A stretch of 64,000 nucleotides of DNA, from NCBI RefSeq assembly GCF_030384885.1, contig NZ_CP128613.1; one strand, given 5' to 3'. This DNA comes from Escherichia coli (GTDB lineage Bacteria > Pseudomonadota > Gammaproteobacteria > Enterobacterales > Enterobacteriaceae). Shown here piece after piece: positions 1 to 64,000 of the stretch. The translations under genes and the position numbers were made by a program. The notes under the pieces are model-generated. The model saw only the letters and a list, made by a program, of their open reading frames with translations. It was not told where the DNA came from and searched no databases. How positions within the stretch are numbered: position 1 is the first letter of the stretch; every line of letters begins with the position of its first letter.

Positions 1-534
1 GCGATTGTCTGCGCGGGAACATGGGTAAAAGATCTGCTCCCGGAACTGCCTGTCCAGCCCGTACGCAAAGTATTTGCCTGGTATCAGGCCGATGGTCGCT
101 ATAGCGTGAAGAATAAATTCCCGGCGTTTACCGGTGAACTGCCCAATGGCGATCAATATTATGGTTTTCCGGCAGAAAACGACGCGTTGAAGATTGGCAA
201 ACATAACGGAGGCCAGGTTATCCATTCAGCGGATGAACGTGTTCCGTTTGCGGAAGTGGCCAGTGATGGGTCAGAAGCCTTCCCGTTCTTGCGCAATGTA
301 TTGCCGGGTATCGGTTGCTGCCTGTACGGCGCTGCCTGCACCTATGATAATTCGCCTGACGAAGATTTTATTATCGATACTCTACCCGGCCACGATAATA
401 CACTGCTCATTACCGGCCTGAGCGGGCACGGTTTTAAATTTGCGTCAGTTTTAGGGGAAATAGCTGCCGATTTTGCGCAAGACAAAAAAAGCGATTTTGA
501 TTTGACGCCATTCAGGCTTTCCCGCTTCCAATAA
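1..534 (+). CDS. solA: N-methyl-L-tryptophan oxidase, C-terminal part (5' end lies outside the window)
   Basis: Frame 1 is open from position 1; the translation [23 protein letters not shown]...FRLSRFQ matches the SolA C-terminus as I recall it; stop at 532-534. Confidence 0.9.
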
Positions 535-554
535 TCATCATTACGGCCTCCAGA

Positions 555-695
555 ATGAGGCCGTTTTTACAGGAGTATTTAATGCGTCGGCTGTTGCACT
601 ATCTCATCAATAATATTCGCGAGCATCTGATGCTTTATCTTTTTCTCTGGGGACTGTTGGCAATTATGGACCTGATCTACGTGTTTTATTTTTAG
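555..695 (+). CDS. yceO: Small membrane protein YceO (46 aa)
   Basis: ATG at 555, translation [46 protein letters not shown], stop 693-695. Not in the ORF track because it is below the size cutoff; position between solA and yceJ fits. Confidence 0.6.
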
Positions 696-956
696 TTTTT
701 CCGCACTGACATAAACTGACAAATATTTAATCTCCCTTTCATTTAGCGTGAAAAATTGAATGAGATTCTTCCTGCCTCTACAGCACTCACCAGACCTTCC
801 AGATGCTGAACCCACTAAACTTATGAAGATTCTTTCATTATTAATTCAAAATTATTGAAATAAAAATAAATATCATTCAATTTGTTATTTTTGTGTTGCA
901 ATTCATTCTCCGACACGCCATTTTCTTTCTCTCGCAAATTCGTTTTGGATGCACTT

Positions 957-1523
957 ATGTCATTCACAAATACCCCTGAACGCTATGGTGTTATATCTGC
1001 GGCCTTCCATTGGCTAAGCGCAATTATTGTCTATGGCATGTTTGCTTTAGGTCTGTGGATGGTCACGCTCAGTTATTACGATGGCTGGTATCACCAGGCA
1101 CCGGAACTGCATAAAAGCATCGGCATTTTGTTAATGATGGGGCTGGTTATTCGCGTTCTGTGGCGTGTCATATCTCCACCGCCGGGTCCGCTGCCGAGTT
1201 ATTCGCCCATGACTCGTCTTGCAGCAAAAGCTGGACATCTCGCATTGTACCTATTGCTGTTCACCATCGGCATCAGCGGCTATCTGATCTCAACTGCCGA
1301 TGGTAAACCGATCAGCGTTTTTGGCTGGTTTGACGTCCCCGCGACCCTCGCCGACGCTGGCGCACAGGCTGACTTTGCCGGTGCCGTGCATTTTTGGCTC
1401 GCGTGGAGCGTCGTAGTACTGTCCGTTATGCACGGATTTATGGCCCTGAAGCATCATTTCATCGATAAAGACGACACTCTGAAGCGCATGCTGGGAAAGT
1501 CGTCATCTGACTATGGAGTATAA
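957..1523 (+). CDS. yceJ: Cytochrome b561 family protein (188 aa)
   Basis: ORF 882-1523; internal start MSFTNTPERYGV gives the 188 aa expected for YceJ; hydrophobic membrane-protein composition. Confidence 0.85.
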   Translation: MSFTNTPERYGVISAAFHWLSAIIVYGMFALGLWMVTLSYYDGWYHQAPELHKSIGILLMMGLVIRVLWRVISPPPGPLPSYSPMTRLAAKAGHLALYLLLFTIGISGYLISTADGKPISVFGWFDVPATLADAGAQADFAGAVHFWLAWSVVVLSVMHGFMALKHHFIDKDDTLKRMLGKSSSDYGV

Positions 1524-1526
1524 AAA

Positions 1527-2102
1527 ATGAAAAAAAGCCTGCTTGGTTTAACCTTCGCTTCCATGATGTTCTCTGCGGGTTCAGCGGTTGCCGCCGATTA
1601 CAAAATTGACAAAGAAGGTCAGCACGCCTTTGTTAATTTCCGCATCCAGCACCTTGGCTACAGCTGGTTATATGGCACCTTTAAAGATTTCGACGGTACT
1701 TTTACCTTTGATGAAAAAAATCCCGCTGCCGATAAAGTGAATGTGACAATTAACACCACCAGCGTCGATACTAATCACGCCGAACGCGATAAACATCTTC
1801 GCAGTGCGGATTTCCTCAATACCGCAAAATATCCACAGGCAACATTCACCTCCACTAGCGTAAAGAAAGACGGTGATGAGCTGGATATTACCGGCGATCT
1901 GACGCTGAACGGGGTCACCAAACCCGTCACGCTGGAAGCGAAATTAATTGGTCAGGGCGACGACCCGTGGGGCGGTAAACGTGCAGGCTTTGAGGCCGAA
2001 GGCAAAATTAAGCTCAAAGACTTCAATATCAAGACAGATTTAGGTCCAGCTTCTCAGGAAGTGGATCTGATTATTTCAGTGGAAGGCGTACAGCAGAAGT
2101 AA
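1527..2102 (+). CDS. yceI: Periplasmic polyisoprenoid-binding protein YceI (191 aa)
   Basis: ORF with N-terminal signal peptide [22 protein letters not shown]; immediately downstream of yceJ, operon-like. Confidence 0.9.
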
Positions 2103-2112
2103 GCGTGAAATG

Positions 2113-2137
2113 TTGCCGGATGACACGCATCCGGCAA
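2113..2137. terminator. Hairpin between the convergent genes yceI and trhO
   Basis: Inverted repeat ttgccggatg / catccggcaa with 5-nt loop, seen directly in the sequence. Confidence 0.5.
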
Positions 2138-2143
2138 TGATAT

Positions 2144-3196
2144 TTATTCTGTTGGATCAGGAATGCCCAGTGTTGTATTCAGACGTCCACGAGACTTATT
2201 AAAGATCTTATTGCCATTTTCACGTCCTGCCCGACGGCGTCGCTGTTCTTCTGGCGGTAACGCGCTTTCTTCGCAGCAAATCTCACTGCAACAACCTTTG
2301 TATTTTTCTGCACATACTGGACACTGAATAAACAGCAGGTGGCAGCCATCATTTTTACAGTTGGTATGGCTATCGCACGGCGCACCGCACTGGTGGCAAT
2401 GCGCGATAATCTCATCAGAGATACGTTCGCCCATCCGCTCGTCAAACACAAAATTTTTGCCAATAAAACGCACCGGTAAGCCCTGCTCGCGCGCCTTACG
2501 GGCGTATTCAATAATTCCGCCTTCGATATGCCAGACTTTATTGAATCCGTTATGTTTCATCCAGGCACTGGCCTTTTCACAACGAATGCCGCCGGTGCAG
2601 TACATAACGATTTTTTTATCTTTATGTTCCTGCATCATCTCGACTGCTTTTGGCAGCTGCTCACGGAAGGTATCTGCCGGAATTTCCAGCGCGTTTTCAA
2701 AGTGCCCCACTTCATACTCATAGTGGTTACGCATGTCGATAAACAATGCATCGGGATCGTCAAGCATGGCGTTCACTTCTGCCGCTTGCAGATACTCACC
2801 AACATTGCTGGCATCAAAGTGAGGATCGTCAATACCGTCGGCTACGATGCGATCGCGCACCTTCATGCGCAGTACCCAGAAGGATTTCCCGTCATCATCC
2901 AACGCGATATTCAGGCGTAAGCCATCTAAAGCTGGGTCGAAGCCGTATAGCTGTGCGCGAAATGTTTCAACATTGCTCGCAGGTACACTGATTTGCGCGT
3001 TAATCCCCTCATGCGCCAGATACACTCGCCCAAAAATATTCAGCGCAGTAAACAGCTGATATAAAGCGTCACGGGTCGCTTTCGGATCGGCGATGTGGAA
3101 ATACTTATAAAACGAAATGGTGGTGCGCGGTTCGCGCTCAGCCAACATTTTGGCTTTCAGCGCGTCGTTGGAAATGCGGTTGTGTAACACTGGCAT
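2144..3196 (-). CDS. trhO: tRNA uridine(34) hydroxylase, rhodanese-domain protein (350 aa)
   Basis: ORF 2144-3250; start at [16 protein letters not shown] gives 350 aa; rhodanese-like [10 protein letters not shown] motif and a C-terminal Cys-rich region. Confidence 0.85.
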
Positions 3197-3420
3197 GGTG
3201 TACGGTTCCTGCGAGATGGGAAAGTAAAAATCCGCGGCATGATATAGCAATTATCGATAATTAACATCCACACATTTTACGCTACATTTGCGCATTAAAA
3301 ATTATTTATTATTTACAAGCGCGGTAATTTCGCCCAGTCTTCAGCCACAAATTTTGGTTGCGGGCGAAAAAATGCGACAATACATACAATTGCCCGAATA
3401 GGTTGAAAAACAGGATTGAT

Positions 3421-4341
3421 ATGACGAATCTACCCAAGTTCTCCACCGCACTGCTTCATCCGCGTTATTGGTTAACCTGGTTGGGTATTGGCGTACTTTG
3501 GTTAGTCGTGCAATTGCCCTACCCGGTTATCTACCGCCTCGGTTGTGGATTAGGAAAACTGGCGTTACGTTTTATGAAACGACGCGCAAAAATTGTGCAT
3601 CGCAACCTGGAACTGTGCTTCCCGGAAATGAGCGAACAAGAACGCCGTGAAATGGTGGTGAAGAATTTCGAATCTGTTGGTATGGGGCTGATGGAAACCG
3701 GCATGGCGTGGTTCTGGCCAGACCGCCGGATCGCCCGCTGGACGGAAGTGATCGGCATGGAACACATTCGTGACGTGCAGGCGCAACAACGCGGCATCCT
3801 GTTAGTTGGCATCCATTTTCTGACTCTGGAGCTGGGTGCGCGGCAATTTGGTATGCAGGAACCCGGGATTGGCGTTTACCGCCCGAACGATAACCCACTG
3901 ATTGACTGGCTACAAACCTGGGGCCGTTTGCGCTCAAATAAATCAATGCTCGATCGCAAAGATTTAAAAGGCATGATTAAAGCCCTGAAAAAAGGCGAAG
4001 TGGTCTGGTACGCACCGGATCATGATTACGGCCCGCGCTCAAGCGTTTTCGTCCCGTTGTTTGCCGTTGAGCAGGCTGCGACCACAACCGGAACCTGGAT
4101 GCTGGCACGGATGTCCGGCGCATGTCTGGTGCCCTTCGTTCCACGCCGTAAGCCAGATGGCAAAGGGTATCAGTTGATTATGCTACCGCCAGAGTGTTCT
4201 CCGCCGCTGGATGATGCCGAAACCACCGCCGCATGGATGAACAAAGTGGTCGAAAAATGCATCATGATGGCACCAGAGCAGTATATGTGGTTGCACCGTC
4301 GCTTTAAAACACGTCCGGAAGGCGTTCCTTCACGCTATTAA
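3421..4341 (+). CDS. lpxL: Lipid A biosynthesis lauroyl acyltransferase (306 aa)
   Basis: ORF 3358-4341; start at [17 protein letters not shown] gives 306 aa; matches LpxL/HtrB as I recall it. Confidence 0.9.
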
Positions 4342-4348
4342 ATCTCCC

Positions 4349-4379
4349 ATGCCGGATGCTTGAGAATGGCATCCGGCAT
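4349..4379. terminator. Palindromic hairpin downstream of lpxL (REP-like or terminator)
   Basis: atgccggatgc ... gcatccggcat inverted repeat; no clear T-run, hence low confidence. Confidence 0.35.
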
Positions 4380-4513
4380 TACCACAGCAAATCCCCCCTG
4401 ATTTAGCGATAAAAGCTCTCTGGATTGCGCCCCCTGGAAGTCGGGCGCATAATTAGTGTGCTTATCTTTTCTTCTTATGTTCACCGCGCCTGGCGCACCA
4501 ACAGCGGATTGCT

Positions 4514-5740
4514 ATGTCACCCTGTGAAAATGACACCCCTATAAACTGGAAACGAAACCTGATCGTCGCCTGGCTAGGCTGTTTTCTTACCGGTGCCGCC
4601 TTCAGCCTGGTAATGCCCTTCTTACCCCTCTACGTTGAGCAGCTTGGCGTTACGGGCCACTCCGCCTTGAATATGTGGTCCGGTATTGTCTTCAGCATTA
4701 CATTTTTATTTTCGGCCATCGCCTCACCGTTTTGGGGTGGACTCGCCGACCGTAAAGGCCGAAAACTCATGCTATTACGCTCTGCCCTCGGCATGGGCAT
4801 CGTGATGGTGTTGATGGGGCTGGCACAAAATATCTGGCAGTTTTTGATCCTGCGGGCGCTGCTTGGTTTGCTTGGCGGATTTGTTCCCAACGCTAACGCA
4901 CTGATCGCCACACAAGTACCGCGTAATAAAAGCGGCTGGGCGCTGGGTACGCTCTCCACAGGCGGCGTTAGCGGCGCGTTGCTCGGCCCAATGGCTGGTG
5001 GTTTGCTTGCCGATAGCTACGGCTTACGTCCGGTATTCTTTATTACCGCCAGTGTGCTGATACTTTGCTTTTTCGTCACCCTGTTTTGCATCCGAGAAAA
5101 ATTCCAGCCAGTCAGCAAAAAAGAGATGCTGCATATGCGGGAAGTGGTGACATCACTTAAAAACCCGAAACTGGTACTCAGCCTGTTTGTCACCACGTTA
5201 ATCATCCAGGTGGCGACGGGCTCAATTGCCCCCATTCTGACGCTGTATGTCCGCGAACTGGCGGGTAACGTCAGTAACGTCGCCTTTATCAGTGGCATGA
5301 TCGCCTCGGTGCCAGGCGTGGCTGCTCTGCTGAGTGCACCACGACTCGGCAAACTTGGCGATCGAATCGGCCCCGAAAAGATCCTGATTACGGCGCTGAT
5401 CTTTTCTGTACTGCTGTTGATCCCAATGTCTTATGTTCAGACGCCATTGCAACTTGGGATTTTACGTTTTTTGCTCGGTGCCGCGGATGGTGCATTACTC
5501 CCCGCCGTACAGACACTGTTAGTTTACAACTCGAGCAACCAAATCGCCGGGCGTATCTTCAGCTATAACCAATCGTTTCGTGATATTGGCAACGTTACCG
5601 GACCATTGATGGGAGCAGCGATTTCAGCGAACTACGGTTTCAGAGCGGTATTCCTCGTCACCGCTGGCGTAGTGTTATTCAACGCAGTCTATTCATGGAA
5701 CAGTCTGCGCCGTCGTCGGATACCCCAGGTATCGAACTGA
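4514..5740 (+). CDS. mdtG: MFS multidrug efflux transporter MdtG (408 aa)
   Basis: 408-aa ORF with MFS-type hydrophobic repeats; synteny with lpxL and msyB. Confidence 0.9.
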
Positions 5741-5822
5741 TTTTTCGCCTTTCATACTTGCAAAAGCGGAGAATCAGCTATCCTTTTCCCTGAAACCTCA
5801 TCAACTCAAAGGGAGAATCGTG

Positions 5823-6197
5823 ATGACCATGTACGCAACGCTTGAAGAAGCCATTGATGCTGCACGCGAAGAATTTCTTGCAGACAACCCCGGCATCGAC
5901 GCCGAAGACGCGAATGTGCAACAGTTCAATGCCCAAAAATACGTTTTGCAGGACGGCGACATCATGTGGCAAGTTGAGTTTTTTGCCGACGAAGGGGAAG
6001 AAGGTGAATGTTTACCCATGCTTAGCGGTGAAGCCGCGCAAAGTGTCTTTGACGGCGACTATGATGAGATAGAGATCCGCCAGGAGTGGCAGGAAGAGAA
6101 TACATTACATGAATGGGACGAGGGGGAATTTCAGCTTGAGCCACCGCTGGATACGGAAGAAGGACGGGCAGCGGCTGATGAGTGGGATGAACGCTAA
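5823..6197 (+). CDS. msyB: Acidic protein MsyB (124 aa)
   Basis: Highly acidic translation MTMYATLEEAIDAAREEF...; ATG at 5823 preceded by an in-frame GTG at 5820. Confidence 0.85.
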   Translation: MTMYATLEEAIDAAREEFLADNPGIDAEDANVQQFNAQKYVLQDGDIMWQVEFFADEGEEGECLPMLSGEAAQSVFDGDYDEIEIRQEWQEENTLHEWDEGEFQLEPPLDTEEGRAAADEWDER

Positions 6198-6425
6198 TTA
6201 CTCATACGGGCCATGATGAATGTCGATCGGCAGCAGTAAAGTATCGAAAACAAGGGAGAATGGCAGATCAAGGATCGTGACGTAACGCCAGGCGGAGTCA
6301 CGCACGTCCCATTGCACACCAGGATAATATTGGTTGCCATGCCCCTGCCCCGGTATAGTGCGACTAATAATACTGCCGCAGCCACTCAACAAGGTCACCA
6401 TAATACTGACCATGATGAAACGCAT
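6198..6425 (-). CDS. yceK: Outer-membrane lipoprotein YceK (75 aa)
   Basis: 75-aa ORF with lipobox LLSGC near the N-terminus; convergent with msyB, stop codons abutting. Confidence 0.8.
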   Translation of the reverse strand: MRFIMVSIMVTLLSGCGSIISRTIPGQGHGNQYYPGVQWDVRDSAWRYVTILDLPFSLVFDTLLLPIDIHHGPYE

Positions 6426-6442
6426 TTGATACCTCTCCCGTA

Positions 6443-6475
6443 AAAAAATACCGGCATAACGCCGGTATTTTTATT
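6443..6475 (-). terminator. Rho-independent terminator downstream of opgH
   Basis: GC stem taccggc / gccggta flanked by A-run and T-run (aaaaaataccggcataacgccggtattttt). Confidence 0.6.
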
Positions 6476-6487
6476 GGCTCGTTGTTT

Positions 6488-6590
6488 TTGCCGGATGCAG
6501 CGTGAACGCCTTGTCCGACCTACAAAATATTGCAAAATCAATACATCGTAGAACGTTGTAGGCCTGATAAGCGTAGCGCATCAGGCCACT
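6488..6590. repeat. REP (repetitive extragenic palindromic) elements
   Basis: gccggatgcagcg...cgacctac and gtaggcctgataagcgtagcgcatcaggcc, typical REP consensus. Confidence 0.6.
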
Positions 6591-6595
6591 ACGTT

Positions 6596-10778
<4,183 letters not shown>

Positions 10779-11060
10779 TCAGCACGCTGGCTCATGGATT
10801 AAGCACCTGATTGCAACCGTTTTCACTTTCCGTGCTTCTCCTAAAGACAGAAGCATCGACTTCGTGTAGGGTTTGCCAGCAAATTTATTTATCAACCGTC
10901 TTACAGACGCTTCCATTCTGGTTAGTGGTAGCGATGATGCTATGCATAAAAACCTTGAAGCCTGCGTCTGGCGCGGTCAGGTCGGTGTCGCTATGGCAAC
11001 AAGCCTAAAGGCATAACCCGACAGGGATAAGACGAAAAATCCGAGATTAGTTAACCATAT

Positions 11061-12218
11061 ATGAATCCAGTACCCGCGCAACGTGAATATTTCCTCGACT
11101 CCATCCGCGCCTGGCTGATGTTGTTAGGGATCCCTTTTCATATTTCTTTAATCTATTCGAGCCATACATGGCATGTGAATAGCGCCGAACCGTCATTGTG
11201 GCTGACCCTTTTTAATGACTTCATCCACTCGTTCCGCATGCAGGTATTTTTCGTTATATCCGGGTACTTTTCTTACATGCTTTTTTTACGCTATCCCCTG
11301 AAAAAATGGTGGAAAGTACGTGTCGAACGTGTAGGGATCCCGATGTTAACAGCCATCCCCCTACTGACATTGCCGCAATTTATTATGCTGCAATACGTCA
11401 AAGGGAAAGCGGAAAGTTGGCCTGAGCTGTCATTGTATGACAAATATAATACGTTGGCCTGGGAATTAATATCACACCTGTGGTTTTTACTGGTGTTAGT
11501 GGTCATGACGACGCTGTGCGTATGGATATTTAAACGCATCAGAAATAATTTAGAAAATTCTGATAAAACGAATAAAAAATTCTCGATGGTAAAATTATCG
11601 GTGATTTTTTTGTGCCTCGGCATCGGTTATGCGGTAATAAGAAGAACGATTTTTATTGTGTATCCACCCATTCTGAGTAACGGCATGTTCAATTTTATTG
11701 TCATGCAAACGTTATTTTATTTGCCGTTCTTTATCCTCGGCGCACTGGCTTTCATTTTCCCTCATCTTAAAGCCTTGTTTACCACGCCGTCTCGTGGCTG
11801 TACCCTTGCAGCAGCATTGGCGTTTGTCGCTTATTTACTCAACCAGCGCTATGGCAGTGGCGATGCCTGGATGTACGAAACCGAGTCGGTGATTACCATG
11901 GTCCTCGGTCTGTGGATGGTGAATGTGGTCTTCTCCTTCGGCCACCGTTTGCTTAACTTCCAGTCAGCGCGGGTGACTTACTTTGTTAACGCATCGCTAT
12001 TTATCTATCTGGTTCACCACCCGTTAACGCTGTTTTTCGGCGCGTACATTACACCGCACATCACCTCCAACTGGCTTGGTTTTCTCTGTGGCCTGATATT
12101 CGTAGTAGGGATTGCGATAATTCTGTATGAAATTCATTTACGCATCCCGTTACTGAAGTTTTTGTTCTCTGGTAAACCGGTTGTTAAGCGTGAGAACGAT
12201 AAAGCACCAGCCCGTTAA
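11061..12218 (+). CDS. opgC: Glucans biosynthesis (OPG succinyl) acyltransferase OpgC (385 aa)
   Basis: 385-aa polytopic membrane ORF, divergent from opgGH. Confidence 0.85.
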
Positions 12219-12225
12219 GCCGCGT

Positions 12226-13647
12226 TTACAATAACCATTCCACAGGCAATATCGACGCCAGTCTGACCATAACCCGCTTCCAGAAACTGGTAGCGGGTTC
12301 TTTTTTGAGAACAATTTCTTTCTTTGCATGACGATCAACCCAGTTGATCCGCCCCCACCTGTCCAGACGGAGCTGCCAGGCCGCATCATACTGGCTCTGA
12401 ATAAAGCGTTTATCAATTAACTGTGCCAGCGTTTCGCTCTCTATCACGAACCCCATTTCAGTATTGAGCAATGTCGAACGTGGATCGAAATTGAAAGAGC
12501 CAATAAACACCGTTTTACCATCGATGCTAAAGGTTTTAGCATGCAGGCTGGCACCGGAATTACCGGTTATGCCGCGATCGTGTAACGTACTACTTTGTTC
12601 ACGCGTCGGCTTGAGTTCATATAATTCCACGCCGTAGCGGAGCAATTTTTTGCGCCAGCGCGCGTATCCGGCATGGACGACAGCAACATCGTTAGCGGCA
12701 AGAGAATTGGTTAGGATCGCAATCTTTACCCCTTTTCTCACCATCCGTAAGAGTTGCGCCACACCTGCGCGTGTCGGTACAAAATAGGAAGAGATAATAT
12801 CGATGCGTTCACTGGGTGAGCCCATGATATCGAACAGGCGTTGCGGTAACAGTGAATGCCGTTTTGCCTTGCCTTCCCCTTTCGCCGGATCATCACTTAA
12901 TAAACGTGTTTTCGCCCAGATAAGCGGCAACGTTCCATCAACCAGATGATTTATAAACGGGCTGGATTCCATTTTGCGTAAATAACGATGCGTCATGGCA
13001 TCGTCATGCCAGGAGGCGGGTAACTCGATGCGATCCGCCATTTCACCTTCCGGGACATCCAGCACCTGCTGTAAGGGTGAAACCGATTTACAATACCAGT
13101 AGCGGGCGAAATCATCGGCAACGTCCTCTACAACTGGTCCTATTGCCATGACATCTAAATCCGAAAAAAGTGGCTCTTCCCCTGCACCAAAATAGGCATC
13201 ACCAATATTTCGTCCCCCTACCAGCGTCACCACGCCATCGACAGTGAAACTTTTATTGTGCATACGGCGATTGAGACGGGAAAAGTCGGTGATATAACCA
13301 AGCGGACGTAGCAAGCGAAACGAGAAAGGATTAAAAAGCCGGACTTCAATGCGGGGATGACTGTCAAGCAAGCGTAAAATGTCGTCAAGTCCGGGTGTAT
13401 TGTTGTCGTCCAGCAACAAACGGACGCGAACGCCACGCTTTGCTGCGGCTAACAGGGCGGAAAACAGTAACCGACCCGACATATCGTCCTGCCAGATGTA
13501 ATACTGAACATCCAGCGTATGCTCTGCCATTTCGGCCAGACGATACCGGGCGGCAAACGCATCCAGACTTTTCTCCAGAGGGAAAAGGCCACACTGACCG
13601 GGATGTTGCGAACACAGTGGCAGCACCGCGCTCGCCAGCCGGGGCAA
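12226..13647 (-). CDS. clsC: Cardiolipin synthase C, phospholipase D family (473 aa)
   Basis: ORF 12226-13716; a TTG start at 13647 sits 9 nt after an AAGGAG Shine-Dalgarno and gives 473 aa; two HKD-type motifs (HNKSF..., HAKTF...) in the translation. Confidence 0.8.
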   Translation of the reverse strand: MPRLASAVLPLCSQHPGQCGLFPLEKSLDAFAARYRLAEMAEHTLDVQYYIWQDDMSGRLLFSALLAAAKRGVRVRLLLDDNNTPGLDDILRLLDSHPRIEVRLFNPFSFRLLRPLGYITDFSRLNRRMHNKSFTVDGVVTLVGGRNIGDAYFGAGEEPLFSDLDVMAIGPVVEDVADDFARYWYCKSVSPLQQVLDVPEGEMADRIELPASWHDDAMTHRYLRKMESSPFINHLVDGTLPLIWAKTRLLSDDPAKGEGKAKRHSLLPQRLFDIMGSPSERIDIISSYFVPTRAGVAQLLRMVRKGVKIAILTNSLAANDVAVVHAGYARWRKKLLRYGVELYELKPTREQSSTLHDRGITGNSGASLHAKTFSIDGKTVFIGSFNFDPRSTLLNTEMGFVIESETLAQLIDKRFIQSQYDAAWQLRLDRWGRINWVDRHAKKEIVLKKEPATSFWKRVMVRLASILPVEWLL

Positions 13648-13648
13648 A

Positions 13649-14182
13649 TCATTCATCTCCTTGTTGGGTAAGGAGTCTTTCGTAGAGGTGGGCGTTTTCT
13701 TCATCATAACAGACAAAGTATACCTGTTCGGGTAAAGCGTGACGGGTAATAAATTCTGAAACGGTTTTTACTGCGATTTCAGCCGCTGCCGCACGAGGGT
13801 AACCATAAACCCCAGTACTAATTGCAGGAAAAGCCACTGACGTATAGCTGTTTGCCGCCACCAGTCGTAGGCTATTGAGATAGGCATCCTGCAAAAGCTG
13901 GTCTTCGTTTTGTTCACCACCACGCCAGACTGGCCCGACGGTGTGCACTACGGCTTTCGCGGGAAGATCGCCTGCAAGCGTAATAACGGCATGCCCCGTA
14001 GGGCAATCGCCCTGCTGCTGCCTGACTTTTAAACAGGCATCCAGCAGGGCCGGACCCGCTGCGCGATGAATGGCCCCATCGACGCCGCCGCCTCCCATTA
14101 ATGACGGATTAGCCGCATTCACAATCACATCAACGGCCAGTTTGGTAATATCACCCTGCACAACATGAATACGCGTTTTCAT
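13649..14182 (-). CDS. ymdB: O-acetyl-ADP-ribose deacetylase, macro-domain protein (177 aa)
   Basis: 177-aa ORF with macro-domain motifs ([23 protein letters not shown]); directly upstream of clsC. Confidence 0.9.
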
Positions 14183-14276
14183 AACGCCTCCTTACACCTT
14201 CTTGTTTCTTAAGTGTACAGCAGGCTTTTTGGTTAAATCGCATTTTTCTGCTCAGCAAGGTGAGTTGTTCAGAAAC

Positions 14277-14656
<380 letters not shown>

Positions 14657-14657
14657 C

Positions 14658-15041
<384 letters not shown>

Positions 15042-15099
15042 ATTCTTCTCCCGAAAAAAAACAGGGCTTGCGCCCTGTTTCTTTAATACAGAGGATGTA

Positions 15100-15555
15100 T
15101 TAGTACTGATGAGCGGTCGCGTTGTTGCCAAAACCAACCTGAGTAACGTTTACGCTAGAGTTAGATGCAGTTTGATCAACTGCAGCACCGTTACCACCAC
15201 CAAACTGTTTAACAGTCATTTCAGAGTTTTTACCGTTCCACTGATCAAGAGTGGCACTGTTACCGAAGCCACGTTGGGTCAGATCGATTGAGCTGTCATC
15301 AGAGCCCTGACCAACATCTGCACCGTTACCGCCACCGTGCTGGGTAATCGTCAAGTCAGAGTTACGAGCATCAGTTTGCAGAGCAAGTGCAGAGTTACCA
15401 CCACCGTACTGGTAAATATTCAGCTCTGAATTTGGGCCGCTATTATTACCGCCACCGCCATGGTGACCACCACCGCCATACTGAGGAATAGAACCTGCCA
15501 GAGCGCTACCAGAGAATACGATTGCTGCAATTGCTGCTACTTTTAAAAGTTTCAT
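15100..15555 (-). CDS. csgA: Major curlin subunit CsgA (151 aa)
   Basis: Signal peptide followed by five imperfect S-x5-Q-x-G-x-G-N-x-A-x3-Q repeats (amyloid core). Confidence 0.95.
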   Translation of the reverse strand: MKLLKVAAIAAIVFSGSALAGSIPQYGGGGHHGGGGNNSGPNSELNIYQYGGGNSALALQTDARNSDLTITQHGGGNGADVGQGSDDSSIDLTQRGFGNSATLDQWNGKNSEMTVKQFGGGNGAAVDQTASNSSVNVTQVGFGNNATAHQY

Positions 15556-15595
15556 GTAAAACCCCCATCGGATTGATTTAAAAGTCGAATGGAAA

Positions 15596-16051
15596 TTAAC
15601 GTTGTGTCACGCGAATAGCCATTTGCGACTGTCTCTGCACTACAATTGCCGTTTTTTGAGTACCATACTGTGTAATATTTGCTTTATTACCAGAACCTTT
15701 CTGGATAATCATCGCAGTATTACCATAAGCACCTTGCGAAATACTGGCATCGTTGGCATTGCCCGCCTGATCAATATATGCAAGGTTATAATCTCCTGTC
15801 TGGTCAATCTTTGCCCGGTTGCTACTACCTTCTTGCGCAACAACCGCCAAAAGTTTTGAGCCTCCCTGCCGTAACTGAGCACTATTATTAGTCCCAGCTT
15901 GACCAATTATGGCTGCCTGATTAAATGAAGACTTACTCAATTCATTTACCGCGAAGTTATATTCTGAATTAGCTAAATCATAACCTGCTGCGGCTGCAAT
16001 CCCAGGCGCACCCAGTATTGTTAACATCATAAATAACAATTTGTTTTTCAT
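15596..16051 (-). CDS. csgB: Minor curlin nucleator subunit CsgB (151 aa)
   Basis: ORF 15596-16078; start at MKNKLLFMMLTILGAPGIAAA; curlin repeat units. Confidence 0.9.
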   Translation of the reverse strand: MKNKLLFMMLTILGAPGIAAAAGYDLANSEYNFAVNELSKSSFNQAAIIGQAGTNNSAQLRQGGSKLLAVVAQEGSSNRAKIDQTGDYNLAYIDQAGNANDASISQGAYGNTAMIIQKGSGNKANITQYGTQKTAIVVQRQSQMAIRVTQR

Positions 16052-16805
16052 GTTGTCACCCTGGACCTGGTCGTACATTTAAGAAATTAAATCATTTCAA
16101 CTTGGTTGTTAACGCAACCTGTATTTTGTTAACGCTGCGTTACGATGGAAAGTATGTCTGCGGAAATATTTTTAATAACTCACCCGCGCGTTGTATTTTT
16201 CTTTTTTTGTTCATACCAAAGTATTAAAACCCACGTAAATACGCTGTTATCTACGCAAAAAAATATTTTGTTTTCTTTTAAATTTCGGTTTTCCGCAATC
16301 AAAAATCACCAGACAGTCATTCTTCTTGCCCGTCGCTGATTGCTGCGATATGTCTTGCGCACAAGCCGTGACAAACCTCGTCTTTTTGCAGTAAAAAATT
16401 GTCCACGGAGGTGTGGAGAAAAAACAAGAACGTTTTACATGACGAAAGGACTACACCGAAATATTTTTTATATGCATTATTAGCAAGTTAGCACCATTTG
16501 TATGATTTTTTAAAATTGTGCAAGAAAAACCAAATGTACAACTTTTCTATCATTTCTAAACTTAATAAAACCTTAAGATTAACATTTTAATATAACGAGT
16601 TACATTTAGTTACATGTTTAACACTTGATTTAAGATTTGTAATGGCTAGATTGAAATCAGATGTAATCCATTAGTTTTATATTTTACCCATTTAGGGCTG
16701 ATTTATTACTACACACAGCAGTGCAACATCTGTCAGTACTTCTGGTGCTTCTATTTTAGAGGCAGCTGTCAGGTGTGCGATCAATAAAAAAAGCGGGGTT
16801 TCATC
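16052..16805. promoter_or_regulatory. csgB-csgD divergent intergenic control region
   Basis: ~750 bp AT-rich non-coding spacer between divergent csgBAC and csgDEFG; established as a densely regulated region (OmpR, CpxR, IHF, H-NS, MlrA, sRNA-targeted csgD leader). Individual sites not mapped here. Confidence 0.7.
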
Positions 16806-17456
<651 letters not shown>

Positions 17457-17460
17457 AGCC

Positions 17461-17850
17461 ATGAAACGTTATTTACGCTGGATTGTGGCGGCAGAATTCC
17501 TGTTCGCCGCAGGGAATCTTCACGCCGTTGAGGTAGAAGTCCCGGGCTTGTTAACTGACCATACTGTTTCATCTATTGGCCATGATTTTTACCGAGCCTT
17601 TAGTGATAAATGGGAAAGTGACTATACGGGTAACTTAACGATTAATGAAAGGCCCAGTGCACGATGGGGAAGTTGGATCACAATAACGGTCAATCAGGAC
17701 GTTATTTTCCAGACTTTTTTATTCCCGTTGAAAAGAGACTTCGAAAAAACTGTCGTCTTTGCACTGATTCAAACTGAAGAAGCACTAAATCGTCGCCAGA
17801 TAAATCAGGCGTTATTGAGTACGGGCGATTTGGCGCATGATGAATTCTAA
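17461..17850 (+). CDS. csgE: Curli secretion specificity factor CsgE (129 aa)
   Basis: 129-aa ORF with signal peptide; csgDEFG operon order. Confidence 0.9.
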
Positions 17851-17874
17851 ATAAAAAATTGTTCGGAGGCTGCA

Positions 17875-18291
17875 ATGCGTGTCAAACATGCAGTAGTTCT
17901 ACTCATGCTTATTTCGCCTTTAAGTTGGGCTGGAACCATGACTTTCCAGTTCCGTAATCCAAACTTTGGTGGCAACCCAAATAATGGCGCTTTTTTATTA
18001 AATAGCGCCCAGGCACAGAACTCGTATAAAGATCCGAGCTATAACGATGACTTTGGTATTGAAACGCCATCAGCGTTAGATAACTTTACCCAGGCCATCC
18101 AGTCACAAATTTTAGGTGGGCTACTGTCGAATATTAATACCGGTAAACCGGGCCGCATGGTGACCAACGATTATATTGTCGATATCGCTAACCGCGATGG
18201 TCAATTGCAGTTGAATGTGACGGATCGCAAAACCGGACAAACCTCGACCATCCAGGTTTCGGGTTTACAAAATAACTCAACCGATTTTTAA
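17875..18291 (+). CDS. csgF: Curli assembly protein CsgF (138 aa)
   Basis: 138-aa ORF with signal peptide; operon position. Confidence 0.9.
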
Positions 18292-18317
18292 GCCCCAGCT
18301 TCATAAGGAAAATAATC

Positions 18318-19151
18318 ATGCAGCGCTTATTTCTTTTGGTTGCCGTCATGTTACTGAGCGGATGCTTAACCGCCCCGCCTAAAGAAGCCGCCAGACCGAC
18401 ATTAATGCCTCGTGCTCAGAGCTACAAAGATTTGACCCATCTGCCAGCGCCGACGGGTAAGATCTTTGTTTCGGTATACAACATTCAGGACGAAACCGGG
18501 CAATTTAAACCCTACCCGGCAAGTAACTTCTCCACTGCTGTTCCGCAAAGCGCCACGGCAATGCTGGTCACGGCATTGAAAGATTCTCGCTGGTTTATAC
18601 CGCTGGAGCGCCAGGGCTTACAAAACCTGCTTAACGAGCGCAAGATTATTCGTGCAGCACAAGAAAACGGCACGGTTGCCATTAATAACCGAATCCCGCT
18701 GCAATCTTTAACGGCGGCAAATATCATGGTTGAAGGTTCGATTATCGGTTATGAAAGCAACGTTAAATCGGGCGGTGTTGGGGCAAGATATTTTGGGATC
18801 GGTGCAGACACGCAATACCAGCTCGATCAGATTGCCGTGAACCTGCGTGTCGTCAATGTGAGTACCGGTGAGATCCTCTCCTCGGTGAACACCAGTAAGA
18901 CGATACTTTCCTATGAAGTTCAGGCGGGGGTCTTCCGCTTTATTGACTACCAGCGCTTGCTGGAAGGGGAAGTAGGTTACACCTCGAACGAACCCGTTAT
19001 GCTGTGCCTGATGTCGGCTATCGAAACAGGCGTCATTTTCCTGATTAATGATGGTATCGACCGCGGTCTTTGGGATTTGCAGAACAAAGCAGAACGGCAG
19101 AATGACATTCTGGTGAAATACCGCCATATGTCGGTTCCACCGGAATCCTGA
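18318..19151 (+). CDS. csgG: Curli secretion channel lipoprotein CsgG (277 aa)
   Basis: 277-aa ORF with lipobox LLSGC; operon position. Confidence 0.95.
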   Translation: MQRLFLLVAVMLLSGCLTAPPKEAARPTLMPRAQSYKDLTHLPAPTGKIFVSVYNIQDETGQFKPYPASNFSTAVPQSATAMLVTALKDSRWFIPLERQGLQNLLNERKIIRAAQENGTVAINNRIPLQSLTAANIMVEGSIIGYESNVKSGGVGARYFGIGADTQYQLDQIAVNLRVVNVSTGEILSSVNTSKTILSYEVQAGVFRFIDYQRLLEGEVGYTSNEPVMLCLMSAIETGVIFLINDGIDRGLWDLQNKAERQNDILVKYRHMSVPPES

Positions 19152-19155
19152 TAGA

Positions 19156-19185
19156 TAAAAATGCCGGAATTATCATCCGGCATTT
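19156..19185 (+). terminator. Rho-independent terminator after csgG
   Basis: aaaaatgccgga-attatcat-ccggcatttt: GC stem followed by a T-run. Confidence 0.7.
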
Positions 19186-19214
19186 TACTGTTCAAGCGAA
19201 AGCGTGAGTGCCCC

Positions 19215-19706
19215 TCACGCTTTATTTTTGATTTGCTGCTCACGGTGAGCCGTCTTTGCACTACGCGCCGCCAGCCACAAGCCGCTGTTTTTCATTGCGT
19301 AACCAAATACCAGTCCAAGCGCCAGCGAAGGTAACACCAGTTTCCAGTCACCCTGCCCGGCAAACGTCGCGCATGCGCCTATAAACGTCCCCGGAACAAA
19401 TGAAAGCAGCAGCTGTTTCGCCTGAATACACATCAGAAACGCGACAATACCGGTTATGACATAACCGAGAATTTCCAGATGTGGTGCCAGTGCACTACCG
19501 TAAATAATGACCATCGCCCACACCACGCCACTAAGCAGGGTTGCAGCGGAGATCGCCAGCCCTTTCAGCCCACCTTGCGGGCAGGCAAAGTAGGCCGTAC
19601 AGCCCAGGAAGCCCGCCCAGCTTAGTAAGCCCAGGGAAACAGCCACCCATCCCCAGATACCGGAGAGAATGCCTGTTGTGATTGCAATAGAGAGAAGTAT
19701 GTTCAT
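19215..19706 (-). CDS. ycdZ: Inner-membrane protein YcdZ (163 aa)
   Basis: ORF 19215-19754; start at MNILLSIAITTGILSG gives 163 aa; four hydrophobic segments. Confidence 0.8.
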   Translation of the reverse strand: MNILLSIAITTGILSGIWGWVAVSLGLLSWAGFLGCTAYFACPQGGLKGLAISAATLLSGVVWAMVIIYGSALAPHLEILGYVITGIVAFLMCIQAKQLLLSFVPGTFIGACATFAGQGDWKLVLPSLALGLVFGYAMKNSGLWLAARSAKTAHREQQIKNKA

Positions 19707-19807
19707 GCCGCGCATGATAGCAGAAAACGCGGCCATGAATGAGATCGAGCACACATTTTATGCAACAACAAATTATCTGTTGCAGTTATGAGTGATGGAG
19801 ATCACAT

Positions 19808-20362
19808 TTACTCTTCAGAATCTTCTTCCAGCTCGTCCCACATTGCACTAATAGCATCGCGGGTTAGCGGTGCCATGGTGCGCCAGAAAGGCGTAGTTGC
19901 ATGGGCCTCCACTTTGCCAAGGAACGCACCACACCAGGGTAACAGATACTCACTGAACAGTGTTTCCAGTGCTTCGCTCTCATCTTCCGTTGACTGATCT
20001 TCCAGCCAGGAAGCCGCGAGCAGCAATGTACCGATGTGATCGGCTGGCGTATCCGCTAATGGCATCCCTCGTTCGGAAAGAAAAGCGCGCACTTCCGCTT
20101 CCGTCGAGCCCTCAACCCATGCGCTACGATATGGCGGCACAGCACATTCATCGCCGATAAACAACGCATTGTATTCGGCAGAGACCTGCGCCATATCACA
20201 GCTTTTCTGTAAACGTGTCAGTAACTCATCCTGCTCCAGTGGCCAGTTCGCAGCCAGTTTCCCCTCACGAATCAGGGTAAACAGCGGCACCAGTAAAGGA
20301 TCTTGCGGTTGGCGGTAATAGAGCGAACCCAGCACACGACAGAGGATAGAAAACTCGTTCAT
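19808..20362 (-). CDS. ycdY: TorD-family redox enzyme maturation chaperone YcdY (184 aa)
   Basis: 184-aa ORF; synteny with ycdX and ghrA. Confidence 0.85.
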   Translation of the reverse strand: MNEFSILCRVLGSLYYRQPQDPLLVPLFTLIREGKLAANWPLEQDELLTRLQKSCDMAQVSAEYNALFIGDECAVPPYRSAWVEGSTEAEVRAFLSERGMPLADTPADHIGTLLLAASWLEDQSTEDESEALETLFSEYLLPWCGAFLGKVEAHATTPFWRTMAPLTRDAISAMWDELEEDSEE

Positions 20363-20385
20363 TAATATATTTCCATTACTAGTAG

Positions 20386-21123
20386 TTAAAGGTCTGCAAA
20401 TTCCGCAATCGGTGCCATACCGCGAGATTCAAGAAAGTTCAGTAAGCGGCGCGGAGAAACATTCAAAATGCGCTCTGGCGGAAAATCTACCGCGTCGAGG
20501 ATTTTAAGACACTCTTCAAATTCCCCCATGGTAAACGCAGTGTGAGAATCCGAGCCTAATGCCACCCAACCTCCAGCGTCACGTACCGCTGCGGCTACCG
20601 CACGACAGTTGTCTTCACTGCCCTTACGTGAGTGTAAAAATGAGGAATTATTGATTTCCAGCGCCACCTGATGTTTCGCCGCAGCTTCAGAAACAGCTTT
20701 AAAATCAATTGGATATCGTGGATTTCCGGGATGACTTATTATATGCACATTGCCGCTGGCGATAGTGGCGATCATCGCTTGCGTATTGGTCGCTTTATCA
20801 TGTGGTGCAAAAACCGGTTCATGAAAGCCGGCAATAATTAGATCCAGCGAATCAAACATTTTGCCACTGCAGTCAATTTCACCATCAACATTTTTAATGT
20901 TAGCTTCGATACCACGCAGGATCCCTACCCCATCGACCATTCGCGGCCAGATACGCATGTTAATGAAGTGCCAGTGATGCGGCGCATCTTCCATGTCCGG
21001 GCCATGATCGGTGATCGCAAAAAGTTTAATGCCCTTTTGTTTGGCCTGGGCAATATAATCACTTAATGTGCTATATGCATGCGTGCTGGCAACGGTATGC
21101 ATATGAAGGTCGACGGGATACAT
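20386..21123 (-). CDS. ycdX: PHP-family phosphatase YcdX (245 aa)
   Basis: N-terminal [13 protein letters not shown], the metal-binding His motif of the PHP domain. Confidence 0.9.
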
Positions 21124-21177
21124 AACTCTCTCCTGTATTCAATTCCCGCCAAGGATAGCAGGAAACCTGATGCTTTA

Positions 21178-22167
<990 letters not shown>

Positions 22168-22348
22168 CTACAAAGGCCACCAGCATAACAAATCCGTGGT
22201 CGGTGGCAAAAAAAGCAGATTTCGCTTATTAAAACTGCATATTGATTGAAGTTTGAATAAACGCGCGATTTTTTAAAAAAGTTTGTTGACCTCAGGTCAT
22301 GATTTCCCTAAATTAGCGCCCGTTCCAGCAAGACAGGAACGACAATTT

Positions 22349-22436
22349 GGTGAGGTGTCCGAGTGGCTGAAGGAGCACGCCTGGAAAGTGTGTATACGGC
22401 AACGTATCGGGGGTTCGAATCCCCCCCTCACCGCCA
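22349..22436 (+). tRNA. serX: tRNA-Ser (anticodon GGA)
   Basis: GGTGAGGTGTCCGAGTGGCTGAAGGAGCACGCCTGGAAAGTGTG...GGTTCGAATCCCCCCCTCACCGCCA: class II tRNA with long variable arm, GGA in the anticodon loop, CCA 3' end. Confidence 0.9.
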
Positions 22437-22537
22437 TCTTTAAAGAAGAGCTCGTACGAAAGTACGGGCTTTTTTTTCGTATATTGCACACACCGGGGGG
22501 ATGAGAAGCCCCGACAGGGGTTCGACAACTGGCGACA
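22415..22537 (+). repeat. Direct repeat copy A: serX 3' end plus ~100 bp downstream
   Basis: Begins with the last 22 nt of the tRNA and includes a terminator-like hairpin (cgtacgaaagtacg + T8); near-identical to copy B. Confidence 0.75.
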
Positions 22538-22596
22538 GCCAGTTGGACAGACCGTGAACGCAGTGAGCGGGCTGCCCGCAGGGCGAGCGAAGCGAG

Positions 22597-22717
22597 TCAA
22601 TCCCCCCCTCACCGCCATCTTTAAAGAAGAGCTCGTACGAAGGTACGGGCTTTTTTTTCGTATATTGCACACACCGGGGGATGAAAAGCCCCGACCGGGG
22701 TTCGACAACTGGCGACA
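22597..22717 (+). repeat. Direct repeat copy B: duplicated serX 3' end and downstream segment
   Basis: ~97% identical to copy A (tcaatccccccctcaccgcca...ggcgaca); ends 3 nt before the dgcT stop codon. Confidence 0.75.
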
Positions 22718-22720
22718 AAC

Positions 22721-24088
22721 TCAATCATCATCCTTGCAGTTGATAAGAATTTCTGCCTCTTTTACAACTATCTTATTACGTCCGGTTTCTTTCGCTTCAT
22801 ATAGTGCATTATCAGCCATTCGATAGATTTCATTCGGATTTAACGCACTTCCCTGAGTCACCACAGCGCCAATGCTAATCGTCACTTTTTGCGGTATGGC
22901 GTATTCAGGATTATCGCCTGTCAAACGCTCTACATTTGCCCTTATCCTTTCGGCTAAAACTTTCGCGCTTTCAGTATCGGTCTCCGTCAGCAAGACGCCA
23001 AACTCTTCGCCGCCAACGCGTGCTAAAAGGTCATTTGGTCGTATGCTTTTCCCAATGATGCTCACCACTGTTTTTATCACCTGATCGCCAACCGGATGCC
23101 CCCACGTATCGTTAACTTTTTTAAAGTGATCGATATCCATAATCATGACACAATAAGACGTTTTTTGGGCTGATGCTGATTGAGCCTTCAGTTCATTGAA
23201 AAAATAATTCCTGTTAAATATATTAGTTAATGGATCGCGATGGGCAATGTTCTTTGTTACTCGTAGCGCACTGAAAATATGGCACATAAATATTACCATA
23301 ACGGTTAATTTACTGACTACTTCAATAGTGCGGCTAATATACCAAGTGGACACACTATACCTGCTCATAAATAACAGAGAGATATTATACAGCACGGCAC
23401 AGAAAGCAATCACTGATACTCCATTCCAGATATCACAGCGTAAACCATTAAAGTATAGATTAACCAAAAGCAAGATTAACCACATGAAAATCATTATGGT
23501 AACATATGAGGTTTTCCAGACTACCTGACCATTTTCATTTGTTAACTCGGCAATATGTAAACTGTAGTCATCATAATGACTACTTAGCATGTGAGCAACT
23601 GCCGCCCCCCCAAAAATAAAAAATAGACTTATACACAATGTCATTTTTTTGGAAAAAAAACAGCGTTTCTTATTGTTTTCACTAACTTTATTCACCAGCG
23701 CTAGCAATATTAACATGCACAAACTCATCTGACGAAACAAATAATAAATTGCAATATCATTTTGTACAACGCTGCTTATCAAATGCCCCTCAATAAATTG
23801 CTGAATGATAATGACAGTTTTAACAAAGTAAATCAAACAACTCAGAAACGCTAAACTAAGTATGCAGTTTGAAAATTGGACACGATCATAAATGAAATAC
23901 AATTGCATGAAAATAAATGCAACGGTATCGATAAAAAATAAAGCAATCATAACCATTAGATAGGTTGATCGTGGAACAACCTCCTCAACGGTTGGCTGAT
24001 TAAACCAACTATTTACCAAAACGAATGCAAGCCCAAACAATAAGCTCACCAATACAGTACTACTAATTCCCAAATAGTCTTTTTCCAT
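22721..24088 (-). CDS. dgcT: Membrane-anchored diguanylate cyclase, GGDEF domain (about 455 aa)
   Basis: ORF 22721-24178; start at MEKDYLGISSTVLVSLLFG; multiple N-terminal transmembrane helices and a C-terminal GGDEF domain with RVGGEEFGVLL; divergent from pgaA. Confidence 0.85.
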   Translation of the reverse strand: MEKDYLGISSTVLVSLLFGLAFVLVNSWFNQPTVEEVVPRSTYLMVMIALFFIDTVAFIFMQLYFIYDRVQFSNCILSLAFLSCLIYFVKTVIIIQQFIEGHLISSVVQNDIAIYYLFRQMSLCMLILLALVNKVSENNKKRCFFSKKMTLCISLFFIFGGAAVAHMLSSHYDDYSLHIAELTNENGQVVWKTSYVTIMIFMWLILLLVNLYFNGLRCDIWNGVSVIAFCAVLYNISLLFMSRYSVSTWYISRTIEVVSKLTVMVIFMCHIFSALRVTKNIAHRDPLTNIFNRNYFFNELKAQSASAQKTSYCVMIMDIDHFKKVNDTWGHPVGDQVIKTVVSIIGKSIRPNDLLARVGGEEFGVLLTETDTESAKVLAERIRANVERLTGDNPEYAIPQKVTISIGAVVTQGSALNPNEIYRMADNALYEAKETGRNKIVVKEAEILINCKDDD

Positions 24089-24442
24089 AAAGCTACACCA
24101 ATCTGTAGGTTGTAGATCCCTTTCTGTCACTAATAGATATAAGAACTGTACTGTTGTCAATATAAAAATCCACCACAAACAATACCAATGATGATAGTTG
24201 CAGACCGCAATTATTATTACCTTAGTGCTTTATACATTCTTCGCGACAAGACAGGCTTGCAAATACATATAAATGGTTATAAGGAAATCCTTATAAAACA
24301 TTAATTCATAGATATATTAGGAATAACAATTGAATCCGTGAGTACAGTAACGCTGCATTTCATCAGGACTTTCGAAAAATCCGATATCATGCATCGGAAT
24401 TTACTGATTTAATTATTTTAATCCTAATTTATTTTGAAAAAG

Positions 24443-24676
24443 GCATTGGGATTTATGCCGTATTCCTGAAGTTCCTCATCATTGGAATGGATTTTCGGGC
24501 GAGAAAAGGATTTTATATGGATACTCTACTCATCATTTCTTCTTCTCATCATCAACAATTCACGTCTCTCTTCCGCGTTTAATAACGGATTATGATGTGC
24601 AAAAAAATATCTTTCGTTTCAGTTACCTGTAATTAGATACAGAGAGAGATTTTGGCAATACATGGAGTAATACAGG
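24443..24676 (+). promoter_or_regulatory. pgaA leader / 5' UTR with multiple GGA motifs (candidate CsrA sites)
   Basis: Several GGA motifs (tggaatggatt, aaaggatt, atggatac, aacggatt, catggagt, acaggatg overlapping the SD/start). The pgaA leader is an established CsrA target; boundaries here are approximate. Confidence 0.5.
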
Positions 24677-27100
24677 ATGTATTCAAGTAGCAGAAAAAGG
24701 TGCCCGAAAACCAAATGGGCTTTGAAAATTCTTACTGCCGCATTTTTAGCAGCGAGTCCCGCGGCGAAGAGTGCTGTTAATAATGCCTATGATGCATTGA
24801 TTATCGAAGCTCGCAAGGGAAATACTCAGCCAGCTTTGTTATGGTTTGCACAAAAATCAGCACTCAGTAATAACCAAATTGCTGACTGGTTACAGATTGC
24901 CTTATGGGCCGGGCAAGATAAACAGGTTATTACCGTTTACAACCGCTACCGTCATCAGCAATTACCAGCGCGTGGTTATGCAGCTGTCGCCGTCGCTTAT
25001 CGTAACCTGCAACAATGGCAAAACTCGCTTACACTGTGGCAAAAGGCACTCTCTCTGGAGTCGCAAAATAAGGATTATCAACGGGGACAAATTTTAACCC
25101 TGGCAGATGCGGGTCACTATGATTCTGCGCTGGTTAAACTTAAGCAGCTTAACTCTGGAGCACCGGACAAAGCTAATTTACTCGCAGAAGCCTATATCTA
25201 TAAACTGGCGGGGCGGCATGAGGATGAATTACGGGCGATGACAGGGTCATTACCTGAAAATGCCTTAACGCAACAATATCCCACAGAATACGTGCAGGCA
25301 TTACGGAATAATCAACTTGCTGCCGCGATTGACGATGCCAATTTAACGCCAGATATTTGCGCTGATATTCATGCCGAACTGGTCAGACTGTCGTTTATGC
25401 CTACGCGCAGTGAAAGTGAACGTTATGCCATTGCCGATCGCGCCCTCGCCCAATACGCTGCATTAGAAATTCTGTGGCATGATAACCCTGACCGCACTGC
25501 CCAGTACCAGCGTATTCAGGTTGATCATCTTGGCGCGTTATTAACTCGCGATCGTTATAAAGACGTTATTTCTCACTATCAGCGTTTAAAAAAGACGGGG
25601 CAAATTATTCCGCCCTGGGCGCAATATTGGGTTGCGTCGGCTTATCTCAAAGAACATCAGCCAAAAAAAGCACAGTCAATAATGACAGAGCTCTTTTATC
25701 ACAAGGAGACCATTGCCCCGGATTTATCCGATGAAGAACTTGCGGATCTCTTTTACAGCCACCTGGAGAGTGAAAATTATCCCGGCGCGCTAACTGTCAC
25801 CCAACATACCATTAATACTTCGCCGCCTTTCCTTCGGTTAATGGGCACGCCTACGAGCATCCCGAATGATACCTGGTTACAGGGGCATTCGTTTCTCTCA
25901 ACCGTAGCAAAATATAGTAATGATCTTCCTCAGGCTGAAATGACAGCCAGAGAGCTTGCTTATAACGCACCAGGAAATCAGGGACTGCGCATTGATTACG
26001 CGAGTGTGTTACAAGCCCGCGGTTGGCCTCGTGCGGCAGAAAATGAATTAAAAAAAGCAGAAGTGATCGAGCCACGTAATATTAATCTGGAGGTTGAACA
26101 AGCCTGGACAGCATTAACGTTACAAGAATGGCAGCAGACAGCGGTCTTAACGCACGATATTGTCGAACGTGAACCGCAAGATCCCGGCGTTGTACGTTTA
26201 AAACGTGCGGTTGATGTACATAATCTTGCAGAGCTTCGTATCGCTGGTTCAACAGGAATTGATGCCGAAGGTCCGGATAGTGGCAAACATGATGTCGACT
26301 TAACCACCATCGTTTATTCACCACCGCTGAATGATAACTGGCGCGGTTTTGCTGGATTCGGTTATGCCGATGGACAATTTAGCGAAGGAAAAGGGATTAT
26401 TCGCGACTGGCTTGCGGGTGTTGAGTGGCGGTCACGTAATATCTGGCTTGAGGCGGAGTACACCGAACGCTTTTTCAATCATGAGCATAAACCCGGCGCG
26501 CGCCTGTCTGGCTGGTATGATTTTAATGATAACTGGCGTATTGGTTCGCAACTGGAACGCCTCTCTCACCGCGTTCCATTACGGGCAATGAAAAATGGTG
26601 TTACAGGCAACAGTGCACAGGCTTATGTTCGCTGGTATCAAAATGAGCGGCGTAAGTACGGTGTCTCTTGGGCTTTCACTGATTTTTCTGACAGTAATCA
26701 GCGTCATGAAGTCTCACTTGAGGGTCAGGAACGCATCTGGTCTTCACCATATTTGATTGTCGATATCCTCCCCAATCTGTATTACGAACAAAATACAGAA
26801 CACGACACCCCATACTACAACCCTATAAAAATGTTCGATATTGTTCCGGCATTTGAGGCAAGTCATTTGTTATGGCGAAGCTATGAAAATAGCTGGGAGC
26901 AAATCTTCAGCGCAGGTGTTGGTGCCTCCTGGCAAAAACATTATGGCACGGATGTCGTCACCCAACTCGGCTACGGGCAACGCATTAGCTGGAATGACGT
27001 GATTGATGCTGGCGCAACGCTACGCTGGGAAAAACGTCCTTATGACGGTGACAGAGAACACAACTTATACGTTGAATTCGATATGACATTCAGATTTTAA
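24677..27100 (+). CDS. pgaA: Poly-beta-1,6-GlcNAc export porin PgaA (807 aa)
   Basis: 807-aa ORF with signal peptide, TPR-like N-terminal half and beta-rich C-terminal half. Confidence 0.95.
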   Translation: MYSSSRKRCPKTKWALKILTAAFLAASPAAKSAVNNAYDALIIEARKGNTQPALLWFAQKSALSNNQIADWLQIALWAGQDKQVITVYNRYRHQQLPARGYAAVAVAYRNLQQWQNSLTLWQKALSLESQNKDYQRGQILTLADAGHYDSALVKLKQLNSGAPDKANLLAEAYIYKLAGRHEDELRAMTGSLPENALTQQYPTEYVQALRNNQLAAAIDDANLTPDICADIHAELVRLSFMPTRSESERYAIADRALAQYAALEILWHDNPDRTAQYQRIQVDHLGALLTRDRYKDVISHYQRLKKTGQIIPPWAQYWVASAYLKEHQPKKAQSIMTELFYHKETIAPDLSDEELADLFYSHLESENYPGALTVTQHTINTSPPFLRLMGTPTSIPNDTWLQGHSFLSTVAKYSNDLPQAEMTARELAYNAPGNQGLRIDYASVLQARGWPRAAENELKKAEVIEPRNINLEVEQAWTALTLQEWQQTAVLTHDIVEREPQDPGVVRLKRAVDVHNLAELRIAGSTGIDAEGPDSGKHDVDLTTIVYSPPLNDNWRGFAGFGYADGQFSEGKGIIRDWLAGVEWRSRNIWLEAEYTERFFNHEHKPGARLSGWYDFNDNWRIGSQLERLSHRVPLRAMKNGVTGNSAQAYVRWYQNERRKYGVSWAFTDFSDSNQRHEVSLEGQERIWSSPYLIVDILPNLYYEQNTEHDTPYYNPIKMFDIVPAFEASHLLWRSYENSWEQIFSAGVGASWQKHYGTDVVTQLGYGQRISWNDVIDAGATLRWEKRPYDGDREHNLYVEFDMTFRF

Positions 27101-27108
27101 GGATAAAT

Positions 27109-29127
27109 ATGTTACGTAATGGAAATAAATATCTCCTGATGCTGGTGAGTATAATTATGCTCACTGCGTGCATTAGCCAGTCAAGAACATCATTTATACC
27201 GCCACAGGATCGCGAATCTTTACTCGCCGAGCAACCGTGGCCGCATAATGGTTTTGTGGCGATTTCATGGCATAACGTTGAAGACGAAGCTGCCGACCAG
27301 CGTTTTATGTCAGTGCGGACATCAGCACTGCGTGAACAATTTGCCTGGCTGCGCGAGAACGGTTATCAACCGGTCAGTATTGCTCAAATTCGTGAAGCAC
27401 ATCGAGGAGGAAAACCGCTACCGGAAAAAGCAGTAGTGCTGACTTTTGATGACGGCTACCAGAGTTTTTATACCCGCGTCTTCCCAATTCTTCAGGCCTT
27501 CCAGTGGCCTGCTGTATGGGCCCCCGTCGGCAGTTGGGTCGATACGCCAGCGGATGAACAAGTAAAATTTGGCGATGAGATGGTCGATCGAGAATATTTT
27601 GCCACGTGGCAACAAGTGCGAGAAGTTGCGCGTTCCCGGCTCGTTGAGGTCGCTTCTCATACATGGAATTCTCACTACGGTATTCAGGCTAATGCCACCG
27701 GCAGCTTATTGCCTGTATATGTAAATCGTGCATATTTTACTGACCACGCACGGTATGAAACCGCAGCAGAATACCGGGAAAGAATTCGTCTGGATGCTGT
27801 AAAAATGACGGAATACCTGCGTACAAAGGCTAAGGTAAATCCACACGTTTTTGTTTGGCCTTATGGTGAAGCGAATGGCATAGCGATAGAGGAATTAAAA
27901 AAACTCGGTTATGACATGTTCTTCACCCTTGAATCAGGTTTGGCAAATGCGTCACAATTGGATTCCATTCCGCGAGTATTAATCGCCAATAATCCCTCAT
28001 TAAAAGAGTTTGCCCAGCAAATTATTACCGTACAGGAAAAATCATCACAACGGGTAATGCATATCGATCTTGATTACGTTTATGACGAAAACCGCCAGCA
28101 AATGGATCGCAATATTGATGTGCTAATTCAGCGGGTGAAAGATATGCAAATATCAACCGTGTATTTGCAGGCATTTGCTGATCCCGATGGTGATGGGCTG
28201 GTCAAAGAGGTCTGGTTTCCAAATCGTTTGCTACCAATGAAAGCAGATATTTTTAGTCGGGTTGCCTGGCAATTACGTACCCGCTCAGGTGTAAACATCT
28301 ATGCGTGGATGCCGGTATTAAGCTGGGATTTAGATCCCACATTAACGCGAGTAAAATATTTACCAACAGGGGAGAAAAAAGCACAAATTCATCCTGAACA
28401 ATATCGCCGTCTATCTCCTTTTGATGACAGGGTCAGAGCACAAGTTGGCATGTTATATGAAGATCTTGCCGGACATGCTGCTTTTGATGGCATATTGTTC
28501 CACGATGATGCTTTGCTTTCAGATTATGAAGATGCCAGTGCACCGGCTATCACGGCTTATCAGCAAGCAGGCTTTAGCGGGAGTCTGAGCGAAATTCGAC
28601 AAAACCCGGAGCAATTTAAACAGTGGACCCGCTTTAAAAGTCGTGCGTTAACTGACTTCACTTTAGAACTTAGTGCGCGCGTAAAAGCCATTCGCGGTCC
28701 ACATGTTAAAACTGCACGAAATATTTTTGCACTTCCGGTAATACAACCTGAAAGTGAAGCCTGGTTTGCACAGAATTATGCTGATTTCCTAAAAAGCTAT
28801 GACTGGACCGCTATTATGGCTATGCCTTATATGGAAGGTGTCGCAGAAAAATCGGCTGACCAATGGTTAATACAATTGACCAATCAAATTAAAAACATCC
28901 CTCAGGCTAAAGACAAATCTATTTTAGAATTACAGGCACAAAACTGGCAGAAAAATGGTCAGCATCAGGCTATTTCTTCGCAACAACTCGCTCACTGGAT
29001 GAGCCTATTACAACTGAATGGAATGAAAAACTATGGTTATTATCCCGACAATTTTCTGCATAACCAACCTGAAATAGACGTTATTCGTCCTGAGTTTTCA
29101 ACAGCCTGGTATCCGAAAAATGATTAA
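27109..29127 (+). CDS. pgaB: Poly-beta-1,6-GlcNAc N-deacetylase lipoprotein PgaB (672 aa)
   Basis: 672-aa ORF; lipobox LTAC; polysaccharide deacetylase-like motifs (TFDDGY). Confidence 0.95.
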
Positions 29128-30445
29128 TCGCATCGTATCGTTTTTTATATTATGTCTGGTGTTATGCATACCCCTATGCGTAGCGTACTTTCACTCTGGT
29201 GAACTGATGATGAGGTTCGTTTTCTTCTGGCCGTTTTTTATGTCCATTATGTGGATTGTTGGCGGCGTCTATTTCTGGGTCTATCGTGAACGCCACTGGC
29301 CGTGGGGAGAAAACGCACCAGCTCCCCAGTTGAAAGATAATCCGTCTATCTCCATTATCATTCCCTGTTTTAATGAGGAGAAAAACGTTGAGGAAACCAT
29401 ACACGCCGCTTTAGCACAGCGTTATGAGAACATTGAAGTTATTGCCGTAAATGACGGTTCAACAGACAAAACCCGTGCCATCCTGGATCGCATGGCTGCA
29501 CAAATTCCCCACCTGCGGGTCATTCATCTGGCGCAAAACCAGGGGAAAGCCATTGCGCTTAAAACCGGAGCTGCCGCGGCGAAAAGTGAATATCTGGTGT
29601 GCATTGATGGCGATGCGTTATTAGACCGCGATGCGGCGGCATATATTGTGGAACCGATGTTGTACAACCCGCGTGTGGGTGCCGTAACCGGTAATCCTCG
29701 TATTCGAACACGTTCTACCCTGGTGGGTAAAATTCAGGTTGGCGAGTATTCCTCAATTATTGGTTTGATCAAGCGAACCCAGCGTATCTATGGAAACGTA
29801 TTTACCGTTTCTGGTGTTATTGCCGCATTTCGTCGCAGCGCCCTGGCAGAAGTGGGTTACTGGAGTGACGATATGATCACCGAAGATATTGATATTAGCT
29901 GGAAGCTGCAGTTGAATCAGTGGACGATTTTTTACGAGCCACGGGCGCTGTGCTGGATATTAATGCCTGAAACGTTAAAAGGGCTGTGGAAACAGCGCCT
30001 GCGCTGGGCTCAGGGCGGTGCAGAAGTATTCCTCAAAAATATGACAAGGCTATGGCGCAAAGAAAACTTTCGAATGTGGCCACTGTTTTTTGAATACTGT
30101 CTGACGACAATATGGGCCTTTACCTGCCTGGTCGGTTTCATTATTTACGCAGTCCAACTTGCAGGTGTACCGTTAAATATTGAATTGACACATATCGCTG
30201 CGACACATACTGCCGGAATATTACTGTGTACGTTATGTTTACTGCAATTTATTGTCAGCCTGATGATCGAGAATCGCTATGAGCATAATCTGACTTCATC
30301 GCTTTTCTGGATTATTTGGTTCCCGGTTATTTTCTGGATGCTGAGCCTGGCAACGACATTGGTATCATTTACACGAGTCATGTTGATGCCTAAAAAGCAA
30401 CGCGCCCGTTGGGTAAGTCCCGATCGAGGGATTCTGAGAGGTTAA
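29120..30445 (+). CDS. pgaC: Poly-beta-1,6-GlcNAc synthase, GT2 glycosyltransferase PgaC (441 aa)
   Basis: 441-aa ORF with GT2 motifs ([11 protein letters not shown]); overlaps the pgaB end by 8 nt. Confidence 0.95.
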
Positions 30446-30446
30446 T

Positions 30447-30860
30447 ATGAACAATTTAATTATTACGACCCGACAATCGCCAGTACGTTTAATGGTTGAT
30501 TATGTTGCCACAACCATCTTATGGACATTATTTGCTTTGTTCATATTCTTATTCACCATGGATCTGCTGACGGGTTATTACTGGCAAAGTGAGGCCAGAA
30601 GCCGACTTCAGTTCTATTTTTTGCTGGCAGTGGCGAATGCCGTCGTGTTAATTGTCTGGGCGCTGTACAATAAGCTGCGTTTTCAAAAACAGCAGCATCA
30701 TGCAGCCTACCAATATACGCCGCAAGAATATGCAGAGAGCTTAGCAATACCTGATGAGCTCTATCAGCAACTACAAAAAAGCCACAGGATGAGCGTACAC
30801 TTCACCAGCCAAGGGCAAATAAAAATGGTTGTTTCAGAAAAAGCGCTAGTCCGGGCATAA
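30447..30860 (+). CDS. pgaD: PGA synthesis accessory protein PgaD (137 aa)
   Basis: 137-aa ORF with two transmembrane segments, immediately after pgaC. Confidence 0.9.
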
Positions 30861-30871
30861 ACACCCAAAAC

Positions 30872-30892
30872 AAAGCCCGGTTCGCCCGGGCT
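30872..30892 (-). terminator. Hairpin between convergent pgaD and phoH (likely phoH terminator)
   Basis: aaagcccgg-ttcg-cccgggct stem-loop; a U-run follows on the minus strand. Confidence 0.5.
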
Positions 30893-30909
30893 CTGCACCG
30901 ATAATACAC

Positions 30910-31974
30910 TTAACTGTATGCATGTAGCGTACGTTGGCAAAGTGCCGAACGTACGCAATCCTCTTTACCGAATCGGACGATCCCGACCATTTCATCCTCT
31001 TCGAAACGTTCCAGCGCGTCACTTAATCCGGAGCGCACGCCGCGAGGCAAATCGCATTGCGTGATATCACCGTTGACGATAACCGTCACGTTCTCCCCGA
31101 GGCGGGTTAAAAACATTTTCATTTGCGCGGCAGTCACATTCTGCGCCTCGTCAAGAATGACGACTGCATTTTCAAAGGTACGTCCACGCATATAGGCGAA
31201 CGGCGCAATTTCCACCTTCCCTATTTCCGGTCGCAGGCAGTACTGCATAAAGGAAGCCCCTAAGCGACGGACCAGCACGTCGTAGACCGGGCGAAAATAG
31301 GGAGCAAACTTTTCTGCGATATCACCAGGTAAGAAACCTAGATCTTCATCGGCTTGCAGAACTGGACGGGTGACAATAATCCTGTCGACATCCTTATGTA
31401 TCAGGGCCTCTGCCGCTTTTGCGGCACTGATCCAGGTTTTTCCGCACCCGGCTTCGCCGGTGGCGAATATCAGCTGCTTACTCTCAATAGCCTTCAGATA
31501 GTGCAATTGCGCTTCATTTCGCGCGAGGATGGGCGAGGTATCGCGACTGTCGCGGGCCATACCAATGGCTTCTACGCCGCTCATCTGCACAAGCGAGGTG
31601 ACCGATTCTTCTTCACGCTGCTTATGGCTGCGCGAATCCCGTCTCAGCACACGTTTTGCCTCGCGACGAGCTTTGATCACTGCTTTTTGTCTTCCCATGG
31701 AGAGCACCTTGAGTTGTTTGTATTCATCACACGCGCCGTTGGCAGCGCGATTATGCGCACGAACATCAGAGGGTTGGCTTCCTTGTAAGCCATAGTTTGC
31801 TGTTGGATAAAATGCCGAAAAACGGCTACGCACACCGTTTGCGGCGTCGGTAACACATGAAAAGTAAGGAAGAATTTGAAAATGCAAAGTGACGAGATGA
31901 CTACCGGAGGAGAAATCTCCGCGAGTGGTGGAGCGTTGCTTAACAAAACATTGTCCAGTACAGGACGTTACCAT
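30910..31974 (-). CDS. phoH: PhoH, phosphate-starvation-inducible ATPase (354 aa)
   Basis: 354-aa ORF with Walker A motif GEAGCGKT. Confidence 0.9.
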   Translation of the reverse strand: MVTSCTGQCFVKQRSTTRGDFSSGSHLVTLHFQILPYFSCVTDAANGVRSRFSAFYPTANYGLQGSQPSDVRAHNRAANGACDEYKQLKVLSMGRQKAVIKARREAKRVLRRDSRSHKQREEESVTSLVQMSGVEAIGMARDSRDTSPILARNEAQLHYLKAIESKQLIFATGEAGCGKTWISAAKAAEALIHKDVDRIIVTRPVLQADEDLGFLPGDIAEKFAPYFRPVYDVLVRRLGASFMQYCLRPEIGKVEIAPFAYMRGRTFENAVVILDEAQNVTAAQMKMFLTRLGENVTVIVNGDITQCDLPRGVRSGLSDALERFEEDEMVGIVRFGKEDCVRSALCQRTLHAYS

Positions 31975-32123
31975 CCGCGATCTCCATAGTGACTGACTAT
32001 CACTGCCGGGAACTTCCGCTGCTACTTAATAATTACAACAGATCTCGCATTCATTGCAACAATATATTCACTTATATTTAACTATAAAACACCATTTCAG
32101 TGACATTAGTTTCTACTGGAAAG

Positions 32124-32141
32124 ATGACAGAGTGATGACAG
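32124..32141 (-). promoter_or_regulatory. Candidate Pho box upstream of phoH
   Basis: Minus strand reads CTGTCATCACTCTGTCAT, two CTGTCAT direct repeats spaced 11 bp centre to centre, as in the PhoB consensus. Confidence 0.55.
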
Positions 32142-32159
32142 TGATGAAAAAAGCTGTGT

Positions 32160-32430
32160 GCTTTCAGCAGGATTCGCATCAGGCATCAACGCACGAACGC
32201 CGGATGCGGCGTGAACGCCTTATCCTGCCTACCGAACCCGCACCGATTGTAGGCATGATAAGACGCGCAAGCGTCGCATCAGGCATCAACGCACGAACGC
32301 CGGATGCGGCGTGAAAGCCTTATCCAGCCTACCGAACCCGCACCGATTGTAGGCATGATAAGACGTGTAAGCGTCGCATCAGGCATCAGCGCACGAGCGC
32401 CTGGTGCGGCGTAAACGCCTTATACGCCTA
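32160..32430. repeat. Cluster of REP/BIME elements
   Basis: Three tandem ~115-bp units containing gcatcaggcatcaacgcacgaacgccggatgcggcgtgaacgccttatc...gtaggcatgataagacg. Confidence 0.7.
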
Positions 32431-32436
32431 AAAACA

Positions 32437-33708
32437 TTAAACCCGCAATAATGCGCTTCCAAGATAATCGTTCGTGTCCTTCACACCCGGCAGCGCAAAG
32501 AAATAGCCGCCACCGATGGGTTTAACGTATTCCTCCAGCGCCTCGCCATTCAACCTTTTTTGTACTGTCAGGAAGCCCTTTTCCAGATCGTGTTGGTAGC
32601 AGACAAACAGCAACCCCATATCCAGTTGCCCGGAGTTGGTAACACCCAACGAATAACTGTAGCCACGACGCAGCATCAAACTAGACTCGCTCTCCGTCGT
32701 GCGGGGATTCGCCAGCCGGATATGGCTGTCCAGCGCGATCACCTTCCCTTCCGGATCACTGGCGTAATCGGGAACATCATGCTCATGCTGCATTCCCAGC
32801 GGCGCGCCGGTTTGTTTATCACGCCCAAATATCGTCTGCTGTTCTTTCAGCGGCGTTCTGTCCCAAAACTCCACCCGAAACTGAATCAACCGCACCGCCT
32901 GGTAGCTGCCGCCGATAGCCCAGGCAGGCTCCTGCTGATCTGCCGTCACCCACACCACTTGTTGCATCAACTTATCATTCTGGCTATCGGGATTGGCAGT
33001 GCCGTCTTTGAAACCCAGCAAATTTATCGGCGTCTCTTTACCTTTACTACGCGCCGCGTGGTCGGAAATAAACCCTTCCCGCTTCCAACGCACGCTGAGC
33101 AAATCCGGCGTGTGTTTGATGATATCGCGCAGCGCATGGATCACCGTGTCCTGGGTGTTGGCGCAAATTTGTAGCAACACATCACCATGACATAACGCCG
33201 CATCCAGCGAGTCGTTGGGGAAACGCGTCATCTTCTGCAACTTTTTCGGCATCTGTGGCGCAAGACCAAACCGTTCATCAAACAACGAGTGACCAACTGA
33301 CAACGTGATGGTGAGATTATCGGGCGCAATGTAGCCGCCAAGAATGCCGGAATCGCGTGGTGGCAGGCGTGGATTTGGCGTTTCTGGTGCCGCTCCGCCC
33401 TGAGTCAGAAAAGCAAAACGCTGAGTCAACAAGCGAAACAATCGCTCAAGATCAGCTTTATCGCTGGCAAGCACATCAAACGCCACCAGCATCATTGCCG
33501 CCTGCTGCGGCGTCAGAATACCCGCCTGATGTTCGCCATAAAACGGCTGCGCTTCACTGCGCGCATCCGGTGAAAGCGTCCCCGGCGCACTTAGTGGTTT
33601 TTGCGCATGCGCTACCGGGCAACTTCCCGCCAGTGCCAGCGCGCCAATCCCTTTCAGTAAACGTCGGCGTGACGGTTTATTCACGCCGTTTTCATCTTCA
33701 TACTGCAT
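32437..33708 (-). CDS. efeB: Dye-decolorising peroxidase / deferrochelatase EfeB, Tat-secreted (423 aa)
   Basis: 423-aa ORF with twin-arginine signal ([16 protein letters not shown]). Confidence 0.9.
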
Positions 33709-33713
33709 AACGC

Positions 33714-34841
33714 TTAATCCAGTCCCAGCACACCGCGAAGTTGCGCCAGATCTTCCGCTAGCGCAGTAATCGGCCCTTTCAGCGCATTACGATCGGCATC
33801 GGTCAATTTGTCGTAGGTTTCAAAACCGTCTTTGGTACGGTATTTCGCCAGAATGGTATCGACCTTTTTGAAGTTAGCATCGACTTTTGCCAGCAGTTCC
33901 GGGTTGGCTTTTTGTAGTTGTGGACGCAGCAGATCGACAATTTTCTGCGAGCCTTCAACGTTAGCCTGGAAGTCCCACAGATCGGTGTGGCTGTAGCGAT
34001 CTTCTTCACCGCTGATTTTGCTGGCTGCCACTTCCTCAATCAGTCCGGCTGCGCCGCCGACCACTTTTGAAGGTGGGAAAGCCAGTTCACTGATGCGTTT
34101 TTGCAAATCGACCACATCGGTATAAAGCTGGTCAGCATACTGATCCATTCCTTTGGTGGTATTGTCGCCAAACAATGCTTTTTCCAGACGGTGGAAACCG
34201 GTGAATTTCGGATCGGCGGCTTTTTGCTCGTAATCATCTTCACGGGCGTCAATGCTGCCATCCAGATCGGAGAAAAGTTCAGCAATCGGTTCGATGCGCT
34301 CATAGTGCTGGCGCGTCGGCGCATACAGTGCTTTCGCTTTTTCGATATCGCCTGCTTTAATAGCGTCGGTAAAGGCTTTGGTGTCGGTCACCAGTTGCGT
34401 GGTTTCCGCCATGACATACGCTTTATATGCAGTAATTGCACCACCAAGACTTAACAGCGCATCACTTTGCGCCGCATCCGCCGTTGCTTCACCTTTGACG
34501 ATCAACTTCCCTTTCGGGTTAGTCAGCAGACCGCAGGTCATATCGTATTCGCCAGGCTGTAAATTCGCCGTCATTTTCTGGCTAAAACCAGGGGCGATAT
34601 TTTCCCGCTCTTCCACCACCATCACGCCTTTGAGGATCTCCCACTCCAGCGCCTTCTGGCTATGGTTCTGAATAATGAACTGTGTTTTCCCGGCGTTAAC
34701 CGTAATGGTCATCGGTTCGCACTGCTTATCTGTCACAGTGACTTTGACCTGCGGAATATCAGCGGCGTTAGCCATAAAAGCAGAAGAGAACAGCGCAGCC
34801 ACGCTCAACTGCAATGCGTTACGGCGGAAGTTAATGGTCAT
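33714..34841 (-). CDS. efeO: Periplasmic iron uptake protein EfeO (375 aa)
   Basis: 375-aa ORF with signal peptide; operon position between efeU and efeB. Confidence 0.9.
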
Positions 34842-34898
34842 GACGAGACTATCCCTTTAAAGTATGTTGTAACTAAGCAAGAGTTTGCGTCATTTTCG

Positions 34899-35729
34899 TT
34901 ACGCGGAGCGAGACGCTGTCGCCCCTGCGCGCGGCGGCAGAGCAAATGCCACCAGCGCCGGGATGAGATAAATAAACCAGACGGCGACTTCGCTGACGCT
35001 CGGCGCTTCCTGATAACCAAAGATACCTTCCATCAGCGTACCGAACAGCGAGTGAGTTGAGAGCACCGCGCTCATATCGAAGGCGATTTCCTGAAAGTGG
35101 TTCCACAGCCCGGCTTCATGAAACGCGCGAATAGCACCTGCCGCCAGCCCTGCGGCGACGAAGAGAATAAACAGGCTGGTCCATTTAAAAAACGCGCCAA
35201 GATTGAGGCGAATACCGCCCCAGTAGAGCAGGAAGCCGAGCACCACGGCTGTAGCAAGACCGAGCATTGCACCCAGCGGAGGCCAGATACCGACATCTTG
35301 TTGAAACGCCGCCAGCAGGAAAAAGACCGACTCCAGTCCTTCCCTTGCAACGGCAAAAAAGACCATCATCACCAGCGCCCAGCCATGATGATTCCCACGC
35401 TGCAATGCGCTATCGACTGCCTGTTCCAGTTGCACTTTGACGTTGCGCGACACTTTACGCATCCAGAAAACCATCCAGGTGAGGATCACCACGGCAATCA
35501 CCGCCACGATACCTTCGAACAATTCCTGCTCTTTTTGCGGAAATTCGCCGGTAGTTTCATTAATGAATATACCCAGCCCCAGGCACAACGCAGCGGCTAG
35601 CAACACGCCAATCCACATGACACCAATCCATCGACCTCGCTGGGTACGCTTAAGATAGCTGGCAATCAGGCTGACAATCAGCGCGGCTTCAAGTCCTTCG
35701 CGCAACATAATGAGAAACGGAACAAACAT
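34899..35729 (-). CDS. efeU: Ferrous iron permease EfeU, intact (276 aa)
   Basis: Uninterrupted ORF 34899-35738; start at MFVPFLIMLREGLEA; two REGLE motifs typical of the Ftr1/EfeU family. Confidence 0.85.
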   Translation of the reverse strand: MFVPFLIMLREGLEAALIVSLIASYLKRTQRGRWIGVMWIGVLLAAALCLGLGIFINETTGEFPQKEQELFEGIVAVIAVVILTWMVFWMRKVSRNVKVQLEQAVDSALQRGNHHGWALVMMVFFAVAREGLESVFFLLAAFQQDVGIWPPLGAMLGLATAVVLGFLLYWGGIRLNLGAFFKWTSLFILFVAAGLAAGAIRAFHEAGLWNHFQEIAFDMSAVLSTHSLFGTLMEGIFGYQEAPSVSEVAVWFIYLIPALVAFALPPRAGATASRSA

Positions 35730-35785
35730 GCCACCCACCCTTAAACGTTTTTCTGAGTCAATCTATGCAAAGAAAAGTAAATCGC

Positions 35786-35806
35786 AGTGATAGCGATTAT
35801 CATTAC
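35786..35806 (-). promoter_or_regulatory. Candidate Fur box upstream of efeU
   Basis: Minus strand reads GTAATGATAATCGCTATCACT, close to the GATAATGATAATCATTATC consensus; a second Fur-like GTGATAATGATGAGG lies at about 35830-35846. Confidence 0.5.
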
Positions 35807-35875
35807 GGTGAAGAAAAACACAAGCGGAATGTAGTGATAATGATGAGGAAATGTAAATTTTATTTGAGAGAAAAT

Positions 35876-35906
35876 GCAGAGGGCAATCACTGATTGCCCT
35901 CTGCCT
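35876..35906 (-). terminator. Rho-independent terminator downstream of putP
   Basis: Perfect hairpin cagagggcaatc-actg-attgccctctg followed on the minus strand by a T-rich tract. Confidence 0.55.
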
Positions 35907-35948
35907 GCTTCTGATTATGGCGTGGAATTTTCGGTAAAACGCCTTCCC

Positions 35949-37457
<1,509 letters not shown>

Positions 37458-37639
37458 CTAAAGTCTCCAAAAAATTATTATCGGCAATGTCGAAACTTGC
37501 CGTTATATCTGCCACCGGAACGGGGTAGCAGAGTTTATGTTTTACCAGGGCGACCGTATCCTGCCGGAAGCGCTGGTTATTCACAATCGATTTAACACAC
37601 CATTTACATTAAATTTTAGTGCTCAGCGATACTATTTTT

Positions 37640-37860
37640 CATCAGGTTGCACTCCCTCACATTTTTTGTGGTTGCACCTTTCAAAAATGTTAACTGCCGC
37701 AGAGAAAAAGTCTGAGTTATTTTTTTAATCCCTGTCATATCGATTTCTTTTATTAACATTTCATTCATTTTTAAGCTTGCTACGCAGGTCACATTTAACA
37801 TAGTTGCACAAAGTTGCAACATCATGGATATTTCACGATAACGTTAAGTTGCACCTTTCA
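37640..37860. promoter_or_regulatory. put control region with five GTTGCA motifs (PutA operator half-sites)
   Basis: GTTGCA at 37646, 37671, 37803, 37813 and 37848 within the putP-putA divergent intergenic region; PutA is established to bind GTTGCA motifs. Confidence 0.7.
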
Positions 37861-37879
37861 GAACAACAGGAGTAATGGC

Positions 37880-40800
37880 ATGGGAACCACCACCATGGGG
37901 GTTAAGCTGGACGACGCGACGCGTGAACGCATTAAGTCTGCCGCGACACGTATCGATCGCACACCGCACTGGTTAATTAAGCAGGCGATTTTTTCTTATC
38001 TTGAACAACTGGAAAACAGCGATACTCTGCCGGAGCTACCTGCGCTGCTTTCTGGCGCGGCCAATGAGAGCGATGAAGTACCGAATCCGGCAGAGGAACC
38101 ACACCAGCCATTCCTCGACTTTGCCGAGCAAATTTTGCCACAGTCGGTTTCCCGTGCGGCTATCACCGCCGCCTATCGCCGCCCGGAAACCGAAGCGGTT
38201 TCTATGCTGCTGGAACAAGCTCGCCTGCCGCAGCCGGTTGCTGAACAGGCGCATAAACTGGCGTATCAACTGGCCGATAAACTGCGTAATCAAAAAAATG
38301 CCAGTGGTCGCGCAGGCATGGTTCAGGGATTATTGCAGGAGTTTTCGCTGTCATCGCAGGAAGGCGTGGCGCTGATGTGTCTGGCGGAAGCACTATTGCG
38401 TATTCCCGACAAAGCCACCCGTGATGCGTTAATACGCGACAAAATCAGCAACGGTAACTGGCAGTCACATATTGGTCGTAGCCCGTCGCTGTTTGTTAAT
38501 GCCGCCACCTGGGGGCTTCTCTTTACCGGCAAACTGGTTTCTACCCATAACGAAGCCAGCCTCTCCCGTTCGCTGAATCGCATTATCGGTAAGAGTGGCG
38601 AACCGCTAATCCGCAAAGGTGTGGATATGGCGATGCGTCTGATGGGCGAGCAGTTCGTCACTGGTGAAACCATCGCGGAAGCGTTAGCCAATGCCCGCAA
38701 GCTGGAAGAGAAAGGTTTCCGTTACTCCTACGATATGCTGGGCGAAGCCGCACTGACCGCAGCGGACGCGCAGGCATATATGGTTTCCTATCAGCAGGCG
38801 ATTCACGCTATTGGTAAAGCCTCCAATGGTCGTGGCATCTATGAAGGTCCAGGCATTTCAATCAAGCTGTCGGCGCTGCATCCGCGCTACAGCCGCGCCC
38901 AGTACGATCGGTTAATGGAAGAGCTTTACCCGCGTCTGAAATCATTAACCTTGCTGGCGCGTCAGTACGATATTGGTATTAACATTGATGCCGAAGAGGC
39001 CGATCGTCTGGAGATCTCCCTCGATCTGTTGGAAAAGCTTTGTTTCGAGCCTGAACTGGCAGGCTGGAACGGCATCGGTTTTGTTATTCAGGCTTATCAA
39101 AAACGCTGCCCGCTGGTGATCGATTACCTGATTGATCTCGCCACCCGCAGCCGTCGTCGTCTGATGATTCGCCTGGTGAAAGGCGCGTACTGGGATAGTG
39201 AAATCAAACGTGCGCAAATGGACGGCCTTGAAGGTTATCCGGTTTATACCCGCAAGGTGTATACCGATGTTTCTTATCTCGCTTGTGCGAAAAAGCTGCT
39301 GGCGGTGCCAAATCTCATTTACCCGCAGTTTGCAACGCACAACGCCCACACGCTGGCGGCGATTTATCAACTGGCAGGTCAAAACTACTATCCGGGTCAG
39401 TACGAGTTCCAGTGCCTGCATGGTATGGGCGAGCCACTGTATGAGCAGGTCACCGGGAAAGTTGCCGACGGCAAACTTAACCGTCCGTGTCGTATTTATG
39501 CTCCGGTCGGTACCCATGAAACACTGCTGGCATATCTGGTGCGTCGCCTGCTGGAAAACGGTGCTAACACCTCGTTTGTTAACCGTATTGCTGATACCTC
39601 TTTGCCACTGGATGAACTGGTTGCCGATCCAGTCACTGCAGTAGAAAAACTGGCGCAACAGGAAGGGCAAACTGGATTACCCCATCCGAAAATTCCCCTG
39701 CCGCGCGATCTTTACGGTCACGGGCGCGACAACTCGGCAGGGCTGGATCTCGCCAATGAACACCGACTGGCCTCGCTCTCCTCAGCCCTGCTCAACAGTG
39801 CACTGCAAAAATGGCAGGCCTTGCCAATGCTGGAACAACCGGTCGCGGCTGGTGAAATGTCACCCGTTATCAACCCGGCGGAACCGAAAGATATTGTGGG
39901 CTATGTGCGTGAAGCCACGCCACGTGAAGTAGAACAGGCGCTGGAAAGTGCAGTTAATAACGCGCCAATCTGGTTTGCCACGCCTCCGGCCGAACGCGCG
40001 GCGATTTTGCATCGCGCTGCCGTACTGATGGAAAGTCAGATGCAGCAACTGATTGGTATTCTGGTACGTGAGGCCGGAAAAACCTTCAGTAACGCCATTG
40101 CCGAAGTGCGTGAAGCCGTCGATTTTCTCCACTACTACGCGGGACAGGTGCGGGATGATTTCGCTAACGAAACCCACCGTCCATTAGGGCCTGTGGTGTG
40201 TATCAGCCCGTGGAATTTCCCGCTGGCGATTTTCACCGGGCAAATCGCTGCCGCACTGGCGGCAGGTAACAGCGTACTGGCAAAACCGGCAGAACAAACG
40301 CCGCTGATTGCCGCACAAGGGATTGCCATTTTGCTGGAAGCGGGTGTACCGCCAGGCGTGGTGCAGTTGTTGCCCGGTCAGGGTGAAACCGTAGGCGCGC
40401 AACTGACGGGTGATGATCGCGTGCGCGGGGTGATGTTTACCGGATCAACCGAAGTCGCTACGTTACTGCAACGCAATATCGCCAGCCGCCTGGACGCTCA
40501 GGGTCGCCCAATTCCACTCATTGCGGAAACCGGCGGCATGAACGCGATGATTGTCGATTCTTCAGCACTGACCGAACAAGTCGTAATAGATGTGCTGGCC
40601 TCGGCCTTCGACAGTGCGGGTCAGCGTTGTTCGGCACTGCGCGTGCTGTGCCTGCAAGATGAGATTGCCGACCACACGTTGAAAATGCTGCGCGGCGCAA
40701 TGGCCGAATGCCGGATGGGTAATCCGGGTCGCCTGACCACCGATATCGGTCCGGTGATTGATGGCGAAGCGAAAGCCAATATCGAGCGCCATATTCAGAC

Positions 40801-41842
40801 TATGCGTAGTAAAGGCCGTCCGGTGTTCCAGGCGGTGCGGGAAAACAGTGAAGATGCCCGTGAGTGGCAAAGTGGCACCTTTGTCGCCCCGACGCTGATC
40901 GAACTGGATGATTTTGCCGAATTGCAAAAAGAGGTATTTGGTCCGGTGCTGCATGTGGTGCGTTACAACCGTAACCAGTTGCCGGAACTGATCGAACAGA
41001 TTAACGCTTCCGGTTATGGTCTGACGCTTGGCGTCCATACGCGCATTGATGAAACCATTGCCCAGGTCACTGGCTCGGCCCATGTCGGTAATCTGTATGT
41101 TAACCGTAATATGGTGGGCGCAGTGGTTGGGGTGCAACCATTCGGCGGCGAAGGGTTGTCCGGCACCGGGCCGAAAGCAGGCGGCCCGCTCTATCTCTAC
41201 CGTCTGCTGGCGAATCGCCCGGAAAGTGCGCTGGCGGTGACACTGGCGCGTCAGGATGCAGAGTATCCGGTCGATGCACAATTGAAATCCGCATTGATCC
41301 AGCCGCTAAATGCACTGCGTGAATGGTCGGCAAACCGTCCAGAATTGCAGGCGTTATGTACGCAATATAGCGAGCTGGCGCAGGCAGGAACACAACGATT
41401 GCTGCCAGGGCCGACGGGTGAACGCAACACCTGGACGCTGCTGCCGCGTGAGCGCGTGTTGTGTATTGCGGATGATGAACAGGATGCGCTGACTCAGCTC
41501 GCCGCCGTGCTGGCGGTGGGCAGCCAGGTGCTGTGGCCGGATGACGCTCTGCATCGTCAGTTAGTGAAGGCATTGCCATCGGCAGTCAGCGAACGTATTC
41601 AACTGGCGAAAGTGGAAAATATTACCGCTCAACCGTTTAATGCGGTGATCTTCCACGGGGATTCGGATCAGCTTCGTGCATTGTGTGAAGCGGTTGCCGC
41701 GCGGGATGGCGCAATTGTTTCGGTGCAGGGTTTTGCCCGTGGCGAAAGCAATATCCTGCTGGAACGGTTGTATATCGAGCGTTCGCTGAGCGTGAATACC
41801 GCTGCCGCTGGCGGTAACGCCAGTTTAATGACGATTGGTTAA
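37880..41842 (+). CDS. putA: Bifunctional proline dehydrogenase / P5C dehydrogenase and transcriptional repressor PutA (1320 aa)
   Basis: ORF 37814-41842; start at MGTTTMGVKLDDATRERIK (ribbon-helix-helix N-terminus) gives 1320 aa. Confidence 0.95.
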   Translation: MGTTTMGVKLDDATRERIKSAATRIDRTPHWLIKQAIFSYLEQLENSDTLPELPALLSGAANESDEVPNPAEEPHQPFLDFAEQILPQSVSRAAITAAYRRPETEAVSMLLEQARLPQPVAEQAHKLAYQLADKLRNQKNASGRAGMVQGLLQEFSLSSQEGVALMCLAEALLRIPDKATRDALIRDKISNGNWQSHIGRSPSLFVNAATWGLLFTGKLVSTHNEASLSRSLNRIIGKSGEPLIRKGVDMAMRLMGEQFVTGETIAEALANARKLEEKGFRYSYDMLGEAALTAADAQAYMVSYQQAIHAIGKASNGRGIYEGPGISIKLSALHPRYSRAQYDRLMEELYPRLKSLTLLARQYDIGINIDAEEADRLEISLDLLEKLCFEPELAGWNGIGFVIQAYQKRCPLVIDYLIDLATRSRRRLMIRLVKGAYWDSEIKRAQMDGLEGYPVYTRKVYTDVSYLACAKKLLAVPNLIYPQFATHNAHTLAAIYQLAGQNYYPGQYEFQCLHGMGEPLYEQVTGKVADGKLNRPCRIYAPVGTHETLLAYLVRRLLENGANTSFVNRIADTSLPLDELVADPVTAVEKLAQQEGQTGLPHPKIPLPRDLYGHGRDNSAGLDLANEHRLASLSSALLNSALQKWQALPMLEQPVAAGEMSPVINPAEPKDIVGYVREATPREVEQALESAVNNAPIWFATPPAERAAILHRAAVLMESQMQQLIGILVREAGKTFSNAIAEVREAVDFLHYYAGQVRDDFANETHRPLGPVVCISPWNFPLAIFTGQIAAALAAGNSVLAKPAEQTPLIAAQGIAILLEAGVPPGVVQLLPGQGETVGAQLTGDDRVRGVMFTGSTEVATLLQRNIASRLDAQGRPIPLIAETGGMNAMIVDSSALTEQVVIDVLASAFDSAGQRCSALRVLCLQDEIADHTLKMLRGAMAECRMGNPGRLTTDIGPVIDGEAKANIERHIQTMRSKGRPVFQAVRENSEDAREWQSGTFVAPTLIELDDFAELQKEVFGPVLHVVRYNRNQLPELIEQINASGYGLTLGVHTRIDETIAQVTGSAHVGNLYVNRNMVGAVVGVQPFGGEGLSGTGPKAGGPLYLYRLLANRPESALAVTLARQDAEYPVDAQLKSALIQPLNALREWSANRPELQALCTQYSELAQAGTQRLLPGPTGERNTWTLLPRERVLCIADDEQDALTQLAAVLAVGSQVLWPDDALHRQLVKALPSAVSERIQLAKVENITAQPFNAVIFHGDSDQLRALCEAVAARDGAIVSVQGFARGESNILLERLYIERSLSVNTAAAGGNASLMTIG

Positions 41843-41881
41843 GCAGGTTGCCGGAGGATGCTATAACCTCCTCCGGCATCA

Positions 41882-42520
41882 TTAACGTGGTCGAATCCCC
41901 TCAAGAATAATCCGCTGCACGTTTTCAACCGTTTGATTGAAAAACACTTCATCGCGCAACGTGGCACCTGTCACCGCCTCCACCTGAGGGGCGAAATCGG
42001 CGTAATGTTGAGTGGAAGCCCAGATCATAAAAATCAAATGCTGCGGATCAATCAGCGCGAGTTTGCCGCTTTTAACCCAACCGGCAATCAGCGCCGATTT
42101 CTCATCAATTAACGTTTTCAAATCGCCCGTTAGCTCATCCATTAATAACGGTGCGCCTGCCAACATCTCCATACAGAACAGGCGCGAAGCCTGCGGATAA
42201 TCGCGGGAGACTTCCAGCTTCAGACGGATGTACTCTTTAATCGCTGCCAGCGGGGCGAAATCTTCTCGAAACGCTTTTAACGGTGCCAGCCAGATATCGA
42301 GAATCTGCCGCAGTACGGCTATATACAGCGCCTCTTTTGACGGAAAGTAATACAGCAGATTGGTTTTTGAAACACCCGCCAACTCCGCGATCTGCTCCAG
42401 CCTTGTGCCGTGAAAACCGAATTGTGAAAAAGTGTCCAGTGCTGCGCTAAGAATCGCTTTTTTCTTCGCGCTCACTGCGCGCGAACGTTTACCCGTTGTT
42501 TTCACTGCGCCTTGCGTCAT
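41882..42520 (-). CDS. rutR: TetR-family pyrimidine utilisation regulator RutR (212 aa)
   Basis: ORF 41882-42547; start at MTQGAVKTTGKR; TetR-type HTH (LDTFSQFGFHGTRLEQIAELAGVSKTNLLYYF). Confidence 0.9.
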   Translation of the reverse strand: MTQGAVKTTGKRSRAVSAKKKAILSAALDTFSQFGFHGTRLEQIAELAGVSKTNLLYYFPSKEALYIAVLRQILDIWLAPLKAFREDFAPLAAIKEYIRLKLEVSRDYPQASRLFCMEMLAGAPLLMDELTGDLKTLIDEKSALIAGWVKSGKLALIDPQHLIFMIWASTQHYADFAPQVEAVTGATLRDEVFFNQTVENVQRIILEGIRPR

Positions 42521-42625
42521 GCGCTCTCCCCTCTTGTTGATTGGCAACAGGATAGCAAAACCCCCGCCCGGCCTCGACCTTCTGCACTCTCATCGCGCAC
42601 GAATGCATGTTTTATGTGCAATTGT

Positions 42626-42641
42626 TTTGACCGTTTAGTCC
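42626..42641. promoter_or_regulatory. Candidate RutR operator
   Basis: TTGACCgtttaGTCCA resembles the TTGACCAnnTGGTCAA RutR consensus, in the rutR-rutA intergenic region. Confidence 0.4.
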
Positions 42642-42705
42642 ACTTTTTTCCAGGTATTTTAGATAACTTAACATTAACACATTAATAACATTCACTTTTT
42701 AAAAA

Positions 42706-42722
42706 CTGGCATCCGCTTTGCA
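42706..42722 (+). promoter_or_regulatory. Candidate sigma-54 promoter of the rut operon
   Basis: cTGGCAtccgcTTTGCA matches the -24 GG / -12 GC spacing (TGGCA-N6-TTGCA); the rut operon is established to be NtrC/sigma-54 dependent. Confidence 0.6.
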
Positions 42723-42750
42723 AACAAACCATTACGCGGCTGAAAAGGAT

Positions 42751-44591
<1,841 letters not shown>

Positions 44592-44602
44592 GGAGTTTAA
44601 TG

Positions 44603-44989
44603 ATGCCGAAATCCGTAATTATTCCTGCTGGCAGCAGCGCACCGCTGGCCCCCTTCGTTCCCGGCACGATGGCTGATGGCGTGGTGTATGTCTCCGGCAC
44701 GCTGGCTTTTGATCAACATAATAACGTGCTGTTTGCCGATGACCCAAAGGCGCAAACCCGCCACGTTCTGGAGACCATCCGCAAGGTTATCGAGACGGCG
44801 GGTGGCACGATGGCGGACGTGACCTTCAACAGCATCTTTATTACCGACTGGAAAAATTACGCCGCGATTAACGAAATCTACGCCGAGTTTTTCCCTGATG
44901 ATAAACCGGCGCGATTCTGCATTCAGTGCGGACTGGTAAAACCTGACGCGCTGGTGGAAATCGCCACAATTGCGCATATCGCCAAGTGA
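44603..44989 (+). CDS. rutC: Aminoacrylate peracid reductase RutC, RidA/YjgF family (128 aa)
   Basis: [21 protein letters not shown]...; operon position. Confidence 0.9.
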
Positions 44990-44996
44990 GGCCGCG

Positions 44997-45797
44997 ATGA
45001 AACTTTCACTCTCACCTCCCCCTTATGCTGATGCGCCCGTAGTGGTGTTGATTTCGGGTCTTGGCGGTAGCGGCAGTTACTGGTTACCGCAACTGGCGGT
45101 GCTGGAGCAGGAGTATCAGATAGTCTGTTACGACCAGCGCGGCACAGGCAATAATCCCGACACGCTGGCAGAAGATTACAGTATCGCCCAGATGGCAACG
45201 GAACTGCATCAGGCGCTGGTAGCCGCAGGGATTGAGCATTACGCAGTGGTCGGCCATGCGCTCGGTGCGCTGGTGGGAATGCAGCTGGCGCTGGATTATC
45301 CCGCGTCGGTCACTGCACTGGTCAGCGTTAACGGCTGGCTACGAATAAACGCCCATACGCGCCGCTGTTTTCAGGTTCGCGAACGATTACTGCATAGCGG
45401 CGGCGCGCAGGCATGGGTGGAAGCGCAGCCGTTGTTCCTCTACCCCGCCGACTGGATGGCGGCCCGCGCCCCTCGCCTTGAGGCAGAAGACGCGCTGGCA
45501 CTGGCGCATTTTCAGGGCAAAAATAATTTACTGCGTCGACTTAACGCCCTCAAACGCGCTGACTTTAGTCGCCATGCGGATCGCATTCGCTGCCCGGTGC
45601 AAATCATCTGCGCCAGTGATGATCTGCTCGTGCCATCAGCATGTTCCAGTGAACTTCATGCCGCCCTGCCCGATAGCCAGAAAATGGTGATGCGCAATGG
45701 CGGACACGCCTGCAACGTGACCGATCCCGAAACGTTTAATGCTCTGTTACTCAACGGGCTTGCCAGCCTGTTACATCACCGTGAAGCCGCCCTGTAA
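44997..45797 (+). CDS. rutD: Alpha/beta hydrolase RutD (266 aa)
   Basis: Start [29 protein letters not shown]; alpha/beta-hydrolase motifs. Confidence 0.9.
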
Positions 45798-45806
45798 GGA
45801 ATTGCT

Positions 45807-46397
45807 ATGAACGAAGCCGTTAGCCCTGGTGCGCTTAGCACCCTGTTCACCGATGCCCGCACTCACAACGGCTGGCGAGAGACACCCGTCAGCGATGAGA
45901 CATTACGGGAGATTTATGCCCTGATGAAATGGGGGCCGACATCAGCTAACTGTTCTCCGGCACGGATCGTGTTTATCCGCACTGCAGAAGGAAAAGAACG
46001 TCTGCGCCCGGCGCTTTCCAGCGGCAATCTGCAAAAAACCCTGACCGCGCCCGTCACCGCGATCGTCGCCTGGGACAGTGAATTTTATGAACGGTTACCA
46101 CAGCTGTTTCCTCACGGCGATGCCCGCAGTTGGTTTACCTCCAGCCCACAACTTGCCGAAGAAACAGCGTTTCGCAACAGTTCCATGCAGGCAGCCTATC
46201 TAATCGTCGCCTGCCGTGCGCTGGGGCTGGATACCGGCCCGATGTCCGGCTTTGACCGTCAACACGTGGACGACGCCTTTTTTACGGGCAGCACGCTGAA
46301 GAGCAATCTGCTGATTAATATCGGCTATGGCGATAGCAGCAAGCTTTATGCGCGCCTGCCACGTCTGTCCTTTGAAGAAGCCTGCGGGCTGTTGTAA
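45807..46397 (+). CDS. rutE: Malonic semialdehyde reductase RutE, nitroreductase family (196 aa)
   Basis: 196-aa ORF in operon position. Confidence 0.9.
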
Positions 46398-46407
46398 GGA
46401 GCAAACT

Positions 46408-46902
46408 ATGAACATTGTCGATCAACAAACTTTTCGCGATGCGATGTCCTGCATGGGCGCGGCGGTCAATATCATCACCACGGACGGTCCAGCCGGGCGC
46501 GCCGGGTTCACCGCCAGCGCCGTCTGTAGCGTAACCGACACACCGCCCACATTACTGGTGTGCCTGAATCGTGGGGCATCCGTCTGGCCGGTATTTAATG
46601 AAAACCGAACGCTGTGTGTAAATACACTTAGCGCCGGGCAGGAGCCGCTTTCAAACCTTTTTGGCGGCAAAACGCCCATGGAACACCGCTTTGCCGCCGC
46701 CCGCTGGCAGACTGGTGTGACCGGATGCCCGCAACTGGAAGAAGCACTGGTTTCGTTTGACTGCCGTATCAGCCAGGTGGTGAGCGTCGGCACCCACGAC
46801 ATTCTGTTTTGCGCCATCGAAGCGATTCATCGTCACGCCACCCCCTACGGGCTGGTGTGGTTTGATCGCAGTTATCACGCGCTGATGCGCCCTGCTTGTT
46901 AA
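46408..46902 (+). CDS. rutF: Flavin reductase RutF (164 aa)
   Basis: Start [25 protein letters not shown]; flavin reductase-like. Confidence 0.9.
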
Positions 46903-46922
46903 CCTCCTTAAGGAGACAGCTG

Positions 46923-48251
46923 ATGGCAATGTTCGGTTTTCCTCACTGGCAGTTAAAATCGACCTCTACAGAGAGCGGCGTGGTCGCGCCGAATGAACGA
47001 TTGCCGTTTGCTCAGACGGCAATAATGGGCGTTCAACACGCGGTGGCGATGTTTGGCGCGACGGTGTTAATGCCGATTCTGATGGGGCTGGATCCCAACC
47101 TTTCCATTTTAATGTCGGGGATCGGCACGTTACTGTTTTTCTTTATTACCGGCGGGCGCGTCCCCAGTTATCTCGGTTCCAGCGCGGCTTTTGTCGGCGT
47201 GGTGATCGCCGCGACGGGCTTTAATGGTCAGGGAATTAATCCGAATATCAGCATCGCGCTGGGCGGGATTATCGCCTGTGGGCTGGTTTATACCGTCATT
47301 GGCCTGGTGGTGATGAAAATCGGTACGCGCTGGATTGAACGACTAATGCCGCCGGTTGTGACGGGTGCGGTGGTGATGGCGATTGGCCTGAACTTAGCGC
47401 CTATCGCAGTGAAAAGTGTATCGGCTTCGGCCTTTGATAGTTGGATGGCGGTAATGACGGTGCTGTGTATTGGGCTGGTGGCGGTGTTTACCCGTGGCAT
47501 GATCCAGCGATTATTGATTCTCGTAGGATTAATTGTCGCCTGTCTGCTGTATGGCGTGATGACCAACGTTTTAGGGCTGGGAAAAGCCGTCGATTTTACT
47601 CTCGTCAGCCATGCTGCCTGGTTCGGTCTGCCACATTTTTCCACTCCTGCTTTTAATGGTCAGGCAATGATGCTGATTGCGCCCGTGGCGGTTATTCTGG
47701 TGGCGGAAAACTTAGGTCATCTGAAGGCGGTAGCCGGGATGACCGGACGCAATATGGACCCGTATATGGGGCGGGCATTCGTAGGCGATGGGCTGGCAAC
47801 AATGCTTTCGGGTTCTGTCGGCGGTAGCGGCGTGACCACCTATGCTGAAAATATCGGTGTGATGGCTGTGACAAAAGTCTATTCGACGCTGGTGTTTGTT
47901 GCTGCCGCCGTCATCGCCATGCTGTTGGGCTTTTCGCCGAAATTTGGCGCACTAATCCATACCATTCCGGCACCGGTGATTGGTGGTGCGTCAATTGTTG
48001 TGTTCGGGTTAATTGCCGTCGCAGGCGCGCGGATCTGGGTACAAAATCGTGTGGATTTAAGTCAGAACGGTAATTTGATTATGGTCGCAGTAACCTTAGT
48101 GCTGGGTGATGGTGATTTTGCTCTCACGCTGGGCGGTTTTACGTTGGGAGGGATCGGTACAGCAACCTTTGGCGCGATTTTACTCAATGCGTTGTTGAGC
48201 AGAAGGTTGGTTGACGTTCCTCCGCCAGAAGTTGTTCATCAGGAACCATAA
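46923..48251 (+). CDS. rutG: Pyrimidine permease RutG, NCS2 family (442 aa)
   Basis: Start MAMFGFPHWQLKSTSTES; polytopic membrane protein; last gene of the operon. Confidence 0.9.
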   Translation: MAMFGFPHWQLKSTSTESGVVAPNERLPFAQTAIMGVQHAVAMFGATVLMPILMGLDPNLSILMSGIGTLLFFFITGGRVPSYLGSSAAFVGVVIAATGFNGQGINPNISIALGGIIACGLVYTVIGLVVMKIGTRWIERLMPPVVTGAVVMAIGLNLAPIAVKSVSASAFDSWMAVMTVLCIGLVAVFTRGMIQRLLILVGLIVACLLYGVMTNVLGLGKAVDFTLVSHAAWFGLPHFSTPAFNGQAMMLIAPVAVILVAENLGHLKAVAGMTGRNMDPYMGRAFVGDGLATMLSGSVGGSGVTTYAENIGVMAVTKVYSTLVFVAAAVIAMLLGFSPKFGALIHTIPAPVIGGASIVVFGLIAVAGARIWVQNRVDLSQNGNLIMVAVTLVLGDGDFALTLGGFTLGGIGTATFGAILLNALLSRRLVDVPPPEVVHQEP

Positions 48252-48333
48252 ACAGAAAACCGCCGGGGTAACCGGCGGTGATGGCTTTTTGACGAGCTAC
48301 AGACAAAAATGCATTCGTCATTGATTAGCCCGG

Positions 48334-48507
48334 CTAGTTGTCGCTTTTGCCGTGACTGCTCTTGCCACCTTTTTTACCTGCTTCAGATGCGCGCTGCGGG
48401 TCATTTTTGAAATTACCCCCGCTGTGCTGTCCACCTTTTTTACCTGCTTCTGATGCTCTTTCGCGGTCTTCTGCAAAATTGCCGGAACCGCCTCGATGGT
48501 TTGCCAT
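48334..48507 (-). CDS. ymdF: Stress-induced KGG-repeat protein YmdF (57 aa)
   Basis: MANHRGGSGNFAEDRERASEAGKKGGQHSGGNFKNDPQRASEAGKKGGKSSHGKSDN: KGG repeats, hydrophilin-like. Confidence 0.8.
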   Translation of the reverse strand: MANHRGGSGNFAEDRERASEAGKKGGQHSGGNFKNDPQRASEAGKKGGKSSHGKSDN

Positions 48508-48861
48508 TACTGACCTCCGTCTGGGTATAGACATCATATTGCATAGAATTAACGCGGCGTATGGCGGCTGCCATATTTTCGCTACGTGGGACTAAGCTTA
48601 GTGAACTGACGCGGGCAGACCCGCGTTTGGTAATATCCTGCAACAGCTTCTTAGCGAGAATAGATATCATCTCCAATAATTATCTATAAGCCGCTCTTAT
48701 GATTAAAAAAACGCGATGAGATAAAAATGTGTCATTTTGCGACAAAATTGCGTGCTTGTGAAAGTTGTTATAAATCAAATAAGTGGTTGTGAAATTTGCA
48801 CTCTGAAAAGGACGTCTTATCTTTAAATAAGTGGTAGCGAATCGCTACGGAATAGAGATAA

Positions 48862-49476
<615 letters not shown>

Positions 49477-49496
49477 TCTTCAACAGGAGGATACGC

Positions 49497-49724
49497 ATGC
49501 CAACTCAAGAAGCGAAAGCTCATCACGTCGGTGAATGGGCATCTCTGCGCAATACGTCGCCGGAAATAGCCGAGGCCATTTTCGAAGTCGCCGGGTACGA
49601 CGAAAAAATGGCGGAAAAGATTTGGGAAGAAGGTAGCGATGAAGTGTTAGTCAAAGCCTTTGCTAAGACCGATAAAGATTCGCTTTTTTGGGGCGAACAG
49701 ACCATCGAACGTAAAAACGTTTAA
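49497..49724 (+). CDS. yccJ: Small protein YccJ (75 aa)
   Basis: 75-aa ORF 20 nt downstream of wrbA. Confidence 0.85.
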
Positions 49725-49732
49725 TCCTGAAC

Positions 49733-49759
49733 CTCCCCCGTAGTGAACGGGGGAGTTTT
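49733..49759 (+). terminator. Rho-independent terminator after yccJ
   Basis: ctcccccg-tagtgaa-cgggggag followed by tttt. Confidence 0.75.
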
Positions 49760-50259
49760 CGATTATTCATTGACCAACGTCTCATGTCCTGTTATTACTG
49801 TGAGATATTCAATCACGTTATCAAATAAAAAAATCGATATCATTGCGGTAAGCTTGTTATTGATTATAAATATGGGTAATAAGCGATATCCAGCATGAAT
49901 TTGATTGTACAGGGTATTTCCTATATAGCCATTGGTTAAATCTTGAAGATAAGATACCTCCGGCTGAAAAATCCATCCCGGCAATGAAGGATGTGATATT
50001 TTCGTAATTCTCTTGCAGAATAAACAACCCTGGATACGCTCTGAATACAAGGAAATTTTCCAATAAATTATTTATTCATCAATACTCCCCGGCGAGGATC
50101 ATCAAAATATCTCATTATCTTTTAAAACTGCCCAGCCCGTTATAACGGACGTTATCTGGCGCACGCTGAAGTGGGCATGATACTCACTTTCATTAAAATG
50201 CTCGACATGATTTGCTAATCGCTTAGCTAGATAATTGACGTTCAGTCTGTGCCAAATTT

Positions 50260-50619
50260 TTAGCGAAAAATAGCAAATTTAAGCCGGGAATTTATCAAAG
50301 CATCCTCATTTACTTCACCATGAACAATAAAGTCACGCATAAACTGCAGGTGTTTAATTAATAAAATCCATTCACTTTCAGTAAGATAGTTTTTCCCACG
50401 CAGATTATAATACAGAGATTTGATTAATGGGATCTTCTGCTTATGGCGCTTTGACCGCGCTGAGCACAATATTTGTTCTATCAGGCCAAGCGTCCCTTTC
50501 TGACGCAACCAGCACCGGAGTTCAGACTGCGCGCTAATGCCGCGAGCCACCGACAAATGTATTTGGGTAAGCAATGCGTATAAACCTAATAAAAACGCGT
50601 CGTGATAATACCGCTTCAT
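50260..50619 (-). CDS. Hypothetical protein (119 aa) in an AT-rich insertion; C-terminal R-x4-H-G motif (HEPN-like?)
   Basis: ATG at 50619 preceded at 12 nt by the previous ORF's TAA and an SD-like GAGGTGGG; translation MKRYYHDAFLLGLYALL...HLQFMRDFIVHGEVNEDALINSRLKFAIFR. I recognise no family; the reading frame is open in a very AT-rich context. Confidence 0.5.
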   Translation of the reverse strand: MKRYYHDAFLLGLYALLTQIHLSVARGISAQSELRCWLRQKGTLGLIEQILCSARSKRHKQKIPLIKSLYYNLRGKNYLTESEWILLIKHLQFMRDFIVHGEVNEDALINSRLKFAIFR

Positions 50620-50631
50620 TACCCACCTCTG

Positions 50632-51000
50632 TTATCGTAATTTTTTAAACAAATAATCATATAAAATTTCGGCAATGAATTCTGCATGTTCACGTCGCAC
50701 AATGACATTCATAACGTAATATTGCGCAGCAATTTCATTGATAAAATGTTCAGGCAGTATGAATACGCGTGCATAAGCCGAGTATATTTCCAGTATTTCA
50801 TTTGAGATGTTTTCAAGATCAACGCAATAATTTGTCACATCATAAAAAAGATTAGCGTATTTTTTATTAATTATGCTAAGGCATATAAATGGGGCATTTA
50901 ATTTTTCACACAATTGCCAGTGCGTTCTTTCATTTTCTCCCTTCCATGTATACTTCATTTTGTCAGCCATCCTTTGATTTACGCGTCTGAAGTTTACCAC
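50632..51000 (-). CDS. Hypothetical protein (up to 122 aa; start may be GTG 51000 or the internal ATGs MADK / MKYTW) in an AT-rich insertion
   Basis: Open frame immediately upstream of and co-directional with the 119-aa ORF; candidate -10 TATAAT on the minus strand at 51036-51041. No family recognised. Confidence 0.45.
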   Translation of the reverse strand: MVNFRRVNQRMADKMKYTWKGENERTHWQLCEKLNAPFICLSIINKKYANLFYDVTNYCVDLENISNEILEIYSAYARVFILPEHFINEIAAQYYVMNVIVRREHAEFIAEILYDYLFKKLR

Positions 51001-51098
51001 TGTGTCTGGGGTAAACCATGCGTTCTATGGTAAAAATTATACGAGATGTGGCGCTGCGTAATATTCTGCTCCCTCAATATATTTCTGGTGAATATGTT

Positions 51099-51131
51099 CC
51101 AGGTTAATTGGGAAGATCTGCATGTGATCTT
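51099..51131. repeat. Perfect 13-bp inverted repeat aattgggaagatc-N7-gatcttcccaatt
   Basis: Seen directly; lies ~40 bp beyond the agp stop at the edge of the AT-rich insertion; candidate terminator or protein-binding palindrome. Confidence 0.6.
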
Positions 51132-51167
51132 CCCAATTTTATGACTACAAAATGTCAATAGCCGGGT

Positions 51168-64000: not shown

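Follow-up and report, generated by a model that had tools for sequence, protein, structure and literature searches.

Termination-reinitiation at closely spaced or overlapping stop and start codons is a general coupling mechanism of bacterial operons. ClsC of Escherichia coli is an unusual cardiolipin synthase that uses PE and PG as its substrates. Among its described relatives are the ClsO and ClsC-like lipoprotein cardiolipin synthases (PMC12846801), with which it shares a homologous PLD-type enzyme body; the non-enteric relatives carry a lipobox and a signal peptide, whereas the enterobacterial ClsC has no signal peptide and the 5' end of its gene is embedded in ymdB. A second point of comparison is provided by the dual-start genes mapped by tetracycline ribosome profiling (TetRP) and Ribo-RET (PMC4909307; bioRxiv 10.1101/520783). 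Like these genes, clsC has two in-frame start candidates, 57-60 nt apart; unlike them, its upstream site is located within the coding frame of another gene. Existing annotations also differ over where clsC begins. The curated E. coli K-12 record (b1046, NP_415564.2, 473 aa) leaves 1 nt between the ymdB stop and the first codon of the gene, and so uses the same TTG and the same coordinates considered here, while the PGAP start lies 60 nt further upstream.

We examined this locus within a 64,000-nt stretch of E. coli contig NZ_CP128613.1, referred to below as the window. Both clsC and ymdB are encoded on its minus strand, an orientation left unstated in an earlier reading of this DNA made from the letters alone (the sequence-only reading). 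Positions 12226-14182 are 100% identical to E. coli strain 2013C-4282, and the ymdB-clsC locus is present in 5,421 of 5,426 complete E. coli genomes. The genes are arranged as csgBAC-ymdA-ymdB-clsC, and mdoC/opgC lies convergent to them at the 3' side of clsC. The assignment of the gene product as the PLD-type cardiolipin synthase ClsC follows from two matches to PF13091 and from its being the b1046 ortholog adjoining ymdB and opgC. A work cited in the reference list of PMC7492729 refers to a ymdAB-clsC operon, and a search inside ymdB for a sigma70-like promoter found none. The features of interest are collected in Table 1.

Table 1. Coordinates of the ymdB-clsC junction and of the candidate clsC starts in the window.
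Feature	Position	Strand	Remarks
clsC coding region	12226-13647 from TTG; 12226-13707 from upstream ATG	-	Two PLDc_2 domains
ymdB	13649-14182	-	Macrodomain O-acetyl-ADP-ribose deacetylase; upstream gene of the operon
Junction TTG	13645-13647	-	Curated K-12 clsC start, 473 aa; Leu21 in the 493-aa form
ymdB stop TGA	13649-13651	-	Ends 1 nt before the TTG (single base 13648 between)
ATG abutting the SD (-3 ATG)	13654-13656	-	476 aa (MNDLPRL); made by ymdB codons GAT-GAA; absent in C. amalonaticus
AAGGAG, SD-like hexamer	13657-13662	-	9 nt 5' of the TTG; encoded by ymdB Gln174-Gly175-Asp176
Predicted hairpin	13657-13675	-	CUCCUU (13675-13670), loop ACCCAAC, AAGGAG (13662-13657); in MFE and centroid structures
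ymdB Leu171 codon CTT	13670-13672	-	Precedes Thr172; CTG, TTG, CTA or TTA would make a clsC-frame stop
Second ATG of the ATGATG pair	13702-13704	-	492 aa (MKKTPTS); TetRP '-57' candidate; lost where Asp160 is GAC
Upstream ATG	13705-13707	-	493 aa (MMKK...); 59 nt inside ymdB; PGAP start; conserved site
Upstream TTG	13714-13716	-	496 aa (MSVMMKK); first start codon of the open frame; not conserved

The minus strand across the junction reads ...CAAGGAGATGAATGATTTGCCCCGG... and is shared by two frames, that of ymdB as ACC CAA CAA GGA GAT GAA TGA (TQQGDE and stop, the end of a YmdB C-terminus of ...LLTQQGDE) and that of clsC as AAC AAG GAG ATG AAT GAT TTG CCC CGG (NKEMNDLPR). The span 13647..12226 comprises 474 codons with the stop and encodes 473 aa, a length obtained from the TTG only, as the alternative in-frame starts give 476, 492, 493 or 496 aa. 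In this respect the sequence-only reading was correct, and three further details of it were reproduced on the minus strand: AAGGAG (13662-13657) precedes the TTG by 9 nt, the in-frame ATG at 13654-13656 abuts that hexamer with a spacer of 0, and the ymdB stop (TGA 13651-13649) ends 1 nt before the start. The ymdB stop thus lies within a few nucleotides of the curated clsC start on one transcript (TGA-t-TTG), with the SD inside the upstream gene, an arrangement that fits the proposed coupled translation of ymdB and clsC. However, the same reading took the 473-aa annotation as evidence and left unweighed the ATG pair 57-60 nt upstream, which contains the PGAP start.

This TTG is an in-frame codon, relatives begin to align at residues 1-4 of the 473-aa ClsC, and AAGGAG supplies anti-SD complementarity 9 nt 5' of the codon. 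By a crude calculation of our own, TTG 13647 has the best combination of SD and spacing among the candidates (duplex of -8.5 kcal/mol, gap of 9 nt). The same AAGGAG serves ATG 13656 with a gap of 0 nt, and the best SD for ATG 13707 and ATG 13704 is only CAGGUA (-3.8 kcal/mol, gaps of 14 and 17 nt, respectively). Opening the U-rich RNA around the upstream ATGs costs less energy (8.3 vs 11.7 kcal/mol). The remaining candidate, the TTG at 13714-13716, requires Phe156 to be TTT, and several Citrobacter have TTC. It should be noted that the AAGGAG-spacer-TTG motif is by itself not beyond chance: the window contains 15 AAGGAG hexamers against 19.9 expected, and a single AAGGAG-N5-10-TTG against 2.5 expected. 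The junction motif is meaningful because it is in frame and located at a gene junction.

The disagreement between 473 and 493 aa is one of method and not of sequence, since PGAP gives the 493-aa protein both in strain 2013C-4282, which matches the window exactly at 12226-14182, and in a derivative of MG1655. This longer call (e.g. WP_001353293.1; start ATG 13707-13705, 59-nt overlap with ymdB) was found in all eight E. coli RefSeq records checked, namely that of 2013C-4282, six others, and that of the MG1655 derivative; it shares the ORF and stop codon of the shorter one and ignores the SD-led junction TTG. No NCBIfam model specific to ClsC that would explain the PGAP start scored above its cut-off, and no experimental basis for the curated TTG start was found in the literature examined. 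In the TetRP study, ymdC is listed among the alternative-start candidates with an ATG at -57 (PMC4909307 Table S2), with reads of 0/30.1/16.1 at that codon vs 0/0/5.7 at the annotated TTG. Because ymdB elongation overlaps the site, the signal at -57 was put by its authors in the class 'not conclusive (5' ORF)' (PMC4909307). An entry for clsC/ymdC was absent from TRAINSPOTTER, the Salmonella riboproteogenomics study, and the Giess 2017 supplements, and no start-mapping data for clsC beyond TetRP were found in the accessible literature. The feature is therefore already known, as the TTG start is curated and the alternative is in the RefSeq and TetRP tables, and an ambiguity of this kind is common and routine.

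The reading that we tentatively favor, at a little under an even chance, is that E. coli clsC has dual in-frame initiation sites on the ymdA-ymdB-clsC transcript, with the signals for both located inside ymdB. The first site would be an ancestral, widely conserved AUG (13707-13705, followed directly by a second AUG at 13704-13702) that is +1 to the ymdB codons for Tyr159-Asp160, lying in U-rich, weakly structured RNA with no usable SD and yielding a product of 493/492 aa. The second would be a younger junction UUG (13647-13645), with AAGGAG 9 nt upstream and a product of 473 aa, at which ribosomes terminating on ymdB would reinitiate by translational coupling, a step made possible by the position of the UUG just 1 nt past the ymdB stop. 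We infer both the firing of the two sites in E. coli and the reinitiation mechanism at the UUG. Arguing against dual starts, the upstream AUG would need to initiate inside a translated ORF with the SD out of range, the SD is not conserved beyond E. coli and E. fergusonii, and AAGGAG-N5-10-TTG is no rarer than chance. The 20 extra residues of the long ClsC are hydrophilic and poorly conserved, so the 493- and 473-aa forms are probably functionally equivalent.

Two simpler readings, both of which we consider unlikely and to the same degree, would retain only one of these sites. The first of them holds that the TTG is the sole or strongly dominant start in E. coli and that in Escherichia the upstream frame and its ATGs are an evolutionary remnant still to decay. 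Besides having the strongest SD and spacing and a position 1 nt after the ymdB stop, the TTG draws support from its counterparts in relatives, which we compared in a sample of 80 genome loci and four additional junctions. With a ClsC that is only 82% identical, E. fergusonii still retains AAGGAG-ATG-ag-TGA-t-TTG. The junction reads GAGGAG-TGA-a-TTG in C. amalonaticus and TGA-g-TTG in a Citrobacter-like lineage (P0017), and five genomes of the C. freundii group have an ATG at position 1, either as TGA-t-ATG or, in C. werkmanii, as an ATGA, which is the classical overlap of coupled genes. The codon at the TTG position is thus TTG or ATG in E. coli, E. fergusonii, and Citrobacter, but TTA in E. 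albertii, and in Salmonella and the majority of the other genera it is no start codon at all; Dryocola, Cedecea, and Buttiauxella have a stop-N-GTG junction. Where a leucine codon occupies this position, TTG rather than the common CTG was retained in 4 lineages. In both C. werkmanii and the P0017 lineage, the upstream clsC frame is closed by stops, and therefore only a junction start is workable in these organisms. An upstream ATG with no usable SD inside a translated ORF also fits a TTG-only gene. Several findings weigh against this reading however. In E. albertii, TTA replaces the TTG and AAGGCG replaces the AAGGAG, and its clsC is nevertheless intact; the context of the upstream ATG is the same as in Salmonella, which must use that ATG; TetRP reads are fewer at the TTG; and the upstream clsC frame is open in every Escherichia examined. 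As for the SD itself, AAGGAG shows no variation among the sampled E. coli or in E. fergusonii and is not conserved outside of these two, and the Gly175 codon within it varies among GGA, GGC, and GGT in other genera. Among the E. coli variants sampled (six of 1,649 variant genomes were inspected), the TTG, the SD, and the ATGs are all invariant, a diversity too low to inform. Thus, the central claim of the sequence-only reading, that clsC uses the TTG, stands in part: the best SD and the junction starts of relatives speak for use of this codon, while the conserved upstream ATG pair, the E. albertii TTA, and the TetRP reads speak against it.

The converse reading gives the sole or dominant role to an upstream ATG (13707-13705 or 13704-13702), with the TTG simply encoding Leu21 and AAGGAG arising coincidentally from the Gln-Gly-Asp codons. 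This would agree with a start that is conserved across the Enterobacteriaceae. Salmonella and at least nine other genera in the sample are without a junction start, and the upstream site is the only one available to them; a non-start codon (Thr, Lys, Ser, or similar) follows the ymdB stop in Salmonella, Leclercia, Enterobacter, Pseudescherichia, and Superficieibacter, and likewise in Kosakonia, Atlantibacter, Siccibacter, and Intestinirhabdus, the last judged from protein sequence only. In Salmonella, the ATGATG pair is the only in-frame ATG/GTG/TTG, and a stretch of 34 nt around it matches E. coli without a difference. In Phytobacter, clsC no longer adjoins the intact ymdB but is still preceded by the decayed remains of a ymdB 3' end, with the upstream-start Met as the opening codon of its ORF. 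Bare conservation of this Met was rejected as evidence, because in ~84% of cases YmdB Tyr-Asp-Glu alone would yield one or more ATGs by chance; for the same reason, a wobble-specific test was used. Because clsC is read in the +1 frame of ymdB, the ymdB wobble positions are the second positions of clsC codons. In 25 of 25 genomes, ymdB codon 159 (Tyr/Phe) is TAT or TTT; neither TAC nor TTC occurs, and an ATG or TTG is thereby preserved for clsC. Across the same genomes the wobbles of Cys158, Asp160, and Tyr167 vary freely. Leu171 is CTT or CTC in 17 of the 18 genomes with Leu-Thr, and the lone CTG, in the P0017 lineage, creates its TGA stop. With synonymous codons resampled and each YmdB protein sequence held fixed, two clsC-frame stops were observed in the overlap of the 25 genomes vs 16.1 expected, compared to 158 observed vs 181 expected in the rest of ymdB as a control; these genomes are phylogenetically related, and such naive counts make the events look more numerous and independent than they are. 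Taken across the whole family, this pattern of codon usage argues that a second frame and its start codon are kept beyond the coding needs of YmdB, with the signal coming mainly from genera that have no junction start and with the divergence within Escherichia being too small to reveal any continued maintenance of the upstream start there.

In addition to the codon 159 wobble selection, the avoidance of stops, and the lack of any other option in Salmonella, an upstream-only start is consistent with TetRP and PGAP both pointing upstream, with a junction motif that is not beyond chance, and with an SD that differs between genera. It accounts poorly for the relatives that have closed the upstream frame and must use a near-identical junction, for the retention of TTG over CTG in four lineages and its replacement by ATG in the C. 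freundii group, and for the presence in E. coli of a strong SD at a workable distance.

The two remaining possibilities fare far worse. Initiation at the ATG at 13656-13654 (MNDLPRL, 476 aa) is highly improbable: it is an in-frame AUG at the junction, the sole remaining junction start codon in E. albertii, and the codon picked by the gene caller in the P0017 lineage, but it has no SD spacer, is missing from C. amalonaticus, and is a by-product of the ymdB GAT-GAA. The sequence-only reading had likewise judged the -3 ATG an unlikely start, and the comparative data favor position 1 over this codon, with the C. freundii group placing its ATG at position 1. A YmdB-ClsC fusion produced by a prfB-like +1 frameshift at the ymdB stop can practically be dismissed, as what speaks for it is geometry only (AAGGAG-AU-GAA UGA U, an SD 2 nt before GAA-UGA, and a clsC frame +1 to ymdB), while GAA cannot re-pair in the +1 frame (AAU), unlike what a prfB-like site would call for, and the site is not conserved, with GCC-TGA in Salmonella and GCA-TAA in Leclercia. 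Database proteins of 651-653 aa with Macro and PLD domains were considered as natural YmdB-ClsC fusions and rejected, as they reflect mid-gene ymdB frameshifts with a broken Macro domain.

Returning to the dual-start reading, the comparison of relatives suggests how two sites could have come to coexist. Most likely, the ancestral enterobacterial clsC started inside ymdB. The junction start most likely arose later, in the Escherichia-Citrobacter lineage, and became an ATG in the C. freundii group, and its presence most likely freed two Citrobacter lineages from the need for the upstream frame. Both sites are intact in E. coli, whose junction SD is better than that of the P0017 lineage, which must use the junction.

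The junction may also bear upon the effect of ymdB on ClsC output. In the mRNA, CUCCUU sits 7 nt upstream of AAGGAG and is predicted to pair with it, occluding the SD. An SD-sequestering hairpin opened by ribosomes translating ymdB is put forward here as a hypothesis only, because its local z is -0.69, statistically indistinguishable from shuffled sequence across 61 nt. Clones that carry ymdB have been found to yield more ClsC 'by an unknown mechanism' (PMC8027125; also PMC4966929), and the title of a 2024 paper states that the YmdB product is not required for ClsC substrate specificity. The native clsC start signals, for both sites, are all located within the last ~80 nt of ymdB, and the signals inside ymdB may therefore explain in cis the higher ClsC output of ymdB clones. 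A broader proposal, which we regard as possible but on balance somewhat doubtful, is that the requirement for ymdB in cis for good ClsC production is purely translational, that constructs beginning at the TTG lack the necessary signals, and that the overlap, from which two ClsC proteoforms would arise, is selected across the Enterobacteriaceae. If this is true, the effect of ymdB upon ClsC would be a cis translational effect, and both expression constructs and deletion alleles would be affected, as deletion of ymdB would remove the clsC start signals. The conflicting database lengths of 473 and 493 aa would likewise have to reckon with start signals that lie in ymdB.

Folding prediction places the clsC Shine-Dalgarno (SD) sequence in one arm of a small mRNA hairpin, which would be predicted to mask it; the + strand of the same sequence has a terminator-like score. 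A common E. coli SNP falls within the loop of this hairpin; it is synonymous in YmdB (Thr172) but causes a Pro-to-Leu substitution in the extended form of ClsC, i.e. the clsC frame as read from the upstream ATG inside ymdB. Of the 1,649 genomes differing from the window 60-mer we sampled six, and four of these carry the SNP.

Predicted hairpin over the clsC SD, and SNP in its loop
Feature	Window position	Strand	Basis
6-bp hairpin CUCCUU-ACCCAAC-AAGGAG	13657-13675	-	mRNA folding prediction
Common E. coli SNP ACC->ACT, in hairpin loop	13667	-	alignment A1

Junctions in other species were also inspected. At the E. albertii NBRC 107761 locus (L004 750-800) the junction reads AAGGCG ATG AAT GAT TTA, such that the SD and the TTG are both changed in this one genome examined, and clsC is otherwise intact. 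The ymdB genes of Dryocola, Cedecea, and Buttiauxella (loci L014, L017, and L019) are three codons shorter than that of E. coli and six shorter than those of most other genera, and 1 nt after the stop codon of each lies a GTG that is in frame with clsC (TAA-c-GTG, TGA-c-GTG, and TAA-a-GTG, respectively). The three genera constitute a second lineage having a stop-N-start junction. At the Phytobacter massiliensis locus (L018 2380-2500), ~110 nt lie between an intact ymdB and clsC, with a decayed duplicate of a ymdB 3' end (QIYLSCYDNKNARRIDLAFR*) located directly 5' of clsC; the opening residue of this clsC ORF is the ancestral MTIK Met.

Four database proteins of 651-653 aa, two E. coli-like (P0001 and P0002) and two Salmonella-like (P0010 and P0011), join an N-terminal YmdB part to ClsC. 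In these sequences the clsC frame is open over ~50-115 codons of ymdB, and all four are mid-gene frameshifts of ymdB that continue in the clsC frame. Since P0010 has 28 member sequences, an isolated sequencing error does not account for every joined form: at least one is a real or recurrent allele. Among the ymdB-clsC matches in the E. coli collection, five fall on plasmid-labelled records (e.g. NZ_CP041417.1, 306 kb); these may be misassigned replicons or large pieces of chromosome.

Among 38 non-enteric ClsC homologs (L043-L082), 22 have a lipobox (e.g. LLAGC) upstream of the position that aligns with the first residue of E. coli ClsC, and several others have hydrophobic N-terminal anchors. 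After the lipobox come a conserved LPxLxxR motif and then ...DTA(H)TRLG. Such lipobox-bearing N-termini agree with the recent description of ClsO as an outer-membrane lipoprotein (PMC12846801). In the N-terminal region of Siccibacter ClsC, LPSLPSDTAHNTRLG is still readable. From these sequence comparisons, the enterobacterial ClsC seems to be a derived form in which the signal peptide was lost.

Follow-up and report, generated by a model that had tools for sequence, protein, structure and literature searches.

The pgaABCD mRNA leader of an Escherichia coli chromosome as a natural allele of the CsrA-controlled K-12 leader

The intergenic region between dgcT and pgaA on the Escherichia coli chromosome studied here is the site of a GGA-rich stretch, which raises the question of whether the DNA directly ahead of pgaA encodes a CsrA-controlled mRNA leader and, if it does, whether its control would follow the course described for strain K-12. 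CsrA repression of pgaABCD through six leader sites was reportedly described by Wang in 2005, as summarised in later papers. We addressed the question within a 64-kb stretch of DNA, hereafter referred to as the window, by comparison with the K-12 locus, with other E. coli alleles and with more distant pga operons.

In K-12, six CsrA-binding sites are distributed over the 234-nt pgaA untranslated region (PMC4052769, PMC7652899). The distal two lie over the Shine-Dalgarno sequence as well as the AUG and bring about translational repression (PMC4052769, PMC7652899). The two 5'-proximal sites are located in an imperfect hairpin, within its left arm (+61 to +81), and deletion of this arm removes both of them; the right arm (+82 to +107) constitutes the 5' half of a Rho utilisation (rut) site (PMC4052769). 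CsrA opens the hairpin and exposes the rut site, which results in Rho-dependent termination within the leader (PMC4052769; reviewed in PMC7652899). A bubble in which C exceeds G spans +50 to +130, and the stability of the hairpin is deliberately borderline (PMC4052769). Strain-dependent behaviour has been described in E. coli C, and the K-12 model seemingly does not hold unchanged in every strain (PMC3571907; PMC8151843).

The dgcT-pgaA region and its alignment with K-12

The locus comprises the following features, by window coordinates:

22721-24088, minus strand: dgcT (ycdT), encoding a GGDEF protein, DgcT orthologue
24441-24676, plus strand: pgaABCD 5' untranslated leader, 236 nt (234 nt in K-12), +1 placed by homology
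24601-24607, plus strand: run of seven A (five in K-12), of strain-variable length
24677-27100, plus strand: pgaA, 807 aa, full length, ATG at 24677-24679
27109-29127, plus strand: pgaB, 672 aa, full length
29120-30445, plus strand: pgaC, 441 aa, full length
30447-30860, plus strand: pgaD, 137 aa, full length

As at the K-12 locus, dgcT lies on the opposite strand and is followed by pgaABCD, and the pga genes are observed to be intact. PgaA, PgaB, PgaC and PgaD all match NCBIfam equivalogs with scores above the curated cut-offs (PgaA is NF007468, at 1439.6 bits versus a cut-off of 1043), and PgaA is 98% identical to the MG1655 protein. The adjacent diguanylate cyclase named by an earlier sequence-only reading of this DNA is indeed the orthologue of DgcT (YcdT), with a protein identity to K-12 DgcT of only 90%. 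The genes csrA, csrB/C, mcaS, nhaR and rho are all located outside the 64-kb window.

The leader aligns collinearly and end to end with its K-12 counterpart (positions 3262-3495 of the K-12 sequence L001), with 97.1% identity and no rearrangement. In K-12, +234 is the final nucleotide ahead of the pgaA ATG (PMC3571907), which places the K-12 +1 at L001 3262, and the homologous +1 of the window at 24441 rather than 24443, since the A-run contains two extra A. Apart from this 2-nt insertion, which accounts for the length of 236 nt, the window differs from K-12 by the substitutions A>U at +32, C>U at +82, G>A at +88 and G>U at +156, and by a fifth, U>G, at K-12 +174 (window +176). The window and K-12 leaders are identical in all GGA motifs, in the hairpin's bottom stem and in the rut region, as well as in the Shine-Dalgarno sequence and at the start codon. 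The alignment was also the check proposed for loss of the mapped CsrA sites: no GGA has been lost, and all eight are retained. Judged on sequence grounds, this homology is the decisive evidence, rather than any count of motifs. We conclude that the leader is an orthologue of the K-12 pgaABCD mRNA leader and most likely works as it does in K-12, with a probability of roughly 0.92. The feature is thus already known and was correctly recognised; it is not a discovery. Rfam contains no family matching the pgaA leader.

Within the 82 nt that precede the homologous +1, a single base distinguishes the window from K-12. A consensus scan found no sigma-70-like promoter at the inferred start, 24441; this is what one would anticipate of an NhaR-activated promoter, although it does not confirm one. 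A perfect inverted repeat, TCCGAT-N7-ATCGGA, lies at 24380-24398, with its centre about 52 nt upstream of the inferred start; the K-12 version has five of six matches (TCCGAA), and on the minus strand the repeat scores as a terminator-like hairpin. It may represent an activator (NhaR) box.

Several further observations concern the surroundings of the leader. Divergence from K-12 is much higher at 22721-24358, that is, in dgcT and the stretch of intergenic DNA next to it, than in the flanking DNA; it reaches about 12% at the DNA level in 24179-24358, against at most 3% in the pgaA promoter core and leader. The switch near 24358, about 80 nt upstream of the pgaA transcription start, suggests an old recombination boundary. 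The final 60 nt before the dgcT start are the same as in K-12 although their surroundings have diverged, and a AAGGGAUC motif is kept about 30 nt ahead of the dgcT ATG (minus strand, 24117-24119); dgcT (ycdT) is also a reported CsrA target. In the closest complete genome, that of strain 2013C-4282, pgaA carries a TGG>TAG change (W14*; L002 8539, corresponding to window 24717), and owing to this stop the RefSeq pgaA of that genome is shorter, with its start 45 nt downstream; the TGG at 24717 is intact in the window. A tRNA-Ser followed by an RtT-like element occupies 22349-22617; the Rfam RtT match scores 41.7 bits versus a gathering threshold of 45, and RefSeq annotates an RtT sRNA at the matching element of the nearest genome. 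The window also includes, within 14278-17457, csgD with a long leader and ymdA, a published example of translational activation via CsrA (PMC7492729).

Leader structure and natural variation

Three structural elements of the leader are needed for what follows:

24442-24459, plus strand: 5'-terminal hairpin (GGCAU/AUGCC) with a GGA (24449-24451, +9) in its 8-nt loop, from a Vienna fold
24501-24547, plus strand: CsrA-sensitive anti-terminator hairpin (+61 to +107), from PMC4052769 and folds
24522-24570, plus strand: C-rich, G-poor rut region (+82 to +130), with 17 C versus 1 G

Natural variation was followed in an alignment of ten alleles, in which eight further ones from E. coli were set beside those of the window and K-12. 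The 5'-terminal hairpin has a predicted energy of -6.7 kcal/mol and leaves its loop GGA largely unpaired (P(unpaired) 0.75-0.97, Vienna), and its stem is kept through one natural C-G to U-G change. Across the ten alleles 20 leader positions vary, none of which falls among the 24 GGA nucleotides; this avoidance of GGA cores is not significant by itself in a sample of ten alleles (P=0.11).

The anti-terminator region of the window is foldable, as is that of K-12, and the base composition of the rut region can be read directly from the window. ViennaRNA gives -6.4 kcal/mol for the two-stem K-12 structure and -6.0 kcal/mol for the window, where the bottom stem is similar to that of K-12 and the top is rearranged. 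All 10 pairs of the bottom stem are invariant in the ten-allele alignment. In the upper stem, position 82 of K-12 pairs with position 88, and the window holds both changes, so that C82-G88 becomes U82-A88; the alignment contains this double change in three sequences and a broken pair in one (O145:H28, C·A). As the sole change in the CsrA-sensitive stem of the window retains the base pair, it appears to lend weak natural support to the published hairpin. We rejected C82U/G88A as strong covariation evidence, since the two sites are tightly linked and changed in one evolutionary event.

The frequency of these haplotypes was determined with exact 71-nt probes (+50 to +120) in 4163 leader-bearing E. 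coli genomes:

K-12 type, C82/G88: 3226 of 4163 genomes
Window type, U82/A88: 377 of 4163 genomes (about 9%)
C82/A88 in the consensus background: 0 of 4163 genomes
U82/G88 in the consensus background: 0 of 4163 genomes
O145 type, A58 with C82/A88: 29 of 4163 genomes

Over the full leader, the window allele was found at a match of at least 99% in 194 of 4169 genomes. These counts identify the window leader as a minority natural allele of the known pgaA leader.

The length of the A-run, which lies between the +147 GGA and the Shine-Dalgarno sequence in the zone of Rho-dependent termination mapped in K-12, is five in K-12, O157, O145, JJ2434 and ZLWT, six in two poultry isolates, seven in the window, eight in Z226-7 and nine in Z1002.

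The allele could conceivably be CsrA-controlled with a set-point that differs from that of K-12. According to this reading the minority combination of U82/A88, U32, U156, the A7 tract and G176 would weaken the upper stem and favour the open, Rho-sensitive state, thus lowering PGA expression relative to K-12. The K-12 structure imposed on the window sequence does lose stability (-4.9 versus -6.4 kcal/mol), upper-stem pair probabilities drop from about 0.7 to about 0.3, and published mutants with a destabilised upper stem bind CsrA better and terminate more (PMC4052769); moreover, the haplotype is exact over +50 to +120 in the 377 genomes listed above. However, the minimum free energies and ensemble energies of the two alleles differ by just 0.3-0.4 kcal/mol, which is inside the error of the method, and the exchange of C-G for U-A formally keeps the pair, which suggests that function is preserved. 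We consider a shifted set-point unlikely. Slightly less probable still is the proposal that U82-A88 together with the expanded, length-variable A-tract acts as a natural tuning variant that tips the equilibrium of the closed hairpin with its open, CsrA/Rho-sensitive form; were it true, it would lead to lineage-specific basal PGA production.

GGA motifs and probable CsrA sites

Under the preferred reading, that of a K-12-like CsrA-controlled leader, the motifs of interest in addition to the loop GGA at +9 are:

24484-24491, plus strand: two GGA (+44 and +49; UUGGAAUGGA), upstream of the first mapped CsrA pair, invariant in ten alleles
24508-24510, plus strand: GGA core of AAGGA (+68), first mapped CsrA site, in the +61 to +81 left arm, same as in K-12
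24519-24521, plus strand: GGA core of AUGGA (+79), second mapped CsrA site, followed by U (C in K-12)
24587-24589, plus strand: GGA at +147 (ACGGA), invariant in ten alleles and identical to K-12
24664-24667, plus strand: Shine-Dalgarno GGAG, core of the CsrA site over the ribosome-binding site
24675-24679, plus strand: GGAUG, with a GGA across the pgaA start codon, most distal CsrA site

Seven GGA start on the plus strand between 24443 and 24676 (at 24449, 24484, 24489, 24508, 24519, 24587 and 24664), and an eighth, at 24675-24677, shares the A of the pgaA ATG; five of these eight fit ANGGA. At least six had been claimed ahead of pgaA, in agreement with the seven within this interval and the one across the start codon. 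A single motif, in the octamer acaggatg (found at 24672-24679), had further been described as overlapping the Shine-Dalgarno sequence as well as the start codon; its overlap with the start codon (24675) stands, whereas the Shine-Dalgarno sequence is covered by a separate GGA (24664). The segment that includes both sites, AUGGAGUAAUACAGGAUG (24662-24679), is identical in K-12 and eight further alleles. The two motifs of each pair, 24508/24519 and 24664/24675, are spaced by 11 nt, within the 10-63 nt range over which a CsrA dimer can bridge (PMC4052769). Taken generically, the leader has the arrangement sought in CsrA/RsmA targets, namely two or more GGA/ANGGA motifs separated by 10-63 nt, one of which lies at the ribosome-binding site.

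The identification of these motifs as CsrA sites holds in so far as they belong to a sequence orthologous to the K-12 leader with its mapped sites, but not every GGA is a mapped site. Those at +9, +44 and +49 lie outside the mapped set, as they are upstream of the 5'-proximal pair at +61 to +81 (PMC4052769). The GGA at +147 (ACGGA) is probably the third mapped site, and the candidate for the fourth is the GGA-less ACAGAGAGAGA stretch near +200, where the window is identical to K-12.

The number of GGA motifs exceeds the expectation for 234 nt, both from mononucleotide composition (2.3) and from the mean across the 64-kb window (2.7), and eight are reached by just 0.76% of 239-nt sliding windows (both strands, 64 kb). 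Dinucleotide-preserving shuffles of the leader, on the other hand, already yield 4.5±1.4 GGA, with P(>=7)=0.077, and about 170 nt of untranscribed DNA directly upstream of +1 contain four. Enrichment above chance is therefore modest to marginal, and the raw count is weak evidence by itself because the untranscribed upstream DNA is nearly as GGA-rich. From these numbers it might be argued that the cluster is a by-product of a local AT-rich and GGA-rich composition in which several motifs are idle, a view to which one may add that the mapped sites do not include the three GGA closest to the 5' end and that no more than a background of one to four upstream GGA is seen in distant pgaA homologues (plasmid-borne or from Klebsiella and Plesiomonas). 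Five of the motifs, however, match experimentally mapped sites of the orthologous sequence, and the density of ANGGA, with five in the leader, is the maximum over the whole 64 kb and is attained nowhere else. Such an explanation is tenable for single motifs but not for the entire leader, and as an account of the leader we hold it to be very improbable.

The leader also contains a short open reading frame:

24517-24582, plus strand: 21-codon upstream ORF (MDTLLIISSSHHQQFTSLFRV) within the leader

Control via translation of this ORF, whose AUG overlaps the second CsrA site, can practically be dismissed: K-12 and the window share an intact ORF with an identical peptide, both hairpin substitutions being synonymous third-position changes (C82U, GAC>GAT; G88A, CTG>CTA), but two non-synonymous changes and a frameshift are found in it among other natural alleles, so that the ORF does not look to be under selection, and a published AUG mutant largely refutes the idea, on which combined grounds the ORF was rejected as a regulatory element.

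Proposed control and comparison with known systems

In the CsrA-controlled leader that we favour, the start of transcription, binding of CsrA, termination by Rho and repression of translation are all carried over from the K-12 literature. The transcript would begin about 236 nt ahead of pgaA. When free CsrA is abundant, a dimer would occupy the AAGGA/AUGGA pair (+68 and +79) and melt the marginally stable hairpin (+61 to +107), exposing the C-rich rut region, upon which Rho would end transcription within the leader. Transcripts that escape would be bound by a second dimer spanning the GGA of the Shine-Dalgarno sequence (24664) and that of the start codon (24675), which would block the ribosome and destabilise the mRNA. 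Titration of CsrA by CsrB, CsrC or McaS would keep the hairpin closed and allow read-through and pgaA translation. The sequence-only reading had described the control as translational; this fits the distal pair, but control would not be solely translational, as the proximal pair acts via Rho-dependent termination. Its expectation that this strain has "normal" control reaches further than the window allows, since the trans-acting partners are encoded elsewhere and the allele differs from that of K-12.

All cis-elements for CsrA repression of PGA-dependent biofilm formation and for its release by CsrB, CsrC and McaS are present. Multi-tier control by CsrA has a textbook example in the pgaA leader, of which the window holds a fully intact copy. 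The relevance of this result extends little past correct annotation, with a population view of the leader, in which the GGA cores are fixed across ten alleles, as a mild by-product.

The conservation of the leader was also considered outside E. coli. A scan of species-representative genomes for leaders of other Escherichia with the rut-region 20-mer CTTCTTCTCATCATCAACAA gave six unrelated chance matches and no Escherichia. A PGA machinery of the same four genes is also specified by distant pgaABCD operons, which occur on IncX1/IncFIB plasmids as well as in Klebsiella pneumoniae and Plesiomonas (pgaA and pgaB annotated); their PgaA proteins are only 34-38% identical, and their upstream regions are unrelated and contain one to four GGA. 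No sign of an E. coli-type leader was detected upstream of these distant pgaA homologues, and in one of them the upstream region is an IS5 gene. The comparison of distant upstream regions speaks neither for nor against the E. coli leader. It did bring to light a second, distant pgaABCD family on IncX1, IncY-named and IncFIB plasmids of E. coli, Enterobacter and Klebsiella (L017 1390-3852, L020 1372-3834), which often adjoins IS26 or a LuxR-type regulator and is without a GGA-rich leader.

Another known system is the E. coli glgC leader, the classical target of translational repression by CsrA, in which, as in that of pgaA, a CsrA dimer bridges two GGA motifs, one of them on the Shine-Dalgarno sequence, and competes with the 30S subunit (PMC7652899). 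Unlike glgC, with its two sites and purely translational control, pgaA combines six sites with Rho-dependent attenuation.

Follow-up and report, generated by a model that had tools for sequence, protein, structure and literature searches.

EfeU (YcdN) of E. coli Nissle 1917 is named as a ferrous-iron uptake transporter in the title of Grosse et al. 2006 (Mol Microbiol 62:120), and the intact efeU of that strain gave the first description of this transporter. The whole system, EfeUOB (YcdNOB), is characterized in the title of Cao et al. 2007 (Mol Microbiol 65:857), as it is quoted in three reference lists, as cryptic in K-12 and functional in O157:H7. A statement in PMC2808357 attributes the non-functional transporter of MG1655 to a frameshift in efeU. 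As to the parts of the system, a passage in PMC4746246 describes EfeU as homologous to yeast Ftr1p and both EfeO and EfeB as required.

The DNA analysed here, called the window, is a 64-kb stretch of E. coli sequence. Its minus-strand region 32437-35729 is, with high confidence, a chromosomal efeUOB operon of the ordinary kind, from an E. coli other than K-12, and it occupies the usual place between putP and phoH. The three genes follow one another in the same orientation in the order efeU-efeO-efeB, with gaps of 57 bp and 5 bp, and all three products score above NCBIfam equivalog cutoffs. The locus putP-efeUOB-phoH, its genes, and their spacing are the same as in O157:H7.

The efeU coding sequence occupies 34899-35729 on the minus strand and encodes a predicted Ftr1-type inner-membrane iron permease. 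In the list of open reading frames it appears as a frame of 279 amino acids that opens with a GTG (34899-35738). From the ATG at 35729, the gene consists of 276 codons and a stop, and the 276-amino acid protein begins MFVPFLIMLREGLEAAL... This start is preceded by a purine stretch, AAGGGTGGGT (35733-35742, minus strand), read directly from the sequence, which lies 4-13 nt before the ATG and appears to be Shine-Dalgarno-like. In the near-identical genome NZ_CP027579.1, the matching 831-bp CDS is annotated by RefSeq as efeU with the protein accession WP_000497942.1. The original prediction held that efeU runs uninterrupted for 276 codons and keeps both of its REGLE motifs. Both points are confirmed: there are no internal stops from the ATG, and the two motifs are found at residues 10-14 (35688-35702, minus strand) and 129-133 (35331-35345, minus strand).

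The assignment of EfeU to its family comes from several profiles. The NCBIfam EfeU equivalog NF041756 matched residues 5-262 of the protein over profile positions 1-256 of 257 with 331.2 bits (cutoff 255), TIGR00145 gave 351.7 bits (cutoff 303.8), and the Pfam profile FTR1 (PF03239) covered the full length of the protein (residues 1-275, 300 bits, E=1.8e-89). Judged by hydropathy alone (Kyte-Doolittle, 19-residue window), EfeU has seven hydrophobic segments, with peaks at residues 5-23, 38-56, 70-88, 119-137, 152-170, 185-203, and 248-266. The motif and hydropathy scans place the two REGLE (REXXE) motifs within the first and the fourth of these peaks. In other words, EfeU displays the features of the EfeU/Ftr1 iron permease family, namely a profile score above cutoff, seven segments, and a REXXE motif in segments 1 and 4. 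Sequence searches for a solved structure among EfeU/Ftr1 relatives found none. The full-length FTR1 match and the two REXXE motifs in transmembrane segments are what EfeU has in common with the Ftr1p/Fet3p system of Saccharomyces cerevisiae. The yeast permease is paired with a multicopper oxidase, whereas EfeU has a cupredoxin/M75 protein and a DyP peroxidase as its partners.

How does this gene differ from its K-12 counterpart? It was claimed beforehand that efeU of K-12 is a frameshifted pseudogene, and pairwise alignment with the K-12 gene, proposed as a check on the prediction, bears this out and locates the lesion. The efeU of MG1655 (b4490, NC_000913.3), which lies at the same locus, is flagged as a pseudogene and is 830 nt long, compared with 831 nt in the window. 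A global alignment of the two genes contains a single gap, where K-12 is missing one G at gene position 106. The site falls at codon 35/36 (35624-35625, minus strand), where the coding strand reads GG in the window and has a single G in MG1655. As a result of this 1-bp deletion, frame 0 of the K-12 gene meets a stop two codons past the missing G. Since the lesion falls after hydrophobic segment 1 and before segment 2, a K-12 product would be without six of the seven segments and without the second REGLE motif. Putting the G back makes the K-12 protein 100% identical to that of the window, and all 39 of the remaining nucleotide differences are silent. Repair of the single-base deletion reportedly restores function in K-12.

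A difference of a single base raises the question of whether the intact frame is real. That the GG/G site reflects an error of assembly or base calling has no positive support, and the idea comes to mind solely because the difference is one base. The site is a GG against a G, not a long homopolymer, and a careful re-reading of efeU for a premature stop or frameshift, either of which would have overturned the claim, found none. The complete genome of E. coli 2013C-4282 has the same sequence, including the GG, and about 5,000 other complete genomes are free of the exact K-12 deletion sequence. We rejected an artefactual origin, which is hardly credible, on the alignment, the agreement with 2013C-4282, and a survey of complete genomes.

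For this survey, exact matches were sought to 70 nt of K-12 sequence that include the deletion site. The deletion sequence was present in 368 of 5,383 complete E. coli genomes, and the remaining 5,015 differ from it. Among 40 carriers that were listed, every one is a K-12-type or laboratory strain, including MG1655, C600, DH5alpha, J53, and NEB 5-alpha. A second estimate came from an evenly spaced sample of 40 genomes, in which efeU aligned one base shorter than the query only in AML002_ev01, JB41, and CY34. These three are likewise K-12-type or laboratory records, and a restriction of the shorter form to them is a further argument against the artefact. Their share of the sample (7.5%) is close to the 6.8% obtained from the exact match. 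By these measures, E. coli normally carries an intact efeU (about 93% of complete genomes), and the pseudogene of K-12 is an oddity of the laboratory lineage. Because an intact efeU is the norm of the species, it is no distinguishing mark of this strain. The finding is accordingly right, but it is commonplace and already well established. The system is a textbook case from a well-characterised family, located where it is expected, and holds no surprise for a specialist. The finding adds nothing beyond the publications of 2006-2007, and its value is mostly one of correct annotation. Like almost all natural E. coli, the strain deserves to be annotated as having a complete EfeUOB system for iron uptake at low pH.

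That the strain is not K-12, as had been proposed from the intact gene, is well supported by the rest of the window. Over its whole 64 kb, the window is 99.978% identical (13 mismatches and one gap) to E. coli 2013C-4282, which was isolated from human stool in the USA. When the window was compared with K-12 in 1-kb pieces, identity was mostly 94-99%, with extremes of 82% and 99.3% and one piece with no match. Moreover, the IS3D/ymdE/ycdU insertion that K-12 carries between dgcT and serX is absent from the window. A K-12 origin of the window was rejected on the near-identity to 2013C-4282 and the divergence per 1-kb piece.

EfeU is encoded together with two partners that also appear intact. The efeO gene (33714-34841, minus strand) starts 57 bp after efeU and encodes a predicted periplasmic protein of 375 amino acids with a cupredoxin and an M75 (imelysin) domain. 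Its product matched the NCBIfam EfeO profile with 774 bits, passing the equivalog cutoff, and both Pfam domains, Cupredoxin_1 and Peptidase_M75, were found. Only two of 349 aligned residues differ from the solved structure of E. coli EfeO (PDB 7wgu), and an HRLE motif is located at residue 217. EfeO differs by two amino acids from each of the proteins of K-12, O157:H7 strain LSU61, and UM146, a B2 strain.

The efeB gene (32437-33708, minus strand) starts 5 bp after efeO and encodes 423 amino acids of a predicted Tat-exported DyP-type haem peroxidase/deferrochelatase. The profile TIGR01412 ('tat_substr_1') matched with 613 bits (cutoff 428), the Pfam domains Dyp_perox_N and Dyp_perox_C were both present, and the match to the structure of 'peroxidase YcdB' (PDB 2y4f) had E=7e-261. 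A predicted Tat signal, SRRRLLKG at residues 13-20, contains the twin-arginine motif SRRRLL, and the likely signal-peptide cleavage site can be read from an AHA motif at residues 33-35. The GFKDG motif with D235, as well as H329 and R347, are all kept, so that both the Tat signal and the DyP catalytic residues are present. EfeB differs from the proteins of K-12, O157:H7, and UM146 by 11-13 amino acids, none of which falls on the residues checked.

The operon appears to end at a cluster of REP-type repeats (32175-32430, minus strand) made up of Rfam naRNA4 units, which lies directly downstream of efeB in the efeB-phoH spacer. The best unit, at 32252-32329, scored 68.2 bits (gathering score 59.5), weaker copies lie nearby, and the cluster was also detected as an overlapping direct repeat. 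A search for a canonical terminator downstream of efeB found none. The neighbouring phoH gene (30910-31698) is 789 bp long in NZ_CP027579.1 and 1,065 bp in K-12, a difference of start-site annotation and not of sequence content. Antisense to phoH, where the scanned range ends, there is a truncated match to Rfam Ysr251 that falls just below threshold (98.4 versus 100 bits).

The three genes can be compared further with those of two non-K-12 strains. In O157:H7, EfeU is 100% identical and shares the accession WP_000497942.1. The differences of O157:H7 LSU61 comprise 42 nucleotides in efeU, all of them silent, 12 amino acids in EfeB, and a longer spacer upstream of the operon. Nissle 1917 is a phylogroup B2 strain, and UM146 was used as a B2 stand-in for it. 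EfeU differs from that of UM146 by two amino acids (A263V and A276V). The lack of amino acid change between the window and O157:H7 across 5-6% silent divergence shows, on this comparison, strong purifying selection on EfeU, and such selection in the wild fits a real physiological role.

The spacer between putP and efeU (35730-35948) differs in length from one E. coli to another. It measures 219 bp in the window and in UM146, 542 bp in K-12, and about 2.67 kb in O157:H7 LSU61. The K-12 spacer contains additional REP-like sequence, and that of LSU61 contains an additional hypothetical ORF of 1,344 bp. The 219-bp form is carried by 1,205 genomes, including UM146, which cover at least 80% of it. 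On the side of putP, a GC-rich hairpin with a T-rich tail (35876-35904, minus strand; 13 pairs, 8 of them G-C) was found just after the gene in a terminator-like scan. It is likely to be the putP terminator, which would insulate the efeU promoter region.

On the side of efeU, the window, K-12, O157:H7, and UM146 show no difference over the 78 bp that precede the ATG. This invariant stretch contains 18 of the 19 bases of a Fur-box-like sequence, CGTAATGATAATCGCTATC (35789-35807, minus strand). The box is situated 60-78 bp upstream of the ATG, and 15 of its 19 positions match the consensus. When both strands of the window, about 128,000 positions, were scored against the 19-bp consensus GATAATGATAATCATTATC, this sequence was the single best match. 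A Fur-box-like sequence had been predicted at 35786-35806. The box itself is real, but its position was off by 1-3 bp. At the sequence level, a putative Fur box nearly identical to the K-12 sequence precedes efeU. A passage in PMC7157518 lists efeUOB among the core-genome genes that are directly regulated by Fur in CFT073, and another states that 34 of 35 core Fur operons are common to CFT073 and MG1655.

Other elements of the leader are less distinct. A CpxR-box-like sequence, GCAAAGAAAAGTAAA (35767-35781, plus strand), lies between the Fur box and the ATG and matches GTAAA-N5-GTAAA at 9 of 10 positions. It is invariant in the four strains compared, and the window contains six such matches where 4.6 are expected by chance. 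This tentative box is consistent with published CpxAR control but is no evidence for it, as it is by itself indistinguishable from chance. A promoter scan returned two weak candidates, TTGCCC-18-TAAAAT and TTTACA-18-TACATT, each matching at 9 of 12 positions, and no consensus promoter overlapping the Fur box was found in it. In an Rfam scan of the 31-38 kb region, the efeU leader gave no match to an RNA family. Upstream of about -128 relative to the efeU ATG, the sequence is unrelated to those of K-12 and O157:H7. Because the distal spacer is unrelated and of different length, any distal regulatory input could differ.

It can be strongly inferred from the sequence that efeUOB encodes a working iron uptake system in this strain, because EfeU is identical to the O157:H7 protein and to the repaired K-12 protein, and because the partners and the proximal promoter are conserved. 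The contrary reading, that the system is intact on paper yet non-functional or differently regulated in this lineage, would trace the effect either to the substitutions in EfeB, which is 11-13 amino acids away from each of the other proteins, or to the spacer. The spacer is short compared with the 542 bp and about 2.67 kb of K-12 and O157:H7 LSU61, its K-12 homology ends at ~128 bp upstream of efeU, and a distal regulatory element could have been removed or replaced. However, four of the EfeB changes (residues 38, 39, 51, and 53) lie close behind the likely cleavage site, and the protein retains its Tat motif, all of the catalytic residues named above, and a profile score above cutoff. The short spacer is shared by UM146 and the many other genomes that carry this form, and the proximal 78 bp do not vary. 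EfeU, for its part, has no amino acid changes against 39-42 silent ones, which argues for purifying selection that is still ongoing. A silent or altered system is accordingly very improbable.

Given a working system, the 100% identity of EfeU to the O157:H7 protein suggests that Fe2+ uptake at low pH would depend on EfeUOB here as well. Transport activity, substrate, induction by acid, and the succession of redox steps are all predicted properties. In the mechanism that is most likely, by analogy with the O157:H7 system and with yeast Ftr1p/Fet3p, Fe2+ that is soluble in an aerobic, acidic periplasm would be captured by EfeO. The captured iron would then be oxidised, probably with the help of EfeB, and would cross the membrane via the REXXE glutamates of EfeU. 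Transcription would be shut off by Fe2+-Fur at the box upstream of the ATG, and CpxR probably also represses at neutral or alkaline pH.

What crosses the membrane is a separate matter. One possibility, which we regard as a serious one though somewhat short of probable, is that EfeUOB works but is not a simple ferrous-ion channel, and that it imports either Fe3+ produced by oxidation in the periplasm, in the manner of Ftr1/Fet3, or haem iron obtained via EfeB. Both variants have been put forward before. Passages in PMC3852070 note proposals that EfeO oxidises Fe2+, in which case EfeU may carry Fe3+, and a proposal that EfeB extracts iron from periplasmic haem. The cupredoxin domain of EfeO and the DyP peroxidase/deferrochelatase character of EfeB are compatible with them. 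The sequence does not discriminate between these routes and a ferrous channel, and the proposal refines the mechanism without conflicting with a functional EfeUOB. If it is right, the term 'ferrous iron transporter' would name the substrate taken from outside and not the species that crosses the membrane.

Besides the length of the spacer, the one slightly unusual feature of the locus is a rare, divergent allele. The stretch from efeB to putA is 90-97% identical to K-12, and the region of approximately 32437-44000 (efeB to putA/rutR) is about twice as far from K-12, O157:H7, and B2 as these are from one another. The efeU, efeB, and putP genes of the window differ by 4.7-7.2% from those of K-12, O157:H7, and UM146, which differ from one another by 0.6-3.9%, and efeO differs by only about 3%. 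When the 5-kb efeB-putP segment was compared with other genomes, one matched at 99% or above, 19 at 95-99%, and 5,399 at 90-95%. At least 17 of these 19 relatives are also the closest at the mdo genes. The recurrence of largely the same relatives at both places indicates that the strain is a member of a rare lineage, one that branches deeply and makes up about 0.4% of complete genomes. A further proposal, that the efeB-putA region is an old allele or an import from deep-branching Escherichia and, together with the 219-bp spacer, brings to efeUOB a regulatory input unlike that of the studied strains, is improbable.

Several other parts of the window depart from K-12. The yccE homologue (~52000-54000) has an identity of 82-90% to K-12, far below that of its flanking genes, and identity is 91% in the region of dgcT (23-24 kb). 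An AT-rich segment between yccJ and agp (~49750-51100; GC 0.36-0.40) is without a K-12 counterpart. It contains two minus-strand ORFs, at 50260-50619 (119 aa) and 50632-51000 (122 aa from a GTG), neither of which matched Pfam or PADLOC. Their counterparts in NZ_CP027579.1 are annotated as hypothetical proteins. At 22350-22720, a tRNA-Ser is followed by RtT-type repeats, seen as a direct repeat of 22418-22537 and 22599-22717.

What the first reader, a model, noticed from the sequence alone, without database searches (positions are those of the whole stretch)
37640..37860. Put control region retains all five GTTGCA operator motifs
Five GTTGCA hexamers lie in the putP-putA divergent intergenic region, two near putP and three near putA. 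This agrees with the established PutA autoregulatory operator architecture and supports the annotation of the long N-terminally trimmed putA start.
Basis: partly seen in the sequence, partly recalled or inferred. Interest (0 to 1): 0.15.

Follow-up and report, generated by a model that had tools for sequence, protein, structure and literature searches.

The report
E. coli PutA operator sites, as published
The five GTTGCA motifs are real and are the well-known binding sites through which the E. coli PutA protein switches off its own gene and the proline transporter gene, so this is textbook biology with only small strain-level differences.

Summary
Confirmed and ordinary. The window is E. coli chromosome. 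Five same-strand GTTGCA hexamers (37646, 37671, 37803, 37813, 37848) lie in the 422-bp putP-putA divergent intergenic region. About 0.08 would be expected by chance, and none of 20,000 shuffles gave 4 or more. They sit at the same aligned positions as in E. coli K-12. From my memory of Zhou et al. 2008 (J Mol Biol 381:174), which I could not read here, K-12 put control DNA is where the five PutA operators were mapped. The PutA ribbon-helix-helix domain encoded here is 100% identical to the crystallised one. Across 113 genomes with an RHH-bearing putA, GTTGCA is about 20-fold enriched upstream of putA.

The putA start at ATG 37880 is correct. The operators support it only indirectly. The identical N-terminus in solved structures, the conserved Shine-Dalgarno sequence and the non-conserved upstream extension are the real evidence.

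Three nuances emerged:
- The O3-O4 tandem is the deeply conserved core. O1 and O2 are shared across enteric genera. O5 was seen only in E. coli among 18 enteric species sampled.
- This strain has A instead of G directly 5' of O3. That position is G in 84 of 87 genomes, and the A allele occurs in about 2% of E. coli genomes.
- The "hypothetical protein" annotated across O1-O4 looks spurious.

Novelty: already known.

The parts
37646..37651 (+). Operator 1 (cagGTTGCActcc), the putP-side pair
   Evidence: Exact hexamer. Same column as K-12. Conserved as GGTTGCACTC in 13 of the 15 aligned enteric relatives; Mangrovibacter and MAG_CTSoil have GTTGTA. Also present in Klebsiella. The flank at 37655 differs from K-12 (C vs T), at a position that varies between genera.
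37671..37676 (+). Operator 2 (gtgGTTGCAcctttcaaa), the putP-side pair
   Evidence: Exact hexamer. Same column as K-12. Conserved as GGTTGCACC in most enteric genera. Base 37669 is T here and C in K-12, at a position that varies between genera. From memory, this is the operator crystallised with PutA52 (PDB 2RBF).
37803..37808 (+). Operator 3 (ataGTTGCAcaaa), first half of the conserved tandem core
   Evidence: Exact hexamer. The tandem GTTGCA-N4-GTTGCA is present in 84 of 113 genomes with an RHH-putA. The base at -1 (37802) is A here, G in K-12, G in all 15 aligned enteric relatives and G in 84 of 87 tandem cores. The A allele is in 106 of 5090 E. coli genomes.
37813..37818 (+). Operator 4 (aaaGTTGCAac), second half of the tandem core, inside the palindrome GTTGCAAC
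   Evidence: Exact hexamer on both strands. 10 bp from O3. Invariant in all aligned enteric genera. It contains TTG 37814, the first in-frame start codon of the mechanical 1342-aa ORF.
37848..37853 (+). Operator 5 (taaGTTGCAcctttca), 32 bp upstream of the putA ATG
   Evidence: Exact hexamer. Present in K-12, O157:H7, FDAARGOS_1293, EcMAD1 and EC22. Absent at this position in E. albertii, 14 other enteric species and two Klebsiella species. It shares the 13-mer GTTGCACCTTTCA with O2.
37880..41842 (+). putA, trifunctional PutA (1320 aa). Residues 1-52 (37880-38035) form the ribbon-helix-helix DNA-binding domain.
   Evidence: RefSeq annotation of the identical record. Pfam PutA_1st (RHH), PRODH, Pro_dh-DNA_bdg, Pro_dh and Aldedh are all above their cut-offs. 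Residues 1-63 are identical to PDB 4O8A and residues 1-52 to 2GPE and 2RBF.
35949..37457 (-). putP, sodium/proline symporter (502 aa), transcribed divergently
   Evidence: ORF. RefSeq annotation. Pfam SSF, E = 2.9e-149.
37868..37872 (+). Shine-Dalgarno AGGAG, 7 nt before ATG 37880
   Evidence: Read from the sequence. ACAGGAG is conserved 7-9 nt before the ATG in all 9 enteric relatives checked.
37804..37832 (+). Inferred putA promoter: -35-like TTGCAC (37804-37809, inside O3), a 17-nt spacer containing O4, and -10-like GATATT (37827-37832)
   Evidence: Inference from the sequence. GGATAT(T) is conserved in 15 of the 16 aligned sequences. The alternative -10, GATAAC (37837-37842, paired with TTGCAA in O4), is not conserved. 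The consensus scan did not report either candidate because they fall below its thresholds. No transcription start was mapped here.
37616..37825 (-). 69-aa ORF that RefSeq/PGAP annotates as a 'hypothetical protein', overlapping O1-O4. Probably not a gene.
   Evidence: Annotated in E. coli records. No Pfam hit. Interrupted by a stop after 34 codons in E. albertii and not kept as an ORF in the other genera, although the operators are conserved. Its start, MMLQLCAT, is simply the reverse-strand reading of O4-O3.

Best explanation
This is the put control region of E. coli. [quoted passage not shown]

Mechanism, from established knowledge. When proline is scarce, dimeric PutA binds these sites. O3 and O4 overlap the putA promoter, O5 lies just downstream of it, and O1 and O2 lie on the putP side. 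Binding represses both divergent genes. When proline is present, reduction of PutA's FAD drives the protein to the membrane, the operators are vacated, and putA and putP are expressed.

Shown here: the motifs exist and cannot be chance; they are positionally identical to those of K-12; the cognate RHH domain is identical to the crystallised one; and the motif is strongly and specifically enriched upstream of RHH-type putA genes across gamma- and beta-proteobacteria.

Inferred, not shown here: actual binding, which site represses which gene, and the promoter positions.
For: - Hexamer positions and statistics.
- Identity of the locus (putP, putA, E. coli).
- All five hexamers in the same columns as K-12, with no substitution inside any of them.
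- Five hexamers also present in O157:H7, FDAARGOS_1293 and EcMAD1.
- RHH domain 100% identical to PDB 2GPE, 2RBF and 4O8A.
- Phylogenetic footprint: in 113 genomes encoding an RHH-PutA, GTTGCA occurs at 12.4 per kb in the 350 bp upstream of putA against 0.63 per kb in the flanking DNA (about 20-fold). All 113 have at least one site, and 84 have the tandem with 10-bp spacing.
- O1-O4 lie within invariant blocks in 15 enteric species plus Klebsiella, while the surrounding sequence diverges.
- Literature held in the library confirms that PutA residues 1-52 form the RHH domain. It also confirms that this domain binds the ~420-bp E. coli put control DNA (Kd ~45 nM) and represses putA and putP, with proline-driven switching to the membrane (PMC5293562; PMC5879082).
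Against: Nothing in the sequence argues against it. The limits are these:
- The primary paper that mapped the five operators (Zhou et al. 2008) could not be read. The statement that exactly these five sites were shown to bind PutA, three acting on putA and two on putP, rests on my memory of its abstract.
- No binding or expression data exist for this strain.
- O3 carries a flank substitution (G to A at -1) at a position that is otherwise nearly invariant. Its affinity may therefore differ from K-12.
Confidence: 0.95

Rival explanations
1. The hexamers are a chance cluster in an AT-rich intergenic region and have no function.
For: GTTGCA is not enriched in the window overall: 58 hits observed against 54 expected.
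Against: - Five same-strand copies where 0.08 are expected, and 0 of 20,000 shuffles with 4 or more.
- Identical placement in K-12.
- About 20-fold enrichment upstream of putA in 113 genomes.
- The hexamers lie within invariant blocks, while neighbouring bases vary between genera.
Confidence: 0.005
2. The conserved TTGCA(C/A) elements are kept mainly as promoter -35 hexamers (TTGACA-like) for putA and putP, not as repressor sites.
For: TTGCAC (in O3) and TTGCAA (in O4) each lie 17 nt upstream of a -10-like hexamer, GATATT and GATAAC respectively (conservation of GATATT).
Against: - The same extended motif (G)GTTGCAC(C) recurs at O1, O2 and O5, where no such -10 partner exists.
- The leading G and the trailing C are invariant, beyond what a -35 element needs.
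- The motif tracks the presence of the RHH domain in 113 genomes.
- A solved PutA RHH-DNA complex exists (PDB 2RBF); that its DNA is an operator holding this motif is from memory.
- The two roles do not exclude each other: operator overlap with a -35 element is how repression would work.
Confidence: 0.03
3. The sequence is conserved because it encodes the 69-aa 'hypothetical protein' annotated on the minus strand (37616-37825).
For: RefSeq/PGAP annotates this ORF in most E. coli genomes.
Against: - No Pfam family.
- The ORF is cut by a stop after 34 codons in E. albertii and is not preserved in Citrobacter, Kluyvera, Enterobacter, Leclercia and others, while the operator blocks stay invariant.
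- Conservation is block-wise at the operators, not codon-wise.
Confidence: 0.015

Closest known systems
E. coli K-12 put control DNA with PutA operators 1-5 (Zhou et al. 2008, J Mol Biol 381:174, PMID 18586269; PutA52-operator 2 complex, PDB 2RBF)
   Same: - Same locus, same 422-bp intergenic length, and five GTTGCA hexamers at the same aligned positions and orientation.
- Identical RHH domain.
- The K-12 operator 2 context TTTGCGGTTGCACCTTTCAAA, as I recall it from the crystallised 21-mer, is present in the K-12 row of the alignment.
   Different: There are seven substitutions in the intergenic region and none in a hexamer. Four lie next to operators:
- O1 +4 (37655): C here, T in K-12.
- O2 -2 (37669): T here, C in K-12.
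- O3 -1 (37802): A here, G in K-12.
- O5 +7 (37860): A here, T in K-12; here K-12 carries the minority base among the strains inspected.

Only the O3 -1 change hits a position conserved across genera.
put control regions of other Enterobacteriaceae (E. albertii, Citrobacter, Klebsiella, Enterobacter, Kluyvera, Leclercia and others)
   Same: - Divergent putP-putA arrangement, with an intergenic length of about 420 bp (measured only in the window and the two Klebsiella loci).
- O1, O2, O3 and O4 at nearly the same distances from the putA ATG: about 235, 210, 77 and 67 bp.
   Different: - None of the 17 non-E. coli enteric species inspected has the + strand hexamer at -32 (O5).
- Some carry a different extra site: an inverted hexamer at about -102 (E. 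albertii, Kluyvera, Mangrovibacter) or at -42/-43 (K. pneumoniae, RIT691).
- Salmonella, Shigella and E. fergusonii were not in the sample.
Pseudomonas put control region with trifunctional PutA (P. putida PutA RHH domain, PDB 2JXG/2JXH/2JXI)
   Same: - The RHH domain matches at E = 5.9e-20.
- The same GTTGCA motif and the same tandem pair 10 bp apart, about 88 and 78 bp upstream of putA, plus further sites about 245 and 311 bp upstream.
   Different: - The flanks differ: GGGTTGCACCCGGTTGCACC against GGTTGCACAAAGTTGCAAC.
- The second site is not palindromic, and an additional inverted site lies at about -268.
Other ribbon-helix-helix repressors (Arc, MetJ, CopG, NikR, RHH antitoxins)
   Same: - The RHH fold: CopG-family chains are weak sequence matches (E ~ 2e-4).
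- Short operator motifs used in tandem, a spacing of about one helical turn, and autoregulation.
   Different: PutA's RHH domain is fused to two enzymes. It is controlled by redox-driven relocation to the membrane rather than by a co-repressor or a toxin partner (PMC5293562).

Membership tests
PutA operators of the E. coli put control region | Sequence motif 5'-GTTGCA-3' | tested here: met
   Five exact copies on one strand. Far above chance.
PutA operators of the E. coli put control region | Location in the divergent putP-putA intergenic region | tested here: met
   All five lie within 37458-37879, between putP (-) and putA (+).
PutA operators of the E. coli put control region | Positional correspondence with the operators of K-12, the strain in which they were mapped | tested here: met
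   Same alignment columns and no substitution in any hexamer. That these five K-12 sites are the published operators comes from memory of Zhou et al. 2008, which could not be read.
PutA operators of the E. coli put control region | A cognate PutA with an intact RHH DNA-binding domain encoded next to the sites | tested here: met
   Residues 1-52 are identical to PDB 2GPE and 2RBF. Pfam PutA_1st scores 76 bits against a cut-off of 27.
PutA operators of the E. coli put control region | Flanking bases contacted by PutA (a 9-bp footprint per site, from memory of Zhou et al. 2008) match the reference operators | tested here: inconclusive
   O1, O2, O4 and O5 keep their immediate flanks. O3 has A instead of G at -1, a position that is G in 84 of 87 genomes. 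A at -1 is natural at O4 and O5, so binding is not excluded. The effect on affinity is unknown.
PutA operators of the E. coli put control region | Physical binding by PutA and repression of putA and putP | not testable with these tools
   Needs EMSA, footprinting, ITC or reporter assays.
Trifunctional (type C) PutA | RHH + PRODH + P5CDH (aldehyde dehydrogenase) + C-terminal domain in a single polypeptide of about 1300 aa | tested here: met
   1320 aa. Pfam PutA_1st 11-43, PRODH 89-136, Pro_dh-DNA_bdg 148-259, Pro_dh 268-569 and Aldedh 659-1103. About 215 residues follow the Aldedh domain; the C-terminal domain was not modelled separately.

The most novel reading that the evidence does not exclude
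The five-operator layout may be a lineage-specific elaboration of an ancient two-site core, the O3-O4 tandem. O5 would then be an E. coli-specific gain, and accessory sites would turn over between genera. In addition, this strain's lineage, about 2% of complete E. coli genomes including E24377A, carries a G-to-A change directly 5' of O3. That position is G in 84 of 87 proteobacterial put operators. The change may weaken O3 and partly relieve putA autorepression, which would make it a natural regulatory polymorphism.
Probability: 0.25. Interest if true: 0.25.

Novelty: already known. Interest (0 to 1): 0.08.

Why it matters
It matters little beyond annotation quality.

- It confirms that the put regulatory region and the putA start are intact in this strain.
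- It flags a probably spurious "hypothetical protein" that RefSeq propagates across the operators.
- The comparative by-products may interest people who study transcription-factor site turnover or PutA regulation. These are the deeply conserved O3-O4 core, an O5 seen only in E. coli, and a rare flank variant at O3. They are incremental to a system characterised structurally and biochemically since 2008.

Tried and rejected
**Literature.**
- I tried to read the primary operator-mapping paper (Zhou et al. 2008) by PubMed id and by PMC id. I also tried related reviews and papers (PMC2664619, PMC3715380, PMC2242416, PMC2666929). None is held.
- Full-text searches for PutA with GTTGCA, for PutA52 and for 2RBF found nothing relevant. 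PMC3413123 does not mention PutA.
- The published operator map is therefore cited from memory.

**Promoters.** The consensus promoter scan reported only one weak minus-strand site (-35 37642-37637, -10 37618-37613). Its -10 is not conserved between genera, so I do not rely on it. The putA promoter given in the parts list is my own inference.

**RNA elements.** Rfam found no RNA family in the intergenic region.

**Salmonella.**
- I looked for Salmonella to test whether O5 is E. coli-specific.
- The plasmid collection added only Klebsiella and Plesiomonas.
- I judged a 13-CPU-hour protein search not worth spending on a side question.

**O5 as a copy of O2.** I considered this because they share the 13-mer GTTGCACCTTTCA. 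I rejected it as the simple explanation. E. albertii has the flank ACCTTT-AGAAC without the hexamer, so point changes in a pre-existing context, or loss in E. albertii, fit better.

**Strain identity.** I checked whether the window equals strain 2013C-4282 throughout. It is identical and in register only between about 31,235 and 48,108. Elsewhere indels shift the register.

Full report
**What is there.** Window positions 37458-37879 form a 422-bp, 38% G+C intergenic region. It lies between a 502-aa ORF on the minus strand (35949-37457) and a long ORF on the plus strand. Pfam identifies the first as a sodium:solute symporter. It identifies the second as a protein with PutA RHH, PRODH, proline dehydrogenase and aldehyde dehydrogenase domains. 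A 551-bp query around the region matches 5420 of 5426 complete E. coli genomes. It is 100% identical to strain 2013C-4282 and about 98% identical to K-12. RefSeq annotates putP and putA on either side. The wider window is ordinary E. coli core chromosome, running from solA to torS.

**The observation.**
- O4 lies in the palindrome GTTGCAAC, which adds a minus-strand hit at 37815.
- The hexamer is not enriched in the window as a whole (58 hits against 54 +/- 8 expected).
- The intergenic region should hold about 0.08 copies per strand. None of 20,000 shuffles had 4 or more.
- No other 220-bp span of the window has more than 3 hits on both strands together.

**What it is.** Aligned with K-12, the intergenic region has 7 substitutions and no indel. 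All five hexamers are unchanged and in the same columns. Four other E. coli lineages inspected also keep all five: K-12, O157:H7, FDAARGOS_1293 and EcMAD1. PutA residues 1-63 are identical to PDB 4O8A, and residues 1-52 are identical to 2GPE and 2RBF.

Literature held in the library supports the following points (PMC5293562; PMC5879082):
- Residues 1-52 are the RHH DNA-binding domain.
- PutA binds the ~420-bp E. coli put control DNA with a Kd of about 45 nM.
- PutA represses the divergent putA and putP genes.
- Proline reduction of the flavin moves PutA to the membrane.

My memory of the abstract of Zhou et al. 2008 (PMID 18586269) supplies three further points. Five GTTGCA operators were mapped by gel shift. 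Three are critical for putA repression and two for putP repression. PutA52 contacts 9 bp, the hexamer plus three flanking base pairs. That paper appears in both reference lists but could not be opened.

**Independent comparative support.** I scanned one genome per species for the conserved RHH coding segment HWLIKQAIF. This returned 120 loci, all encoding M-x-x-T-T-[ML]-G-V-K... PutA N-termini.
- In the 113 loci with at least 350 bp upstream, GTTGCA occurs at 12.4 per kb upstream of putA against 0.63 per kb in the flanks.
- Every one of the 113 loci has at least one site.
- 84 have the tandem GTTGCA-N4-GTTGCA.
- The tandem, equivalent to O3-O4, lies about 60-90 bp upstream of the start codon in enterics, Aeromonas, Pseudomonas and Ralstonia, and about 130-140 bp upstream in Cupriavidus.
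- Its consensus is G-GTTGCA-C-N3-GTTGCA-N-C, with the leading G present in 84 of 87 cores and the C after the first hexamer in 87 of 87.
- Within Enterobacteriaceae, O1 and O2 are also conserved at about -235 and -210, inside otherwise diverging sequence.

This is a clear phylogenetic footprint of a binding site for the RHH domain.

1. O5 (-32) was found only in E. coli.
   - E. albertii, 14 other enteric species and two Klebsiella species lack it.
   - Some of them carry a differently placed or inverted extra hexamer at about -102 or -43.
   - The 'five-operator architecture' therefore looks like an E. coli elaboration of a conserved four-site enteric layout, which itself sits on a two-site core.
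   - Salmonella, Shigella and E. fergusonii were not sampled, so this is provisional.

2. Four of the seven differences from K-12 lie next to operators.
   - Three are at positions that vary between genera, or where K-12 is the odd one out.
   - The fourth, G to A directly 5' of O3 (37802), is at a position that is G in all 15 aligned enteric relatives and in 84 of 87 tandem cores.
   - The exact 45-mer carrying the A is present in 106 of 5090 matching E. coli genomes, including E24377A.
   - O4 and O5 naturally have A at -1. From memory, transplanting O4's flanks into O2 lowered affinity about 15-fold.
   - A modest weakening of O3 is therefore plausible but untested.

**The putA start.**
- The mechanical ORF begins at TTG 37814 (1342 aa). 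That TTG lies inside operator 4.
- The true start is ATG 37880, giving 1320 aa. It is the RefSeq start.
- Solved structures begin with the same MGTTTMGV.
- AGGAG lies 7 nt upstream. ACAGGAG is conserved in all 9 enteric relatives checked.
- The in-frame upstream stretch is 3-132 nt in those relatives and 81 nt in the window, and has no conserved sequence.

**Promoter relationship (inference).** TTGCAC inside O3, a 17-nt spacer that contains O4, and GATATT (37827-37832) form a promoter-like element. Its -10 (GGATAT) is conserved in 15 of the 16 aligned sequences. O5 would then lie just downstream of the transcription start. This fits repression by promoter occlusion, but no start site was mapped here. 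The generic scan does not report the element.

**Rivals.** Chance is excluded. A coding explanation through the annotated 69-aa minus-strand ORF fails. The ORF has no family, is broken in E. albertii and is not kept in other genera, while the operators are. A 'promoter element only' reading cannot explain O1, O2 and O5, nor the invariant flanking G and C. It is also compatible with operator function.

**Verdict.** This is a correct, already-known feature: the PutA operators of the E. coli put control region. Novelty is 'already known' and interest is low. The only mildly new points are the apparent E. coli-specificity of O5, the rare O3 flank allele, and the probably spurious RefSeq ORF over the operators.

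Noticed in passing
window 37616-37825 (-): RefSeq/PGAP annotates a 69-aa 'hypothetical protein' (WP_000979518/516/523) inside the put control region, covering O1-O4. It has no Pfam hit. It is cut by a stop in E. albertii and is not preserved in other genera. It is probably an annotation artefact propagated through thousands of E. coli genomes.
   Followed up: partly
window 37591-37609: The block TTTAACAC-NN-CATTTACAT, about 40 bp on the putP side of O1, is conserved across most enteric genera in an otherwise diverging stretch. It may be a putP promoter or an activator-site element.
   Followed up: no
L130 (E. coli EC22, NZ_CM169479.1) 1788-2723: In strain EC22 an IS1 element abuts the put control region. 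pgaB is truncated, and phoH, efeUOB, putP, O1 and O2 are missing. Only O3-O5 and putA remain. This is a natural deletion that separates the two operator groups.
   Followed up: partly
L009 (Silvimonas terrae), about 185-255 bp upstream of putA: A perfect (CTGCAA)n microsatellite of about 13 units reads as tandem reverse-complement GTTGCA hexamers. It lies upstream of two or three ordinary GGTTGCACC-type sites. It is unclear whether it is a coding repeat, slippage-prone spacer DNA or an operator array.
   Followed up: no
L003, L015, L028, L046, L079 and other Burkholderia, Paraburkholderia and Caballeronia loci: In these beta-proteobacteria the put upstream region has one + strand GTTGCA at about -83 and one inverted copy at about -104. 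This is a convergent or inverted pair about 21 bp apart, in place of the direct tandem with 10-bp spacing.
   Followed up: no
window 34899-35738 (-): efeU is annotated as an intact 276-aa permease gene in the identical record. In K-12, from memory, efeU is a frameshifted pseudogene.
   Followed up: no
window 30915-31108 (+), 16659-16750 (+), 32252-32329 (-), 22349-22433 (+): Rfam gathering-threshold hits: Ysr251 (antisense to phoH), ES056 (csgD leader region), naRNA4/CssrE (REP-derived) and tRNA-Ser. There are none in the put control region.
   Followed up: no
window 1-31234 and 48109-64000: The window is identical and in register with E. coli 2013C-4282 only between about 31,235 and 48,108. 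Outside that range indels shift the register, so the window probably comes from a close relative rather than from that exact assembly.
   Followed up: partly

Follow-up and report, generated by a model that had tools for sequence, protein, structure and literature searches.

A toxin-less array of probable orphan Rhs-type immunity genes between yccJ and agp in Escherichia coli

A 1.4-kb block located between the core genes yccJ and agp of Escherichia coli (positions 49760-51167 of the 64-kb stretch of DNA that we analyzed, hereafter the window) is probably, at a likelihood that we put at about three in four, a toxin-less and partly decayed array of three orphan immunity genes of the kind that accompanies Rhs/T6SS-type polymorphic toxins (rhsI-like genes). 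An element of a known kind, the block does not amount to a new type of system. Its study assigns a probable role to three families of "hypothetical proteins" that lie outside every profile library, and pairs each of them with a toxin family, one being a HYD1-like ADP-ribosyltransferase and the other two unnamed C-terminal toxin domains. Relatives of each of the three proteins are encoded directly behind the C-termini of polymorphic toxins, which supports an orphan immunity role for the proteins of the array.

A rare three-gene block at a fixed chromosomal site

The block has a GC content of 37.4%, as compared with 52% for both wrbA-yccJ and agp, in agreement with an earlier note, made from the letters of the window alone, that had pointed to about 1.4 kb of AT-rich DNA at this place. 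On its left, yccJ (49497-49724, plus strand), which ends at 49724 and is convergent with the cassette, is directly followed by a G+C-rich hairpin with a T tail (49733-49759) that also abuts the end of ORF3, the third gene of the cassette; K-12 has an equivalent hairpin between its convergent yccJ and agp genes. On its right, agp (51168-52409, minus strand; stop codon at 51168-51170) lies upstream of the cassette and is co-directional with it. The hairpin and the agp stop are where the note had placed them, and the wider surroundings are wrbA-yccJ on one side and agp-yccE-cbpA on the other. The note had also put the gap in K-12 at a few tens of bp, and indeed only 37 bp separate yccJ from agp in a K-12-like genome, where the block is absent. 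Far from being shared by K-12 and essentially all E. coli, the block is carried by 5 of 5,426 complete E. coli genomes.

The note had described a cassette of two genes. Both of the minus-strand reading frames that it listed (50632-51000 and 50260-50619) are present, as are the 12 nt between them and the Shine-Dalgarno-like GAGGTGGG upstream of the second ATG, but the block holds three minus-strand genes, two of which are pseudogenes in the window. ORF1 (50632-50958, minus strand; 108 aa) is the only intact member of the trio there and is also called by PGAP. Because its homologues begin with MKY or MKF, the 108-aa form is likely to be the real one, rather than the GTG-initiated form of up to 122 aa that the note had considered. 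Its AlphaFold2 model has a pLDDT of 95. The 12-nt spacer that carries GAGGTGGG (50620-50631, minus strand) shows no difference among the four E. coli copies that were aligned (the window, 2013C-4282, N3 and N96).

ORF2 (50102-50619, minus strand) is a 172-aa gene at full length, in which a 1-bp deletion between 50280 and 50281 has shifted the frame. The 119-aa reading frame at 50260-50619, which had been taken for a gene, is the remnant of this event. Intact alleles encode 172-177 aa, with an end that would fall at 50102 in window coordinates, and the truncated product lacks the conserved C-terminal LADxVEHFNQS motif. ORF3 (49763-50079, minus strand; 100-105 aa in intact alleles) starts 22 nt beyond the full-length frame of ORF2. 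Compared with the intact alleles (that of N3 and the divergent one of E. coli), the window copy shows three lesions: a 2-bp deletion after codon 3 (at about 50068), a nonsense codon (CAA>TAA) at 49857-49859 and an additional T in the T-run at 49826-49832.

A non-coding leader of 209 bp (50959-51167, minus strand) separates the agp stop from ORF1. It contains a hairpin with a 13-bp stem and no U-tract (51108-51136), as well as the TATAAT that the note had proposed as a -10 element (51036-51041, minus strand). The hexamer is there, but it has no acceptable -35 and was missed by a consensus scan, in which promoter-like sites were no more frequent in the block than in shuffled sequence. If expressed, the trio would be transcribed by read-through from agp or from a weak promoter of its own.

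The same trio is found at the same site in E. albertii, in E. fergusonii and in a divergent E. coli allele, and all the copies examined are located between yccJ and agp. In E. albertii, the block has diverged about as much as the flanking genes. The fixed genus-wide site and this flank-like divergence fit an old resident segment that was lost from most E. coli, or one that was moved by homologous recombination. The note's description of a strain-specific, horizontally acquired insertion thus agrees with the AT-richness and rarity of the block, but not with its fixed position in three Escherichia species or its divergence in E. albertii. Neither an integrase, nor a transposase, nor a repeat boundary was found in the E. 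coli carriers of the block. A simple recent insertion with target-site repeats was considered and set aside, as the edges show only a TTATT(C/T)CA microhomology at both ends, which is equally consistent with a deletion. The only IS element seen in any copy is a secondary insertion in that of E. albertii. An exact 23-mer from the start of ORF1 had no match among GTDB species representatives.

Relatives of the three proteins behind polymorphic-toxin C-termini

A word-indexed protein search returned Escherichia sequences only, and the genes looked like ORFans until an exhaustive HMMER scan of 1.84 billion representatives with a concatenated profile uncovered 107 distant matches. Each match covers one segment only, and nearly all are stand-alone proteins of similar size. 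ORF1, ORF2 and ORF3 are three separate families of small stand-alone proteins, the ORF3 family comprising 41 of them. The fold family of ORF1 is patchily distributed across phyla (e.g., Streptococcus, Bacteroides, Flavobacterium, Corynebacterium, Acinetobacter) and its members always measure about 110 aa, which is typical of polymorphic-toxin immunity proteins.

The note could name no family for the proteins, and the profile searches concur. NCBIfam, PADLOC and PHROGs gave nothing above chance for any of the three, while Pfam gave no significant match for them, for the 41 ORF3-family members taken individually or for the toxin linked to ORF1. No significant Pfam or NCBIfam profile match to named immunity families (Imm1-Imm74, SUKH/SMI1, Barstar and others) was obtained, and sequence and profile searches of the PDB returned nothing for the three proteins. 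All three families are unclassified, and we found neither a solved structure nor an experimental report for any of them.

These searches also bear on the suggestion, made in the note, of an abortive-infection module. An anti-phage cassette would share with the block some general features only, namely its rarity, its AT-richness, its variable locus and its small genes of unknown family. In addition to the lack of a PADLOC model match and the chance-level PHROG matches, tblastn found no match among 50,697 phage records, the neighbors are core metabolic genes rather than a defense island, and all the informative contexts of homologues are interbacterial toxin loci. We therefore hold an anti-phage role to be very improbable. 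A tblastn search of plasmids with 27 concatenated ORF3-family members likewise gave no match.

The toxin-linked members of all three families lie on the same strand as a polymorphic-toxin C-terminus and either overlap it or follow it by 0-11 nt, inside the limit (overlap, or a distance of about 15 nt) within which we counted a gene as directly downstream. For ORF1, two such pairs were found, in which the homologue follows an unnamed Rhs C-terminal toxin by 2 nt and 5 nt. The first, on a Phytobacter plasmid (54% identity to ORF1), comes after a Rhs fragment ending in DPLGL plus a 94-aa C-terminal domain, and sits among AHH/Imm43 and TNT orphan modules. The second, P0014 (41% identity), follows a Rhs C-terminus with a toxin domain that shares 73% identity with that of Phytobacter. 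ORF1 is accordingly a predicted orphan immunity protein for this toxin family.

In Citrobacter, Proteus and E. coli, a relative of ORF2 comes directly after a Rhs C-terminal toxin. The homologue from Citrobacter werkmanii (37% identity) has a 4-nt overlap with the stop of an effector of the full-length VgrG-DUF2169-PAAR-Rhs type, the C-terminal toxin of which marginally matches Tox-ART-HYD1 (PF15633, i-E 6.7e-4). Homologous toxins precede the ORF2 homologues of Proteus mirabilis and E. coli CREC-544, the latter with a 4-nt overlap between the homologue and the Rhs C-terminus, and the CREC-544 module is common to 24 E. coli genomes in all. The linkage of ORF3 consists of two toxin-immunity pairs from short metagenomic contigs: homologue P0057 is encoded 11 nt downstream of a protein that combines PT-HINT with a toxin, and P0155 is encoded 9 nt downstream of a toxin C-terminus with 58% identity to the one that precedes P0057. 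In every family, toxin and downstream protein vary together, with toxins that are 73%, 51-61% (across three hosts) and 58% identical for ORF1, ORF2 and ORF3 followed by proteins that are 44%, 34-36% and 27% identical, respectively. No homologue was found in a CdiA/VENN context, the contexts seen being Rhs and PT-HINT.

Co-occurrence with a toxin C-terminus would also be expected of accessory proteins, such as chaperones or adaptors that load or stabilize the adjacent toxin, and does not in itself reveal how the protein acts on the toxin. In Rhs/T6SS loci, known adaptors (DUF2169 proteins, for example) are encoded upstream of the effector. The Citrobacter locus conforms to this arrangement, with VgrG, DUF2169 and PAAR-Rhs in that order and the ORF2 homologue last. 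In the Rhs systems that have been tested, immunity is encoded by the gene that comes right after the toxin C-terminus (PMC3150448), and an adaptor would be purposeless in a toxin-less genome. An accessory function thus seems scarcely credible.

Orphan immunity accounts for the positions of the homologues as follows. Each family consists of small cytoplasmic proteins, members of which are encoded in other bacteria right after a variable Rhs or PT-HINT C-terminal toxin domain, and such a protein would bind and neutralize the toxin encoded next to it. A cell that carries the immunity gene alone would then resist the toxin when it is injected by a competitor. In the window, only ORF1 could still provide such protection. 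An immunity protein normally acts on its cognate toxin only, and the cassette proteins are only 29-54% identical to their toxin-linked homologues, so that protection against those particular toxins is not assured. Moreover, several family members have no toxin nearby (in Superficieibacter, in Kluyvera and on glpK-adjacent contigs), which leaves room for a toxin-independent role.

The genes of the block are orphans in that no cognate toxin gene or fragment adjoins them. When the Rhs core and the three toxin C-termini were used as tblastn queries, neither the 64-kb window nor any allele of the block gave a match above chance. We looked for a toxin remnant in the 209-bp leader and between the genes and found none; the 12-nt and 22-nt spacers that separate ORF1 from ORF2 and ORF2 from ORF3 are too short to hold a toxin fragment. 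In the rest of the genome, which was checked at the DNA level and for the E. coli HYD1-like module only, this module is present in none of the five carriers.

Past selection and gene-by-gene decay

Across divergent pairs of alleles, the dN/dS of all three ORFs is about 0.09-0.30, and values in this range (~0.1-0.3) indicate that the members of the trio were real genes under purifying selection in the past. Decay is under way in the window, where the conserved C-terminus of ORF2 is gone and ORF3 is broken in three places.

A competing interpretation is that the block is a functionless relic, descended from immunity genes but silent in this strain (for instance through the action of H-NS on AT-rich DNA), in which ORF1 is intact by chance so far. 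This interpretation shares its origin with the orphan-immunity one and disputes present function only, so the confidences that we attach to the two overlap and do not add up. It draws on the two pseudogenes among the three genes of the window, on the independent lesions of the N3, N96, E. fergusonii and E. albertii copies, on the loss of the block from over 99.9% of the complete genomes of E. coli, on the failure of either GTDB representative scan to recover an Escherichia species representative, and on the lack of a convincing promoter. Against it, none of the alleles examined has a damaged ORF1, and the dN/dS of this gene is 0.09-0.26. Furthermore, the window shares ORF1 and its leader with MFDS1022581 at 100% identity and with N96 at 99.5-100%, and the divergent E. 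coli allele has the whole trio intact. We regard a relic without present function as possible, though doubtful.

The pattern of lesions also speaks to the toxin-antitoxin module that the note had proposed alongside orphan immunity, in which ORF1 and ORF2 would form a type II addiction pair, one being toxic and the other neutralizing. Like type II operons, the two genes are small, adjacent and co-directional, with a spacer of 12 nt, and they lie in AT-rich accessory DNA. Unlike type II operons, they display no conserved pairing: outside Escherichia no locus context holds two of the three families together, and each match covers a single segment. ORF2 is truncated in two lineages in which ORF1 is unchanged, and the reverse is seen in no lineage. 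No toxin or antitoxin domain was recognized by Pfam or NCBIfam, and each family has its own toxin-linked context, where it pairs with a secreted toxin instead. An addiction pair is therefore most unlikely and, of the three roles that the note had raised, orphan immunity is the one that the evidence favors. With orphan immunity as its origin, the locus illustrates clearly how immunity genes can outlast their toxins at a fixed site in the core genome while decaying gene by gene in a lineage-specific manner. It is also relevant to the gain and loss, among Enterobacteriaceae, of "cheater" immunity to attack by T6SS/Rhs.

Comparison with known immunity genes and arrays

The closest counterparts of the trio are Rhs-type immunity genes (PMC3150448; Koskiniemi et al. 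2014, PMC3967940), which are also small and AT-rich. Homologues of ORF1 and ORF2 are found, as these genes are, directly after a Rhs C-terminal toxin demarcated by DPxGL, whether this toxin belongs to a full-length T6SS PAAR-Rhs effector or to an orphan module. The window differs in that the immunity genes stand alone, with no rhs-CT fragment, in that their array lies between two core genes rather than beside a rhs/T6SS locus, and in that the three protein families have no Pfam or NCBIfam models.

Acquired interbacterial defense (AID) clusters are carried by mobile elements, some of them with a recombinase. The trio, in contrast, has no integrase or mobility gene, occupies one chromosomal site and comprises only three genes, mostly decayed. 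What it shares with the AID arrays of gut Bacteroidales is a series of consecutive immunity genes without toxins (bioRxiv 10.1101/471110; PMC12247911). AID arrays protect their carriers from T6SS toxins that other strains and species produce, and we propose the same role for the trio. We tentatively suggest that the trio may be the enterobacterial counterpart of these arrays, a fixed stockpile of toxin-less immunity genes kept in parts of Escherichia since its diversification, and that its still-intact ORF1 might protect strain 2013C-4282 against a so far uncharacterized family of basic Rhs C-terminal toxins of about 90 aa deployed by competitors. If so, the three protein families and two partner toxins would represent new and experimentally tractable toxin-immunity pairs.

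Finally, the trio resembles the orphan cdiA-CT/cdiI modules (PMC3150448), which likewise store up immunity genes behind polymorphic toxins. The homologues of the trio differ from them in being associated with Rhs and PT-HINT proteins in place of CdiA/VENN, and the orphan immunity proteins of cdiA-CT/cdiI modules can be functional (PMC3150448).

The block between yccJ and agp

A spacer of 8 nt separates the 3′ end of yccJ (49497-49724, plus strand) from a G+C-rich hairpin with T tail (49733-49759). From this hairpin to the agp stop codon (51168-51170, minus strand) there are 1,408 bp (49760-51167) with a GC content of 37.4%, against 52% in wrbA-yccJ and in agp. In a K-12-like genome the site spans 37 bp, consisting of a hairpin of the same type followed directly by the agp stop, which bears out the AT-rich block of about 1.4 kb without a K-12 counterpart that the earlier note had described. 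We found the block in 5 of 5,426 complete E. coli genomes, always between yccJ and agp, and megablast and a more sensitive blastn search with the divergent E. coli allele as query returned the same five. Over a 2.1-kb query spanning block and flanks, the window is identical to strain 2013C-4282. Identity to the K-12-like genome is ~99% in wrbA, yccJ and ymdF, 94.1% in agp and, for the AT-rich yccE (417 aa), ~85% over only 63% of the length. The low values of the latter two next to the former suggest that agp-yccE (51168-53957) is a local hyper-diverse tract of E. coli extending past the cassette.

Carrier alignment and ORF calling in all alleles delineate an operon-like trio of minus-strand genes, ORF1 to ORF3, located 3′ of agp and co-directional with it. 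The two-gene cassette of the earlier note was thus right as to strand and direction, and ORF1 and ORF2 are separated by the 12-nt spacer bearing GAGGTGGG that it reported, but there are three genes, two of them broken in the window, and its 119-aa second gene is a frameshift remnant. ORF1 (50632-50958, minus strand) encodes 108 aa from the PGAP start; homologues begin with MKY or MKF, which favors this start over a GTG at 51000. The full-length ORF2 product has 172 aa in strains N96 and MFDS1022581 and in E. fergusonii; the divergent E. coli allele specifies 177 aa. The 119-aa version in the window results from a frameshift through loss of 1 bp between 50280 and 50281, and a different indel truncates the gene likewise in strain N3. 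Because R125, E140 and H141, the sole invariant residues of the family's C-terminal half, in or near the motif LADxVEHFNQS, all fall within the missing portion, we consider the window copy a pseudogene. Of the alleles examined, N3 and the divergent E. coli allele alone preserve ORF3 (100-105 aa when intact). In the window (49763-50079, minus strand) it has lost 2 bp after codon 3, acquired a CAA>TAA nonsense mutation and gained a T in a T-run. In the window, only ORF1 could still act. It is possible, if rather doubtful, that the block has no present function at all, a reading that overlaps with our best explanation (see below) and does not compete with it.

The TATAAT proposed as a -10 element is present at 51036-51041, but it has no good -35, and a consensus scan gave no more promoter-like sites than shuffled sequence. 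A hairpin with a strong 13-bp stem, TTGGGAAGATC N7 GATCTTCCCAA (51108-51136), starts 31 nt past the agp stop and is conserved in the four aligned E. coli copies. Folded over 73 nt, it has a z-score of -4.5 relative to shuffles and is devoid of a U-tract; it could be a partial terminator, an RNA-stabilizing element or a protein-binding palindrome. Taken together, these signals make transcription of the trio by read-through from agp plausible.

Three families with toxin-linked relatives

The three proteins had no match in Pfam, NCBIfam, PADLOC, PHROGs or any PDB sequence, and a word-indexed protein search returned no relatives outside Escherichia. An exhaustive HMMER search of 1.84 billion representatives with a concatenated ORF1-ORF2-ORF3 profile (E <= 1e-3) gave 107 matches, nearly all stand-alone proteins of matching size. 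Since each match covers exactly one of the three segments, the ORFs represent independent families joined only in Escherichia. ORF1 is confidently predicted to be a small alpha/beta protein (pLDDT 95) with no specific PDB neighbor, and its close AlphaFold-database relatives (~110 aa) are scattered over Proteobacteria, Firmicutes, Bacteroidota and Actinobacteria. ORF2 is modeled as a helical bundle (pLDDT 82) with generic matches only. A second ORF1-family protein of E. albertii (A0A7Z7YJV5, AFDB, 110 aa), 52% identical to the cassette ORF1, is probably a paralogue located elsewhere in the genus.

Relatives of all three families are found directly after toxin genes. On plasmid pTMTA97303 of Phytobacter diazotrophicus, an ORF1 homologue (54% identity) starts 2 nt after an Rhs fragment that terminates with ...DPLGL and a basic C-terminal domain of 94 aa. 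Both belong to a series of orphan toxin-immunity modules (L017:3692-9751) comprising AHH/Imm43, this Rhs-CT and ORF1 homologue, a TNT-like fragment and its accompanying small ORF, and further Rhs-core remnants. On a metagenomic contig, an Rhs C-terminus with a toxin domain 73% identical to that of Phytobacter is followed after 5 nt by the homologue P0014 (41% identity to ORF1). Three loci of the Citrobacter werkmanii type have an ORF2 homologue (37% identity) that overlaps the stop of an Rhs gene by 4 nt; in two of them this gene encodes a 1,487-aa PAAR-Rhs effector, with VgrG and DUF2169 upstream and Barnase/Barstar-type orphan modules downstream. The Citrobacter C-terminal domain matches Tox-ART-HYD1 (PF15633, i-E 6.7e-4), and its homologues (51-61% identical) lie ahead of ORF2 homologues both in Proteus mirabilis and in E. 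coli CREC-544, whose module is carried by a total of 24 complete E. coli genomes. For ORF3, 11 nt separate P0057, which adjoins a Tox-REase-7 gene, from a preceding 208-aa PT-HINT protein that carries a C-terminal toxin, and the toxin C-terminus located 9 nt before P0155 is 58% identical to the one in front of P0057.

ORF2-family orphans occur in Superficieibacter, in Kluyvera beside thiM/thiD and in Proteus alimentorum. In the latter (L035:3207-6468), five co-directional small ORFs (223, 202, 164, 247 and 160 aa), the last being the ORF2 homologue, follow an Rhs-core remnant and precede an integrase fragment, likely forming a poly-immunity array. Two P. mirabilis "plasmids" of 4.08 Mb in PLSDB (NZ_OL790811.1, NZ_OL790812.1) are evidently misfiled chromosomes, and in P. 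mirabilis H63 the Rhs gene seems frameshifted, with toxin and immunity frames fused, suggesting sequence errors.

In tested Rhs systems, the immunity gene is a small ORF after a toxin demarcated by PxxxxDPxGL, and it protects against the cognate toxin only (PMC3150448). Here, family by family, divergent copies of one toxin family precede divergent copies of one small-protein family, a signature of cognate immunity genes that argues for such a role of ORF1 to ORF3. With an Rhs core and all three toxin C-termini as queries, tblastn matches in the 64-kb window and in every block allele did not rise above chance, and the E. coli HYD1-like Rhs module is absent from all five carriers, which argues that the genes are orphans. 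We therefore put at roughly three in four the probability that the block is an array of three orphan immunity genes of the Rhs type, in part decayed. Their products would serve to neutralize toxins injected by competitors; genomic context and homology are what the data show, and expression, binding, neutralization and target specificity are what we infer. The earlier note had guessed at toxin-antitoxin, abortive infection or orphan immunity functions, and the toxin-adjacent relatives favor the last, the defining features of the other two being missing. A toxin-antitoxin system is very improbable, with no conserved pairing of the genes and no toxin-antitoxin model matched. An anti-phage role is no likelier, given that no defense models matched and that phage or defense-island context is lacking, and we give as little weight to a role as adaptors.

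Residence and decay in Escherichia

The block is rare, as expected of the strain-specific horizontal insertion that had been proposed, but the same trio occupies the same site in E. fergusonii, E. albertii and one divergent E. coli lineage. Comparison of the window with E. albertii gives 79-92% identity for the cassette ORFs and 88-93% for the genes on either side, a divergence that fits long residence in the genus. Movement of alleles by recombination through the conserved flanks is indicated by the divergent E. coli lineage (wrbA/yccJ 99.3-99.6% identical to the window, cassette only 86-89%) and by ORF2, which is nearly identical in E. coli and E. fergusonii. Neither of two scans of GTDB representative genomes recovered an Escherichia locus, so that each species possessing the block appears to be variable for it. 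The only similarity between the two edges of the block is a TTATT(C/T)CA microhomology, compatible with deletion as well as insertion. Pairwise dN/dS values of ~0.09-0.30 between divergent pairs (Nei-Gojobori) identify all three ORFs as authentic protein-coding genes that evolved under purifying selection. In E. albertii (L011:6928-8299, L012:5643-7014), an IS3-family element (HTH and rve transposase) has inserted between ORF2 and yccJ and thereby destroyed the ORF3 region. In E. fergusonii-type loci (L007:4212-5453, L006), agp is called as pieces of 69 and 332 aa or left uncalled, and may be a pseudogene.

Relation to known immunity arrays

Orphan immunity genes of polymorphic toxins are already well described as a kind of element. 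New here are three unclassified protein families, a proposed toxin partner for each (two of them unnamed), and the gene-by-gene decay, across a genus, of an array whose core-genome site is fixed. The yccJ-agp trio resembles the orphan rhs-CT/rhsI modules of enterobacteria (PMC3150448, PMC3967940). It is also like the AID arrays of gut Bacteroidales (bioRxiv 10.1101/471110; PMC12247911), in that immunity genes stand in an array devoid of toxins.

Follow-up and report, generated by a model that had tools for sequence, protein, structure and literature searches.

An AT-rich stretch between yccJ and agp of Escherichia coli consists of two pseudogenes, probable remains of a stand-alone Rhs-type immunity set

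The AT-rich tail of the insertion between yccJ and agp described here most probably consists of decaying stand-alone immunity genes of Rhs-type toxin systems, with two of the three genes reduced to pseudogenes. The insertion lies in a stretch of 64,000 nucleotides of Escherichia coli DNA (contig NZ_CP128613.1, RefSeq assembly GCF_030384885.1), to which we refer as the window. Positions 49766-50259 of the window are the dead coding sequence of two genes, here called B and C; a third, gene A, is the only cassette gene that is intact in the window. From homology and gene context we infer that all three would be Rhs-type immunity genes separated from any toxin gene—the assignment as a decaying orphan immunity gene is well supported for gene C and moderately supported for genes A and B.

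The genes rutF, rutG, ymdF, wrbA and yccJ are found on one side of the insert, and agp and a 417-aa ORF on the other. At the K-12 empty site the convergent stop codons of yccJ and agp are 37 bp apart, and one terminator hairpin serves both; in the window about 1.44 kb of AT-rich DNA lies between the two stop codons, and 49766-50259 makes up the third of it that is proximal to yccJ. The GC content is 0.37 for the whole insert and 0.366 for 49766-50259, as compared to 0.537 for the 5 kb to the left and 0.518 for agp. Locus alignment places three co-oriented minus-strand genes, A, B and C, on this insert of 1.4 kb; when intact they encode 108, 172 and 100-105 aa, with 12 nt between A and B and 22 nt between B and C. 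Of 5,426 complete E. coli genomes, 5 have the insert, in each case between yccJ and agp, and the same site is occupied in records labelled E. fergusonii and E. albertii. The features discussed below are as follows.

49733-49759, plus strand: intrinsic terminator of yccJ, from a terminator scan; hairpin CTCCCCCG-N7-CGGGGGAG and a T-run
49763-50079, minus strand: gene C pseudogene, 105 aa when repaired, from alignment to intact alleles
49763-50050, minus strand: 95-aa ORF, open by accident over some 70 codons, in the +1 frame with respect to gene C
49857-50063, minus strand: 68-aa ORF, in the true frame of gene C, of which it comprises codons 7-74, with an incidental TTG start and its end at a nonsense codon
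50080-50101, minus strand: B-C spacer, read from the sequence, with a Shine-Dalgarno-like GGGGAG 5 nt before the gene C ATG
50102-50619, minus strand: gene B pseudogene, 172 aa when intact, from alignment
50632-50958, minus strand: gene A, 108 aa (WP_000878101), from RefSeq annotation of a near-identical locus and translation
50959-51167, minus strand: cassette leader from the agp stop to gene A, with a hairpin at about 51110-51134 and no recognisable toxin remnant

The left boundary of the insert is the yccJ terminator, whose hairpin itself occupies 49733-49755 and whose T-run is 3 nt from the gene C stop codon; at the K-12 empty site an identical hairpin adjoins the agp stop. At the other end of the cassette, a perfect 9-bp hairpin (GGGAAGATC-N7-GATCTTCCC, 51110-51134) lies within the leader, just 3' of the agp stop, and may end or stabilise the agp transcript, so governing read-through into the cassette. 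The sequence TTATT occurs at both cassette junctions (49760-49768 and 51165-51173), each time overlapping a stop codon—that of gene C and that of agp, respectively—and occurs once at the K-12 empty site (L009, 1490-1510; GAGTTTTCTG/TTATTTCAC). This pattern may reflect microhomology-mediated deletion or insertion, which it fits; chance is also possible in AT-rich DNA. Beyond agp, the 417-aa ORF (52704-53957, minus strand) is AT-rich, as the cassette is; it has no name in RefSeq, where it is a "hypothetical protein", and its product has no recorded Pfam match in related loci.

No integrase, transposase or tRNA was found at the site in the window or in loci L001-L007; the cassette contains no mobility gene, and no type VI secretion system (T6SS) or Rhs gene adjoins it. 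No toxin-like ORF was found in 49760-51167, and a 54-aa frame upstream of gene A, compared to the Phytobacter toxin end described below, showed no similarity. A literature search on the yccJ-agp locus found nothing relevant.

The earlier note had described 49766-50259 as roughly 500 bp of AT-rich DNA with no convincing gene, and this description is accurate, since the GC content is low and no intact gene is present. Its picture of a uniform "tail" did not survive; the interval is composed of the gene C pseudogene (49763-50079), a 22-nt spacer, and the 3' third of gene B (50102-50259). The two overlapping minus-strand frames that it listed, at 49763-50050 and 49857-50063 with starts 13 nt apart, are there, and the 119-aa ORF does end at 50260.

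Gene C in the window is a pseudogene, as the intact orthologues that occupy this locus in other Escherichia (N3 and P0001-P0003) keep a frame that is interrupted here; in N3 a 104-aa gene C is annotated beside yccJ (WP_042004103). Alignment to these orthologues identifies three lesions in the window copy. The first is a 2-nt deletion in the A-run after ATGAATAAA, which leaves a TAA stop at codon 4 (50068-50070); the second is a nonsense change, CAA to TAA, at Q75 in codon 75 (49857-49859); the third is one additional T in a T6 run, which is T7 at 49827-49833. Repair of both indels yields a 105-aa frame that matches the intact alleles and is broken by the nonsense codon alone. The 95-aa ORF joins the true gene C frame after the T insertion, such that only its last 22 or so residues (FLFDNVIEYLTVITGHETLVNE) are authentic. 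Upstream, the B-C spacer with its GGGGAG is conserved in all alleles in the alignment.

Could the two short ORFs be genuine small genes? Both are open, both have TTG starts, and the same frames occur in L001 and L004; however, they are restricted to this one near-identical lineage, and other strains have either a single frame of 100-105 aa or different breaks. Conservation of the same short frames elsewhere, the outcome that the earlier note had set against its own reading, is not what we find—other strains keep the long frame instead. The first 70 or so codons of the 95-aa ORF are out of frame relative to the conserved protein, the 68-aa product would start six residues late and would lack the final helix of the five-helix model, and RefSeq annotates neither ORF in the four broken-allele genomes that were inspected. 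We consider it highly improbable that either one is a gene in its own right.

Gene B has been broken by a single lesion. One nucleotide, a coding-strand G, has been deleted between 50281 and 50280, and what remains open is the 119-aa ORF at 50260-50619, at the site where a 172-aa gene B is annotated in N96 and MFDS1022581. When one G is put back, the result is exactly the 172-aa protein of MFDS1022581; hence, 50102-50259 is the stranded 3' third of gene B, and its last 53 codons have been left as apparent spacer, out of frame. An AlphaFold2 model of gene B, built from four sequences, reached a pLDDT of 58 and was left out of the fold search. A HEPN-like RxxxxxxH motif noted by eye in gene B (RLANHVEH) was dropped, as no profile supports it.

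Four frame-breaking or stop-creating lesions are thus present within or bordering the interval. A frameshifted remnant gene had been proposed in the earlier note, and the remnant and the frameshift both stand; what does not stand is one gene with one lesion, as there are two genes, with three lesions in gene C and a deletion in gene B. That note had missed that the 119-aa ORF is a truncated 172-aa gene, that the gene C remnant carries three lesions, and that a function can be predicted for the genes. The alignment to related loci that it recommended does reveal a longer intact gene, of 100-105 aa, at the same locus in other Escherichia.

Long-read assemblies are prone to error in A or T runs, and two of the indels fall in such runs; this would be the argument for treating the frame breaks as homopolymer sequencing errors, with the genes intact in the living strain. 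We regard that explanation as very hard to sustain; the window, 2013C-4282 and MFDS1022581 were assembled independently, and all have the gene C lesions (a substitution distinguishes the window from 2013C-4282). Additionally, the CAA to TAA lesion is a substitution, also found in N96, and the gene B deletion lies outside any homopolymer. With three such assemblies agreeing on the gene C lesions, and a substitution among those lesions, we take the lesions to be real and sequencing error to be unlikely.

An alternative proposal is that the interval is non-coding yet functional, as a small RNA, as the 3' UTR of yccJ or of the cassette, or as an integration scar. Such a reading could draw on the missing intact ORF, the AT-richness, the adjoining terminator, and the TTATT at both junctions. 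The alignment counts against it, as the whole interval, base for base, has a counterpart in coding sequence that other strains retain intact, with dN/dS well below 1. The other searches gave it no help; Rfam has no match at E<=1 in the interval, the fold z-scores of the interval (-1.5 and -0.5) are unremarkable, and promoter- and terminator-like matches do not exceed the shuffled expectation, with the exception of the yccJ terminator. With coding homology explaining the sequence, we set aside the suggestion of a UTR, small RNA or scar made in the earlier note, and leave it only a slight residual chance.

Intact alleles of gene B or gene C are found in N3, L005/L006, L007, L012-L014, N96 and MFDS1022581. 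All three genes are intact in other E. coli, in L005/L006 and L012-L014, where they encode 108 aa (A), 172 or 177 aa (B), and 105 or 100 aa (C). Pairwise dN/dS values between intact gene C alleles range from 0.18 to 0.39, which indicates purifying selection on gene C where the gene survives. At the same time, gene C has been broken independently, and by different lesions, in at least four lineages: that of the window, L001 and L004; N96; L010 (labelled E. albertii); and L015 (labelled E. fergusonii). The L010/L011 locus (L010, 5928-7299) has an IS, with an rve-family transposase, between the decayed gene C and the yccJ terminator; it is a secondary insertion, and the only IS found at the site.

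Several further observations concern how the cassette varies. Between strains, gene C is more divergent than genes A and B or the flanks (in L005, for example, 92.8% as compared to about 99% for A and B), and its C-termini fall into three allele classes, ending ..KTGHDTLVNE, ..RNKERRIGQ and ..AKSVNE; together, the divergence and the allele classes suggest recombination or diversifying pressure on gene C alone. In an Escherichia-like contig (L007, 5405-6358, and L008) gene B is cleanly missing, 57 nt separate gene A from gene C, and a TetR gene is found nearby in place of the rut operon. The cassette is thus modular, and its genes come and go individually. Cassette divergence between loci approximately tracks or exceeds agp divergence; the cassette may be ancestral to the genus and mostly lost, or may have spread via recombination of the flanks.

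The functional assignment starts with gene C, for which a profile search returned 72 cluster representatives at E<1e-3, nearly all of them 60-140 aa in length and with conserved motifs. Its AlphaFold2 model is a five-helix bundle (pLDDT 91.3), and the nearest structures in a fold search were generic helical bundles. Scans of A, B and C against Pfam, NCBIfam and PADLOC gave only matches below threshold (Rad10 and DNase_II noise), and a Pfam scan of 65 members of the gene C family gave one stray match. A comparison of the gene C profile and of the partner toxin domain described next to PDB sequences gave nothing credible, and the toxin domain matched no Pfam family at cut-off.

Relatives of gene C are found 2-11 nt downstream of a toxin domain of about 95 aa in loci L024-L027, L022, L029, L030 and L033; in L019 the distance is about 40 nt. 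A His and the motif GRVYDA are invariant in this domain, a Cys is near-invariant, and the sequence ends ...INFGF; the Cys/His pattern would fit a papain-like enzyme. This toxin domain is also what precedes the gene C relatives of L019 and L022. In the metagenomic loci L024-L027, the gene C relative lies 11 nt after a gene that encodes PT-HINT and a C-terminal domain of about 95 aa; PT-HINT was identified above the Pfam cut-off (E=1e-7, loci L025/L026), and these loci are alternating toxin/immunity arrays in which Tox-REase-7 is also present. The delivery modules found across the toxin-linked loci include RHS, RHS_repeat, PAAR and prePAAR domains, and the DPxGL motif was read in the translations of L029, L031, L032 and L033.

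A search with the toxin domain recovered Salmonella proteins. In the Salmonella locus L029, the toxin domain follows the DPxGL end of an Rhs core, and a 98-aa gene C relative (109.7 bits against the gene C family profile) starts 3 nt further on, within an array that has Ntox34 and Peptidase_M91 cassettes. The nearest toxin-linked homologue is in E. coli itself; in strain 2016C-3878 and 33 other complete genomes an orphan Rhs C-terminal fragment that carries the toxin domain (in 2016C-3878, WP_271094341, with the domain beyond DPLGL) is followed, 2 nt on, by a 97-aa gene. [quoted passage not shown] Overall, the pairing of the toxin with the gene C family recurs in divergent taxa; sampling from the immunity side gave it in three of five contexts, and sampling from the toxin side in all three.

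Rhs C-terminal toxins, which DPxGL demarcates, have their RhsI immunity genes directly 3' of them (PMC3150448). Gene C relatives conform to this arrangement, each being a small gene immediately 3' of a variable, DPxGL-demarcated toxin end, and on these Rhs criteria we assign the gene C family as an immunity family.

Other copies of the family are found in varied settings. Two of them, P0016 (after glpK) and P0027 (between metabolic genes), are toxin-less orphans, as is the Escherichia copy. A Salmonella enterica locus (L030, 8001-8464) has a degenerate 74-aa toxin fragment and a truncated 78-aa immunity gene of the gene C-type families, between the cas2/CRISPR end and Peptidase_M28/cysD genes—another decaying copy at a housekeeping junction. 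The Salmonella loci L028 (3317-8405) and L029, which hold the cognate toxin, contain a long array of orphan toxin and immunity cassettes, among them Peptidase_M91, Ntox34, a HEAT-repeat protein and a number of small genes that lack annotation. No 98-aa immunity gene is called 3' of the toxin in L028, and this copy, too, may be broken.

For genes A and B, the assignment is weaker than for gene C, as each has a single context. A full-length homologue of gene B in Proteus mirabilis (L031; 29% identity; tblastn E=9e-6 in 7.3 Gb, pairwise E=1e-13) directly follows a prePAAR-PAAR-Rhs protein and its DPxGL-delimited toxin end; this context comprises two Proteus records that represent one locus. A gene A homologue with 54% identity is encoded on one Phytobacter plasmid (L032), where only 2 nt separate it from the Rhs C-terminal ORF that precedes it; AHH/Imm43 and TNT cassettes belong to the same array. 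In L031 (4569-5480) the Rhs C-terminal toxin and the gene B homologue share one reading frame and no stop codon divides them, the ATG of the homologue being internal, at 5001; a fusion, loss of the stop or an assembly problem might explain this. PLSDB lists the record as a 4-Mb "plasmid", and it is evidently a chromosome.

The proposed mechanism is that of other immunity proteins: an intact protein would bind and neutralise the cognate toxin domain injected by rival Enterobacteria, probably via a type VI secretion system, and the islet would serve as a small acquired defence against interbacterial attack. In the window two of the three genes have decayed, presumably since the matching attackers are no longer met. 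The all-helical protein of about 105 aa encoded by gene C has been inactivated by the 2-nt deletion, the nonsense substitution and the 1-nt insertion, and the helical 172-aa protein of gene B has been truncated by the 1-nt deletion.

Certain findings count against the immunity reading. Gene C shares only 41% identity with its nearest toxin-linked homologue, genes A and B have one toxin context each, and none of the three families is found in Pfam, NCBIfam or PADLOC. Two of the five sampled family members have no upstream toxin, and no mobility, T6SS or Rhs gene adjoins the cassette; moreover, the frequent independent inactivation could mean that the genes are of little value in Escherichia.

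A different role within the cell must also be considered, in which the cassette is an intracellular toxin-antitoxin-like or anti-phage module, the gene C family is the antitoxin, and the Escherichia copy is a leftover antitoxin set. The metagenomic locus L019 (2246-2927) is the closest to such an arrangement, as its 101-aa toxin domain stands alone with a gene C relative between rpsB and tsf; a toxin with no delivery domain may form a toxin-antitoxin-like or addiction module. There is also precedent in Salmonella, where Rhs elements are reported to be able to act as type II toxin-antitoxin modules (PMC7043789). However, elsewhere the toxin domain is fused to Rhs cores and PT-HINT, which are delivery and pre-toxin modules of secreted polymorphic toxins, and because of this fusion to secretion-linked modules we disfavour an intracellular toxin-antitoxin or defence role. 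PADLOC gives no match for the cassette genes. A single machine of three parts is also hard to square with the toxin partners, since A, B and C each have a different one, in different organisms. On balance, an intracellular module appears doubtful, and stand-alone immunity genes separated from their toxins remain our preferred reading.

A broader form of the immunity reading can be proposed, in which Escherichia maintains a toxin-less, fixed-site "immunity islet" between agp and yccJ that is gained, reshuffled and lost gene by gene, as a miniature enterobacterial counterpart of the AID clusters discussed below. In this proposal gene C would represent an uncatalogued immunity family, a five-helix bundle paired with a likewise uncatalogued Cys/His toxin domain of about 95 aa that is delivered by Rhs and PT-HINT proteins in Salmonella, E. 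coli and many uncultured bacteria. We give this extended proposal, taken as a whole, an equal chance of being right or wrong.

Orphan immunity genes and their decay are already established, and current ideas are not overturned by this locus. For annotation, about 500 bp of apparent spacer become two pseudogenes, and the 119-aa "hypothetical protein" that RefSeq lists for a near-identical strain is a truncated product. The toxin/immunity pair is a family that is missing from Pfam, NCBIfam and PADLOC, and is present in Salmonella and E. coli Rhs loci. The islet has decayed repeatedly and independently, and could serve as a case for studying the time over which an orphan immunity gene remains of use.

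The cassette can be compared to several known systems. The orphan rhs-CT/rhsI modules of Enterobacteria (2011, PMC3150448) are similar in that homologues of A, B and C lie directly 3' of DPxGL-delimited Rhs toxin ends in Phytobacter, Proteus, Salmonella and E. coli. Classical modules of this kind keep a toxin fragment; in contrast, the window has no rhs core, no toxin fragment and no nearby T6SS gene, but only three unrelated immunity-type genes alone between housekeeping genes, two of them broken. The Pfam Imm* families (Imm43, for example) and papain-like toxins share with the cassette the combination of a cytoplasmic-looking helical protein of about 100 aa and a short C-terminal toxin of the Cys/His/Asp type, whereas A, B, C and the partner toxin domain match no Pfam, NCBIfam or PADLOC model. 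In the orphan immunity arrays of Vibrio cholerae T6SS auxiliary clusters, as reported by Kirchberger et al. 2017 (PMC5361080), immunity genes are likewise kept after an effector has been displaced or lost; the Vibrio arrays stay inside T6SS effector loci, whereas the cassette is far from any such locus. The AID clusters of Bacteroidales are toxin-less immunity arrays that include distant homologues and pseudogenised remnants, and that protect Bacteroides, with the T6SS effectors of competitors as the proposed targets (Ross et al., bioRxiv 10.1101/471110). They are large, located on ICEs or associated with recombinases, and experimentally supported, whereas the cassette has three genes, no mobility gene, one chromosomal site in records from three Escherichia species, and an immunity role predicted from sequence. 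What the two have in common is several immunity families without cognate toxins—in the cassette, three mutually unrelated genes.

Follow-up and report, generated by a model that had tools for sequence, protein, structure and literature searches.

A low-GC cassette between agp and yccJ

The window analysed here is a stretch of 64,000 nucleotides of an Escherichia coli chromosome, in which a small cassette interrupts the gene order rutG–ymdF–wrbA–yccJ, cassette, agp–yccE–cbpA. The cassette comprises 1443 bp from the yccJ stop codon to the agp stop codon (49725..51167), and its GC content is ~32–43%, compared to ~50–55% in the flanks. The genes yccJ and agp are convergent with the cassette in between, and K-12 has only 37 bp at this site, essentially a shared terminator hairpin. 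On the yccJ side, the edge of the cassette is marked by the yccJ terminator hairpin, CTCCCCCG...CGGGGGAG followed by a T-run (49733..49755, plus strand), whose counterpart is retained in K-12. On the agp side, it is marked by a conserved perfect hairpin, GGGAAGATC-N7-GATCTTCCC (51109..51133), right after the agp stop codon. As the latter has no T-run on the agp strand, agp transcription may run on into the first cassette gene, ORF A. An Rfam scan of 49400..51400 returned no RNA family, and a promoter and terminator scan gave a number of sites not above that in shuffled controls.

Comparison with other genomes showed that the ancestral cassette consists of three genes, A, B, and C; across the seven Escherichia cassette sequences compared, A alone is intact every time. 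Five of 5426 complete E. coli genomes carry the cassette, every time at the agp–yccJ site, and the other 5421 (99.9%) do not. The closest match, 99.9% identical, is from the human stool isolate 2013C-4282. The agp–yccJ position is common to E. coli, E. fergusonii, E. albertii, and a divergent Escherichia lineage, with nucleotide identities of 84–96% among the cassettes, and no integrase, recombinase, or transposase gene was found in the E. coli cassette or its flanks. On the simplest reading, the cassette is an old, horizontally derived acquisition of the genus, as its low GC content suggests, which was later lost from most E. coli. It would then have been inherited at one site in E. coli, E. 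fergusonii, and E. albertii, deleted in nearly all E. coli, and be decaying in the window. Alternatively, it may have spread via recombination of its flanks. Of the named species, E. albertii alone has an IS element beside the cassette, an IS3-family element in place of gene C (L010, 6928..8299), and on a metagenome contig (L007, 2..103) an IS66-type transposase fragment is found directly upstream of ORF A, suggesting that the cassette attracts insertions.

The neighbouring gene yccE (52704..53957, minus strand; 417 aa) is likewise low in GC (~32–38%) and matches two PHROG families without assigned function (E 6e-135 and 5e-44). Its length varies, with 351 aa in E. albertii and 446 + 69 aa in E. 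fergusonii.

ORF A most likely starts at ATG 50958

The open frame of ORF A extends over 50632..51000 on the minus strand and would encode 122 aa from the GTG at 51000; the in-frame ATGs at 50970 (MADKMKYTW) and 50958 (MKYTWKG) would give 112 and 108 aa, respectively. The original prediction had the frame and its internal ATGs right and called the start ambiguous, an ambiguity that comparison with homologues largely removes. Distant homologues begin with MKY, MKF, or MNY in register with M15, which corresponds to ATG 50958, and PGAP also calls the 108-aa form (WP_000878101.1), both of which argue for ATG 50958. In addition, the toxin-linked homologues described below have the stop codon of the toxin gene directly upstream, so that a longer form is impossible there. 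From these alignments, the start is best placed at ATG 50958, giving a predicted protein of 108 aa (MKYTWKG...KKLR; 50632..50958, minus strand) that belongs to an unnamed family and has no toxin gene upstream. The stretch from the GTG to this ATG (50959..51000, minus strand), which is conserved across Escherichia, is then most likely a 5′ leader and not coding.

The sole Shine–Dalgarno-like string, AAGG at 50971..50974, abuts ATG 50970 and is 12 nt from ATG 50958; with a match this weak and this widely spaced, the translation signals of ORF A are weak. A conserved TATAAT hexamer (TATGAT in E. albertii) at 51036..51041 on the minus strand, ~80 nt 5′ of the ATG, is a candidate −10 element. The consensus promoter scan did not report this hexamer, which has no good −35 element, and it found no consensus promoter for ORF A.

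ORF A belongs to a conserved family of small proteins

ORF A had no significant match in Pfam (none below E 0.01), NCBIfam, PADLOC, or PHROGs, and no Pfam or NCBIfam profile of a named immunity family (Imm1–Imm74, SUKH/SMI1-KNR4, and others) matched it. A DNase_II match in Pfam (E 0.018) was rejected as chance. A literature search by protein accession found no paper. Word-indexed homologue searches with A, B, and C gave Escherichia matches only and proved insufficient; the family became visible when 1.84 billion cluster representatives were searched exhaustively with phmmer, which recovered 51 representatives (E < 1e-3) from several phyla. Nearly all members of this family (family A) are ~110 aa long and align end to end with ORF A. 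An alignment of 39 family A sequences contains the conserved blocks HW..C.K...PFI, IFYD.T, IS...IY..Y..FF, and Y.F.F.V..EHAE.IA..LFDYL.

Among the Escherichia copies, dN/dS of ORF A is 0.09–0.26, with dS up to 0.37, and ORF A is under purifying selection across the genus. The AlphaFold2 model is a compact alpha/beta domain with a mean pLDDT of 95.3 and a pTM of 0.85. At 108 aa and with no hydrophobic N-terminus, the protein fits a predicted soluble intracellular protein. A PDB sequence search with the family A profile gave chance matches only, and in a fold search with the ORF A model the AFDB50 neighbours were all ‘Uncharacterized protein’, with no nucleotidyltransferase among the matches. 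Family size, conserved blocks, the confident model, and low dN/dS together indicate that ORF A is a real gene. The original prediction was right to see in this frame a genuine small protein, so far unannotated and of the antidote type. The reported lack of a minimal nucleotidyltransferase signature was likewise confirmed, with no NTP_transf match in Pfam, no G-S/G...D-x-D in the alignment, and no such domain by fold.

Family A genes follow one Rhs toxin tip

Family A members directly follow one ~95-aa C-terminal Rhs toxin tip on the same strand. Of 12 toxin copies examined, all 12 have a family A ORF directly downstream, most after 0–10 nt and all within ~50 nt. On one metagenomic contig (L016), a YD-repeat/Rhs protein ending in ...DPLGL plus the ~95-aa tip is followed 6 nt later by a homologue with 42% identity to ORF A. 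Two Pseudomonas genomes (L019 and L020) have the order ClpV–VgrG–DcrB(Eag)–PAAR–Rhs, where the Rhs protein is 1431 aa long, and then a homologue after 3 nt; Paracidovorax avenae (L021) has VgrG–DcrB–Rhs and then a family A homologue. The three Rhs tips, from L016, Pseudomonas, and Paracidovorax, are homologous to one another (71–80% identity), and the tip has the pattern KSTGR..RN.NE.FA..H.K.HPENG...IGDP.FKGKGW.KME...VHYMAK...T.VTDFK.KD.

In the reverse test, a profile of the toxin tip was run against one genome per species for 100,044 species. It returned seven loci, from Pantoea, Providencia stuartii, Thorsellia, a Flammeovirgaceae MAG, two Neisseria, and Lysinibacillus, and at each of the seven a family A ORF was found downstream within ~50 nt (hmmsearch E 1e-31 to 1e-41). 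A tblastn search of plasmids added a Phytobacter plasmid (L037), on which an orphan Rhs fragment with the same tip is followed by a homologue 54% identical to ORF A, in an array with AHH/Imm43 and TNT-type modules. Furthermore, three of the 5426 complete E. coli genomes (JNE120442, 200164, and E04) carry the order vgrG–DcrB–Rhs(toxin tip)–family A homologue next to ansP, and after it come orphan HNH/SMI1-KNR4 modules and SymE genes. In JNE120442 (L043; NZ_AP027254.1, 1655760-1660690), the Rhs protein is WP_286356113.1, whose last 95 aa form the tip, and the immunity homologue, WP_083575851.1, is 52% identical to ORF A.

Starting from family A instead, about half of the contexts have no toxin (L017, L018, and L022–28); they include Kingella, where 3 nt separate the gene from the preceding mfd, as well as a Pasteurellaceae genome, a contig of high GC content, and several metagenome contigs. 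A toxin that is always accompanied by a family A gene, and a family A gene that sometimes stands alone, is the pattern predicted by a toxin/immunity relation. The toxin tips are 64–83% identical to one another, compared to 31–52% identity between the immunity proteins and ORF A. From this gene neighbourhood and homology, ORF A very likely belongs to an Rhs immunity family. The proposal that it is the cognate antitoxin of the downstream gene does not agree with these data, as family A co-occurs with the upstream Rhs tip (12/12) and, among the homologues checked outside Escherichia, not with B, and the idea that ORF A could itself be the effector fits poorly with a gene that is encoded after the toxin in every linked case.

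The toxin tip had nothing significant in Pfam, NCBIfam, PADLOC, or PHROGs, and a PDB sequence search gave chance matches only; as neither partner matches Pfam, NCBIfam, or PDB, the pair appears to be undescribed as a family. Family A proteins would neutralise the ~95-aa toxin domain of Rhs/YD-repeat effectors, several of which are encoded in T6SS vgrG–DcrB/Eag–PAAR–Rhs loci. In toxin-bearing bacteria, the immunity gene at the toxin end would shield the producer and its kin.

In three of the toxin-less contexts (L022–L024, 2790..6998; metagenome contigs, with a protein cluster that includes Kingella oralis), the mfd gene that precedes the family A homologue by 3 nt, with no toxin nearby, is called at 1402 aa, ~250 aa above the usual length. 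A faint Hint_2 match in this long mfd may mark an intein.

Genes B and C are pseudogenes in the window

The original prediction treated ORF A as the first gene of a two-gene unit with a 119-aa ORF downstream, which it took for a possible HEPN toxin. Developed in full, this reading makes A and B a type II toxin–antitoxin pair, with B as a HEPN-like RNase and A as a non-canonical antitoxin, or with the roles swapped. The arrangement of the genes is compatible with such a pair, since A and B lie 12 nt apart on the same strand, B has a strong Shine–Dalgarno sequence, and the two travel together in all Escherichia loci. In addition, the predicted structure of B is all-helical, and its sequence includes an R-x4-H string.

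The 119-aa ORF (50260..50619), however, is a frameshifted remnant of one of the three genes of the ancestral cassette. Gene B is a pseudogene with a 172-aa frame (50102..50619, minus strand), preceded by the Shine–Dalgarno sequence GAGGTGG 12 nt after the ORF A stop codon. A 1-nt deletion between 50281 and 50280 truncates its product to 119 aa, and the remaining 53 codons run in another frame to 50102. The homologues in E. coli N96 (intact, 172 aa; WP_000833426.1), E. fergusonii, E. albertii, and the divergent Escherichia lineage are 172–177 aa long, and strain N3 has a separate 1-nt deletion in gene B, 11 bp from that in the window. The presumed toxin has thus become a pseudogene in the window and independently in N3, with ORF A intact, which argues against a toxin–antitoxin pair.

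A HEPN identity for B is also poorly supported. Both the 119- and 172-aa forms had nothing significant in Pfam, NCBIfam, PADLOC, or PHROGs, including no HEPN profile match. The structural model is poor (pLDDT 64.5) and all-helical, and it matched generic helical bundles, with a HEPN chain at rank 34. The sole homologue outside Escherichia, in Proteus mirabilis (29% identity; E 2e-5, 7.3 Gb searched), has G and E in place of R95 and H100 of the R95-x4-H100 string. This homologue has its own ATG and occupies the position of an immunity gene, immediately behind an orphan Rhs C-terminal tip. In the P. mirabilis record NZ_OL790811.1 (L036, 7503..8477), the tip reads in frame into the B homologue with no stop codon, and 728 contigs also have the 159-aa B homologue annotated as a protein of its own. 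The frame may represent a fused toxin–immunity ORF or internal initiation; an assembly error was considered and rejected, as the same sequence is present in many contigs. The Proteus toxin tip had a weak Tox-ART-HYD1 match that is not significant (E 0.51), and no family A relative was found beside the Proteus B homologue. The record NZ_OL790811.1 is a 4-Mb chromosome filed as a plasmid.

Gene C (~100-aa frame; 49763..50079, minus strand), of which E. coli N3 and the divergent Escherichia lineage have intact copies, is also a pseudogene in the window. Its frame is disrupted by a 2-nt deletion between 50074 and 50073, right after the start codon, by an in-frame stop codon, and by another frameshift. 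Searches of Pfam, NCBIfam, PADLOC, and PHROGs with gene C gave nothing significant, and hhalign related it to Streptomyces proteins of ~115–130 aa (probability 96%, E 1.8e-9). Of these Streptomyces relatives, one starts 12 nt downstream of a ‘polymorphic toxin-type HINT domain’ protein and one adjoins an SMI1/KNR4 immunity gene. Intact copies of B and C have dN/dS of ~0.2, suggesting that all three cassette genes were functional in the past.

No relative of B or C was found beside the family A homologues checked outside Escherichia. This separation of A from B, and of A from C, suggests that B and C are independent orphan immunity-type genes in an array and not parts of a toxin–antitoxin operon. 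Given the lesions in B, its lack of HEPN features, and its lack of linkage to A outside Escherichia, we consider a toxin–antitoxin pair very improbable. Our preferred reading of the cassette is an array of three orphan immunity genes in decay.

ORF A is a probable orphan immunity gene with a possible present-day function

Neither the 64-kb window nor any of the Escherichia cassette loci gave a match to the toxin profile. No toxin remnant was found in the 210 bp between agp and ORF A by examination of three frames and with the toxin HMM. The toxin is thus absent from the window, making ORF A an orphan immunity gene. Ten toxin-linked homologues share 12 invariant residues (H13, W14, C17, P23, F38, D40, S52, Y62, Y81, V87, H91, and L99), every one of which is present in ORF A, and the near-invariant F83 is replaced by Met in the Escherichia copies.

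These residues include a set of His, Trp, Cys, Asp, and His that could be viewed as an active site, in which case family A would be a small enzyme or cofactor binder that reverses or pre-empts the chemistry of the toxin. The same residues could equally be structural or form a binding interface, no catalytic family was found by sequence, and the fold matches are too weak to carry meaning. We therefore regard an enzymatic role as extremely improbable.

Taken together, we think it probable that ORF A is a cytoplasmic immunity protein against one ~95-aa Rhs C-terminal tip, present as an orphan and as the only intact gene of a three-gene cassette. If still active, ORF A would be expected to block the toxin tip by binding it once it reaches the cytoplasm. 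It would thereby shield the cell from neighbours firing this Rhs protein, which could be rare E. coli strains, Phytobacter, Pantoea, or Providencia.

Whether such protection would extend to the toxins now in circulation is a matter of specificity. Immunity is often highly specific, and with 31–52% identity to the linked immunity proteins, cross-protection by ORF A is uncertain. The good conservation of the toxin tips (64–83%), on the other hand, makes it plausible. Protection by divergent orphan or non-cognate immunity proteins has been shown in published work (PMC12247911; PMC12483513; bioRxiv 10.1101/471110). We put a present-day protective function of ORF A, which presupposes its expression, at about even chances.

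The counterpart of this view is that ORF A is the relic of an immunity gene, which protects against no existing toxin and is intact either because little time has passed or because it was recruited elsewhere, for a housekeeping or regulatory role. The loss of the cassette from 99.9% of complete E. coli genomes, the decay of its neighbours B and C, the divergence of ORF A from the linked immunity proteins, and its weak translation and promoter signals are all in line with a relic. However, the low dN/dS over dS of up to 0.37 points to long-term constraint in lineages with no toxin at the locus, and none of the 12 family-invariant residues has been lost. Furthermore, A is intact in 7/7 Escherichia cassette sequences, with independent lesions in B and C, and the toxin circulates in E. 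coli and other Enterobacterales. On this evidence, a relic appears unlikely, and an immunity protein that is still under constraint remains our preferred reading of ORF A. The locus as a whole may be on its way out, given the rarity of the cassette and the two pseudogene neighbours of ORF A.

A broader version of the immunity reading would make the cassette an ancestral, non-mobile ‘immune memory’ of Escherichia, with three unrelated orphan immunity genes that vertical descent has preserved as a defence against the Rhs and other polymorphic toxins of Enterobacterales nearby. ORF A would then be cross-protective at ~50% identity, perhaps by chemistry via the invariant His, Trp, Cys, Asp, and His. 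This proposal is speculative, and we judge it to be decidedly unlikely in this complete form.

Comparison with known immunity systems

ORF A resembles RhsI-type immunity proteins in being a small, predicted cytoplasmic protein whose family members lie within ~50 nt downstream of the variable tip past the Rhs PxxxxDPxGL boundary, and family A is also found in orphan toxin/immunity arrays. It differs from them in that the window copy has no adjacent toxin or rhs element and lies between housekeeping genes. The cassette can also be compared with the AID/rAID clusters of gut Bacteroidales (bioRxiv 10.1101/471110; PMC12247911), in which unrelated immunity-type genes likewise stand in a row with no toxins, the orphan copies diverge from the toxin-linked ones, and the proposed benefit is defence against the effectors of other bacteria. 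Unlike those clusters, the cassette has no flanking recombinase or mobile-element genes in E. coli, and it occupies a fixed chromosomal site in three Escherichia species, where it is being lost and not spreading. By analogy with RdnI, a cross-protective non-cognate immunity protein (PMC12483513), the same benefit may be proposed for ORF A. Like HEPN/MNT (HepT–MntA) type II/VII pairs, the locus has two small neighbouring genes of the same orientation, the second of which (B) encodes an R-x4-H string. It differs from such pairs in that A lacks a nucleotidyltransferase domain and B is a pseudogene with no HEPN match, whose motif is not conserved in the Proteus homologue.

Rhs immunity and orphan immunity arrays are already well known, and the toxin/immunity family itself was previously undescribed. 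The analysis offers a testable function for two ‘hypothetical protein’ families, the ~95-aa Rhs tip, which spans Proteobacteria to Bacteroidota and Firmicutes, and its ~110-aa partner. A few E. coli lineages, including the human stool isolate, would keep the antidote without the weapon, which is carried by three other complete genomes. This distribution bears on the part that divergent orphan immunity genes may play in antagonism between strains of enteric bacteria. For annotation, a plausible HEPN toxin–antitoxin call has been corrected and two pseudogenes have been flagged; RefSeq lists the truncated 119-aa form of gene B as an ordinary CDS.

Follow-up and report, generated by a model that had tools for sequence, protein, structure and literature searches.

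A perfect 13-bp palindrome behind agp, in an A+T-rich segment carried by few Escherichia coli strains, is a candidate terminator-type RNA hairpin

The DNA analysed here, which we call the window, is a stretch of 64,000 nucleotides from Escherichia coli (NCBI RefSeq assembly GCF_030384885.1, contig NZ_CP128613.1). Between the core gene agp, which encodes glucose-1-phosphatase, and the terminator hairpin of yccJ, the window carries a segment of 1,405 bp (49763-51167, 37% GC) that is extra relative to K-12. This segment comprises three small minus-strand genes, co-directional with agp, and a perfect palindrome lies inside it. The features of the locus are as follows.

49733-49755, plus strand: terminator hairpin of yccJ (wrbA-yccJ), CTCCCCCGT-agtga-ACGGGGGAG, then TTTTCG; counterpart of the shared agp/yccJ terminator of K-12
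49763-49769, no strand assigned: left junction repeat, TTATTCA, which contains the ORF3 stop codon and matches the right repeat
49763-50063, minus strand: ORF3, about 100-105 aa when intact (strain N3 and the divergent E. coli lineage L006), frameshifted here in the T-run at 49826-49833; found in Escherichia only
50102-50619, minus strand: ORF2, 172 aa when intact, here 119 aa (50260-50619) with a 1-nt deletion near 50281
50632-50958, minus strand: ORF1, 108 aa, intact; found in Escherichia only, no family match
About 50281, about 50074 and 49826-49833: frameshift positions in the cassette
51106-51138, no strand assigned: perfect palindrome, with arms at 51106-51118 and 51126-51138 and the spacer TGCATGT at 51119-51125
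51110-51118 and 51126-51134: G+C-richer 9-bp core of the palindrome, GGGAAGATC/GATCTTCCC
51137-51142, plus strand (antisense to agp): TTTTAT run after the hairpin, its first two T belonging to the arm
51168-51175, no strand assigned: right junction repeat, TTATTTCA, which contains the agp stop codon
51168-52409, minus strand: agp, with its stop codon at 51168-51170 and the palindrome in its 3' untranslated region

The palindrome, AATTGGGAAGATC-TGCATGT-GATCTTCCCAATT, consists of two 13-bp arms with 100% complementarity around a 7-nt spacer, and two GATC sites (AGATCT) lie inside it. A previous, sequence-only reading of this DNA had found the perfect 13-bp inverted repeat and given its sequence exactly, but had placed it at 51099-51131, whereas its true position is 7 bp further right, at 51106-51138. 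The same reading put the repeat about 40 bp past the agp stop codon; the measured distance is 29 nt. Its estimate of about 100 bp to the first ORF is right if ORF1 is taken in its longest form, from GTG 51000 (105 nt from the far edge of the palindrome), but not from ATG 50958 (147 nt), the start chosen by PGAP in the identical strain 2013C-4282.

Simulated 64-kb windows (first-order Markov) contained a perfect inverted repeat this long, at least 13 bp with a loop of 3-10 nt, in only 2% of cases, and simulated 1.4-kb segments with 37% GC in 0.05%. The palindrome is therefore not a product of chance; it is a real, non-random feature. By length it ranks second among the perfect hairpin palindromes of the window, which has nine distinct perfect palindromes with arms of at least 10 bp, several of the others being A-tract/T-tract terminators or G+C-rich REP-like repeats. 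The longest, GCAGAGGGCAATCACTGATTGCCCTCTGC (35876-35904, arms of 14 bp), lies 44 nt past the stop codon of a 502-aa minus-strand gene, is followed on that strand by ATTTTCTC, and looks like an ordinary terminator. When we searched 5,426 E. coli genomes (blastn) with an 86-bp query around the agp-proximal palindrome, only five carriers matched, once each, so the palindrome is single-copy and belongs to no repeat family. A repeated element (REP, MITE or attC) was rejected on these grounds, and a scan of 100,044 species genomes for the core pattern returned just 28 scattered, unrelated matches.

The end of agp is well described in K-12. There, agp and wrbA-yccJ converge on a common terminator, the hairpin T-1066062, and RNA-seq shows that both transcription units use it (Conway et al. 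2014, mBio, PMC4161252). The K-12 gap between yccJ and agp is made up of this shared hairpin only (...taaccagcgaCTCCCCCGCttctcGCGGGGGAGttttctgTTATTTCAccgc). The palindrome is missing from it and so belongs to the extra 1.4-kb segment; the proposal that it is part of the island is borne out by this empty site, and it is not the ancestral agp terminator. In the window, the yccJ hairpin at 49733-49755 sits on the other side of the cassette, 1.4 kb downstream from agp. The published mapping and this position agree with the earlier statement that the K-12 terminator of agp is the yccJ hairpin, here 1.4 kb away. The first stable hairpin after agp in the window is the palindrome. The yccJ hairpin has itself diverged: between the cassette-bearing strains and K-12 (L001 1750-1776) there is a compensatory C-G to U-A change at the top of the stem, and the loop reads agtga in the former and ttctc in the latter.

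The segment occurs in five of 5,426 complete E. coli genomes. The three genes also occupy this site in E. albertii (L009-11), E. fergusonii (L012-14) and a divergent E. coli lineage (L006-8). In E. albertii, identity to the window is 87.9% for agp, 87.6% for the spacer, 92.4% for ORF1 and 86.9% for ORF2; cassette divergence roughly tracks that of the flanking genes, and outside the palindrome the spacer differs by 8-14% among lineages. The two junctions are formed by a direct repeat of 7/8 bp, TGAA(A)TAA in the agp sense, such that agp ends in ...GGTGAAATAA and ORF3 in ...AATGAATAA. K-12 keeps a single copy of this repeat, which is the pattern expected from a deletion between microhomologies. 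We therefore do not retain the earlier description of the segment as an insertion: the fact that E. albertii and E. fergusonii have it at this site too, together with the microhomology junctions, favours an ancient segment that was later lost. Probably it is old in Escherichia and has disappeared from most E. coli, which seems likelier than insertion at this site. A plasmid or phage origin of the cassette was looked for and none was found, the only match being a Proteus chromosome filed as a plasmid.

Several side observations concern the history of this neighbourhood. In E. fergusonii (L012) the cassette is closer to the window (ORF2 98.3%, ORF1 95.7%) than are agp and wrbA (about 94%), a hint of inter-species exchange of the region. 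The agp allele of the window is only about 94-95% identical to K-12 agp, and upstream of it lies an A+T-rich (32-38% GC), hypervariable yccE-like gene (52704-53957, 417 aa) that is 83% identical to its L006 counterpart, the value for yccJ being 99.6%. Old, divergent haplotypes thus extend to the region upstream of the palindrome as well. The gap between agp and yccJ is a hotspot that has taken up other insertions, among them a REP-like insert with a duplicated terminator hairpin (strain GF66.2, L024 560-760) and ISEc13 (a derivative of E2348/69, L025 3280-4653). In E. albertii an rve-family insertion sequence replaces the ORF3 region (L009 4928-6299), and in a metagenome contig an IS66 fragment lies directly upstream of ORF1 (L013 2-103).

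A palindrome near one boundary of a variable, A+T-rich segment, in a gap where other strains carry insertion sequences or REP-like inserts, might be a recombination site or the end of a mobile element, such as an att- or attC-like site, a terminal inverted repeat or a subterminal hairpin of the IS200/IS605 type. However, it lies 29 bp inside the junction and not on it, the left end of the segment has no similar hairpin or repeat, and no integrase or transposase is encoded within the segment. Its single-copy state across 5,426 genomes, junctions that bear the signature of a microhomology deletion (a 7/8-bp direct repeat with two stop codons), and the occurrence of the segment at one site in three species with a divergence similar to that of its flanks all argue in the same direction. 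The recombination-site proposal of the sequence-only reading, for which neither a partner site nor a nearby recombinase appears, is largely refuted, and we regard it as scarcely tenable.

We next consider the genes that the palindrome separates from agp. None of ORF1-3 matched Pfam, NCBIfam, PADLOC or PHROGs, and for ORF1 and ORF3 no relatives were detected outside Escherichia. A full HMMER scan of 1.8 billion proteins placed ORF2 in a small family from Enterobacterales with 26-36% identity, which is an unannotated family. Homologues with 30-36% identity, from Citrobacter werkmanii and Enterobacter, each overlap a PAAR-Rhs toxin gene at its stop codon. At the C-terminus of these toxins a DPxGL motif precedes a domain of about 115 aa; against the Pfam family Tox-ART-HYD1 (cut-off 25 bits), the Citrobacter domain reaches the cut-off with 25.4 bits and the Enterobacter domain, with 14.1 bits, falls below it. 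In Proteus, a member of the family belongs to an array of small genes located next to T6SS genes. Because its homologues directly follow PAAR-Rhs toxin genes, ORF2 is probably an orphan immunity-like protein without a toxin, as judged from the gene position of those homologues. We also asked whether ORF1 is a leftover toxin C-terminus and rejected the idea, as it does not resemble the Rhs C-terminal domains encoded ahead of ORF2 homologues. The predicted structures of ORF1 and ORF3 (pLDDT 44 and 46) are too poor for the fold to be judged.

The cassette does not look well maintained. Besides the frameshifts of the window, strain N3 (L003) has an independent and different 1-nt deletion in ORF2, and ORF3 is broken in N96 in another way than in the window. 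Such differing lesions among strains point to independent pseudogenisation and a decaying cassette. A small protein encoded across the palindrome was considered as well and rejected: neither a 54-aa sense ORF nor a 32-aa antisense ORF is conserved, with stop codons in L006, no start codon in E. albertii and a frameshift in E. fergusonii, and no frame on either strand is open across the spacer in all lineages.

To see how the palindrome itself has evolved, we compared its five distinct versions (the window group, the N3 type, L006, E. albertii and E. fergusonii). The arms are perfect throughout the window/N3/N96 group, the N3 type having a loop change only. L006 has a U-G as its innermost pair (agp sense) and a broken outer pair; E. 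albertii has changes at two outer positions; and in E. fergusonii one arm has lost a nucleotide and the GATC of the other has become GACC. One or other GATC is gone in L006 and E. fergusonii. The TGCATGT spacer is identical in these three most divergent lineages and has one change in the N3 type. All six arm changes in the three lineages are one-sided, with none mirrored. Nine of 13 pairs are invariant, and across the five distinct sequences none of the 13 pairs shows a compensatory change. Substitutions amount to 6/78 in the arms vs 51/528 elsewhere in the spacer. All five lineages keep the 9-bp core stem; no lineage has more than one altered pair in it, and every such alteration leaves a G-U wobble on one strand. 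In this small sample of five, the arm sequences thus give no sign of selection, be it for pairing or for a symmetric protein site. A metagenome scan for further variants of the palindrome yielded two N3-like contigs only.

These comparisons bear on the proposal that the palindrome is an operator, which had been coupled to a cassette promoter between it and ORF1. Three promoter-like elements occur in the region.

50802-50831, plus strand (antisense): promoter-like site TTGAGA-18-AATAAT inside ORF1, with 10/12 matches, pointing to the palindrome and agp
51036-51041, minus strand (the cassette strand): perfect TATAAT without an acceptable -35, 78 nt ahead of the ORF1 ATG
51153-51158, minus strand: perfect TTGACA that precedes the palindrome by 14 nt in the agp sense

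The TATAAT, 65 nt downstream of the palindrome, is the sole candidate element for a cassette promoter; its E. albertii counterpart is TATGAT. The TTGACA has no usable -10 at 16-18 nt (TGGGAA) and is probably not a promoter. A promoter scan, which left the TATAAT unreported, predicted nothing next to the palindrome or in the spacer, and the lone TATAAT and the lone TTGACA do not appear to form a promoter. Of the cassette promoter suggested earlier, then, there remains a perfect -10, but it has no -35 and the scan is silent.

A -10 without a -35 is typical of activator-dependent promoters. The presence of one near ORF1, together with the perfect dyad symmetry of a palindrome upstream of that gene and a spacer so nearly unchanged among lineages, could mean that a dimeric DNA-binding protein controls the cassette by binding the palindrome as an operator or activator site. 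The half-site centres would be 20 bp apart, and the palindrome would be centred about 93 bp upstream of the start predicted by the TATAAT. However, none of ORF1-3 matches a DNA-binding family in the databases named above, ORF2 being immunity-like, and the cassette offers no recognisable regulator gene. No other copy of the half-site TGGGAAGATC exists in or near the cassette; with one mismatch allowed, the window has 4 matches vs 3.1 expected, and the two that lie outside the palindrome are 37 kb and 3.6 kb away. The 86-bp query matched the five carrier genomes only, the arms have decayed asymmetrically, with one or other GATC lost in L006 and E. fergusonii, the promoter scan is empty next to the palindrome, and 13-bp arms exceed what protein recognition needs. 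Compared with the sites of CRP, NsrR, LexA and FNR, the palindrome appears to show only partial half-site resemblance or the wrong spacing. We consider an operator unlikely and set this earlier proposal aside.

As RNA, the palindrome forms a stable stem-loop. The surrounding 71-nt stretch folds at -21.9 kcal/mol in the agp sense and -22.6 in the antisense (z about -4), and none of 200 shuffles folded as well. With 13 bp, 5 G-C pairs and a 7-nt loop, the hairpin has the stem-loop of an intrinsic terminator (stem of 5-14 bp, short loop). What it does not have in the window is a U-tract 3' of the stem in the agp sense: the tail there is AAUUAACC, with 2 U in 8 and a TransTermHP-style tail score of -2.04, and a terminator scan of the window left the hairpin unreported on both strands. 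In the window lineage the AAUU tracts on the two sides of the stem pair with each other, which leaves these 2 U. The agp-sense tail marginally qualifies as a terminator U-tract in L006 (AUUUAA, AUUUAACC, score -2.76) and in E. albertii (AUUUUA, AUUUUACC, score -3.04). For comparison, the shared hairpin of K-12 scores -4.37 towards yccJ and -2.48 towards agp. That hairpin works despite its poor agp-sense tail, and a poor tail therefore does not exclude a terminator role for the palindrome.

On the opposite strand, the TTTTAT (UUUUAU) run, whose agp-sense counterpart is AATTAACC, is kept in all five lineages. The plus-strand tail AAUUUUAU scores -2.55 in the window, where no transcript is known in that direction, and from -3.26 to -3.79 across E. 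fergusonii and E. albertii, the latter figure being that of E. albertii. A consensus scan calls the hairpin terminator-like in E. albertii only, and there only on the opposite strand. There are no convergent transcription units around the palindrome, agp and ORF1-3 all being on the minus strand, and a search of 49400-52600 against Rfam 15 on both strands (E up to 1) gave no match.

A U-run on the plus strand also invites the reading that the palindrome terminates a cis-antisense RNA of about 300 nt that would cover the start and leader of ORF1 and modulate this gene. The promoter-like site inside ORF1 matches at 10/12 positions in the window and in L006 and at 9/12 in E. albertii, and the conserved U-run of the hairpin follows on the same strand. 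But the site lies within the coding sequence of ORF1, which trivially explains its conservation, and promoter-like sites of this kind are no commoner than chance gives, with 5 found vs 7.4 expected in shuffled sequence. This reading is speculative, and we rate it as very unlikely. More broadly, that the palindrome is a regulatory element of the orphan immunity-like cassette, be it the site of a host factor or the terminator of a cis-antisense RNA, seems unlikely to us; if true, a regulatory palindrome would gate immunity genes whose cognate toxin is missing from the genome.

We tentatively favour another role, namely that the palindrome, as a weak terminator or 3'-end hairpin, divides agp from the cassette; to this we assign slightly less than an even chance. 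Here the palindrome would act as RNA: in the 3' untranslated region of agp it would form a stable stem-loop, a terminator-type hairpin bordering a core gene and an A+T-rich cassette. In the agp direction it would bring about weak or partial intrinsic termination, protect the 3' end as a hairpin, or do both. Most agp transcripts would end or gain stability at this point, and read-through alone would reach the decaying genes and stop at the yccJ hairpin. In the opposite direction, the U-run might stop antisense transcripts from the A+T-rich cassette before they enter agp. We infer, in other words, that RNA polymerase terminates, or RNA ends lie, at the palindrome.

Several findings are consistent with this role. 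The hairpin begins 29 nt after the agp stop codon, in non-coding DNA; it folds strongly, and its core stem and the antisense UUUUAU are kept in all lineages; its agp-sense tail is better in L006 and E. albertii, and that of the shared K-12 hairpin is equally poor. The same core stem, moreover, is found in a bidirectional terminator of Yersinia pestis (see below). Against it count the agp-sense tail with its 2 U in 8, the silence of the scan on both strands, a stem of 38% G+C and a 7-nt loop, which is long for a terminator. The absence of compensated pairs (0/13) and an arm substitution rate about equal to that of the rest of the spacer weigh on the same side, as does the fact that agp and the cassette are co-directional, so that no known gene needs the better, antisense side. 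The earlier suggestion of a replacement terminator for agp is accordingly upheld in part, by a hairpin that is the first stable one after agp, and weakened by the missing U-tract and the silent scan.

The main rival of a terminator role is that the palindrome has no present function and is a neutral relic that came with the A+T-rich cassette, such as the former terminator of a donor gene; this we regard as possible, if on the doubtful side. Quasipalindrome correction is a known mutational process, and an imperfect palindrome may have been made perfect in the window lineage by replication template-switching. Perfection is indeed limited to the window/N3/N96 group, and L006, E. albertii and E. 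fergusonii each have two symmetry-breaking changes, none of them compensated, with an arm substitution rate not below that of the flanks. The segment also seems to be under relaxed selection, with two of its three genes pseudogenes here and ORF2 lost independently in N3, and the best terminator orientation faces no known gene. On the other hand, so long a palindrome is rare by chance (2% per window), and the 9-bp core stem has been kept with no more than one changed pair per lineage in a spacer that has diverged by 8-14%. Even without a function, a hairpin located here would still form in agp transcripts and influence them.

On its own the palindrome is one more terminator-like hairpin and matters little. 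What it clarifies is the probable end of the agp transcript in the few strains in which the shared K-12 terminator lies 1.4 kb away. Its context illustrates, on a small scale and in nature, how orphan immunity genes are lost through frameshifts and microhomology deletion.

The cassette resembles orphan immunity genes of Rhs/T6SS polymorphic toxins in that homologues of ORF2 occupy a toxin-adjacent position; it differs in that no toxin gene is present here and that ORF1 and ORF3 have no relatives outside Escherichia. The hairpin AAAAACCGGGAAGATC...GATCTTCCCGGTTGTTTTTT of Y. pestis (in L042) is a textbook bidirectional terminator whose 9-bp core stem is identical to that of the palindrome, a likeness that is a coincidence and not homology. 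The Y. pestis stem is flanked by A and T tracts, and the E. albertii version of the palindrome is alike, its stem being preceded by AAAAUA and followed by AUUUUA, whereas in the window the AAUU tracts pair with each other and leave 2 U in the agp-sense tail.

The closest comparison is with T-1066062 of K-12. The sequences of the two hairpins are unrelated, and their builds differ: the K-12 stem has 10 bp, nearly all G-C, and a 5-nt loop, and the palindrome has 13 bp with 38% G+C and a 7-nt loop. T-1066062 stands between convergent genes and the palindrome between co-directional ones. Yet both are the first stable hairpin after the agp stop codon, both turn an A-rich side towards agp and have a U-run on the far side, and with comparable stabilities both have poor agp-sense tails, at -2.48 in K-12 and -2.04 in the palindrome.
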